Origin: Lama guanicoe
Lineage: Eukaryota
Direction of reading: 5' to 3'
DNA: 64,000 nucleotides
Assembly (NCBI GenBank): GCA_013239625.1
Contig: MU053561.1
Span: 5,129,214 to 5,193,213, forward strand
The position numbers and the translations under genes were made by a program. Positions 1-64,000 of the stretch are shown piece by piece; positions within the stretch are counted from its first letter, which is position 1, and each line of letters opens with the position of its first letter. The notes beneath the pieces are model-generated. The model was not told where the DNA came from, searched no databases, and saw nothing but the letters and a program-made list of their open reading frames with translations.

Positions 1-415
1 AGAGCCAAACTAAAGGCCATTCATTCCTTCCTTCTCAAGGTATGGTGGGTAAAAGGGCAGAAGACAGATAACAGTGTTGAAGCTCTCCTGAGGCTACACC
101 AAGAGCTTTTATCACACTAGGCTGGCAAAGAAGAATCATGGGATCTGACTCCTTACAGAGCCACACTGAACATCAGAGTCAAACAGTGCTTCAGCAAATG
201 TTCGGGAGGAAAACAATGAGACATTAAAGATGTAGCAAGAACACAGCCACAAGATGGCACATGCTTCCATGCCCTCTGCAAAGACTAAGTTAAAATATTT
301 TTTGTGAAAAATGAGAAAACCAGAAGAAAACAGAACAAAAACAAACAGGAAAAAGTAAAAAAAGAAAGAAACCAAAGAAACTCCGTTAGTAACACAATCA
401 AGTGAGGGGAATTAC

Positions 416-550
416 CAGTACAGCGGCAGTCTGTTCAACCAGCGCCGGCCGGCCGGCTGCGCAGCTCAGAGTAAAGGGCACCGCATACTGCGGTGTGATG
501 GTGGCTACTTGAGGGTGGAGAGTTGCTACCATTAGTGGTGTACAGCTTCC
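416..550 (-). CDS. HIPK1: HIPK1 exon 10 ([26 protein letters not shown]...TAAVL); later exons lie outside the window
   Basis: atttcag|GGAAGC ... GTACTG|gtaatt; 135 nt, phase 0-0. Confidence 0.93.
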
Positions 551-1483
551 CTGAAATGTAGATTAGGCAGGTGAGTGAAACAAACACAAAGGCAGGTTAT
601 CTGGATTCAGAAGGGTTTTCATCCCCCACCCAGTTATTACCACAATAAGCAATGTAACTTCGTATCACTTAAAATGCATGTACAAACACAACTTTACCCT
701 TCAACTCCACACAGCATTGGCCCACTAGGTCAAATATCAATGGCCCAAAGCAAAAAAGTATAGGAATCCTTCTTGGGTCAGATTCAGAGGATCAGTTCTA
801 CAAAACGCAATTAACAAAGGCATGTATTAAAGAGTTCTTCCTCTTCCCACTCATGAAATAAGAGTTTTGGATTTCAGAATTTCCTATGTGTCATGGGCCA
901 TGCATTTATACACAGAATTAAAAATACAGTATTTGTTGCTTCTATGAATATTTCATGATTTTCTTGATCATCTTAGTTGCATTTTCCATGGCAGGTATAA
1001 AGTTTTAAAGCTTTCTACAGCCTAGTAAGGAATGACGGAATGTTAACACATGAAGAGGCATCCTGATATGAACCAGCCTCTCAACCGTGATGAAATCCTG
1101 AAAGAGTGAGCAAAAGGGACACTAAGAAAGCAAAGGGGGAACCTTTCATTTTTAGAATCAGAGTGTTGTTACATGTGTACTGTTCCTTTAAAAGCATCCA
1201 GATAAAAAATTAACTGCATCCCACAAAATTAGAGTAAATATACTCAGAAGACAATTTCTCAAAGTGGGTATCTATCCCTCCAAGTCTAAGGAAGACACTG
1301 GCAGAGTTGCGATAGTGTTAGGAATAAGTACATCATTCCATTATAGATGTTTTATTTTAAGCCCACTGAATCATGACCAAGAAAGATCCTACAGCTAAAG
1401 CAGATGTCACTTTCCAGGACAAAATATCTGACTGTCAATAGTGCTTCAGCACTACTGAGTATTCAAGGAGCTCTGGCTTTTAC

Positions 1484-1605
1484 CTGTGTAAGAACTCCCG
1501 ACTGTATCTGCAGTGGCTGAGCAGCGGGTGCCTGGGGTACAATTGGCACAGCATTATCCACCCTCACAGGGAATCCAGAATGCTTTGTTGTTGCCTGAAG
1601 TCCAG
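1484..1605 (-). CDS. HIPK1: HIPK1 exon 9 ([27 protein letters not shown]...VLTQ)
   Basis: ttttacag|CTGGAC ... ACACAG|gtaaaa; 122 nt. Confidence 0.95.
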
Positions 1606-3399
1606 CTGTAAAAGCAACACCACAGTTACACTGCTTTGCTAGGTCTGGAGGTACTGCTTGTTTGGGGGTTTTTTGGTTTGTTTTCAGCTTTCTGGTTCAA
1701 ATAATCCATCAACCAGGTTTTAGTTCTAGACACTTAAAGGAGTTTCACAGAAGTCTAGGGAGTTAAGATGCTTGATACAAGGAGGGCTAATTTCAGGAAA
1801 TTCTAAATTTTTTTTTAATCCAACAAAGCTTAAAACATAATGCTCATCCCATTCCCATTAACAGAAGAGGCCAAAACTAACAAACCCCTCCAGTTCATAA
1901 GCTACATTCATCTTTTAATCTACTAAAGAAAAAAAAAAACTTAAGCATTTAAAAAATGTCATCTATTAAAAGCAAAGAGTTAAATATAATTATAACTTTT
2001 GGTTAATGAGATAAGAAAAATTATGAGAAGTTCAATAATTTATTATCTGAGTTGCCCTTTTGTTTAGAATATTTAAGGGGATGTTTTACCCTGCTCCTGA
2101 AAAAATATAACTTGGTTCACAAATAAGTCATATATTTTATTTTTAACCAGAATGTGAACTGAAAGAACTATGCCTAGAATAAACATATTTAAAATGTAGA
2201 CACTGTGATTTACAGAAACACTTTTTTGTACTTATTTTAGAAATCTGCTAGTCATTGACAGCTTTCTAAGAAGGCTCTTTTGTAGCTAACGGGCAGCTAG
2301 GAAAATTAAGAACTTTCTCCTGCCTTTAAAATAGTGACCATATCTTCATTATCTTTTTATTCATTATCACAAATGCTGAACATTTCCTACGATTAGGAAT
2401 ATCTCACTCTGGGGAAAAGAGGAGCTCAGATAGTTCTCCCTTTTGCTAAGACTTGAGAAGAGAGCCTTCAAAGCTTTCTTTTAAATCTACCTGATCAAAA
2501 CTTTCGGTGTAGAGAATTTAAATTTCTATTATGCCTCTGGTTCACTAATGCCTACAGTTCTGTGAAGATGGGATACAACCATTTTAATTAGACTGCTCCT
2601 TCAGTGACACTTTCTAGGCTATCGCCAACTAATTTCTCTGAATATTACTAAGGTGGTATTAAATGAGCATAACTCATAAACTCTAATACTGTTGTTTTCA
2701 GCAAGTTAAATTACTGAAATGGAAAACTGGAAGACTTGAGTAATTTAGCAACTAATTGTCATATAGGAAAACATAATCTAGAAATGTACAAAGTAAGAGA
2801 GACTAGTAAAATCAGAATTAAGACACCAATAGCTTTTTTTTAAAGTGCTACTTATATAACAATAAAAAGTAACAAATTCAGACATCCAGATGAAAACATT
2901 TGCCAGCTATTCTTCCTAAGGCAACGCTATCTAGTTAGAAAGCTAACTAACATCAAAATTCTTGCCTATATTCCCAGGACATATGGCTAACTACAAGACA
3001 ACACTATTGTAACAGCCTCCTATAAATTGGTAGGAACTGAGGAGGCAAAATTTAGGAGGAAATATTCACTACAGAAGCTCATCTTTGTGTCCCAGGGTGA
3101 TGAAGTAAAAGACAAAATTACAGAATAATAGTTTCCACTGAGCAAAATGTGTATCTATTTTGGTCAATTTAAACAGTGTAGAAAGTATATTGCACTGACC
3201 TACAAATGTGATTCCAAATAAGATTACTATTGTAATTTAGGCTAAGCCATAGCAGTCAAGCTAGTTTAATGCTAGTTTAAAGCTAGCTTCTTCAGGGAAC
3301 CCCAAACGGAAACAAAGAGTTAACAAAAGGCAACATTTCAGGGAAGCACTTCAGGGAAAGCTCTCCCTGACCCCTGAACTAAGGATTAAAGTTTTCCTC

Positions 3400-3554
3400 T
3401 AATTTGTTTCGTTTTGTTTGTTTTTGCTTTGTTTTCGGGGGGGGGGTGGTAATTAGGTTTATTTACTCATTTATTTTTTCAGTGGAGATACTGGGGCTTG
3501 AACCCAGGACCACGTGATGCTAAGCACGTGCTCTACCGCTGAGCTATCCCCTCC
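3400..3554 (-). mobile_element. tRNA-Ala-derived SINE (camelid Vic-1-like)
   Basis: Reverse complement reads ggaggggatagctcagcggtagagcacgtgcttagc...gggttcaagccccagtatctcca, with A and B boxes and an AT-rich tail. Confidence 0.85.
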
Positions 3555-5569
3555 TTGCTGAAGTTTTCATTTGTTTTGTTCTTTGTTTTTATTGAACATG
3601 GCCCTTTAAATAGAAAACGAGGAAAGTATGAAAAGAAAAGTAAAACTGAATGGATGAGGGTCTATTCTCCTCTAAGTACAGGCATCTTATAAAAGAGCAG
3701 CCAGTTAAAGAAAAACAGGCAACCTGGAATAGAGGACTGCTGGGCAGAAACCAGCATATGGTTGTGGCTGGCAAATCAACTGACAACTTTTTACAGCTAT
3801 TTGAGTTTAAATACTGAAAGGCAGCACAGAGTAATACTTCAAAATATATAAGCTATGAACCCCACTGCCTGGGTTCAAATCGTGGGTCTACCACTAACTA
3901 GTCACAAAAACAGTGGGCAGATGAGGGAATCGTGATCAATTTTCTCATCTATAAAGTAGGCATAATGGCATTATCCACTACCCAGGGCTGTTTGTGAGGA
4001 TGAATTAACACATGTAAAGGCACTCAGAACATTATCTGGCATGTAGTAATACATATCAGTTTTCATCACTGTCATCACTTTAATTTAAAAACTTCCTTTC
4101 ATTTGGAAAATTTAAAAATTTGCTCTATCTAGCTCTTCTCAGGGATTTAGCCCTCCTAAATAGGAAAAAAAATATCCAGAGCTTATATTTACCTAATTAT
4201 AGCAAAAGGGGTTATACCACTTTCCCCCTCTACGTCTTTGGTTTACATTTTGTTTTGTTTAAGGAACAAAAAAGTTCATCTGCCTCATCTCTTAAATATC
4301 ATCTGAGAAGAAGCAGAAAACTTCAGAGTCCCACATCTAAAAACTTCCAATGAAGCTCACTTTGGGAAAGGTGAAGGGGAGGGAGCGGCTATTTGCTAAG
4401 TTCAGTACAAGAATCACTCAACAAATAACAACCCAAAGTGTAGAATTTACTATTACAAAGTATACGCAGAAAATAATTTGGTAAGTTAGCTAAATTTGCA
4501 TTTACGGGTTTTGAATCTGCTCCTCCGCTCTCCCTGTGGTTTCTCCCTGGTTTACATCGCTATTGCTCTCCTGTCCTCCCGGTAATCTCTCAGTCTCCCC
4601 TAGCCCCTCTTTTCCTTCTGCTTGCTCCGACTCTGTCAGAAACCAAACAAAGAAAAGAGTCACAGTCAGTAAGTAACTGAAGTAAAAAGATAAAAATGCT
4701 AACTACTTCTATGTAAAGTGCTATGAGAAGCCTGAATTCTGGTTTATTCCCACAGGGCACTGACATTGACTTTCTTCTGGGAAAGTCAAGACAGCATCAG
4801 AATATATCCTTAAAACAATTTATTTAACCTTTTAAAAGGCTCTCCAGATCAATAAACACAGAACAACAATGAGAAAATGAGGAAGGATGAGTATGTGAAA
4901 AATTAAAATCTTATTGCAACACAGTGGGTCAGAGCCTCCTTCCTTCTTCAGCTGTTCTGTTTCTCTGTTGATAGGAATTTGCAGCAACAATACAATTCAA
5001 GCTGAAGCAGATTACCTTAATGCCTTTCCCACACAAATACCTCAGCTTGTAGAATTTTTCAGTTCAATAAATAATAATCTTTACTTCTGAATGTAACTTA
5101 AGAGGTTTCTACATTCTTAAACATGATTTTTACATTTTTGAAGAAAATTACCTTTCATTTGGACCATTAATTTTATTTTATAATGGAATGACAGAGGAAA
5201 TAAGATTCAGTATATAGTAGTTCTGTTTACAGTTTTTTCAAGATGTATATACTCTGTATATTGAAAGCTACATGTTTATACTAGATAGAGAATATGGGTA
5301 CAAGGTCTCATTGGGCAAGAAAACTGTTATCAGGTAGTTCAAATAAGGAAATGTTCATTGAACTTCTATGTGTTAGACAGTATCAATAATTAGATAAATA
5401 ACCAATGTAAAAAAGGTGAACCTACTTTGTTAGCTTCAGTTATCTTCATAATCAAAGACTGAGTTTAAACTTGTCAAAGATCAAAACTAAGCAACCAGAT
5501 AATTAGGATCTGCCTAAAAGCAGGCAGGTCTGATACACTACCATATGATATAGGAGTTTCCCCACTTAC

Positions 5570-5795
5570 TTTGAAAAGCAGGTGGACATACTATAAATGT
5601 TTGTTGGAATGGATCTGTCTGAGTGCAAATCTGGGTGGTTCCAGGCTGCAAAGAAACACCCTGCTGGGCAACTCCAGGCACTGGTGCTGCAGATGATGGG
5701 TACAAAGCCGACTGGTAGTTTAGCAGTGAGACATCTGAATTAGCCAGAGAAAGAGTAGCAGCTGCTGCAGTAGAACTGGAAGCTAGAACACTGGC
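5570..5795 (-). CDS. HIPK1: HIPK1 exon 8 ([20 protein letters not shown]...CPPAFQ)
   Basis: tttcag|GCCAGT ... TTTCAAA|gtaagt; 226 nt; ends in phase 1. Confidence 0.95.
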
Positions 5796-6219
5796 CTGAA
5801 AACAAAATCATTATAGCTGTATACTGGTATAAACACTTTTATATATACAGAATCAATCCAGAAAAACTAAGAACAAAGTTTGAAAATGTAATGTTAACTG
5901 TCTTTAAAATAACTCTCTGCTTAGGAAATTTTCCCTATCTCTAAATTTAAGGCAGCTTATAAAGTTGAATAAGAACAAAGAATAAAAAACAGTCCTGTTC
6001 TGGTTGAGGCTACGTAAATAACTCCCTACCTCTTCTTTTTTTGCAAAAAGTTGCTAGATGTGAGATCCCACCAAATCTCCTATGTTCTTCTGTTCAAAAA
6101 GAAGACCTCACTAAGAAATTAGGAAACTTACATCTTCAGAAACAAACTTAAATGTAAATATCACTGACAAACAAATGCAAAACCACTCAAAGTTACTTAT
6201 TGGAAACACCCAACAGAAT

Positions 6220-6357
6220 TCAAAGAAACAAAGAGAAGATTAGTGGTTGCCAGGGCCGGGGCAGGGTGGGAGATGGCAGGGAAGGTGGTCAAAGGGTACA
6301 AACTTCCAGTTACCAGATGAGTAAGTTCTGAGGATCTAATACACAGCACGGAAAAAA
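6220..6357 (+). mobile_element. LINE-1 3'UTR fragment
   Basis: agattagtggttgccaggg...gggtacaaacttccagtta...gttctgaggatctaat resembles L1MA 3' ends. Confidence 0.65.
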
Positions 6358-6690
6358 ATGCTGGGAACACCTTTTAATACATGTAATACGAACTATCTAA
6401 CAAAGAGAGAATCATCTGCCTGAAGTCAGTAAAACCAACAGCAGTAACTAGTACAAAAGTCAGGTTCCATCTATTTGACTATGCTAAGACAATGAGGGCA
6501 TGGATTAGGCCGTTGTGTTTAATTTCTGTCAGCACATGACTGGTAGGTATTATCAGTCTGAAAATTCTTAAGGAACAATACCACCAAAGCAAGACTGGTT
6601 TCTTTACCTCCATACTCTTTCTTACTCCACACTCTATCACTAGTTCCCATCCCACTTAGGTCTGAGTTTCCAAAATCATTTACTGATTAC

Positions 6691-6853
6691 CTGGTTGTGC
6701 ACTGTATTGAGTTGGTTGCTGAAGCTCATAGTTAGATTTGTGCTTGTATTTGGGGCAACGTGTGTGGTGAAGGGACTCTTGATCTGACTCACTGTATCAT
6801 ACATGTGAACCCTCCGTTTGCAGATCTCCATGTTCTGAAAACAAGACTTGACA
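6691..6853 (-). CDS. HIPK1: HIPK1 exon 7 ([14 protein letters not shown]...TVHNQ)
   Basis: ttttcag|TGTCAAG ... AACCAG|gtaatc; 163 nt. Confidence 0.96.
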
Positions 6854-7165
6854 CTGAAAAAAGAGATTAAAGATGCACTGAAATAAATGCTGAGACTTAA
6901 ACAGATAGCAAATAACTCAAGACAAATATGTATCAACATTTCCCCCTAAGTACTTTCAGAAAATGAATCAAGAGTTTTTATAACCATAAAGAGGAAAACT
7001 ACACATCTAATTTTTAATCTCATGATTTTTCAATTAGAAAGAAAACCATCAGTGAGCCAAATATGCAAATGCCAAAGCCACTGCTCATGTGATACTTCCA
7101 TTTAGCTGTAAGATGGTAACTCAACAGAGAACCAAATCATGGTAAAATGCCCCAGACCATACTCA

Positions 7166-7381
<216 letters not shown>

Positions 7382-7822
7382 TCATCACTTAACCTTTAAA
7401 GCTGACACTTAACATCTGCACTATATATAAATATATTAATAAAATATCACACATACATACACACACACACATACACATCTCTCAAGAGAAAAACCTGAGG
7501 AAGTTTTTTCACAAATGGAAGCTCTTCTTACTGTTTAAGTAAAAGCTTCAATTTGGTACAGTTTGTTGGTAGCATAAAGCTGAATAAATTCTTTTCATTC
7601 AAAGTTTGGATCAAAGACGTTAAGCCAAAGTAACTTATTATTTTTATATAAGTTTCTATTGCTGAGATTAAATGACAAAATATGTGTTTAACTAGAGTTT
7701 GGAACAAAAGCACTCAATAAATGTTTGCTCTTATGTAAATATTTATTTAGTAGAGAAAATGGACAGGAAAGAAACGTTCATAAACAATACTGCAAAATAC
7801 TGACATGCAACAAGACTAGTGA

Positions 7823-8298
7823 TATAACGGAGCAGGACCCTATGGGGCCTTCCTGGGATAGACCCCTCCCTCAAATCTTCTCTGAAGGACCTAGATAACA
7901 GTATCCCATGCACATTTCCTGAGTTGTTTTACAGATGCTAAAACCCCCACCAAATGGAAAATGTTAACTATCTGATGACCATGAGCATGTAGCCCCCAGA
8001 CCTACTGGTGCCCAAGGATAATTTAATCCCTGTGAAATCGTCCTGTTACCTCACCATCAACCAATCAGAGAATTGTGCACAGCTGATCACATACCCTTGG
8101 AAGTCCCTCCCCCTCACAGTGCCTTTAAAAATGCTTCCCTGAAACCCATGGGAGCTCAGGCGTTTTGAGCTCTAGCTGCCCTGCACTCCTCGCTTGGTGC
8201 CCTGCAGTAAACGCTGCACTTTCCCTCACCACAACCCGGTGTCACTAGACTGGCTTTACTGAGCTCAAGCGAGCTGACCCAAGTTTGGTTTGGTAACA
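7823..8298 (+). mobile_element. Solo endogenous retrovirus LTR (ERV1-like), antisense to HIPK1 in intron 5
   Basis: Ends TATAAC...GGTAACA (degenerate TG...CA); 4-bp flanks gtga/gtta; internal CCAAT at 8061, TTTAAAA at about 8124 and AGTAAA at about 8206, in U3-R-U5 order. Confidence 0.75.
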
Positions 8299-8481
8299 GT
8301 TAAGCAAAAGCAAAAGAGAAATATATCATTCTAAAAATATCCTTTGCTAGGATTCAAACATTCTTTTAATACATGGCAGAATATTAATGCATCTTTTTCT
8401 GTAAAAAATGAAAACATATACTGGAAGATAACAGACTGAATCTATCTTTAATATAACCAAACAAAAATATATCTCTGATTA

Positions 8482-8613
<132 letters not shown>

Positions 8614-9401
8614 CTATAAAATACAGATTTTTTTTAAGTTATAGCTGTATGTTATTTTCACATCTTATTCTAAGTTAAATCCAGAATACAAAGAAACAAG
8701 TGTCATCACCTTGCCAACCAGAGATCATACACATGAAAATAATTTACAACCAGAACATCTTCCACTAGAAATAGGACCTTGCTATCTGGCCACATTTTCA
8801 ACAGTGATAAAATAAATGTGTAAGCAATGATGTAAGAAACGACATTATCATTTTTCTCTTAAAGCTACTTTCGAATGAAATGATATCTCAAATTGTAATT
8901 ATTCAATAGGCTTAGAGTCCGAGTAACTCATAAGGTTAATCAAATTACTCAGACATCTCTCAAAGTGAAAGAAAGTAAAAAGTAGGTATTTCTTTCAAAA
9001 AAATATGTAAGGTCTTAATGTCGGCAGTTATGAATTTATGTTGTTTTGGCATCGTTATTGAGAATTCTCTTAAAAAACAAAAAGCCACTACTAAATTACT
9101 CTAGTTCTTTCCATTGCTTAATGATAAGCACTACTCTCCTTATCCCCTCCTCAGCCGCTGATTCAAACACATAAAACAACCCCAGCCAACTCAACTGGCA
9201 CTTAATGTTTTGTTTTTAAAGTAAGTATAAGACCAAATGGGTACAATTAAATAATTTCTCAAAGTATTTCCTCCTGCAAATATACATTCCCACTGCCCCC
9301 TCACCCACCCTTTGCTCTACTCCACCTCAAGAATTTAACTAAACTTTGAATTCGAATTGGGATTAAGGAGTACAGGAATGAGAAGCATAGTAGGGGAGTC
9401 A

Positions 9402-9572
<171 letters not shown>

Positions 9573-10156
9573 TTATTAAAAACTTTTACACTAAAACATT
9601 ACTGGCTATAGCCAAGAAAAGAAAGGTACCGAAAAGAAATTAACTATTTGATCAACACAAATAAAATTTATCCGTAAATATACATGCTAACCCACTCACA
9701 GGCAACTGCCAAATATTTATTCAGTAACTGCTTTGTTACTATACCTGTTATTTTCAAAGAAAACTCAGTTTTGAAAATTTCCTGTGTGATCTTTTTTGTT
9801 TTTGTGTAAGACTTCTGATACAAAGTTCAGAAAACTTTAAGAGATTTTAAGGACAGAACAGTTTCCAACAAACTAATTCATGGCTTACCAAGAATTTGTT
9901 TGTTTGTTGATGTATTACCAAATTTAGATTAGGAAAAAAATTCCATAAACTTCTTTCTTACTTGGCTACTCTAAATCTTGTCAATTGTCCTTACTGTAAA
10001 TTGCCACTGAGCTTCTCTCTCATACCATAAAATTAAGCACTTAATTTAGTTTCTCTATCCCCACATCAATAATGAGCAGGTACTTTTTTCATTTACTCAA
10101 TAGGTTCTATGTTTATTCACTCAACATTTTTTGAACATATACTATGAACTAGGCCA

Positions 10157-10745
10157 GCAGTTCCCAAAGTGTGATCTGGGGAACCCTGGGTGGGGGGTCC
10201 AAGATCCTTTCAGGGAATCTTTAAAATATAAACTATTTTCATAATAATAAATACTAAGAAATTATTCACCTTTTCATGTCTTTCTCATGGGTGTATAGCA
10301 GAGATTTCCAGAGGTGATGTGTGATGATGTCTCATTGCTCTGAGGGCTAACGAGACATGTGATTTATATATTCTTGTGTTTTAAAAATTTCTCAGTTGTA
10401 TCGTTCACATTTTTGTTTGCTTTCACAATTCTCCCTACCCGAAAAAGCAATTTGCTTCTTTCCTGACCTACTGAAAGCAATATAAGAGGTAATTTTTTTT
10501 TTACCATTCCCCATTCCATATATGAATGGCTATATTTAACGATGAAATTAGAGAAAAAGAAACTTGTAAGCAAGGAAATCTCACTTCCTACCCCACCTCT
10601 CAAAAAACTTGTTTTAATTTCTAATGCAATATATATTAATAGATACAAACTATATAAAGAGTTCTTTGGGGTCCTTAACAATTTTTAAGAATGTAAAGCA
10701 GAGGTCAGCAAACTATGGCCTACAGGTCAAGTCTGGCCTTCTGTC
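10157..10745. mobile_element. hAT/Charlie-type DNA transposon remnants
   Basis: cagcagttcccaaagtgtg and cagaggtcagcaaactatggcc termini typical of Charlie-derived MER elements. Confidence 0.55.
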
Positions 10746-12019
10746 ACAAGATAGTTTGCGGTAACAGCAGGATATTACTCTTAATCTGTGGAAGCTACAT
10801 AACTGGAAACCAAAATACAGCATTAGCAAAATAGAAAAAAAATTTTAACATGGATAAGAACATTTTCAATGTGAACTCCTTTTGCATACAAAAAGGGTGA
10901 AATATTATTTAGAATCCAGGATAAAATATGTACAATGAAATACTATGCAGATATTTTAAATGATAGGGTAGAAGTACATTTATTGACATGTAAAGAAAGA
11001 TTATTTCATGATATACAAGTGAAAAAGTAGATTACAAATTAAATATAACCTCACTTAAAAAAATTATATTTCACTGATTCTAAGAGGCATGTTTTTCACA
11101 TTAACATCTTTGAAATCAGGATATGTTTTATGACTGATGGCCATGATAAATCATGGTTTAACTGGCAACATTCTTAGAAGTACCAAAAAAAAAAAAAAGA
11201 TGCATCTTTCAATCAATGGTGTCTTACATTTGATGAGACAGTGTCTATGCTCCTCTGTATCTGTAAGTTTATATTTGAAACGTAACTATATGTAGCACAT
11301 ATTCATTCATTCTTTCAGTTAGTACTTATTGAGCCAGGCAGTGGTGGTTTTAAAAACAGACATGGTTCCTGCTCTCATACACCTTGCAGTCAAGTGAGGG
11401 AGACAGACACAATGCATAATTCAAACTGCACTGGCATCCTAAAAACAACAACGACAAAAAAATACACCGGCTTCTATAAAACACATAACAAAGGAACCTG
11501 ACCTGTACTGGAGACTGGTGAGGAAAAGCTCCTCGAAGAAGTGACACTTTAGCTAATAAATGAGCAAGGATTGACTAAATGAAATAAATGGGTGGTACAA
11601 AAGCATTCCAGACTAAGAGAACAGTATGTGTAAGGGCCTGTGCTGGAAGGAGACATTCTTAACCAGTACTAAAATGATGCCAATGGGGCTAGAGCATGAA
11701 AAGCAAGAAGAAATGGGGTTAAAATCAATGTAGAAAGGGAGAGAGGAAGGGGAGGAACAACACATGTAGGGGCTCAGAGGCCATATTAAGAATTTAGCCC
11801 TTTATTCTAAGTGAGGGGAAACCATCGAAGAGCAAGGGAGTAGCCTGATCAAACTTGTGTTCTGAAAAAAAAAAAAAAATCACTCTGGAAAAAAGACTGG
11901 AGGGAGGCCAGAGTACATACAGGGAGACTGTCCATAGCCCAGGTAAGTGAGGGTAACAGCAGTAGGAAAAAGTGACTATAATCAAGGGGCACTAGGACAT
12001 AATGGTCAAGAGGTATATG

Positions 12020-12021
<2 letters not shown>

Positions 12022-12056
<35 letters not shown>
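12022..12056. repeat. (CA)n microsatellite
   Basis: Read directly. Confidence 0.95.
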
Positions 12057-12059
<3 letters not shown>

Positions 12060-12674
12060 GTAAAACTACATTTTCTTTCATAGACTTTATCTCAATTTTA
12101 CTATATAACTATTTATGTGATTATTTACTGAATGTCTTTTTTCCATCACCAAACTATAGCCTCCATGAGGACAAGGAAAATGTTTACTCAGCACCATATC
12201 GCCAGTGTCCAGAGTATCTAGCACAAAGTAGATACTCAATAAAGAAAATTAACAAATTATATGTGTAAAAAATTATAAAACATACCAAAATGTAACAGGT
12301 TACCTGTGAGCAGTAGAACTACTAAAGGTTAAAATTTTTCTCTTGGCATCTTTTCTAATTTTTCTACAATGATGCACTTATAAAGTTAAAGCATTAGAAA
12401 TGTTTATTACTATAGAATTAAAGAGCTTCACTGTGAAAACAGAATGGGAAGCTATCATCCATATACTGCTTTTCATACAGTTTAAAACAAAACAGCAAAA
12501 ACCCCACATTTACACAAACAGGAAGTATTACTGTCATTCGTTATTTTAAACAATTTAAATGTTTCCAACAAAGTTGAAGCCGTTAACAAATATCTAGAGA
12601 GGGTACACAAATTTGACTTCAAGACACAAACATCTGCTGTAAAATCTCAGCTATAGCATTTATGAAAAATCCAT

Positions 12675-14895
12675 AGTTGATATCATACTGAATAGTGAGA
12701 GGCACTTCCCCTTAAAACCAGGAACAAGACAAGGATGTCTTGCTATTTCTATTCAACACTATACTAGTGTGGTTCAATGCAAAGCAGTTAGGCAAGGGAA
12801 AAAAAAATCCAGATTAGAAGGGAAGGTGTAAGATTATCTTTATTTGTAGATGACATGATCTTGTAGTTAAAAAATTATAAGGAATCCATCACAAAAACTA
12901 TTAGAACTAGAGTCTTGTTAGAAAACTATTAGAAAAAGAATTCAATAAGGTTGCAGAACACAAGATCAACTCCAAAACTCACTGTATTTCCATACATTAG
13001 CAATGAGCAATCTGAAAATAAAATGAAGAAAATAATTCCATTCACCATAGCATCAAAAAAATATAATACTTAGAAATAAATTTAACAAAAGAAATATAAA
13101 ACTTGAACTCTGAAAATTACTAAACACTGCGAAAGAAAACCTAAATGAACTTGATCATATTTATGAATCCGAAGACAACACTGTTAAGATGGCAATCCTT
13201 CCTAAAGCAATCTACAGATTCAAGCAATCCCTATTTAAAACAAAACAATAACTTTGTTTTGCAAAAATAAAAAAACCTACCCTAAATTCATATGGAATCT
13301 CAAGGGACCCTGAATAGCCAAAACAATCTTGAAAAAGAACAAAGTTAAAGGACTCACAATTCCTGGTTTCAAAACTGACTACAAAACTACAGTAATCAAA
13401 ATAGTGTGGCACAGATATAAGGATAGATATAGGATACAGATCCACAGAACAGAACTGACAGAAGATGTAAATCATTATAGTCAATTGATTTTTGACAAGG
13501 ATGCCAAGAACAGTTTTCAGCAAATTGTGTTGGGATAACTGAATATCCACATGCAAAAGACTGAAACTGGACTTTTCCCTTATACTATATTCTAAAATTA
13601 ACTTTAAATGGCTCAAAAACCTAAATATAAGAGCTAAAACTATAAAACTCTTATAGGCTTCATGACACTGGGTTTGGCAATGATTTCTTGCATATCAAAG
13701 GTACAAGCAACAAAAGAAAAAAACAAACTGGACTTCATCAAAATTTAAAACTTTTGAAAAAAAAATACAAACTTGTGCAAACAAAACTGTCTACAGAGTG
13801 AAAAGGCAGCCCCAAAGAATGAGAGTATTTGCAAACCACATAACTGATAAGGGATTGATAAGAATATAGAAAGAACTCCTACAACCCAACAACAACAACA
13901 ACAAAAATAATTCAGAAATGGGTAGTGGACTTGCACAGACTTCTCCAAAGATATACAGATGCCCAATAACCACATAAAATGATGTTCAACATTACTTAGT
14001 CATTAGAGAAATACAAATAAAAACCATTATGAGATATCACTTCACATCCACAAAGATGGCTATTATTTTTTTTTTTTGAAAAAGAAAGAAAATAACTAGT
14101 GTTGGCAAGGATGAAGGATGTAGGAAAACTGAACTCCTGTACATTGCTGGTGGGAATGGAAAATGGTGTAACCACTGTGCAAAACAGTCTGGTGGTTCCT
14201 CAAAAAGTTAAACATAGAATTATCATATGACCCAGCAATGCCACTTCTAGTTTTATAACAAAAGGAATTGAAAACAAGGACTTAAACACTTGTACGCCAA
14301 TGTTCAGAGGATTATTATTCACAACAGCCAAAGGTGGTAACAACTCAAGCGTCTATCAACAGATAAACAAAATGTGTATATATACACACATACAATGGAA
14401 TATTAATCAGCTACAAAAGGTAATGAAGCTCTAATACATGCCACAGCATGGGTGAAAAAATTAGGGTTAAGTGAAAGAAGCCCATTACAAAAATCCACAT
14501 AGTGTATGTGATGAATATGACATGCTAGAATAGGCAAATCTGTAAAGACAGAAAGTAAATTAGTTGCTGCCCAAGGTCGTAGTGGTAGAAGCAGTTGGAG
14601 GAGAATGGGCATTGACTGCTAACAGGTACTGGGTTTCATTTTAGGGTGATGAAAATGTTCTAAAACTGATTGCAGGGGGCAGGGTATAGCTCAGTGGTAG
14701 AGCATGTGCTTAACATGCACAAGGTCCTGGGTTCAATCCCCAGTACCTCCATTTAAATCAATCAATCAATCAATCAATCAATTTGATTGCAGTAATGTTT
14801 CACAACCCTGTGAACATACTGAAGACCACTGAACTGTATACTTTAAATGGCTGAACTATATGGTATGTGAACTATATCTCAAGTTGTTAAAAAAA
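12675..14895 (+). mobile_element. Old 5'-truncated LINE-1 (L1MB-type): ORF2 3' part plus 3'UTR
   Basis: Degenerate ORF2 peptide (KKNKVKGLTIPGFKTDYKTTVIKIVW, QLIFDKDAK) and typical L1M 3'UTR motifs; many stops and frameshifts. Confidence 0.9.
14675..14783 (+). mobile_element. tRNA-Ala-derived SINE (Vic-1-like) nested in an L1 3' end, with an (ATCA)n tail
   Basis: gggtatagctcagtggtagagcatgtgctt...gggttcaatccccagtacctcca; TSD tgattgca at 14667-14674 and 14784-14791. Confidence 0.9.
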
Positions 14896-15713
14896 AAAAT
14901 CAGCTGTAAGAACAAGGATCCAGCCATAGGAATCTTTTATATCCAAAGATGCATCAAGATAAACTATCCCTAATCCTGCTCTTTTCATTGTTTTACTCTT
15001 TTTCCCTTTAATAACTCCAGATAACCATTCACTTCTCAAAAAAAAAAAATCAAAGACAAAAAACCTCGTGTACATACTATGTGCAGTAGTCAGCAGTGAA
15101 GAATACACTAGCAGAATCAGTTTCTGCCCTCAAAGAGCTTGTAACATCGTAGTTAGAAGCCTTTCTTTTTTTAAGAACAAGAAATGAGAAGTCACAATTT
15201 ACTTCCATGGCAAAACTTCTTCCTTTAGGACCAGCTCCTTAGGAAGCTGTGGCATATCTTCTGAAGCTTGTGTGTTTTGAAACATGGAAAATTTATTACA
15301 ATACTTTTCAACTTACATGATTTCAGGTAAATCCTCCTAAATCCTATTTTACAGAGACCTAATATACATTGCATTACTTCAGCATGTGTCATACATAAAA
15401 GGAAATAACAGCTCTGAATGAGCCAAAGTTTGCTTTTAAAATTCCAATTTCACATCCTTACTGTACTTTCATATCTTAAACGCACAAGGCACACTGGCTT
15501 CTAATAAGTCATTAGATCTGGAAAAGTAGCAATCTGAAGTTACATAAAGTAAAATCCTTTTTAAAGTATAGAATAGCAAACAACTTCAGACTAAGAAGCA
15601 GTAGAAAAAATTCTATTCTTTCAAAATTATTTTTAATTGGACTATTACTTCCCTACTATCTAAATACTTCGCTAGTACCTCTTTTCCTCTACAATTTCTT
15701 TCACATGTAACTA

Positions 15714-15896
<183 letters not shown>

Positions 15897-15999
15897 TTAC
15901 AAAAATAAACATTATTTTGGGAAATTAACTATGTTGACTAAGTCTTATTTTAGAATCAGGTAAAGGTACATTGATTTAATGAAACTGAAAATGATCTTT

Positions 16000-16320
16000 G
16001 GTATAAAATCCATAATTTGAAACTCCTAGGGCCAGATATGTTTTGGAACTCAGAAATTTTTGCATTTCAGAAAGGTACTACATATTGCATGATAAATCCC
16101 AGTGGAGTTTAAGGAAGCACCTCATAATCAAACACATTAATATTTCTGCAACAAAACATATGAACAATCACATTAAGCAAGATAAATGCTTTAAACAGCC
16201 TTACACTAATTCAAGTCAGGTCATGCCAACAAATAAGCTTATACCAAACTCAGAAAAAAGATTTTTAGCTTTGAGAGCTTTCTGAATTTTGAAATTACAG
16301 ATAAGAGATTATGGATTTAT
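16000..16320. mobile_element. Tigger-type DNA transposon remnant
   Basis: Degenerate inverted ends (aaaatccataatttgaaa ... ttttgaaattacagataagagattatgga). Confidence 0.45.
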
Positions 16321-19195
16321 TCTTTCTATTCTTAGCACCTTTTTAATTATGGAAAAATCAATTAAATGGCCTGATCAAAAAATACCCCTTTGTGACAGAA
16401 ATGTCTTCCATAGAGACAGAGTGGTTGACGGTAAGGACTCTACAGCCAGACTACCAGGGTTCAAACCCTAGTTCCATTATTTAATAGCAGTAGGCAATTA
16501 ATCTCTCTGTGCCTCAGGTTCCTCATTCATAAAATGGAGATGAGTACCTACTACGTAAGGTTGTGGTAAGATCTAAGTAAATAAGTAATAAGTAATAATG
16601 ATGATGATGATAATGATGTTTAAATATTAAAGCTCTTGACCAGGGCCTGGCTCATGGCAAGCACTATTTAAGTGTTAGATAAAACAATGACTTTTATTAC
16701 TTTATCAACACTATTTTAAAACTTTGAATTGTTTCCAGAAATATTCATCTCCATTAATGCTCTCAGTGAGAAACCCAACCGTAGGGAATCAAGAGAAGAC
16801 TATGGTAATAACCATAAACTAAGAGCTTTATATATATAATCACATCCAAGGCAAAATTATTATCCCCATTTAAGAGGGAACAGAGGCAGACATATTAAGT
16901 AATTGGCCCAAAATCCCATAGTTAATAAGTAGCAGAGCTAGAATCTGAATCCTGGCAGTCTTGCTCTGAAGTTGAGTAAATTATTCTGCCTCCAAATGAG
17001 TAAATGTTAAATACATACCCATCTATATACATCTATTTGGCAAGGTGGTATACATGGTATTTTTCAAACTGTGACTAAAATTAAGAGATAAGTGGGTTCA
17101 AAAAAAGGATGATAATAATAGGTAACTTTACTATTGACAATAATAGGTGACACTTGTGTAGTGCTTACTATGTGCCATCCACTGTTCTAAGTTCCTTATA
17201 AATGAGTTCACTCAATCCTTACAACAAACCTATGAAAGCAGGCATTGCCACTATTAAGTCATCAATTATAAGATGCATATTTTTTTCACATTTTAACATC
17301 TCTAAAATTAAGAAGATTCTTGCAAGTGATGGTAAGTTTTAGTTTAATGGCAGATCCTGTACTTTCTTATTAGTACATAAATCATATTTCATCTTATAAT
17401 GATGGTATCTTAAAGTCTATATAAGAGTGTCATTTCCATTTTAGAAATGAATAAACTGGGCACTGACAGGTTAAGTAACTTGTCCAAGGCTGGAGCCCAG
17501 GCAGTAGGGATTCAAGGTCTGAGCTCTTAAATACTTTATCATCTTCTCCAAATAATTTCCTTTCCTTCTTATAAGTCACAGGATTTGAATCTGTAAGGAC
17601 ACTCCAGATTCATATCCCTCATTTAACCGAAGCTAAACAGAAAAGCAGATCTCTCCATCAGGAACCATCTAATAGGCCATGTCTCCTCATGGAACGCCTA
17701 GGTTTCCCAAACTTTATTTTCAAGCAATGTGTGCTTACTGTTGCTTTGTGTGTACGCAGGGGGAACAAAAGACTGAGTGGGGAGGGAGTAAAGATATTGT
17801 CCTAAATAAGAATATCCTCCCTTAGAAAATAGGATAAATTAAAAGACTTCATAGGGTCTAGAAGCTTTCCCAATCCTTGCACAGAAACAGCAGAAGATCC
17901 AGGCCTGTCGAGGCTTACACTATTTGTAAGCTAAAGGTTGAAGCACTAATCTCATCAGTTTTTGTCCTGTTTGATGTGAACTGTGGTTCTGTGAGCCAAA
18001 GAAAAAATCTTCAAGAGTGATATTCCTGTTGCTGGTGGCTAGAGCCCCGTTATTACTGATGGAATTTCAGGGTTCAATGAAATACAACCACTGTGGTATG
18101 TTTGACAGCATTAACAAACTAGAGGGTAAGAGTACCCAGAAACATAAAAGCTTTTCTAAAACTGAAAAGGAACCAAATTTTAACTTCCACTGAGCAGAAT
18201 CATTAATTTCTAAGTTCATGACAGAGCCAAAAATAGCTGGCAGGGAAAACGCAAATGGCTTTGTGCCAAAATGAAAACTGGGCTTAGAACATTCCTAAAC
18301 ATCAATTGAAGAGCAGCAGATTGATTCTGCCATTCCACTATAGCAGGAAGACATTTTAAAATCCAAAAGGTAGGTCACAGGGAGGGGCCAGACAACCCAA
18401 TAATTTACTTCTTTAAAAAGGTTGCCATACATAATATGTGACAATTGTTAGGCTTCTAAAGCTTAGAGTTTCAGGGAAATTAAGAAAAACACTAATTCCT
18501 GCCCCCAAGTCCCATTAAACAAAAAAACCCTGAAGATTGGCTGGAGTCACTTTTTCCATTTGGTCTTACCCTTTGTTGCCTTCTGGAGCAACAAAGGCAG
18601 CTAAAGATTTCCAGCAAAAGCTCACTCAAAACAGTTAACTCTACCACATCTACCATACAAAAAAGTAAGTATCAAAAGAAAAAAAAAAGCAGTAAAAATA
18701 AAAATAAAATAAGGCTGCTTAGTCTATTGAGGGCTGTTCACTATCATTAGAGCCTAAAAATGTTAGACTTACCTAAACTCTAAGAAACAAAAAGACTGAC
18801 GTTATCTTCTTTTACTGAACAGAAATGAATAATTTAGAGCAAGTTCACCTTTAAAGACTGAATGTTTTAAATTGTGAATTCAGATTAAAATTCTTAATAA
18901 TATTTTCATTACTATATCATCTTTCCTCTTGGCTTCCATTATCTCTCAATCCCTCAATATAAACTCTAGACACTAAAATTCTGGCTCTACTTCATCTATA
19001 TAGTAAGACAATTATTCTTCTAAGTCCCTTTCCAGCTCTGACATTCTAGCTGGACAGTAAAAAAGACCACCTACTGAAGCACAGGAAAGAGGAAAACAAA
19101 ACTGGCAGCCCTTGGTAGAAAAATGGTATTAACTGTACTTTGGACACAGTGGATCTCCTCTTTGAAGTACATTCCATCCTTAGAGAACAAATACT

Positions 19196-19314
19196 GGGGT
19201 GGGGGTGGGTATAGCTCAGCAGTAAAGCACATGCTGAGCATGCACAAGGCTCTGGGTTCAATCCTTAGCATCTCCATTGAAAAAAAATTTTTAATTAAAA
19301 TTTAAAAAAAAACC
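19196..19314 (+). mobile_element. tRNA-Ala-derived SINE (Vic-1-like)
   Basis: Same head sequence and an A-rich tail; TSD caaatact at 19188-19195 and 19315-19322. Confidence 0.9.
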
Positions 19315-20358
19315 CAAATACTAAACAGGCTCTAATTAACCTGGTGGTAGAGACAGCAATTCATACCTTTTTATTTCCCAACTTTAAATACCTTTAAATT
19401 GAAATTTTTCACCTAGGTCGTAAAGATTTATTTCACCGAAACCCAGAGCAAGCTGCGGCTTGGATCATTTAACAGTACAAATCATCCTCTGCTCATTTTC
19501 ATGAACACTCTTGTTTCTTCCTACCCATCTCAGAGCCATCAAACTCACTTATCAAATAAGAGTCGTTACATACAGTCTAACTTCCTGCATCTGTGGCTTA
19601 GGTGTAACTGTGGTTTCACTGTCAGATGAAACTGGATCATTTGTTTGTCTAGGATGAACTGAAAACATGCCTTCCTTCTCTAGACCTTGTCCTTCCATAC
19701 ATAATAAAATGACCTCAGCTTTAAATAAAGGCCAGCTAGTCTGTTCAGAATGGAAAAGCTTTGAGCTTGTAAGCATGGCAAAACTTTGTGCCTAAAACTC
19801 AAACCCCAGAGACAGCAACTTTTCATGAAATTAGTCTACATTTACATTTACAGCAGGCCAGGAAATAAAGTACTTTATTTGTACTGTCTGAATCATTGAG
19901 TCATGCCAGTGGCCAACAGAGACAGCATGGTGGCAAAAATGTATGTCAACTGATAGTACTTTGGCATGTTATCAGCAAGGTGAAGCAATATAAACTAAAA
20001 AGGAGGGTAAGAGGAAGACTGGCTCTGGAGCCACAATGTTTCACTGGCCAAAAGGATTTCAGAGAGGTTTTCTGAAAGACAAGAGGGTAAGGATTTAATG
20101 TACTCTAATAAAGCAACAATGCAACATGAAGAGGATCACTGTGGATAAAACTAACAATAAAGAAGAACTGCATAAGTTCCTATTCTATTTGCCTTAGACT
20201 CATTATCAAGTATTACTGTGACACAACAGAACACTCGTGTTAAATCTTAAATGTAGTCATGCCCTGGATACTGAACCTCAGTATACACAGTAACTTCTCA
20301 GTAATACACAGAATGAACTCCTGTTTTTAAGGGGTATACTAAGCTCCATTTAAAATTA

Positions 20359-20510
20359 CAGTTGGCCCTCTGTAACCACAGATACAAAACCTGTGGATGT
20401 GGAAAGCAGGCTGTACTACACCATTTTTAATAAGGGACTTGAGCATCTGTGGATTTTGGTATGGGGGTGGGGCCTGGAACCAATCCCCCACGGATAACGA
20501 TGGATGACTG
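20359..20510. mobile_element. Tigger-derived MITE (MER2-like)
   Basis: TA-flanked with terminal inverted repeats (ta|CAGTTGGCCCTC ... GGATGACTG|ta); internal agggacttgagcatctgtggattttggtat. Confidence 0.75.
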
Positions 20511-21294
20511 TACTTCCGTATCGAACAACTAAATGCAATGAATTTATAGGAAACTTTGTTGAAGAGTAATTACTGGTGGATTTAAAATTTTGAAAATCAT
20601 ATTTTCTGTAAAAACAAAACAGAACAAAATTACTCAAGGAACAGCTTAAATTAAATTAAAAGAATAAGAAAAGCAGCAAAGACCAGCAACCTAACACTGA
20701 AAAGTATTCAAATAAATTACACATTAGAGAAAGCTAAGTTGCCAGAACTAATTATCACTCAAGTGTCCTTTACCCTTTAAGAGAAAATTCCAGAAAAGAA
20801 TATTTCATGAAATAATTCTTATCTCTATCACTCTTTTCAATCTTAAAATTGCTCTGCTGCCACAAGAGAATGCACTTTCTCTCTGACAGAGCAAATAGTT
20901 AAAGAACACCTGCTGGCACTGACTGGAGAAAAAGATCAAGAAAGCAAGATCTGATCAGCCCTCATGCCTCAGCTGTGCTCTCACTCTTACCACCCCCATG
21001 CTCACAAAATGAGATGCAGAGTTCAACACTTCAGTGCGCCTATAGCGTATACTGTATATGTGGGGGGGGGGGTTACTCAAGGGAAAATATTAGAAGCAAA
21101 GTAACTGGAACCTAAATATCCCAAGTCATAAATAAATAAATGGAGGTAAAATTCTCAAAATTATCCAAGCTGCCTAGAGCAGCATGAAATCAAAAACCAA
21201 AGGTCTTAAGAATTTCTTTATTCATCTCACTCAAGTAAGAAATAGCATAGTTTTATAAAACTATAAAAAAAAAAGCTAAAAATAGATGAGGGTG

Positions 21295-22980
21295 GATTGG
21301 AAGACTTCATGCTGTTAAGATGTCAATACTGTGCAAAGTGATTTACAGATTCAGTGCAATCCCTATCAAAAACCAAAATTCATACGGAATTTCAAGGGAC
21401 TCCAAACAGACAAAACAATCTTGAAAGAGAGTAAAACTGGAGGTCTCACACTTTCTGATTTCAAAACTTATTACAAAGCTACAAGTAATCAAAAAAGCAT
21501 GGTACTGGCATAAAGACAAACATTTAGAACAATGGAAGAGAATAGAGAGCCCAGAAGTAAACCCTTATATATACGGTCAAAGGGTTCTGATAAGAGTGGC
21601 AAGACCATTCAATGGAGAAAGGACAATCATTCAGCAAATGGTGCTGGGAAAACTGAATATCCATATGCTAGAGAATGAAAATGGACCCATACTTTATACC
21701 TTACAAAAATTAAATATTTTATGTCCTACAAAAATGGATCAAAGACCTACATATAAGTGCTAAAACCATTTGAAGATAACAGGGAAAGCTTCATGTCATT
21801 GTTTTGCCTGTGATTTCTCGGATAAGATACCAAAAGTACAAGCAACAACAACAACAAAAAAATCGGACTTCATCAAAATTTAAAACATTTTGTGCAAATA
21901 ATACTATCAATAGAGTGAAAAGACAATACTATGGAATGGGAGAAAATAACTGCAAATCATGTATCTGACCAGGGATTGATATCCAAAATATATAAAGAAC
22001 AGCTACAACTCAACAACAACAAAAAATCCAATTAAAAAATGGACAAGGGACTTAGACATTTCTCCAAAGAAGATATACAGATGGCCAATAAGCACATGAA
22101 ATGATGCTCACTATCACTAATCATTAGGGAAATACAAATCAAAACCACACCATTTCACATACATAAAGATGGCTATTATCAAAAAAAGAAAAAGAAAAAA
22201 AGAGAGAAAGAAAGGAAGAAAGAAAGGAAGAAAGAAAGGAAGAAAGGAAGAAAAATTAAGAAAGAAGGAAAGAAAGAAAGAAAGAAAATAACTAACTAAC
22301 AAGTTCTGGTGAGGATAAGAAGAAATTGGAATCCTCGTGCACTGCTGGTGGGAGTGTAACATTGTGCGGTGGCTGTGGAAGAGTTTTTTTGGTGGTTCCT
22401 CAAAAAGTCAAACAAAGAATTACCATGTGACCCAGAAATTCTACTTCTACCTTTGTAACCAAAGGAATTGAAAACAAGGACTTAAACACTTGTATGCCAA
22501 TGTTCATAGCACCATTATTCACAACAGCCAAAAGGTGGTGACAACTCAAGTGTCCATCAACAGATAAACAACAAAATGTGGTGTATACATGCAATGGAAT
22601 ATTACTCAGTCCTAAAAAGGAATGAAATTCTGATACATGCTACAGAATTTCAGGGATTAACCTTGAAAACATTTTGCTAAGTGAAATAAGCCAGACCCGG
22701 AAGGACAAACATTGTATAATTCCACTTAACTGCAATATTTAGAACAAGCAAATTTATAGAGACACAAAGTCCAACAGAGGTAACGGGTAGAAGGATGGGT
22801 AGTTACCGGTTAATGGTTACAGAGTTTCTGTTTTGGGTGATGAAAAATTTTGGAAACAGAGGTAATGGCTATACAATATTGTGAATGTACTTCACCACAT
22901 TGAATGGTACACTTAAAAATGGTTAAAATGGTAAATGTCGTATTAGGCAGATTTTACCACAATTGAAAAATAAAAAATAT
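21295..22980 (+). mobile_element. Old 5'-truncated LINE-1 (L1MB-type) containing a (GAAA/GGAA)n tract at 22181-22290
   Basis: ORF2 remnant ([24 protein letters not shown]); 3' end acacttaaaaatggttaaaatggtaaat followed by an A-rich tail. Confidence 0.9.
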
Positions 22981-23953
22981 GTAGATGGCATATTTTCTGA
23001 GTCCACGTACAGGTTAAAATATCCTTACATTATTTTCACAGATAATATAAAATTCTTAGTTCAGAATTTCTATTTCCTCAAAATTTATTATAGGCATTTG
23101 ACATGTTAGACGTATCTCCTGATAAACATTTTGTGGGTTATCTCTTGTTTAGTGTTTCACTTCTTGATTGGATGAATGTACAATTTGTGTTTAATGCATG
23201 ATCATTAAAATATCCTTAAAATCCTTAAGTGGAAAGAGAAATGAGGTACTGAATAATAACAAGCTCATTTAAAGACATTCCCCTCTTCTTTCAGTAATGT
23301 CCCTCCATTACAGTACAGACAAAATTCTGTATACCAGCATTTAAGGACTGTCCCAATAATTATTATATATTGAAAAGGTAGCTTTATTAGAAGTACCAAT
23401 CTGGAAATATAAATCGCTAAAGTGTAAGATGCTTGGGTCAAGGCCATTTTAAAACCAAATAAATTCATGTCCAAATAAATTCAAAGTAATCTGAGAATCT
23501 TAGAACAAGAAGAGACCTCAGCAATCATCTAATCTAATTCTCTTTATTATGCAAGAAAGAAAGCATAAAATAAAATGTTGCTAGAGTTAAACCTGGAATT
23601 ATTCCCAAGGCATCACACCTGCCAAGATAGGAATTTGGAAAAAAGTAGCAGCATATGCCCAAATTCATCACAAATAAGTAAACATCTTTATATATTTGAA
23701 GACACTTTCAAATGGGAAAATTGGGTATAATGGTAGTAAAGAAAGAGCCAGATGCCAGTATAATTCAACTAGGAAAACCCCTCAAAATCGGAGTGAATTA
23801 ATTTTTCTAGTGTTAAATAAAATTTCAGAAATAATGTTACATATAGGAATGCCACACACACGGAATGAACCTAAACATATTTATCCTATGCTGTGTTGAA
23901 ATCTGTAAGTAAATTCACTGTTATATATAGATAGCCCTTTGTAATACATGTTA

Positions 23954-25117
<1,164 letters not shown>

Positions 25118-25359
25118 TCAACTTTATACCCATCCCCTCAATTGGTACATAAGAAATCTTTCAGTTCAGAAAAACCACAAGTAAACATATACCTGGCTGG
25201 GGTTTTACTTTATACATTTTCCAAGACATGTTTTCCTATTAATAGAAGGATAAACATTTTGGTCTAATTACACATCAATCACCCTTTGAGACTCAGCAAT
25301 AATAGGAAACTGTTGAAAGAGTATAAACGTCTACAATATTTATAAAATAAAAACAGTAA

Positions 25360-25600
25360 CAATAATAATAGCTTAGATGATTGATCACTTACTATGTGCC
25401 AAGTGGTAGTCTAAGCACTTCACACACATTACTCATTTAATTCTCACCACAACCCTTTGAAAATATTATCATTATTTCCATTTTACAGATGAGGAAACTA
25501 AGGCACAGAGCAGTGAAAGTAATTTGCCCAAAGTTACACAGCTATTAAATGGTAGCACTGAAATTCAAGACCAGGCTCTTTTGTTCCAGAGTTCATTCCA
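25360..25600. mobile_element. MIR SINE; other MIRs at about 3820-4075, 16420-16680, 16850-16990, 26645-26760, 41500-41650 and 59800-59960
   Basis: MIR core cattttacagatgaggaaactaaggcacagag...ttgcccaaagttacacagcta. Confidence 0.8.
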
Positions 25601-28600
25601 CAGCTCTGTCTTCATTCCTGCCCTGAGTAACTTTTTAATCAATTACTTAAATTTAGCAATAGATGGCATGCTTATAAAACTCACAGATGAACCAAATTTG
25701 GGCAGGATACTCAATATTGCCAAATAACAGGTCCAAAAAGATCACAAGGAGCAGACGCCATAAGGTGAATCTAGCAGACGACATTTAACACAAATATAGA
25801 TTCCCTACTTAGGTCCAAAATTTGGCAAGCACAAAGCACAAGGATAAGAGATACAAGGTTTAGCAGGAGAATATATGAAAAACAGTTTGTTAGTAAGAGG
25901 AAACATTATGTAATAATGTTCCCCTCCCCTCAAAAGCTAATTCAATCTTAAACTATATGCACAGAAGTAGTAGTATCCAGAAAGTGGAAGACAAAGTGAA
26001 GGCAATTCACTCTGCTCAGACCACACATAAAATAGGGTCTAGGTCTCACCACTACATTGTAAGAGGACCACTGATAAGCTGACCAGAAGAAAAGAAATCA
26101 GGATGACGTGAAGCCTAGAGAGACTCTTCTGAAGAACCACGGGAAATTATTCTTAGAAAAATATGAAGAAAGAGACTGAGAACAGCCCACCTTTCTGTTC
26201 CTAAATGATCCACAGACATCTTAAGCTCAATAAACCCAAAGATTAATCCCAAAGCTAACACTTTCAGAACAAAGTCCAAACATTTACCATAGCATACAAG
26301 CCATTTCATATTTATCTTCCCCCTTCTCAACCATACAACCTTTAGATGCCTTGGGGCTCCACAGTAATCCCCCTTCTCTTGCTCCACACTTCCCCCTTTT
26401 CAATAAACTACTTCCCAGAACTGGTCATCTGCGAAAAATTCTCAAATCTCTCTCTAACCCGGACTTCTCTTGAACTCCAAAGCCTTATTTACAAATGTCC
26501 ACTCCACACATCAACTTACACACATCTCAAATGCAACATGTCCAATATTATACTTTTGAAGCCTCCACCCCATGCCCAGTTTCCTACCTCGATTATGAGA
26601 CCACCATACATCTAAAACCTCAAGCCAAAAAACAAGGAGGCAATGAGTCTCAGTTCCCTCATTTGTAAAATGGTGACAGCAATACCTACCTTAGAGGGTT
26701 ATTCTGAGAATGATTTAATACATGTGACGTGCTTAGTGCCTAGAACTCATTTAATATTATTATCCTGACTCATTCCCCTCCCTTATTCCTCTCCCTTAAT
26801 CCCCCATATCTAATCTATAACCAAATTTTATCATTCTACCTCCTAAGCATGTTTCAAATCAGCCATTTTTCTCTACCCTTATTGGAATTTTTCTAGTTCA
26901 AACTGCCAGTAGCCTCCCAACTCATCTCGAATGCACTCAGGGGATCTTTGTTTTTAAACTATGTAAATCAGAGGACTGCTCTTTCTGAACCACCTCCCTC
27001 CCTCTGCCTCCAGGGTTTTTCACTGCTTTGGGGATAAAATCCAAAATCCTAAACCTGCCTTAAAAAGCTTACCAAATATCGGGTTGCTGTGTCCTAAAAT
27101 CTCCCCACCTCGATTCCTCCATTCCAGCCATACTGCCCTTCTTTCAGATCCTGGAAGACCCTCTAACATGTAGAAGACTTTCTGCTAGGAAAACTGTTTC
27201 CCAAGTCTCGCACTCATAAAAAACACTCTCCACAATCACCACCACCAGTGCCGCCCTCCCCCACCATGCACTCCCATAACACTGTGTACCTACCTTATAA
27301 CATGAATGTTACATTTAATGTTACATTTCCAGCTACAGTAAAATTTCCAGGAGGACAGGTACCATACCTGTCTTGTTCTTTTGCTTATATTGCCAGAATC
27401 TACCACAGATTCTGGCAGTATACAGGCAGACACTCAGGGTGTTTTGACCCCTGCCTACCAACCTCAAGTCTACCTCCTACTACTCATGTTATAAACTGCA
27501 AGATTTTCAAATGCTTGTTTTGTTTTCTTAAGTCCCTCTCTTTTATCCACTTGGCCCTTGAGATATGGGGGAAGTCTCCACTCTAGCACATACAGTATAA
27601 CTTTGTTAATCATAAGAGAATAAATACACACAACCAGAAAGGAAGGAAACATGACAAGGGATGTTACAGAACATAAAGAAGCAAAAGTATACATCTCTTC
27701 GTGCCTGAATGCAACTAACAACCATCTGCACTGGACCAAATAGCTGGAAGGAAGAACAAATCCTAAACTTTCCATTTTAAAATGTGCTCTGGATTTACTT
27801 TAAACAAGAGTTTCCATAATTTATATGAACCTTGAGGGTAAAAAAGTGTAAATTAAAAGATAAAGTTACTGCAATTTAACTCCTAGGTTACAAATTTACA
27901 AATCATCTTGTTCTACCTATATCACTGACATAATATCAAATTATAATACAGGAAAAACTGAAATCAAGTAGTGCCTTTACAAAATTTATCTATTAATATA
28001 TGCAAAAATATTTATCATAAAATCAAGTCAATTTTTGAACAGTGAAAGTAAGCAGATTTTTCAAATTTGTTTTCCGTATCTGGTGAGTTACTAATTTTAA
28101 CAATCTATCAAAAAACACAAGCACAACCTTTATGTACCTAAAAGTATTTAGTAAAAGAATTTGAACACAAAATTTGAAGTGTGTAGCTATGTCTAGGAAT
28201 ATGGAGGCTCAAAGTAATAAAACTGAAAAGAATTCATTAAGTGTAATACCAAATTTTTAAAGTATGATCATAACTAGACACTTTTTATAAATACTGCATT
28301 TACCAGAGAAATGTTACTGACAACTTTTCACCCAATGAACAAAATAATAGATACTAATGGCTTAAAATCTTCACACTGAGCACTGCAAAAAGCATTAGTT
28401 CTAGGAGACTGTTCTGAAAGTTTAAGTATATAAATGAATATAATTCTTAATGACAAGCTTAAGTCTACCACAAGGGAAAGAATCCAGAATTTCACTGGCC
28501 TTCCCCCCAGCAAGGCTGTGTGGTCCTTAAGTCAATGTCATGCCACTAGGACTCTGACAGTGTGGCTAAGACTCATCCTGACCTCAACTAGCACTAGGTG

Positions 28601-31051
28601 AGAAGGAAATACGGAATCAAAATTGCCTAGAAAAATCAACACTCTGACTTATGTAACACTCTGAAATTCAGCTAAAAAACAGACATTTCTAGACACAAAA
28701 CAAAGATACTATGTTCCATAAAATTTGCTTTGCAAATGGGGAGACACTTTTCTTCCTAGGCTGAGACTTCTCAAACAAAAATATGGAACAGAATTAACAT
28801 CTGTGATAAACTTACTACGTATCAGATTCTGTTAAGCAAATTACACGTATTTTCAATTCACATAAAAATAGCTCCCAATAAACTAAAAGCTAAACTCCTG
28901 AAAATGTTGCACCTTTTGACTCCAGCAATATACTCATCTTTTCATTTCAAACTTGACTTTCTAAGGATTTAACCATATAAATAAAATGACAAATTTGCCA
29001 ACTGCATTAATCCTAAACTAGAATAGACAAAAGGCAACTGGTACTTACATACTGCTAAAAAGAGAATTGAGTTTTTCTAGAATCCAAGGCTTTCAAAAAC
29101 AGTCAAATTAACAGCCTCTCCACTCCTGCCATGGTCACAACTATTTAACAACATTTACTGGGTGCCTCACCCTATGGGCACTACAGGTAGATAATCTTAC
29201 TATAAAGAATTCAAATATTACAACTATGAATGAAACAGATTTGACAACCAAGGTAATCATCTGTCAATGTTTTGCCCTTAGTCTTTAGTAACTTTCCTCT
29301 TTCCCCCTGACACAACAAAAACAAATTTCTACTGCTTCTGCTTGGTGACATCTTTGCCCTTTTGATCAATTAAACAACTGGTGACCTAAATAACCTAAAA
29401 TCAGTACTGTATATTGATTTCTTCCTCTAGCACTTGTCCTTGACTGACATGTACACAGATGTACATATTTTCCATCACAGTGATATATAAAGCGTACGCA
29501 TATCATTAAAGTGGGTAAATAAGAACACACATTGTGTAAAAATGAAGGAAGCTAAGGTTGGGTAACGCTTTCACCGGAACACCAAATCTCTTCTCATTCC
29601 ACCCTTACCGCACAATCCCGGACTATTTACTTCAATAGCCTAACTTGTCTCCCTCACCTGGTACCCTCAAGCTCCTTTTTAAGCTCCCTTCTCCCAATTC
29701 ATTCTTCACCTTAACAACTGAAGCTTTTAAAAATGTATAACTATTCCCCCATTTACAACCTTAGGATAAAGTCCAAAGTCTCTAACTTGCATTGTCTGAC
29801 TTTGTAAGATCTCGACTCTGATTGTTTTTTCAGTCTTTCTCCCCCAGGCACTCTCTCTTTCAGTGGTACTAAATGTCTCTGAGTCTAGAGTAGTCCTTGA
29901 TTTCTCCACTTCAGTTCCTTCACATAGAATGTTCTCTCTCAGAACCTCATTTTACCGTCTAAGCCTTCGCTTCTTCTAACCACTACTTATCCTTTTGGCC
30001 TCTGCCTACAGCTTACTTTTTCAGTGCAGCACACAGGCCGTTGGTCTGGATCAAAATCAACTCCCTCCATCCCAGGCACGCAGTTAGACTACATTTAGCC
30101 ATCTCTCTCCAACAGAAAGTGATGTACCAGCCTTCGGTGTTCCTTTCCCTTTCCACCAGCAGGAACCCATAGAGACCCAGTTTCCACCATGAGACAACAC
30201 CCAAGGGATGGCAGAGCAGCCAGATGGAAAGAACATGGAAGCCTGAATGATCACATAGAGCTGCCCACCAGCAGCACTCACTTCGACCTGGAACATTTAG
30301 TTCAGGCTGTTACATGAGAGAAAAACGATTTTCCTTCAGCTAGATTACTGTTTAGTCAGCCCTACGCTGACAAACACACCTAGGGAAGCTTTCTCCAGAC
30401 CAGCTCGTACTAGGCTAAGGTTCCTGATAAAGGCTCCCACAGCATCCTCTACTACTTCCTAGCACTTACCACACTTGTGCTTACTGATTTCATTTATTCA
30501 TTTAACTTACACCGAGCACCCAGTATGTCTGCCTGGCACTGTTCTAGAGCCCAGTGATAGCAATGGTGTTCCAGATGGACAAGATCCTTTATCTTCTGGA
30601 GTTTACTTTCCACTGGGGAGATAAACACGTCCCCTCACCCAAGAAAACAGCAGCTAGTGATAAAGGTTATAATGAAAACAAACACAGTGATATGATAGAG
30701 CTGGTGGGAGGATGAGAGATACTCTAGATTTGGTGGTCAGGGAAGGCACTGTAGGATGGTGGCACTTAAAGCTGAGAACTACTTGACAAGAAGTGGCCAT
30801 TTCAGCAAAAGAAAGAGTGCCAAGATACATTCTTGGCCTATTTGAAGAAGAGACCAGTACGGATGGAATCAAACAAGGGAAAATATAGTAGAAGCAGGGC
30901 CCAAAGAGGCAGACAAGGGCCAGATCATACTGACTTGCGGGCCACTCTGAATTTTATTCTAAGTATGACTATTTGTAATTATTTATTTACAAGTTGACTT
31001 CAAAACTGCCAGTTCTCTGAGGGTAATTCTCGATGGCAGAGTAGGTATTTT

Positions 31052-31054
<3 letters not shown>

Positions 31055-31083
<29 letters not shown>
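31055..31083. repeat. (GT)n microsatellite
   Basis: Read directly. Confidence 0.95.
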
Positions 31084-31085
<2 letters not shown>

Positions 31086-34000
31086 TACCAGCATTCATCA
31101 CAACGGCTGGCATACAGCATGTGTCAAACGTTTGCTAAAATGAATGACTGTAACAGGATCACATTACTTCTCCACACATACATGTAAAGGAACCTCAGAA
31201 GTCAGCCTGACTTAAATTAGAGAAATGCTCACATGTCAAGATAGAAATTAGAGTCTCTTGTCTACAAGAGACCACCTTTCTAAGTATAGTGATCCAGAAG
31301 GAAAAAATAAGCTTGAAACTCTAAGGACAGCACTTGAATCAAAGTCCCCCACCCCCTTTCCTGTAGCACTTCCTTCATATGGAACCAAGTGAAACAAGCC
31401 AGTTCCCCAACTAGTATGCAAAAACAGGGTGTGGAAAATGTAGCCTTAGTTGACAAAGGAGTAACTCTATAATTCTATGTAATTTCCAGCCATTTTAACC
31501 AATTTTGTAATACTTTGGTACACTGGCTGAGGGGTGCTTTCCCTAGGCAGGATGTTTTTTCCCTAAATTTCAACAGTTCTCTTAGATTTATTTGGAATGA
31601 CTAATCTACAGCAACAGAACAAAAGAAAAACAGGCGCTTCCGTGTCTGGTAAAATGGTACTTTCTTAGCATGTGCACAGGACAGTCTACAAGGTGTACAT
31701 AGTTTAGAATAAAGAAAATTATACCTTGAGGAGTTTCCAGCATAAGAAAAATGACAAATTAACAAAGCATAGGTCAATATGAAACAAAAACCCTGAGAGG
31801 ACCTGTTCAGATCAGCCAGAAAAGGCCTAAGGAAAACAAGACTTAAGTAAGGTAACAACAGTTTGGCAGAGGGAAGGTAGAAGCAGCACTTACAGATGAA
31901 TGAGATAACTTCTGCCAGTATATCAGGGGATGTGGAAAACTGAAACATGTTTAGAGTAAGATGTATTTGATTGGTGCAGAAGATATATTGGCAAAAAAGT
32001 ACAGGGATTCTTACAGCTAAAATGCATCTTAAGAGATTCTAAAACCCCCTAATTCCAAGATGAAAAACAGTAGACACAAGAAAGTCAAATAAGTTTCACA
32101 CAGAGCTAGTGAGTAGTACTGTTGGCAAATGATTCAGGGTTTCTGATTCTTTTTCATTAAGCACAGTGGGAAAGCACTGTACCAGGTGCCCTTAAAGAAT
32201 CCAAAAGAAATACACCTAAGTTTTCCTATCTTCAAAGAACTCAGAATGTTGCTGAGGTGATATGACACACAAAAAAGAAAAATACAAAAACAGGATGTAA
32301 TTTTTTTTTAAGTGTCAAATTATGCTCTACCAAAATACATAGGCATTTAGGAAGCTGGGAGATTAAGAACAAAAAACAAAAACAAAAAAGGAACCGAAAA
32401 GCAAATCAGTGATTGTTGAAGTGGTATGATAGAAAAATTATTTTGATGACTTGTGTTCAGAATCGCATGAAATGTAAAGAAAGAAACTGGGGAGGAATTA
32501 ATAATTGCAACTTTGAAAAAAAGGATTGCTTTATATAGTCATGAAAATGAAAATAAAAGGGCAGATAAGGAAGTTCATGTTTGCAAAATTACTTCAAATT
32601 ACAAAAGGACCAGTTACAATATGTAACTAACAACAAGTTGCACAAGTTCCAAGTGTAAGAAGTTTATAGGACAGGTTTGGCTCACTGATTTCTATTAACC
32701 CAACCACTGACTAAACTGTGCTTATGAAAACAAAACCACAGAATGAAAGAATTCTGTTTTCCAGAGAATTGTGAACCTTGAGATTATCTTCTTTTCTTTT
32801 AGGAGAGAGTCCCAGTTTGGTTTTAAATCTCAAGTTACCAATCTACTTGCTTTGCAACCCATAAAACTACAATGTCCAAAGACAGGATGAACTATTCATG
32901 AAGCTACCACCAGCAAAAGTAGTACTTACTAACCAGAGGCAGTATATTTACAAGATCTTATTCACCATTTTACTCGTCTGCTGCTCTTTACTGGCTTGGC
33001 TACCTCCAGTTCCAACCACAAGTACTTTACCAAAATATCCTTCAAGCCAGGAACAGTATTTTAAAGTCAATGATAACCTTCATCATACCATCATAGCAGT
33101 CTTTTTCCAACACTGAACCCTGAGATGATTACATGTATATACAAAATCACCAGCTGAATTAACAACTATTAGATAAAATGACTTGTTAGATTTTTAAACG
33201 TTTTACAGAAAGCCTTAGACCTACAAACGAAAAGAGCTAGTAATGATATGCATTCTCTATAATCTTAAAAAAAAAAAAAACACTACAGACCAGGAATCAA
33301 AAATAGCTTTACACAAACAAGAGTAAAATTGTAGGTTTTGTTGAGGGCATCAGCCACTTAATTTAACCCCTCTTCATCAGAAGCAGTCAGCCATGCTGCT
33401 GTTTTCATCAGTTACTAGGAAACAAATAAGATAAAGGACAGATTGAGCACAAGAGTCTATGGTCGAAACTAATATTTTGATGCAATTATTGAAAATTCCT
33501 AAAGTGTCACTAAGAAAAAGCATCCAGGGCTGCCTCAAAATGAGTATCTACAACTGAGTCAGTGGTTTAAGTGGAGGAAAGACACACTGGAACTTGGGGT
33601 TGTTTTTTTCCCCTTCTCTAGCCCCTCCTCCTGCCCCCACCTAAACAGGAAAGAAAGCGCGCCCAGCATAAACACAGGCCAAAGCTCACGGTTTGTCACC
33701 ACAACAAACTGGAGGTTACACTAGCGCTCCTGGAAACCGAGCCCCAGGTCTTGGTTGCTAGGCACAAAAAGAGCCTCTTTCCCACAAACCTGTGAACTGA
33801 GGGGGCGGGGAGGGCTTACCCAAGAGTTTTGGTTGTTTACTCATCCCCTTTTTTTTTTTTTTCAAACGAAAGCTTTGGAAAAGTGGCGACAGACAGCAAA
33901 AGTTTCCCTTTGAGCCAGACCTCTAGATCTGCCTTGCACAGATGTACACTAGGTGGGCCGGTCCCACGTAGTCTCCAACCATCATTACAATTTACAAACC

Positions 34001-34494
34001 TAACGATTAAAGAACAGGAGCGAAGAGGATGAGAAGGCTTCCACACCCACCCCACCGCCGCCGTCCTCTCCAGACACCGCTTCCTGGTCCCCAACAGCAC
34101 AAATAACCGAAAACCATGGCGCTAAGAGGGGCTGTGAAATCTACACGCACCAGCCACACTGGGAACCGGCCACAACAGCCGGGAAAAAACTGGCGGGGCG
34201 AGGAGACGCCAGGCGGCCCCCTGTCATCTAAGGACAACAACACGCCCAGGAAAGAAGTGGCAGGAGACTGGGGGAGTTGCCCCGAAAACAAACCCCGAGC
34301 CTCCCCACTTTCCTGGGAACGCCATCCTCTCCGCAGCCGGGAGCGGCCGGGTCCCGGCTGGGGGCCGCTGAAGGAGGCGCCCCCCGCAGGCCGGGCGACC
34401 CAGAGAGCCCGCAGCCTGCCCAGCCCCGCCTCGGGGAGTCTATGAGAGGTCGCTCCCCGCCGCGGCCCCTGCCCGCCCGCCCGCCGCAACTCAC

Positions 34495-34900
34495 CGCCGG
34501 TGTGTCTGGTTCTCAGCCGCGAGCTGGGGCTGCCGTGAGGAGGCGGCGGAGGAGACGAGATCCGGGGCCCCGCCGCCGGGTCATCATACCCCCCGCGCGA
34601 GCCGGCCCGGGCCCCGGCCCCCGCCCCCCCGGAGCCGTCCCCGCGCCCGTCCCGCGGGGGGAGCCCCCTCAGCCTCCCGCCCGCTCCGCCGCCCGGCCTC
34701 TCGCCGCCGCCGCCGCCGCCTCAGCCCCGCGCGCTCCCGCCTCGGCCTCCCGCTGCCGTCCGGGGCCACCACCCGGCCCCTTGCTCCGCAGCCGCCGTTG
34801 TCGCCAGACCCGACGAGCTGAGCGCCGAGCAGCCGCCCCTATCCGGCCGGCCCCGCCTCGCGGGAACTAGTCCCCCGCCCCGCGCCATGACACCTACTGA
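34495..34900 (-). other. HIPK1: HIPK1 non-coding first exon (5' boundary approximate)
   Basis: Strong donor CCGGCG|gtgagt at 34495 inside a CpG island upstream of exon 2; TSS inferred only. Confidence 0.75.
34703..34720. repeat. (GCC)6 trinucleotide repeat in the HIPK1 leader region
   Basis: gccgccgccgccgccgcc read directly. Confidence 0.9.
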
Positions 34901-36620
34901 GGCGGAAGTGCCGGAGCGCCGGTGGGTTAGGACGACCGCATAGTACTGATGGGACTGGGAGTGGGTGGGCCTCCGTGGGGAGCCAGCGTGGATCGAGGGC
35001 GGGGGTCGGATTCCCCGCCCCCTCCGCACGGTCGACTCCGCGGTGATTTAAAGGTGCTTGGTGGCAGTGTAGGGTCCAGTTTTAAAATGTCATCCCCGCC
35101 AGTGTGACATCACCAGCGGCTAGTGTGACACCCCCAGAGATTGGGCAGCGCGCGGGGAGGCACTGCCTACCCGGGAAGCCCCCTGCTGGTGAAAAATCAC
35201 CTAGGTTTAGGCTTTAATGTTTCGTTGCCTTCCGGAGACGTTCTAGAACTGAGTGACAGACGTGTTTGGGACCCTTAAGCCTCCAAGCACATTAGAAGAC
35301 CCCTTAGGGTACTCTCCCACTGCCGCCTTGGGACCCTGGGTTTGCATTAGGAGGTGAGAAAGAGTAGCAGTGCTCTGAACCCAACCCCTCAAAACCAGCA
35401 GTGAGCTTATACTACCATAATTTTCTTGCGTCTACCAAGAGATAGTAAAGCCAGGTATTCAGGAAATGGAATGCGCTGGGCACACAACATTCTGAAAAAC
35501 AGTAAGACACTGCTTGAAAACTAGGTTATCCTAATAAGAAAGACAGTTGCAATCTCCCAGGGCCAGGAGATTCTGGAAGACTTCAGACATGCCACTCACT
35601 GAGTAAAAGGCTCTGATTCCTCAAGTGGGAAAGTTTTATAAGCAGTATATTAATTTTTTTCCCATCCTGCAGGTGCTGGAAGCAGCAAGGATCTGAACCC
35701 TAGAAAGTGGCTGTGCAGCACCATGGATATCTGCACATGCTTTTTAAGGAGAGGGAACATGTGTTTAAGACAAGATTCTGCTATCAAGTTATATTTCTCA
35801 GATCTCATTCATGTATCTATGACCTCTTGGGATCAAAGAGATCATTTTTGTGAAGATACGCTAAAATGGTCATACCACTTTTGGGTTTCTCCCTTTGTTT
35901 AGCACTGGGAATGATTCTATTTCATTGGGAACAGGGAAGTTTATTTCCCTAGAGGACCTGGGTTAGCAAAAGTGTTCAATCCCACAGGGCTGTTTTGTTT
36001 GCTTATTTTCACAGGAACTTAGAGAACATAAAGTCCTACACTGGGCTGACCTGGGAAACATCACAACATGGAGAGCAGGTGAGCATGCATGCCTGTGGAG
36101 CAAGGGAAAAGCCAGAATTAGTACTCTGGGGTGGAACATACCCTGCTGGAAAAGCAGGCTTCAAAGATGCTAATTGCTTACCATACCTTGGTTCTACCCA
36201 ACTCTTGTGACAGGCTTCTAAGCTCCTAATCTCCCAAGTTCTGTTCCTTTCTTCTTTTCAAACACATCTCAAAATTCCACTTTAGGGAGCCTTTCCTGAT
36301 TGACCCCCACTTTATTCTAGATGCTCAGTTCTGCATCATCACTTGACTACTTAATTTACTTCTTGTACCTTATTTATAATTATTGATCTCTGTCTTCGTT
36401 GTTCTTAGGTCATTTCCTCAGAGTGTCTCACTACATAGAGACCTTCTTAAAATCTAGTATTTTCGCCTCTCTTAACATTATTCATTCATCCATCCAACCA
36501 ATTGTGTGCCTTCTTGATGCCAAGCACTCTGCTAGACACTGGATCAGAAGCAAAATGAATAAAACATGGTCTTTTCCCTCAGAGAGCTTACAGTCTAGTG
36601 AGAAAAAAAAATGCATGGAG

Positions 36621-36836
36621 GGACTGGGGATTAACAAACACATACTACTGTCTATAAAGTAGATAAACAACAAGGACCTACTGTATGGCACAGGGAACTA
36701 TATTCAATTTCTTGTAATAACATATAATGGAAAAGAATCTGAAAACAAAAAATATGTATATATATAACTGAATGACTTTGCTGTACACCTGAAACTAGCA
36801 TTGTAAATCAACTATACTTAAGTAAAATTTTTTTTT
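36621..36836 (+). mobile_element. Short 5'-truncated LINE-1 3' end with TSD, inserted into an L2
   Basis: aacaacaaggacctactgtatggcacagggaacta...gctgtacacctgaaact; TSD aaaaatgcatggag at 36607-36620 and 36837-36850. Confidence 0.8.
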
Positions 36837-37244
36837 AAAAATGCATGGAGACATATGTAAGATTTGAATGACAGAATTAGGGAAGATCTTCAGAGAAGGT
36901 GATATTTAAACACGATATGGTCAAAGATGTTTCAAAGTTTAATGTAACTGGAGTTCCTTTGTGTGTTCAACACATATCTATTAAGTATCCTGTATGCCAG
37001 GCACTATGTTAGAAATTAAAGATACAAAGGAGAAAAGGCATGGTCTGTGCCCTGATGTGGCTTACGAATCAGCCAAGAAGTGGCAGGATTTGGAATTAGT
37101 AAGGTAGGTTGAGTCAGATTTTCAAAGACAATGAAGAGCTATTAGAGGTTTTATCAGACAGGTAATATGAGGGAATCTTCTCTCTAAAGAGAGAACTGGT
37201 GGCTGGCTGGAGGGGCAGAAGACAAGAGAAAGAGGGCTTAATTA

Positions 37245-37490
37245 GAAAGGGGATGGGAAGGGATAAATTGGGACTTCGAGATTTGCGGATACTAACTGCT
37301 ATATATAAAATAAACAAAAAGTTTCTACTGTATAGCACAGGGAACTACATTCAGTATCTTGTAGTACCCTATAATGAAAAAGAATATGAAAAGGAATATA
37401 TGTATGTATATGTATGACTTAAACATTATGCTGTATACCAGAAATTGATGCAACATTGCAAACTATCTTCGTTAAAGAAAAAAAAGAAAG
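37245..37490 (+). mobile_element. LINE-1 3' end (cetartiodactyl-type)
   Basis: gggataaattggga...ctgtatagcacagggaacta...gctgtataccagaaattga with an A tail. Confidence 0.75.
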
Positions 37491-37974
37491 AAGGAAAACT
37501 ATGATGAGGGTTTGATCAAGCAGGGAACATGGAGAGAAGGGGGCAGATACATAAACTGTTTCCTCCCAGACAAAGTCAGGACAGCTAGAGAAGGAGTTGG
37601 AGCTGTTGTCACTTGGAAGCACTGAAATTTCGTCTAGGGCGTCTCATCCCTTTAGGGTCTGGAGCCTAAAGTCAGGTGTCATAGGCAGGAAGTCACTTGC
37701 CAGGGAGCTGCAGTGCTCAAGGCCACATAGGAGAAGCTGACCAAAAGGCTGTGTCTTGAGATAAACCGAGTCAAAGAGCTAGGCAAACTATCCAAACAAG
37801 TAGTGAATCCAAGGGACCAAGAAGAAAAAGAGAATTCAAGTAGAAGCCAACAGTTGTAAAACTGGGAAAACCAGGTGAGAGTGAATATCTGAAGTAAAGG
37901 ATAGGAGGCCCAGTCTGGGAAAATCCTTTGAACCAACAGGAGTGAATCCTCACTGATTTTTTTTTAATCTAGAC

Positions 37975-38585
37975 TCCAAAAAAACTTTTTATTTGGAAAT
38001 AATTTCAAATGTATACAAAAATGGCAAAAATAATTAAAGGAGCACCCGTATACCCTTTACTCAGATTCACTTATTAACATTTCACCCCTGTTGCTTTAAC
38101 ATTTGCATTCTAAGCCCAATAGATAGATCGATTACACACACATTTTTTTTCTGACCATTTGAAAGTAAATTGCATACATCATGCCTCTTTATCCGTTTCT
38201 ACTTGAATATCCTCAGAATAAGTACATTCTCTTACGTACACAATACATTCAATTACCAATTCCAAGAAACATAACATTAATAAAATACTTTTATCTACCA
38301 TCCAGAGTCCAAATTTGTCAATAAATCCAATAATGTCTTTCTCACCATCTTTTCCCCTTCTGGTATAAGATCCAGTTTAGAATTGTATATTGTTATGTCT
38401 CTTTAGTCTCCATCAATCTGCAACAGTTTCTTAGCCTTTCTTTGCCTTTGATATTTTTGAAGAATCCAAACTTTTTTTTTAAATAATAGAGCGCTCCTCA
38501 TTTTAGGCTTGTCATTTATCCTTAGCTCATGTTCATTCACAATTAGATTCAGGTTATCCATTTCTGGCCAGAATACTACATAATG
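37975..38585 (-). mobile_element. Ancient L1 (L1MC/L1ME-like) 3' fragment
   Basis: tttatttggaaataatttcaaa...tataccctttactcagattcac pattern typical of antisense L1M 3' ends. Confidence 0.55.
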
Positions 38586-38879
38586 GGCTATAATAATTCC
38601 TTAGCACAAGTGTTAAGTCACTGAGATATGAAGGCTATTTGCTACAGCAATTGGCTAACCCTAACTATTGATTGAATAGGCAATGAACAATGTCTGCTGC
38701 ATTCTCCTACTCAAGCTTTCTTTGCTAAAGACACCTTGAAGGGGTCTTGAAAAGAAAAATCTTGGGATATCTCAGTCTTGCAACCCTGGAGGAAGGGGTA
38801 AATAAGCCAACTGTCCATTCAGGGTTGGCAGTTATACCCAAGGCCACAAGTATCCTGTAAGAAATCATAAGTTTTATTG

Positions 38880-39830
38880 CTTGCTCACATCGTCAGTCTA
38901 TTTTAGGTGGCCAGAGCAAAGTGCCAGGGATGAGAGGGTTGCTCTGCTCCATGAAGTCATTCTGGGATTCAGGTGCCTTCTGTCTAGATTCTTGCAGCTT
39001 CACCATTCCTTGGAGCCTTGGATTTCTCCACTGGATATTTTGCATCTGTCCAGAAAAAAAAAAGGGAAGTAGTGGGAAGGGTATAGCTCAGTGGTAGAGT
39101 GCGTGCTTAGTAGGCACAAGGTCGTGGGTTCAGTCCCCAGTACCTCCATTAAAAAATAAATAAACTTTATTACCTTTCCCTGCCCCCTGAACAAGATTAA
39201 ACATTAAAAAAGGGGTGGGGGGATAAGGATAATTTGTCTAGGAAGTTTTTATAGACCAGAGCTGGAGGTAGCAAACACATACATCTCTTCTGCACATGTT
39301 ACATTGGTGGGAACTCGAGAGTGTGGATGCTGCTAACTGCAGAGAGGTTAGGAGATGATGCAATCTAGCTGTGTGCCCAAGAGGAAAAGAAATATGATTT
39401 AGTGAAAAATTAAGCCATCCTCTGCCATATTTAGCCATAAACCATTCCCTATATTACTTCTTCCCTATAAATAGAATCCCAGTTTTGTTCAGAGAGAAGG
39501 AAGATTCTTTGATTTCAAGGAAGGTAAATTTCTCCCCCCAAATCACAATTGATCTAAAGCAATCCTGGTAATTCCATTTCTCTTGGCCAATGATTAGTCT
39601 AGGAGTGGGTATAGGACTCAATTCTGGTTGATGAAATTTGACAGGAAGTCTGCTGGGAGGCTCCTGGAAAATTTTTTCTTTTTGTTAAAAAACAAAAAGC
39701 AAAACAGTACTTTGAGAGAAGAAACTCTTTTGCTCCTTCCTCTGTCTTTTTACTAAGACAAAGGAATGAAGATACAAGGCCGGGAGCTACCATATCCACC
39801 TGGAGCTACCATCCACTGATGCTCCAGTAG
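38880..39830. mobile_element. MaLR (MLT1-type) LTR remnants interrupted by a SINE
   Basis: ggccaatgattagtctaggagtggg...ggaagtctgctggg and ctagctgtgtgcccaagaggaaaag motifs. Confidence 0.5.
39072..39210 (+). mobile_element. tRNA-Ala-derived SINE (Vic-1-like)
   Basis: gggtatagctcagtggtagagtgcgtgcttag...gggttcagtccccagtacctcca plus tail. Confidence 0.85.
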
Positions 39831-42689
39831 GGCATCAGTGAGGGTATTTTGTTTTTTTGGTTTTGGGTTTTTTTTTAAATAACTACTTTGGGTACATTTT
39901 TCATGCAAAATGTGAACAGAAGAAAATATGCCATTATATTATCATACATAAGGGACATGTGCTCTTAAGTATGCCAAGTACACTTTGGGCAAGAAGAGGT
40001 TATTGGTCTGCATTAGGCTGCTAAAGCGCCCTGTGGTTAGAAAGTAAAATCAGGGCAGGGCAGAGCAGAGCCTGGTGTTCCAAGCTGAGAAGTGAAGCGC
40101 CCAGCTGATAATCCGCCCAGGACAGTCAGGTGAGTAATGCTCTCCATTTCACCGCAAAGGTCCCCTCTCTGTACTGTGAGAAGGCTGTGTCTGCTCACTG
40201 CCCCCACACTTCCCTCCCTCCCCAACACCTCCCCATTAGAGCCGGCTTGGTTGCTGGGCTGAATGACGTGATTGCAGGTAGGAATCTGACCTGCTTGCTC
40301 TCAAGTCTAAATCTTGCTAATCTTGTTTTCCTTTTGCACCAGAATAGGATATTTGGGGGACTGGATCCCCAAAAAATGATAGCTTTGGTGGGAATGAGAG
40401 TTTGGGTGAAGGCCATGCCTGTGGAAGCAAAGAGAAAGACTCAAATACAACTTAATAAAAGAATTGGAAGGTGAAACAAGAGAAAGTTTTTTTTTGCACA
40501 GCACTGTGAATGCCTAAATGCCACCTGAATTGTACACTTTAAAATGGTTAATTATGTTATGTGAATTTCACCTCAATTAAAAAAAAAAAGGAGGAGGAGG
40601 ATAGGAAGTTTGTAGGATTTAGAGATAACGGGTAGGAGACTTAACCCCTAATTTTCCTAGTTTTCAAGGGTCAACCCAGAGACTATTCTGGGGGAAGAGT
40701 AAATACCTTAACTGCTTACAAAGCCCATATTTACTCATCCTCAAGCCCTCCTCCCCCAGAATATTTCTGTTTCTTCCCTTATCTACAAGTAACCTTCTAA
40801 TCTCTCACTTTCTTCATATACTAACTATTCTGCAAAAGCAAGGGTTAATGCTTTCTTCTCCCTTTCCTTGAATCATCATCATTTCTCATTATCATGCTTC
40901 CACCATCCTGTAGCTTTTCACCTTTTACTACCACACAAGCGTTTAGCACCTGTATTCCATGTATCCCTCCCTATCATCCATTCTATGCAAAAGCCAATCC
41001 AAAACAAATTCTTTGGGAAGGCACAGAGATCCACAAGGGAGAGGGCAATGAATCAGGACAGGAACTCAGAATTGAATAACTGAATATTATTTGTGCTAAG
41101 TCATTTTGCACAAATCCTACAAACTCAGAAATCAAAAAGGCCCTAAGGAAGTATCCTTTGCCTAACACAATTGCTTATACGTGGTTGGCACAAATAACTA
41201 TGTGCTAAGTAAATTACGGAGGGTTTACTCAAAGCATCAGAATTCAGTTAACTATAGAATAGCGTTTAAGAAGCCTCGAAACAACAGTCTTCATCTTTGG
41301 CTGTGAATTTAACTGAATTTTTTATCATTACTTTTGGAAACTCGCTATTATAAAATCTGTAAACTGTCACTAAGTGGTTAGCAAGTGGTTCTCTCCACTG
41401 AGGGTGGGGTTGGAGTAGGTGCCCTATTAAAACCCTAGAGGGTAAATTTTCTGATGTGAAATAGAGCTACTGCCTGACCAACCTCCGTGCTCCCGGGATG
41501 TCCAGTAGAGGAGAGAAGTGTGGGCTTTGGAGCCTGAAGTCGGTTGGAATCTCGACTCTTCTCATTAGTAGGGCGTGACAGTGGGTGTGCTCATGAGCCC
41601 CACTTTCCTCATCCTTAAAATGGAGATGAAAGACTTTTTCTTTACCTCCCTCATTCTGTCTATAAGAAAAGTTCTTCAATGTTACTTCCAAAAAATATCC
41701 TGAATCCACTACTGTTCATCTCCACTGGTACTGTCCATGAAATCAGAAAGTCTATGAGAAGTGAAATACAGAAGATTTTATAATATGAGAAAATATAGAA
41801 TAATAAATAGAGATTTTTCAGTTCTATCTTGATTAAAAGTGCAGGCTTTAATTATATAGGTATTGACTAGGAGCCTCGCAGAACAACGATGCAGTCTCAT
41901 GAACCAAAAATTACCTTAGTCATTCAGATGCTCTTCTATAAGGATGTAAATGTCACAACTTGGTGAATTAAACTAAAAAGGCTCAATTCAGACTGAATTT
42001 GACTATGATCTGTTCTCTGTTACATCCTACCAGTCTCTCCTCAAAGATGCAGATATTCAAAAGGCAGGACTGTTATTTTCTATAAAAGTTTATGGTTAAA
42101 ACTTCATACTAATTTAAATAATTAAAACATAAGTATTCTCTAATAAATTAATTTTTTTTACTAAAGAGTCCTAGTCTCTTAGGTAATGTGGCCTCTAACC
42201 CCAAAGCCTGTGTTGACTCCACATGTGAAACATGTTTTTTTTTTCCTAGAGAAACAACCAGGACCTGCTCTATAGCACAGGAAACAATACTCAATTTCTC
42301 ATAATAAGAAAATTCATTAAGCTGTACATGTTAGATTTGTGCACGTTTCATGTCTGTGTTATGCTTCAATAAAAAGTTTAAAAATTAAAAAAGCCCTTTT
42401 TTTCCTCTTAAGCACATAGTTATAAAACATTTCTATTATAGGAAATAGTATTAATTCATAAAACATTCCCATAATTCTTGTATTGTAAAATAACCTCACT
42501 CGTTTTTTCTTCTTCTTTTCTTCATCCCCTCCACATATGTGTATCTATATGGTATCTTTGGGTGTATATATGGTCATCAATACACGTTTACTTTATGAAA
42601 GCTTTGGTGAAGGAAAAGGTATGTTTCCTGCAGCTGCTTGTGCTAAAGAGGTAACGCTAATGGATTCACATCCAAATGCAATGTAAAGC

Positions 42690-44280
42690 CTCTTTCTCCA
42701 AAAACCCCAGTCCAGCTCACCAGTGTCTCTCACTGCTGCAAGAGCTTCCTCACTGGCATTCCTCCTTTCATTCTAGCCCCATTCTCCATCTGTTGCTTTT
42801 AAAAATATGTGTCAGATCATATCACTGCCCTACACTGAAGCACTCCAGTACGTTCCCGTTACACTTAGACAAAAACCCAAAGTTCTTGCTTTGACCTGGA
42901 GGTCACATCTGCTCTGACTCCTGCCTCCCTCTCTGAGCTCATCTCCCTTCTCCTCTGCTGACACACGCTGTTCTTGATGATCCTTGGGTACAGAGCTCAT
43001 TCCCATCACGTGGTCTTGGCGCTGATCCCATCCCCAGGTCTTCACCTGGCCAGGTCCTTTTTGTCTCTTAGGTCTCAAGTGTCAGTCCCACAGAGGCACT
43101 TCCCTGACCCGCATCTGAACTGCTTCCCACTCCCATTAGCCAGTTTTATTTTCTTCTTAACACAGATCACTCTCTGATACTTATTTACATATATCGCCTG
43201 TCTCTCTCCTTTAGAATGTAAGTTCCACGAGGGCTGGACATTTTCTGTCTTATTCTACTTTATATCCCCAATGTCTAGTGGGCATTCAATAAATATTTGT
43301 TGAATGAAGGAAGGTATGGGCACTAAAAAGGATAGTTGCAAGTTATAGAAATCATATTTATAAAGTAGCTGCCAAACTCAACAGTCAATGGTTGCCAGCT
43401 CCTTGAGGGCTACAAATTCTGCTTTATTCCCTGTTTGAGAGAAATATTACTTATTGAGGAAGGATTGCCTAAAGAATGTGCAGTCCATCCATTCCTCCAG
43501 ATACATTCATTTAGTCATTCAACCAGTATTTATCATTAAGAACCTGCTGAATGTTCTAGACAGTAGGGACGAAATAAGAGACCCTAGAAAAGTCCTGGAG
43601 TTTGCCTTCTAATACAGTGAGGCACACACTAACCTCAATAAGCACGTGACATAGTATGGCAAGTGCTCAATGGAGAAAAAGAAAAAGGAAGGAAAAGAGG
43701 GAGGGGCAGGAGGGGTGGCTGTAATTTTAAATAAGATGATGAAGAACAGCCTCACTGAGCAAAACCTTGAAGGCGGTGAAGGAACCACGTGGGTATCTTG
43801 GTTGGAAAAGATTGTAGGGAGATGGGAGGAAATGAGGTGAGCACTTACCAGGCACATTGGAGTAACTGCAGGAGGTCAGAGTGCCTGGAGTGCAGTAAGT
43901 GAAGGGTGGGAGGGGAGTAGGAGATGAGGGGACAGATCATGGGGGCCACAGAAACCACTGTGAGAACTTTGGTTTTTATTCTGAGTGAGCTGGAAAACCA
44001 CTGGAGGCTTTGAGCAGAGCAGCGACATGATATGATTTATATCCTGCCTGCTGTGGGGACTGTACTTGTGTACTTGGAGGGCAGGGGGACAATGCTAGAA
44101 GCTGGGAGAACATCACAGAGGCTATTGAATAATGCAGACAAGACACAGAAGTTGCTTGGACAAGGGTGGTAACACTGAAGATGGCAAAAGGAAATAAGAT
44201 TCAGGACATGTTTCAAGGTACAATCAATAGAATTTACTGACAGATGGTTACAAGGGTGGGAGGGGAAAGCAAAGAGACAG
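42690..44280. mobile_element. Two LINE-2 remnants in opposite orientation; further L2 pieces at about 11300-12000, 26100-27440, 29570-31150, 36250-37240, 50850-51450 and 55700-56800
   Basis: L2 3' signature gaatgtaagttccacgagggc...cattcaataaatatttgttgaatgaa and its reverse-complement form cattcatttagtcattcaaccagtattt. Confidence 0.65.
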
Positions 44281-44383
44281 GGAGAATAGGAAATCAAGCC
44301 TACTAAAGGAACATAATAGGATTGCTCAGCAGTATGGAAGGCCATTCTGATCTATGAAATCCTGAATTTAAAATGAAACCAGT

Positions 44384-44561
44384 GGAGGGTATAGCTCAGT
44401 GGTAGAGTGCATGCTTAGTATGCATAAGGTCCTGGGTTCAATCCTCAGTACTTCCACTAAAATAAATGAATAAGTAAATAAACAAACCTAATTATCTCCT
44501 CCCTCCAAAAAATTAAAAAGAATTCATCTAATCTGATTTTAGAAATAAATAAAATAAAATG
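44384..44561 (+). mobile_element. tRNA-Ala-derived SINE (Vic-1-like)
   Basis: Same head sequence; 13-bp TSD aaatgaaaccagt at 44371-44383 and 44562-44574. Confidence 0.9.
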
Positions 44562-44974
44562 AAATGAAACCAGTCAGCCTTGTTAAGTAGTTTTTTCAAC
44601 AACATCTAGCTGCTCCAGTGCAGGCAAAGAGTGAATAGATAGTATATTTATACAGAATTGGAGTTTTTCAAGGCAAATTTGTGTAAGAGAGATCAAAGGA
44701 GTGAAATTCTATTGATGGATCATGGGGTGCAGTCCAGTCAACTTGGGAAGTGATGCTCAGAGAGGGCTATAAACAGTTAAACATTGGCAATGAAAGTACT
44801 GTAGCAAATAAGCTGAGATTTCAAATGTACAATTTTTGGTAACGACAGGGTGATGAGGTAGAGGGAGACAAGGTCTTTGGAGATGAGTGGATCAAAGAAA
44901 TTGAGAGGCCAGTGTGTTGAAATCATCCAGAAAGAAGACAGAGATCGGAAGGAGGCATTGAACACGTCGAGATG

Positions 44975-45360
44975 TGGGGAGAGTGGCGCTTCCTTCCTGC
45001 CCTTTCCCACATACCCTGCCCTGTGCATTTCTTCCCTCTGACTGTTCCTGAGTTACACCCTTTAATAATAAGCTGACAATCCAGTAAGTAGAATGTTTCT
45101 CTGCGTTCTGTGAGCTGCTCTGGCAAACTAATTGAAACCAAGAAGGAGGTCATTGGAATCTCCCATCTGTAATGGTCAGGCAGATGCACAGATGCTAACC
45201 TGGACTTGTGACTGGCGTCTGAAGTGGTACAGGGCAGTCTTGTAAGACTGAAACCTTAATCTGTGTGATCTGATGCAACCTCTGAGTAGACAGTGTCAGA
45301 ATTGAGTTGAGTTATAGGACACCCAGCTGGTGTTGGACCACTGTTGGTTGGCAGGGGAAT
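44975..45360 (+). mobile_element. MER21-like LTR fragment
   Basis: cccttcccacataccctgccctgtgcatttcttcc...gttctgtgagctgctctggcaaactaattgaa...gacagtgtcagaattgagttgagttataggacacccagctggtgt; family recognised from memory. Confidence 0.7.
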
Positions 45361-47467
45361 CCCTGGTCCTAATTTAGGAATTGGGTGCTCCAGCCTTTTA
45401 GCGGGTTTCCTCCAAACTTTATGTCCCTGACTCCCTAAGGACCAGGAGTCTGGTCTCACCCTGATGCTTTGTTTCCACAGAGCCTTATTAGTAGGGTGAG
45501 TGAGTTCGACCCAGTTTTCTTGGTTCCTTAAAAGCATACCTTTCACTGAGCACAATAAGGGTGAGGTTGTAGCACTGGGAACAAAATTCATCCTCCACTC
45601 CCCAAAGTTACTGTAAATTGATGGAAGGAGTCAGGACTGGTTAGCAGGCTATAATACAGTTATGGGGTTTTTTGTTGTTATTGTTTGCTTGTTTGTTTTT
45701 AGTTTCGACATTTTATTTAACCCAATGTGTCCAAGATATTTAAGCCTGTGTGCCCAAATTATATTTTTAAAATTATTTATTTTACAATCCTTTTTTTTCC
45801 CAGCTTCATTGAGATATAGTCGACATATAACATTGTGTAAGTTTAAGCTGTACAACATGATCATTTGATATATGTATATATTATGAAATGATTACCACAA
45901 TAAGGCTAATTAACATATTACAATAGTGTTTTAAATATGTGTATATTGCAAGGGAAAGACTAACCCAAGGCTAGTCAGAAGTTTTGTATGATTGAAAGAT
46001 GATTCAGTAAGCTATCTGTTTAGGAAAAGAACCGAGTCCAAGATTTTGGGAACTTTCTGTGATCCAGTGGGTCAAGGACGTGTTCAAAGAAGAGAGTGAC
46101 TCAGGAATGAGAAAGTCAAGGTGGAAGGGTATATCTAAATAAAAGCATTGTGGTCAAAATAAAGACAAGCTTTACTATTCTGAGGATGAGAATCTCCCAC
46201 AAGCAGTTGTAGATACAGATAATCCTAAGGGCAAGCAGAATCATCCCCTACTGATGTAGGTGGGATGTCCTGAGGAAGAGACAGAGGAGGGGTTGGGAGG
46301 CGGGAAGCACCACAAATCCAAGACAAAAATGGCTTGTGGTGATGGTTAGGGATGGTGAGAAGTGGGAAGCAGGTAACAGACTGACAGCTACTCACTAGTG
46401 ATAGCATCAAAGATATGTGCACATGGACCCCCAGATGGAATTTCTCCTGCTTAAGAACCACTCCAAGAATGCAGAGAACACTGTCTCCCTGGGAGTGGAC
46501 TTGAGATAGAGTATCCAGATCTAAATCCCTCTTCTTGAACAAACAGACTCACTTATCTTCTATTTCCTACCACAAAGGGCAGTCTGGGTCAGGAGTATGA
46601 GATGGTCCCCCAAGGCCAGCCAGGCTGATCTCCTTCTCTAAAGGGACTCAAATCGGCGCTGTCAGTCTCCTTGTGGAAAAGTACAAGTTTTCCGGCAGAT
46701 CATGAAACAAATAACTAATTGATCTCTAGGGAACTTCCTTTCTCCCAGTAACTTCAAGCGTAATTGCAAGATCTTCATAGATTTATGGGGTCATCCTTAG
46801 ATTCTAAAAATAAATTAAATTGGTTTCTTAATAATATATGCAAGGCAGCAATTTTATGAGTTTTGAGAAATCAAATCAGACAACAGCCAATCTCTATTAT
46901 AAGAAGCCAGACAAATTTAGTTCAGAATAGCATGGAGTCTTCCCATTTTTAACACCCAGACGTGCCACCAACAACTAAATTCCTCAAAGCCCTTTGCCTC
47001 TACTGCCCTATCTGAATTCACATAGCTCCCGCTTCAAGGAATACGTGTGACACAGCACGTGCTGAGACTGGACAGGTTCCCTTGTGCTGGAAGATAACAG
47101 CCATCTGGGGCCCTTGTCCTAAAGAGCAACCTTATCTCTCCCAGCCACCTTAGGGCAGTGCAGAAGTGAGACAGCTAGGGGCTCCAGACGAAGTCAGGCT
47201 AAGCCTCACCCACACAGCTTAGTAAATATTTATTAACGTGGCACACAGGATGGTTTTCCATGTATTCACAGGTACCATTCTAATAGCATCATTTAAACTT
47301 AATGACTCTTCAGGTATTTTAATGCTATCCTCTTCTGCAGAAAGGATGGCAAGGAAATCTTTCTGGAGGGCAACTGGGCACAATCTGCATCGGGAACTTA
47401 AAACAGTCGTCCTACTTCCAGTAGTTTACTCCAAGAAAATAAACAAAAATACCATGATACAATACCA

Positions 47468-47473
47468 TTTATT
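47468..47473 (-). terminator. Candidate DCLRE1B polyadenylation signal (AATAAA); a second one lies at 47229-47234
   Basis: TTTATT on the plus strand about 2.1 kb past the stop codon, followed on the minus strand by a U/GU-rich tract (gtatttttgtttattttc). Confidence 0.55.
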
Positions 47474-49546
47474 GTAATATGTATAATGGTGAGAAAAAGG
47501 GCATACAAAATGCTGACTAAAATGAAAATCATCTAATTAAGGTATACCCATCTGATAGCGAATTATACAACGATTAAAAATGACATTTTGAATATTTAAT
47601 GACATGAGAAAATGCTTAAGATATTAAGAAAGTAAAATGCAGGATATAAAACTACATACAGTAACCCCAATTTGGAAAAAAATTTATATATTTAGTGTAT
47701 TTACATCCACAGAAAAAGACTAGAAGAAAACTATGGACTGACATAGAGGAATTATAACTGATATTTTTCTTCTTTACATTTTATGTATTTTCCAGTTTCT
47801 CATTTTATATAGAGAATAATTTCTTTTTAAAGAACCAGAGGCTAGGAGAACCAATACTCAAAATGCCCACCATGTAGTAGGCACTGAGCTAGGAGTTTTA
47901 CCCATTAACTAACCTCCCTGGCAATCAGGAGAGGTAGGTGTCTCAGTACGGTTCACAGATGAGAAAGCAAGGCTCTGCTCTTGAATCAGGGTATCTCTAT
48001 TTGCCCAGGGTTCCCTGGGTTGAAGCCCAGGACAATGCCCATGTTTCCTGCTGCCCCACCTGCCTCACCTGCTCCGGCTCCTAGCGGGCCCACGGCGGGG
48101 CTTACAGCGAATGTCACTGACAAAGCAGAGCTGTGTACAGCTTGCCCAAGAGGAAGGCCTTATTTTGCTTTCTAAACTCTTCATATCTTCAGAAGTGGAG
48201 GTCGTTTTTTTTTTTTTTTCTTCCTGGACAAGAAACAGGGGCTTCTTCATTGTAAAGGCTTGAGGCTCCCTTCTGAAACAGTTTTTATCCATGTGCCGGG
48301 CTCTGCATGCCTGTGCCCTGTCTCTGAGACTGTGGTATCTGCTGTCCTGCTTATTGGTCTGGCATCTTGTCAGGCTGCGAGCAGAAGGACAGGGCAGCAC
48401 TGCACACCCCCACCCCTTCCACCAGCTGGCTCCTTGGTCTCTGCCCTGGATACTAAAACAAACAGGCTGTGTCCTCTGGCTCCCTACTCAACCCCGAGGT
48501 GGAGGGGAGGATACTGGGGCAGGGGGGAGGGCAGCAAATATCTCAGCTATGTGAACAATCAGGACTGTCTGGCAGCACATTTGATCTTTTGTAACCTTAC
48601 TGCAGCCAAATGGGGCCTTCCGGCGTCTGGGGGGCCCATCGTACCCTAAGCCTAATGTTCGGCTGGGTTCCAGATACTGCCCTGGCCAGGGGGGGTGCCC
48701 AATCCCCCAGCTGGCTCTGTGCCAGGGAGGTCCCCAGGGACACAAACTGCAAACTGTCATGGAGGCAGAGGTGTTCTCCACTGTTCCAAGGATCATCACT
48801 TCCTGTTCCCTCTCAGACGCAGAGAAAGGAAGTGACTTCGATGCTGTCACAGCAAGTCAGTGACCTTCAGGATTGGAATGTGCTGCCTGGGTCATCATTT
48901 TATCCTCCAGCCCCACAGCTCCTAAACTGAAAAACAGAACTATCTAGGGACTTTTATCTAGAAAGAGATAGAAGGGGCCATTGGGAATGGCTCACAACAC
49001 ACAAAACAGCAAAGGGAATAACCTGGTCCTTTTTGATCAGACTTTTTCTCTTTCTGCAGTCACAGAAGACTACACGTCCAAAAAGTGTGGAGAAATTCTG
49101 GAGTAAACAAAGTTAAACAGATTAAGTTACTGCACGACTTCTCAGAAACTTTAAAAGTACCTCTTTCTTTTGTTCTTCAAGTAACACAAACCATTTCAAA
49201 ATAGAAGAATACAATACACGAGGCAGGCCTCTCAAGTTATATGCTTTTAGAGAAAGGTCATATTCTTGAAGCAGCTTTGCAATGCACAGAGCAATATGCT
49301 CAGATATCCTATAAATAGGTTATAATGAAAAGTGGAAAAAAAAGTGCTTCTTAAATATAGTCAATTATGAAACTATAATTTTATAAAATTATAAGGATTC
49401 CATAGGTATTAAGAGGCCAATGAACACATTTTGAGAACTCTTTGTTACAGGATGAGCCCATAAGAATCCTGCCAACACAAAAAAGTAAGGCTCCAAATAA
49501 GCCATCAGCCACTATCTTCAAAACTGGTGTTGGATCAAACAAGGTG

Positions 49547-50628
49547 TCATTGCATACTCTCCTGTCGGTACTCAGGCAAGAGTTTATGGTATTTTTCTGC
49601 TTGCTGGTCAAAGCCCCTGGAAGAGAACCCTGCCTGGAGAAATTTCACTGGAGTCAGAAGGTATTTTAGTGCCAGGCCCCTGACCTCGGGAGCCAGAAGA
49701 GAGGCAGCCTTGCTGCTCTGAGACAGGGAAGAATCCTGGTCCATCCAGGCTCTCTGGTTCCCTGTGGCTGTTGAGTCCTCATTGTCTTCCTTGCCTATCA
49801 AGTAGGGCCCTCCACCGATTTCCTCTCCAGTTTCCAGGGAGAGAAATTCCTCATCTTTAGACCTTAAGTGCACTGAAAACCCCGAAGGGGCAGTCAATAC
49901 AGTCCCCGTCTTCTGGGACTCAGTGGAGGGGACTGCCCCCTCCCATTCTTTGCTGCAGACGTCTGGGAACCACTGTTTCTTGATCTGCAAAGGATGGTGG
50001 GAGCGCTGCTTTGCAAGGTCCCCAGAAAGGTTCTCATTCTTGGTCTTTTTTGAGTCCGGGTCAGTTTGAGAGTGGTCTGCATTTTCCTCAAGTGATTCAA
50101 ACATGACACCCTGGGTTCTCAGTTTCCTTAGCTTCCTTTCTAACAACAACCAGAGACAACTTGGTTTTCTAGAGGAGGAACTCATGTACTGCTGCACAGA
50201 GTCTGGAATTAGGGGCACAGAGAGCCTGGGGCTCAGGCTGTCCTGAAAGTAGTCCCTACAGGGTTGTCGACTGACAATGGGCACCACCTGGCAAGGCTTC
50301 AGTGCCGTGACAAAGGCACGCAGCTCAGAGTAGGAGGAATGGTCAGAGTAAGGGATGATGTGGATATTGGGGTGGGAGCGGTAGATTTTCCGACTGGTGG
50401 GGAGGATAGCAATGGTGGGGTGGGTCTGGTTCCAGCGCAGCATGGCAGAATAGCAGATTTCCATATGGTCCACGGCATGGATGCGGCCAGCCTTCTCCTC
50501 CACCGTGAACACATCTGCCAGGCCCAGCAGCTGCACCAACTCCAGGCGCCGGGGACTCAAAACCACCCAAGTCCGAAACTCCAGGGCCAGCTGCTCCAGC
50601 AGTGACTCTTTCCCCAGGCTATAGAGTC
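49547..50628 (-). CDS. DCLRE1B: DCLRE1B coding exon 4: beta-CASP region, C-terminal tail with TRF2-binding YLLTP motif, stop codon
   Basis: attcag|GACTCTAT (GLYSLGKE); [11 protein letters not shown] motif; [10 protein letters not shown] with YLLTP at 49649-49663; 1082 nt; total CDS 1620 nt = 539 aa. Confidence 0.96.
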
Positions 50629-52606
50629 CTGAATAATGTTAAGGGGTTGAAGGAAAGGAAGAGAAGGAAGAGAATGAAGCTATCGGGGAAACCAAATAAA
50701 TCAACCAAAATTTAACAAAAACACACAAAATTAATGGTTGTTATGGCCTCCCTGATTGTATAGCAGTAAGGAGGTGGCATTTGAGCTGAGCTATACAGAG
50801 GATGGGGTAGAAGGGAGTTTAACATAGAAGATACTCATTCATTCAGCTCAACAAAGAAAAGCATCTATCAAGTGTTAGGCACTGTGAAAACCAACAAAAA
50901 GCCTCAGTCCTCAAGGAGTGTCATCTACAGGGGGACCCAGAAACAATGCATGTTCGAGACATGCACACGGTATTAGGAAGGCACAGAAAAGTAAACACCA
51001 GTTGATGGAGTTACGGAAAGTTTCCTGAAAATGACAACCTAGCCAAGTCCTAAACGATGGGTCCCAGTTAACCTGGCAAAGGAAGGGGATGGTAGAGAAC
51101 ATTTTAAGAGGGGTCATTTCCGTATTACTAAGGTACAAAGAAACTGGTAAGGCACTAGAGAGGTGAGCTAGGGCCATATACTAGGGGGCCTTGTATGTAC
51201 TGCTGGGGAGCTTGGATTTAATTCTGGAAGTGAAAGCGAGCCATTGAAGAGTCTGAAGCAGGAAAATGGCTAGTTCTAATCATAGGATTCAGGTGATCAG
51301 AGCAGGGCTTCAGGACAAAAATGTGGCAGCAGTGTTATTCCACGGCCTGGATGAGAAGATGCTGAGAGCAGAAGTGCCAATTAGAAAACCCAAACAGTAC
51401 TTACCCAGAAAGAAATGGAGAACTGAGTTTGGGTAATGGTTGTGGTGACAGATATAGGAGGTACTATTTAATAGTTGTTCTCAGACCTTTTCTGAAGGTG
51501 TATTTCACCAGACTGTGAACTCCTTCAAAGAACCTTTATTTCTTTTATATCCACCTTATTCCCCATCATGGTTCAAAACCTCACTCTTTGGGCACAAACG
51601 TAGGTCCTTTACGATGAGTGTGTATGAGAGTGTAAACCCTCATATTTTGTTCATCTTTCTATTCCAACTGCCTGTCAGAATATTAAGCACATAGTAAGGG
51701 CTTACTGTATATTTGCAAATTAACCAAGCCCTACTATAGTACCCTCCTACCCAGCTGTGCTTCTCTGGGAAAACGCTGCATTGAAAACTCCAAGAAGAGT
51801 GAGGACCGATAATTCTTCATGAGTAGTCAAGCAATCCTGAGAGGGAATATCTCTCCATCAACTTGGTCGTCACTCTGGAAGGCATAGAGTTTTTTTTCAA
51901 AGCCTTTGTTTAAAACTGTTTTGAAACTCATTTCAGAGTTGGGGCATATCCTTTGAAAATATTCAGCATGATGGCAAATCTTTTTCCTTTTGTGGACTTA
52001 CTACAATTTTGGAAACAATCAAAAAAGTCTTTTGGAATTAAATCTATTATAGTTTTAAAAAGAAAAACTGGTTTTCATAAACTATCACAAAAGACAATTC
52101 CAAGAGTCTCAAAATGTTTTAGACTGTTGTGGAGTCACTAGAACAAGGAGACAGCTGGTTTTTCAATGTATCTAATTTCAAGCACTACACTCATTTGAAT
52201 ATCTACATTCTGATAAATTTCATTCACTGATATAATAAATATTTATTGAATGCCTCTCTCAGGCATTAATCGAGGCATTTGGGATAATCCACAAGTGAAA
52301 CAAAGAGACTGTCTATTACGAAACTTACATTCTAGCAGAGGAAGACAGATAAAAACTAAATACAATAAATATGTAAATTATGGACTATATTGTAAGGTGA
52401 TAAAAATACAATGGTGTCCCTCTCCTACTTGAAATCCTTCAATATGGTTGCACTTAGGGTCAGTTCAAAATGTCTTACAAGCACTTTGGGCCCTCCTACC
52501 TTTCCAGCAGCCTCACCCACTGTGCGCCTCTCACACTGGTTGCTGCTTCTTTGTTCTACAAACACGTAAGACTTCTTCCCACCTCCATCCACGCTCTCAA
52601 GGAATT

Positions 52607-52652
52607 TGTGTGTATGTATGTGTGTGTGTGTGTGCATGCGTGTATGTGTGTG
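52607..52652. repeat. Imperfect (TG)n microsatellite
   Basis: Read directly. Confidence 0.9.
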
Positions 52653-52956
52653 GCAGGGGAAGTGGGACAGACAGTCAACAACAAAGCAACAGCATATTAA
52701 AACATAAATGGGGTACATAGGAAGTTGACGAGTGCTATGAGAAAACGAACAAGTTGAACTGACATAGGGGATCAGGAGTTGGGAATGTGGGAGTAGGGAT
52801 GCGGGCAGATTACAATTTTAAATAAGGTGGTCAGGGTAAGTTTCTTGGAGAAAAGGAGATGTGCACAAAGAAAGATGTGAGAACCTCCCCCCCTCCCAAG
52901 AACCTAGATTCACCAGCTCCAACTGAGTGAGAGAAAAAGGAAAGGAAACCCCTCAC

Positions 52957-53139
52957 CAATTTTTATGTTATGTAGTGGGTACTTTCGAATGAGCTCAATA
53001 ATCTGGCGGGTAGCTTCTTGTTGGGAAGGAAGAACCAGGGCTGGATTGCAATTGGTATTGTCTAGGTATAAGGTGTGGATCTGTTTCCCCTGCCTCAGAG
53101 CTGGCTCCTTTAGCATGGATGGTGTGTACCGAAAATCAC
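52957..53139 (-). CDS. DCLRE1B: DCLRE1B coding exon 3 ([10 protein letters not shown]...LYLDNTNC...NIKI)
   Basis: ttccag|GTGATT ... AAAATTG|gtgagg; 183 nt; TGDFR and YLDNT motifs. Confidence 0.97.
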
Positions 53140-53414
53140 CTGGAAGAAGAATATATGGGGGGCAGAGAGTCAGGCAAAAGTATGGAAGATCAGATTCTCC
53201 CAACTCCAAGAACAGATGAGCATTTGCTTACTGGCTTGTGGGAAAACTGGAGTCTGGCAATGAATTAGTGTAGTAGAGCTTCTTTGTGGAAATGTCTTTA
53301 TCACGCTCCTGTTTTTTCGTTACTCTTTATGAGGTTATACCCTTAAAGGGTGGGAAATCAGTTGAGAAAGGGTCACCGTGCTCATATGGCATGAAGATCT
53401 TCAGACTTCTATTA

Positions 53415-53642
<228 letters not shown>

Positions 53643-53802
53643 CTAAGGAAACAGTTGGGTATCCCATAGAACACAGGCTCCTCTCCCTGATACCTTCCTG
53701 GATCAGAAGCTGTAATGGGGATTCCCAATCCTTCCTTTCTCCTTCCACTCTCTGCCCCACCCTTTGTATAAGTTAAAATTAAGAGTTCAAAAAACAAGTC
53801 TA

Positions 53803-54006
53803 CTCAGCAATTCTCAAACTTTCCTGATCGTAATAACCCTTTTGGAGGGGACATTGGTGAAAAATTTTTTTCCAACCACATTTCCAGGACCTGCACCTGG
53901 AATGTCTACTGAATCAGATGGGGGGTGCAGGAGGTGCTAGAGAATCTGTGTTTCACTCAGTACATTAGGTGGATTCTTATTATGAGTCAGGTTTGGGAAA
54001 CACTGG
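53803..54006. mobile_element. MER5-like hAT MITE; similar copies at about 56083-56267 and 61630-61840
   Basis: cagcaattctcaaactt ... gaatctgtgttt ... gtttgggaaacactg termini. Confidence 0.6.
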
Positions 54007-54265
54007 CCCAGCTTATGTGAAAAGGTAGGAACAGTTTCCCTGGATGAACTGAAAGATCTCCCCAACTTACCGTTGAAACATCCCAAGTAAGCCAGTTGGA
54101 AGACACACTCCTATTCTGTGCTAATGATGCATTTCTGGGTTCAAACTCCCGCATTTGTAAAAACCGGTCCTCCTGGCCCCTACTCTATGACTCCAAGGCT
54201 GTGACAGATCCGAAGTCCCCACCCAGACGCCGGGACCAACTCTCGACGGCCACTCCAGCCCCTCA

Positions 54266-55469
<1,204 letters not shown>

Positions 55470-56849
55470 TAACTCCCACATTGCCGTCCCCACCAGGGCC
55501 CTCTACCCCTGGCCGCTCTGAAAGAGCGAATGAACTTTCATACACGGCAGTTGTCTAATTTGGTTTTTCTGCTCCTTTGGAGTGTCATCTCCCTTGTGGG
55601 ACATGTTTTACTTATTTGACTCAGATGGGTGGTTTCATCCATATCTCGAACTTGTACTGCTGACTTCCAGATCTCTAATATGTTTAGCACAGACCTCCTT
55701 TTTTATCGTGAGACCCACATATCCTACTGCCTTGACATTTCCACCTGCATATTTCTTCAAAGACATGCAAAATAGCACCTGCAGCCTTACCCCCTCCCCA
55801 AACCTGCTCTTCCGCTTGTATTTGCGTTGGTGAATGTCACCACCCAGCTGACCAAGTGTGGGAGTCAGTCCTACTGGCTCCTGATCTCCACTGCTCAGGT
55901 CAGATGGTATGGGTTCATAGTTCTAAATATCCATCCTTTTTTGTTTTTTTTTTTTTTAGTTGGCACTGCTGTTCTGGTTTCCTTACTAAAGCAATTGCAA
56001 TAGCTTAGAAGTAGGTCACCTTGGCTGCTCATTTCAGTCAGAATGATTTCCAACATCTGAATTTGACAATGTAACTCTTGCCTATAGTTGTGAATCACAA
56101 ACTTTAGTGTGCACCAAAGTCCCTTAGGTTGTTTTTGAAGAAAACGTAAATTTTTCATCCAGTGCAGTAATTCTGATTTCAGTAGGGTGGGATGGAAGCA
56201 CGGAATCTGCGTTTTAAACAGACATCCCATCTAATTTCTCTAGGAGATCACAGTTTGAGAAACAGTGATTTACAGCATAGTGTCCAAATTTCTTATAGCA
56301 CCCAAGGAACACCCAGTTAACTACCTGCAAATTCTCAAAAGAATGTACAGTTCCTGCTCATGTCCTTAGGCCTCGTAGCATGTGTTATTACCTCTCTACT
56401 ATACCTGCCTGAGCTCCTGCACATTCAGCTAAAGTATTACTTCCTCTGTGGAAACAATGTATGACCTTCTGGCAGTATGACCCACTGATCCTCACTGCAC
56501 CTTATCTGTTACTTCTGTTATAATACTTATCTATCTTTCTGTAATTAGTGGTGTTCTTGTCTCACTCGTTGGTAGACTTTGAGTTCCTAGAGATCTGAGA
56601 CCTTGCCTTCTTCAAGATTATGACTCCAGGACATACCTGTGGAATGTACAAGCTGAATTTCACTGGAACGTACTAGGAATTCAATAAGTATTTGTTGAAT
56701 GACTAGAAGAACGTTTATTGCAGGCCCATGGTATGAGGTATTGTGTGGTAGGACAGGCAAGGTAGACTTGGTTGCTTCCCTTCAAGAGATCACAATCTAG
56801 TTGGATATCCAGGACACATATAAGTAAAATACTTTCTGTTGTTGGTTAG

Positions 56850-57119
<270 letters not shown>

Positions 57120-57464
57120 TGAGCACACCTTCCCTGCCAGTATCTCGTGGCTGATGAGTTCATGTGGCCATGGGGCAGGTTTTTAATGATGACAATTTAT
57201 TTGAGCTTCATAATACTGGGGGAAACACTATTATAACCTGCACTTATGTTTTTGGCCATTGCTTTGGTTTAAAAAACAATATATATGATTTCATTAAGGG
57301 ATTTTTCTATCCTTACTATAGGTGAAATAATTAAAGATTTCTAAATATGTATGTTATTATTATTATTATAAAGTTTTCTAAATATATATATTATTTCACT
57401 TATTTATTTACTGCTGCCTGTGCAGCATTATTCTACATGAAAAGTCCAGTGAGCTCCTTTTTAA

Positions 57465-57670
57465 AAAAATTATATTTTTTATTGACGTGTAGTTGATTTA
57501 CAATGTTAGTTTCAGGTGTACAGCAAAACAATCAGTTATACATATACACACATACATAAATTTTTTCAGATTCTTTTCCATTATAAGTTATTACAAGAAG
57601 TTGAAAAAATTGAATATAATTCCCTGTGCTATACAGTTGGTTTTTATTGTCTATCTATTTTGTATAAAGT
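57465..57670 (-). mobile_element. LINE-1 3' end fragment in AP4B1 intron 2
   Basis: tagttgatttacaatgttagtttcaggtgtacagc...ttccctgtgctatacagt is the reverse complement of the same L1 3' end. Confidence 0.75.
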
Positions 57671-57817
57671 GAGGCTATTTAAGTTTGGCAGCAGCTTTCT
57701 CCAGTTTGTTGGAGAAGAATCCGACGGATGCATATTCAAGCATCACTAAACCCCCTGTTAAATGGATCAGGGCTAAATTATGTCAGAACTAGTATTTCAG
57801 GATCTGGCTGACTCTAG

Positions 57818-57985
<168 letters not shown>

Positions 57986-58331
57986 TGATCAATATTTAAT
58001 TGTGTTTCCAGTTTTATGTTTGTAAAAGATTATGTAGCTTTGGTAGAAAATAATACCATGCCTCTATTTCTGTATGTCTCTTTTAAGAAGGATGCAGGGC
58101 TTGGTATTTTCTGTGATTAGAGAAGTCCTTTCTTTGGGGGCACAGGTGAGAACCTTTGTAATAGTAACTTAGAAAAGTCTGGAAATGGCAACTTTTTTTG
58201 CCTTGCACTTTGTTATTGCCATTATTATTTTTGTACCAGAGAAGTTCAGCTTCGTCTACTTAGAGCTGTGACTGGCTCTATCCCTGTGACTGAAGCCTTT
58301 CTTTATCTGAGATCTTTGTTCTCTTTTATAG

Positions 58332-58479
58332 ATGGTGCCCTGGTAAATGAATTATATAGTTTGCTACGTGACCAGGATCCAATTGTGGTTGTAAACTGCT
58401 TGAGGTCTCTGGAGGAAATTCTGAAACAGGAAGGAGGTGTTGTCATCAATAGGCCCATCGCCCACCATCTCTTAAATCG
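58332..58479 (+). CDS. AP4B1: AP4B1 coding exon 4 ([24 protein letters not shown]...HLLN)
   Basis: tttatag|ATGGTG ... AATCG|gtttgg; 148 nt. Confidence 0.95.
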
Positions 58480-58941
58480 GTTTGGATGCCTCTGTGCTCT
58501 TTGTGTCGTGATCAGATCTGCATCCCAGTGGGATGCTGTTGATGTGTTGAATTAAGGAGAGGTCTTCAACAAGTACTGTAGAGTAGTAAAGAAAGTTAAC
58601 CATAACTATTAATTTCCTCATATTTCATTGAGAGAATTTTTTGTTTTCATTTCATCTGGTGATACAGAGAGATGGCAGAAACATCCTTTGGGGATAGACT
58701 CTGTCCTCTGCAATCATTATGTCCCCCAAACTAAGCCATTCATGCTGCTTTAAAATGTAGAGAATCTGGATCTAGGGTAGAGTGATCATGTCTTTGGCCT
58801 TAGACGAGTGTGCATTTGTACTATAAACTCATCCTAGAATTTAAAGCCTTATTATGTGTACACTTTAAGTAGTACATAAAAAGAATAATTTGACTATTGC
58901 TCAACCTATTTTGAAGAATTCTTGTTATGAAGAACAGGTGA

Positions 58942-59667
<726 letters not shown>

Positions 59668-60476
59668 TGAACATTGTTTTTGGTCAACCCTGGTGTTGCC
59701 ATATCTTCTAGGATATAGAATACAGGTAACTCAAACGATGACACACACAATTTATATTGCCTTTTGTTGCCTATTATCCAAAATGTCTTCCTGTGTATCA
59801 TTTTACCAGTCTTGTGAGGCAATCAAGAGAAGCAGGTAAGTGTTGTTAACTTCATTTTAAAGATGAAGAAACTTAGGCACAAAAAGTTTATTAAATTGCC
59901 CAAAGGTCATACAGTTCTTGACCTGGGCCTGAAGCCAAGCTTTCCTGACTCAAAGTCCTGTGGCAGTTCACCAGCAGTTTATTGAACTTCACTGGACTAT
60001 GTATTGTGCTGAGTAGGCCACACAGAGTCACACCTAAGCTTACAGACTTTTTCATACCACTCTGTCTGGATTCAGAAGGCTAGAGTGAGTCACACAGTGA
60101 AAGCAGCTGGGGAGCTAAGTCCTGGGGGGCTTCAGGTGGAGGAGGAGAAAGAACCCTCATATGTGGAATAAAGTATGGTTACTTTTAGGGGCAGGGAAGA
60201 GGGAACAAAGACGGGAGTAGAAAGCCTGCAGTCAGGAGAGTGTTCCTAGCAGGAATACCCCCGTGTGGGTGTGCTGCAGCACACTGGCTGCCACGTGAAT
60301 ACCTTTGCTGCTGAAAGTTTTCAGCCTTGTTCAGTGGAAATTCCTTTTTACCACAGTTCCCTTTATATGGCAAACTTAGATTCTTATTTCATCCACCACG
60401 GGGGGAGTTTTTTAAAGGTATTTCTGGTCCCCTTTGTCTTTGCCTAGTGGAAAATTATCTTAGAATAAGGTACTAA

Positions 60477-60647
<171 letters not shown>

Positions 60648-60865
60648 TGACCCATAGTAGTTGCCCCCAATATATCTGTTGTTGAATAATAGGGAGGTTT
60701 AAATCTGTTTCCATCAGAGAAGCATAACAGGGTAGAGTCTTCAGGTTGCCATGAGTCAACAAGGCTGTTCTATAGATGGTGAAGAATGCTAGGATGACGT
60801 GGCTTGTTATTTTCCCACCTTTACCCCTCTTTTTGCTTTATGGCAGCATACTGTAAGCAGAGGCT

Positions 60866-61020
60866 TTGGGGGCTGAGACTAGGGTGAGGCAAGCAAGGTG
60901 CCTAGGATGCAGGCATTTAAAGAGGCACTCATTCTCAGGTTTGTGCAAGTGCTAGCTCTGTGCGTCTTCTTAAATTTCACACCCTGGCACCTTGCTTGCT
61001 TCACTGTAACCCCAGCTCTG
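60866..61020. mobile_element. Palindromic hAT MITE (MER96-like, tentative)
   Basis: Inverted arms GCAAGCAAGGTGCC (60889-60902) and GGCACCTTGCTTGC (60986-60999). Confidence 0.6.
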
Positions 61021-61312
61021 GTCACTCCATTGATACTGTCTTCAGAGCATCACTCAGCAACAGCACTCCACCACATTTGAACACAGCTTTCTGTTTTGCC
61101 TAGCGCTTTCGCAGACATTAACTCAGTTATCCTCATGGCCATCTGATAAGAGTGACATTCATTGAAGAAATTGTTGCCCGTGTCAGACATTTCTCAGATA
61201 ATCATTGACCTCCCCCTCCAACACTCATTTTACAGAAATTCACCCAGCAGTCTAGTCTGAATATATAACAAGATTCTAATCCTGTGCTCTTGTATCCTGA
61301 GCTGTGTTGCAG

Positions 61313-61416
61313 TGGTGGTGCAGACTTTCCGAGACCTGGTTTGGCTGTGTCCCCAGTGTACGGAAGCCGTGTGTCAGGCCCTGCCCGGCTGTGAGGAGCA
61401 CATTCAGGACAGCGAG
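61313..61416 (+). CDS. AP4B1: AP4B1 coding exon 7 ([15 protein letters not shown]...IQDSE)
   Basis: ttgcag|TGGTG ... GAG|gtagac; 104 nt. Confidence 0.95.
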
Positions 61417-62163
61417 GTAGACTGTAGCTCGCCTTTCCTTCCAGGCACAGGGGGATGCTCGGGACCCTGCTCTGGGAAATGGAATCTAATCATTCTTTTC
61501 TACCCAGTGTCTGAAGTGGAAATTCTCAGAATTGACTGCCACCTCAGATTCTCTTTGGGGTGTAGAAAAGGTATAAATGATAAAAATATTAGGATTTATC
61601 TGTGGTTTTATTACACATATTTTGATACCATTGTTCTCATGAACAGTTTTGAGTCAGAGACTCAGACCAGAGAGTTTTCAGCTGGAATGAAAATCAGAAT
61701 AATTTGTGGAATTTTTGCAAATATTTGGGCTTTACCCCAGGTCTGCTCAAATATTCAGGAGTGGTAGACCTAGACACATAGAATTTTAAGAAGCTTCACA
61801 GGTGACTTTGATGTGCATTCTAGGTTAACCACCACTTTGATGAAGTAACTTCGGGAAATCTTCCAGTAGCTTCCACTGAAGCATTAAACTCCAAATTGGG
61901 GCAGAGGTCCCAAAGCTGAGGAAACCTTACTGTTTAAGCAATCTAGGCCATGAGAGTCTTGAGTCTCCTTTTGTGTGCTAGAATTTCATTCCTCTTTCTT
62001 ACAGAGAGTGTAGTAGTGGGAGATCAATAAATGCAAGTTGAAGTAAATACAGTATTATACCTTTTCTGCTGACAGTAGGGGAAAAGCAAAATCTGCAGTG
62101 GTCTACTGTGGCCTGTGTTTTGGACAAATGTTGAGCCCCTGTTCTCACTCCCTTATTCCTCAG

Positions 62164-62371
62164 GGGAAGCAGGCGCTGATTTGGCTCCTGGGCGTCCATG
62201 GGGAACGAATTCCCAATGCTCCTTATGTGTTGGAGGACTTTGTAGAGAATGTGAAGTCAGAGACGTTTCCAGCTGTTAAGATGGAGCTGCTCACGGCACT
62301 GCTGCGTCTTTTCCTCTCCCGACCGGCCGAGTGCCAGGACACGCTGGGCCGTTTGCTGCATTACTGCATAG
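62164..62371 (+). CDS. AP4B1: AP4B1 coding exon 8 ([14 protein letters not shown]...LLHYCI)
   Basis: cctcag|GGGAAG ... ATAG|gtaggc; 208 nt. Confidence 0.96.
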
Positions 62372-62576
62372 GTAGGCTCCCCGGGAGGCAATGGTACCTG
62401 CCGTGACTGGCAGTAAGGTCTCACGGCTCTCATGTCTGGGACCCAAGAAGAAAATGTCACCGTTTTTTAGGGTTTCCTCCCTCCTTCATTTTTCTCTCCT
62501 ATTTTGGTTGGCATAGGGGTAGAAATAGTGTGTTGGGTTTTGTTTTTAATTAACTCAGTCTGTTGTTTTCCCTCAG

Positions 62577-62855
62577 AGGAAGAAAAGGATATGGCTGTAC
62601 GGGACCGAGGTCTCTTCTATTATCGCCTCCTCTTAGCTGGTGTTGATGAAGTGAAGCGGATCCTGTGCAGCCCTAAGTCTGACCCTTCTCTTGGACTTTT
62701 GGCGGATCAGGCAGAAAGACCTGTGAACAGCTGGGCCTCCGACTTCAACACACTGGTGCCAGTATATGGCAAAGCCCGCTGGGCAACCATCTCCAAGTGC
62801 CGAGGGGTAGAGCGTCATGGCCCAGAGCTTCCTAATGCATCCTGTGCCACATCAG
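62577..62855 (+). CDS. AP4B1: AP4B1 coding exon 9 ([18 protein letters not shown]...CATS)
   Basis: cctcag|AGGAAG ... TCAG|gtaaaa; 279 nt; [12 protein letters not shown] and FNTL adaptin motifs. Confidence 0.96.
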
Positions 62856-63118
62856 GTAAAAACTGTCTTTTCTTTGGACCTTGTCAGAAAACTCTTTATC
62901 TCTTGCAATGACTGGTAGAGAGTAGAGGACACTCTCTAAGTCTCAGCCTGTTGCCTGAATTTGAAATCTTTGTGAATAAGAAAGTAGTTCATCATTGGTT
63001 ATTTAAGCCATTTATCCACAGATAAGAGTCACATTATGTACGTTTGGACATCTAGATTTGACAATGTAGTTCCTGTCGATTAAGAACATCTCTTACACAA
63101 ACTTTTCAACTCTTTTAG

Positions 63119-63546
63119 GACCCCTGGTTCCTGCAGAGAACAAGGAGCGGGTACAAGATCTCCCCGATTCCGGAGCCCTCATGCTAGTCCCCAATCGTCA
63201 GCTAACTGCTGAGTGTTTTGAGAAAACTTGGCTTAGCCTCAAAGTTGCTCATCAGCAAGTGTTCCCGTGGCAGGGAGTGGTCCATCCTGACACCCTCCAG
63301 ATGGCCCTGCAAGTGGTGAACATCCAGACCATCGCCATGAGCAGGGCTGGGGCGCAGCCCTGGAAAGCCTTCCTCAGTGCTCAGGACGATACTGGCTGTC
63401 TGTTCCTAACAGAACTGCTGTTGGAGCCCGAGAACTTAGAAATGCAGGTCTCTGTGAAACAAAGCAAGGCGAGGACAGAGACACTGCACAGTTTTATTTC
63501 TGTATTAGAAACTGTGATTGGAACAATTGGAGACTTAAAGTCCTAA
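63119..63546 (+). CDS. AP4B1: AP4B1 coding exon 10: C-terminal ear/appendage domain and stop codon
   Basis: ttttag|GACCC ... AAGTCC TAA; 428 nt; total CDS 2217 nt = 738 aa. Confidence 0.96.
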
Positions 63547-64000
63547 CGACTTCTTGCCTGTCCTGAGTGAGATGAATAGCTGTCAGAGTTCCTTAGTTTT
63601 TCTCACTACAGCTGCTTGTAAGTCCAGATAATGTCAAATGCAAAGGAGAAGAGGAATCTAGGGATTAAGATTCTTATGCTTTTGTCCAAAGACCATTGAC
63701 ATATTCCTCTCATACTTATTGCTGAATGACCCCATTTTTCCAGGTGATATTGAAAAGGTTAATGTTGGTAAGCGGGTGGGAATGCGGTGATAGGATTTGG
63801 CTTTTTTTCTAATCAGTTTAAGGGGTTATTTTACTACTTAAAGATGCCTGAAGTCTCTGGACTGATGACGTCATCATTTTTGGGAGGCATCTTTTCTCCC
63901 CTGGATTACTGCAGTAAATTCCTTACTGTTCTCATGTTTCTAATCATGCTTTTTAGGCCAGAGATCAAAGTCCTCCGTGTGGCATCTAAAGTGCCTCTTC

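Follow-up and report, generated by a model that had tools for sequence, protein, structure and literature searches.

Does intron 8 of the guanaco HIPK1 gene contain an additional exon and, if so, would that exon end a shortened kinase or divert the message to decay? A first-pass annotation of this locus had favoured a last exon encoding a new acidic tail, and we here weigh that proposal against the other ways in which the segment might be used.

Exon layout of HIPK1 and a splice acceptor in intron 8

HIPK1 occupies the minus strand of the 64-kb stretch of DNA analysed here (the window), with a GC-rich start near 34.5 kb. Coding exons 2-8 lie at 25084-24009, 15873-15750, 9524-9405, 8613-8527, 7351-7167, 6853-6691 and 5795-5570 (all minus strand) and total 1,981 nt, or 660 codons and one base; the encoded residues 1-660, which include the kinase domain (residues 190-518), are identical to the human HIPK1 record P0148 at 658 of 660 positions. 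Codon 660 is the last complete codon of exon 8 (5570..5795, 226 nt), which closes in phase 1, and an intron of 3,964 nt separates this exon from exon 9 (1484..1605, minus strand). Elsewhere in the gene, exon 2 ends with a GC donor, CAG/GCAAGT (24009-24003, minus strand; the slash marks the splice site throughout), giving a GC-AG intron, and the yak and hamster gene models are mis-spliced at this donor. The acceptor of exon 6 is an unusual AAG (7351-7360, minus strand), and exon 7 holds an internal donor at 6792 (minus strand), used by the yak gene model, through which 102 nt (34 aa) are lost in frame. In the part covered of a mouse testis table, the sole Hipk1 cluster has donors 102 nt apart (PMC11791180), a spacing that agrees with the internal donor just described in exon 7 and not with the intron 8 exon considered below. 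Intron 8 itself carries a tRNA-like element with A-rich flanks (3482-3554, minus strand; ARAGORN; 42 bits in Rfam), most likely a tRNA-derived SINE in sense orientation; an Rfam search of the intron gave no other match. Farther along the window, two ORFs within 49547-63566, which we take to resemble DCLRE1B (minus strand) and AP4B1 (plus strand), stand head to head, with GC-rich sequence near 54.6 kb between them.

Within intron 8, a TACTGAC branch point (4665..4671, minus strand, as are all features of the intron described from here on), whose A lies 34 nt 5′ of the exon, precedes a pyrimidine tract and CAG acceptor (4633..4664; AG at 4634-4633, with an AG-free zone of 42 nt). These lead into a purine-rich, GGAG-rich and CpG-retaining exon body of 127 nt (4506..4632), across which no tandem or notable repeat was seen. 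The branch point, tract, CAG and exon start at 4632, as well as a TAA at 4504-4502 and an AGTAAA at 4451-4446, are all located where the first-pass annotation had placed them. Its reading frame was likewise borne out, in that exon 8 joined at 4632 stays in frame and would yield 660 + 43 = 703 aa; the 43-codon tail has 10 D/E and 4 K/R, and the tail peptide had no Pfam family and no Atlas match.

Introns 2-8 of HIPK1, 21,498 nt in all, hold 1,325 AG dinucleotides, which we scanned for comparable acceptors; with thresholds of our own, fixed once the candidate was known, 59 of them combined YAG, a pyrimidine tract and an AG-free zone. A yTnAy branch point was also present at 32 of these 59 and a CTRAY branch point at seven; two of the 32 were followed in addition by at least 40 open codons in phase, and only the acceptor at 4633 combined such a frame with a CTRAY branch point. 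Indeed, its branch-point match is the strongest among the HIPK1 acceptors scored, including the seven annotated ones, and the exon body is the top 128-nt stretch for purine content within introns 2-8. The purine-rich, T-poor composition stops at about 4516-4495, around a donor at 4505, and four to five CpGs are retained in the exon against 0.6 expected. The other acceptor-like site with at least 40 open codons in phase (21478, minus strand) lies in repeat-like sequence of intron 2, with a weak branch point and without purine richness. A competing acceptor 44 nt 5′ of the exon (pyrimidine tract and CAG, 4677..4696) had been missed earlier; splicing to it would bring a stop after three codons, and its CAG is compatible with the related sequences P0003 and P0004 and appears altered in P0249.

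The exon body is strongly enriched for GGAG (8 occurrences against 0.31 expected) and GGAGA (4 against 0.10), and GGAG-type motifs bind SRSF1/SRSF2. The first-pass annotation had regarded the exon as a typical Tra2/SR-protein target, and the Tra2 part of that idea finds no support: AGAA occurs twice against 0.86 expected and GAA three times against 2.5, and there is no array of four AGAA. A useful comparison is HIPK3-T, an exon of the paralogue HIPK3 that presumably lies after exon 3 of that gene and would on this account not be homologous to the intron 8 exon. According to the portion of PMC3185414 considered, HIPK3-T is testis-specific; like the exon in intron 8, it is purine-rich and has a weak donor that faces a competing one downstream. 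It requires four AGAA enhancers for Tra2-beta, whereas the intron 8 exon has two AGAA and eight GGAG, and Tra2 control is therefore not indicated here (PMC3185414).

Conservation in other mammals and the level of selection

A search with the 42-residue exon peptide matched 8 proteins among 14 candidates, representatives of 50% clusters gave 6 matches (4 of them new), and 3 cluster members brought the total to 15 sequences, comprising four GenBank gene models and 11 assembly ORFs. Identities in the gene models were 42/42 in Camelus ferus, 41/42 in yak, 38/42 in Chinese hamster and 37/42 in reed vole; the camel model may be close kin of the source of the window. No primate, marsupial or bird sequence was identified among the 15, and a pattern search for orthologous DNA in viral and metagenome contigs gave 26 and 163 matches, none of them confirmed. 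The neutral distance between camel and rodents is about 0.5. When neutral drift was simulated at distances of 0.3-0.6, an identity of 37/42 was reached in 0 of 20,000 runs at each distance, and the observed peptide identity equates to a distance near 0.05. Judged by this protein-level comparison, the exon is conserved beyond neutral expectation. In the assembly ORFs some 140 nt of intron 5′ of the exon (4633-4770) can also be aligned, with 25-28 of 36 residues identical in an arbitrary frame, and this stretch possibly holds splicing control elements.

The four gene models that hold the exon (EPY74519.1, MXQ79562.1, hamster ERE91072.1 and KAM7318155.1) all enter it at the 4633 acceptor directly after exon 8, all leave it at the 4505 donor, and all run on as though it were an internal exon. 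The open frame is kept in all four. ERE91072.1 goes on into exon 9 in a shifted frame, in which 8 of 12 residues are identical to the corresponding guanaco frame. The models are probably predictions, since their downstream joins are implausible and two of them skip several exons, and we therefore read them as showing signals rather than transcripts. Among 217 stored proteins that contain the end of exon 8, 209 continue to exon 9 and four to the intron 8 exon; none of these four is a RefSeq model, and no RefSeq model among those listed, a sample in the case of large clusters, carries the exon. Taken together with the splice signals, these comparisons make it very likely that the exon is real and conserved.

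Does selection act on the peptide or on the RNA? In seven relatives (P0002, P0004, P0005, P0006, P0007, P0248 and P0249; the other eight were identical, shifted, truncated, diverged or from the same cluster), 23 distinct substitutions have a mean BLOSUM62 score of -0.43; single-base changes drawn at random average -0.42 (P 0.54, or 0.26 when CpG is weighted). Changes at either terminal residue were lost from the local alignment, three of the 23 substitutions need two base changes, and the test is a weak one because even radical changes would be tolerated in a disordered tail. The neighbouring exons 7 and 8 are fully identical to hamster, vole and human (54/54 and 75/75 residues), and for exon 8 the same holds in yak. 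The 11 assembly ORFs, in which assembly errors are possible and several of which share a cluster and so are not all independent, point the same way. The frame shifts inside the exon in P0003, P0250 and P0254, P0005 reads through the stop and P0008 ends three residues early, while six of the 11, including one with a shifted frame, share a single end position. All 11 begin in the upstream intron and for this reason attest DNA or unspliced RNA only. With substitutions that resemble random change and an ending that is shifted or lost in 5 of 11 ORFs, selection looks to be at the nucleotide level. This pattern suits a constraint on the RNA sequence rather than on the peptide, although a disordered coding tail could look alike.

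A donor at the stop codon and the fate of the message

The 3′ end of the exon carries a feature that the earlier reading had overlooked, namely that its stop codon overlaps a splice donor. The donor, CCC/GTAAAT (4500..4508; GT at 4505-4504, with TAA at 4504-4502 as the in-frame stop), is weak, matching the U1 consensus at 6 of 9 positions, where the annotated HIPK1 donors score 5-8. Its use would create a 127-nt cassette and shift the frame of exon 9, adding 59 new residues for a product of 719 aa in total, with a stop at about 1556-1554 that precedes the exon 9/10 junction by 70 nt. Since this distance exceeds the 50 nt of the rule given in the part of PMC13187750 considered, the cassette message is predicted to undergo nonsense-mediated decay. 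An acceptor and a (weak) donor flanking the segment, and a stop that precedes a later junction by more than 50 nt, are what the sequence offers for a poison cassette. A second donor, AAA/GTGAGC (4355..4363), which had also been missed, is a candidate for an alternative exon end; a coding cassette that keeps the frame was rejected, no donor near the end of the exon lying at a multiple of three.

For a last exon, an acceptor, an in-frame stop, a poly(A) signal and a downstream element are all present at the level of motifs. A predicted variant poly(A) signal, AGTAAA (4446..4451), lies 50 nt 3′ of the stop and is followed by a GU-rich element (4406..4435, 25 of 30 positions G/T); all of these poly(A) motifs (4451-4406) are downstream of the 4505 donor. 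The hexamer by itself says little because any of four such hexamers occurs by chance in 885 of 2,049 intronic 150-nt windows (43%). The GU-rich element, by contrast, ranks first among the stretches downstream of 78 intronic hexamers, and the 703-aa terminal form therefore stays a plausible second outcome.

We give an about even chance to the explanation that we nevertheless place at the head, that the intron 8 segment is a 127-nt poison cassette which, by shifting exon 9, would direct the message into nonsense-mediated decay and so tune HIPK1 output. Splicing from exon 8 to exon 9 would be the default route. The GGAG-rich enhancers, with SR-type proteins, may aid the weak 4505 donor and thereby make inclusion regulated; an included cassette would lead to the 719-codon frame and to predicted decay. 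Where the 4505 donor is skipped, the same GTAA would provide the stop codon, the transcript could finish at the AGTAAA/GU element, and the result would be a 703-aa kinase from a message that escapes decay. A broader version, in which a three-way switch operates throughout placental mammals, one GTAA serving as donor and stop and the outcome (decayed message or stable 703-aa kinase) regulated by tissue, for instance in spermatids, appears unlikely to us, and the same low expectation applies to its further proposal that the 703-aa kinase is freed from the SUMO-binding, speckle-targeting and autoinhibitory half of the protein.

That the exon serves chiefly as an alternative last exon, with cleavage near 4430-4415 and a stable, acidic-tailed kinase of 703 aa as its product, is possible though doubtful. 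Its frame, stop and length are correct, the frame is open in all four gene models, which would suit a coding tail, 6 of 11 assembly ORFs have a common end position, and P0005 reads I-V-N at the hexamer, which is compatible with its conservation; the leading rank of the GU-rich element belongs on the same side. Paralogue and mouse data can be added, in that a short form of HIPK2, HIPK2-S, is functional (PMC7072727, as far as that paper is covered), and the covered part of PMC11541570 refers to a mouse Hipk1 intronic-end isoform in the UCSC annotation, given without coordinates that would place it here. The weakness of the donor and the open frame also tell against a decay cassette. Set against this are the absence of a protein-level filter on the substitutions, the 5 of 11 assembly ORFs in which the frame has moved or the stop has gone, a variant hexamer of a kind common by chance, and the finding that the 43-aa tail does not follow the kinase as the C-terminus of any of 247 stored proteins, a weak point in that large clusters hide short members. 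A cassette is likelier than a last exon because the stop doubles as a donor, all four gene models exit there, no protein-level filter is apparent and the presumed 719 aa of the short mouse form Myak-S equal the length of the cassette product, not 703. A real, conserved exon with the acceptor and frame of the original proposal is supported, and the view of it as chiefly a last exon with a selected acidic tail is the less likely one.

Might the 719-aa product itself be a working protein, similar to Myak-S and made, for example, in spermatids? Decay is thought to be weak in these cells, the product would retain the kinase domain, and the shifted exon 9 frame is found in the hamster model. Hipk1 is moreover high in spermatids, according to the covered parts of PMC5105947 and PMC10952393. 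Even so, the stop lies 70 nt before the junction, the substitutions look unselected, and conservation of the main frame carries the shifted one along in any case; we regard a working 719-aa protein as improbable. We think it very improbable that the segment is a conserved non-exonic element, whether a transcription enhancer, a decoy exon or a protein-binding site, that only resembles an exon. The alignable upstream intron and the retained CpGs would suit such an element, as would the absence of the exon from the catalogues searched, but the conserved block is bracketed by branch point, tract, acceptor, phase and donor, none of which an enhancer needs. Hardly to be expected, finally, is a 272-nt poison cassette formed through the 4360 donor, with its stop inside the exon and 141 nt before the junction. 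That donor is similar to exon 8's own, and HIPK3-T likewise has a competing downstream donor (PMC3185414, in the part considered); however, there is no sign that the 4360 donor is conserved, the gene models use 4505, and the composition shifts at about 4505.

Known short forms and consequences for HIPK1

Myak-S is a short mouse Hipk1 cDNA form, presumably of 719 aa, a figure noted before the length of the cassette product was computed, and is taken to be a short kinase isoform rather than a decay target. The guanaco cassette product has the same length, the two being compared by length only, and it is likely that the intron 8 cassette is the exon of Myak-S, so that the exon has probably already been cloned in mouse. 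Against this length, Myak-S was rejected as a read-through of intron 8 (670 aa) or intron 9 (707 aa) and as the terminal form (703 aa). A literature search on Myak-S and its synonyms gave no match, and the listed members of the clusters, no more than 15 each out of up to 725, include no protein of 703 or 719 aa.

A poison exon with a downstream poly(A) site is a known kind of mechanism. The covered part of PMC13187750 describes 451 human events with this arrangement, and its class shares the three outcomes considered here, namely skipping, a decay target, and an extended terminal exon at a downstream poly(A) site. That class requires a stop inside the cassette and excludes frameshifts, whereas the 127-nt guanaco form would poison by frameshift; on the portion of the paper considered, the exon works like the escape class but falls outside its strict definition. 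HIPK1 is not among the 475 human decay-escape rows of the supplement to PMC13187750 nor among the 395 rows of human conserved cryptic exons in PMC11632617. Similarly, it is not listed in the supplements of PMC5928244 (four files) and PMC4724118 (one small file) or in the supplement files of PMC8559711 other than file 1. In the HIPK1 isoform, polyadenylation and poison-exon literature searched, a body in which subscription papers are mostly outside coverage, the exon is undescribed as a conserved decay/escape switch. The mouse intronic-end isoform has a ratio of 0.06, with a rise from 0.002 to 0.128 on Torin (PMC11541570, covered part). HIPK2-S, as presented in the covered part of PMC7072727, arises by retention of intron 13, still has the kinase and no longer localises to speckles; it lacks only two exons, whereas a short HIPK1 would lose nearly half of the protein.

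The first-pass annotation had also foreseen the loss of C-terminal regions, and this was right for the 703-aa and 719-aa products alike. As far as sequence can tell, the kinase domain would be present in both, and both would lack the stretch around residue 903, which we take to be the SUMO-interaction motif. The terminal form, if real, would thus be a kinase without that motif. Punctate nuclear localisation of HIPK2 depends on its SUMO-interaction motif, which is common to HIPK1 (PMC4353451, in the part considered). If the intron 8 exon is indeed the exon of Myak-S, the "short kinase" would have to be re-read as a likely decay substrate. Because the mechanism itself is common, the gain is specific to this gene: HIPK1 is a developmental and stress kinase, and a conserved decay exon, if confirmed, would mean control of HIPK1 dosage and an antisense handle on HIPK1 level.
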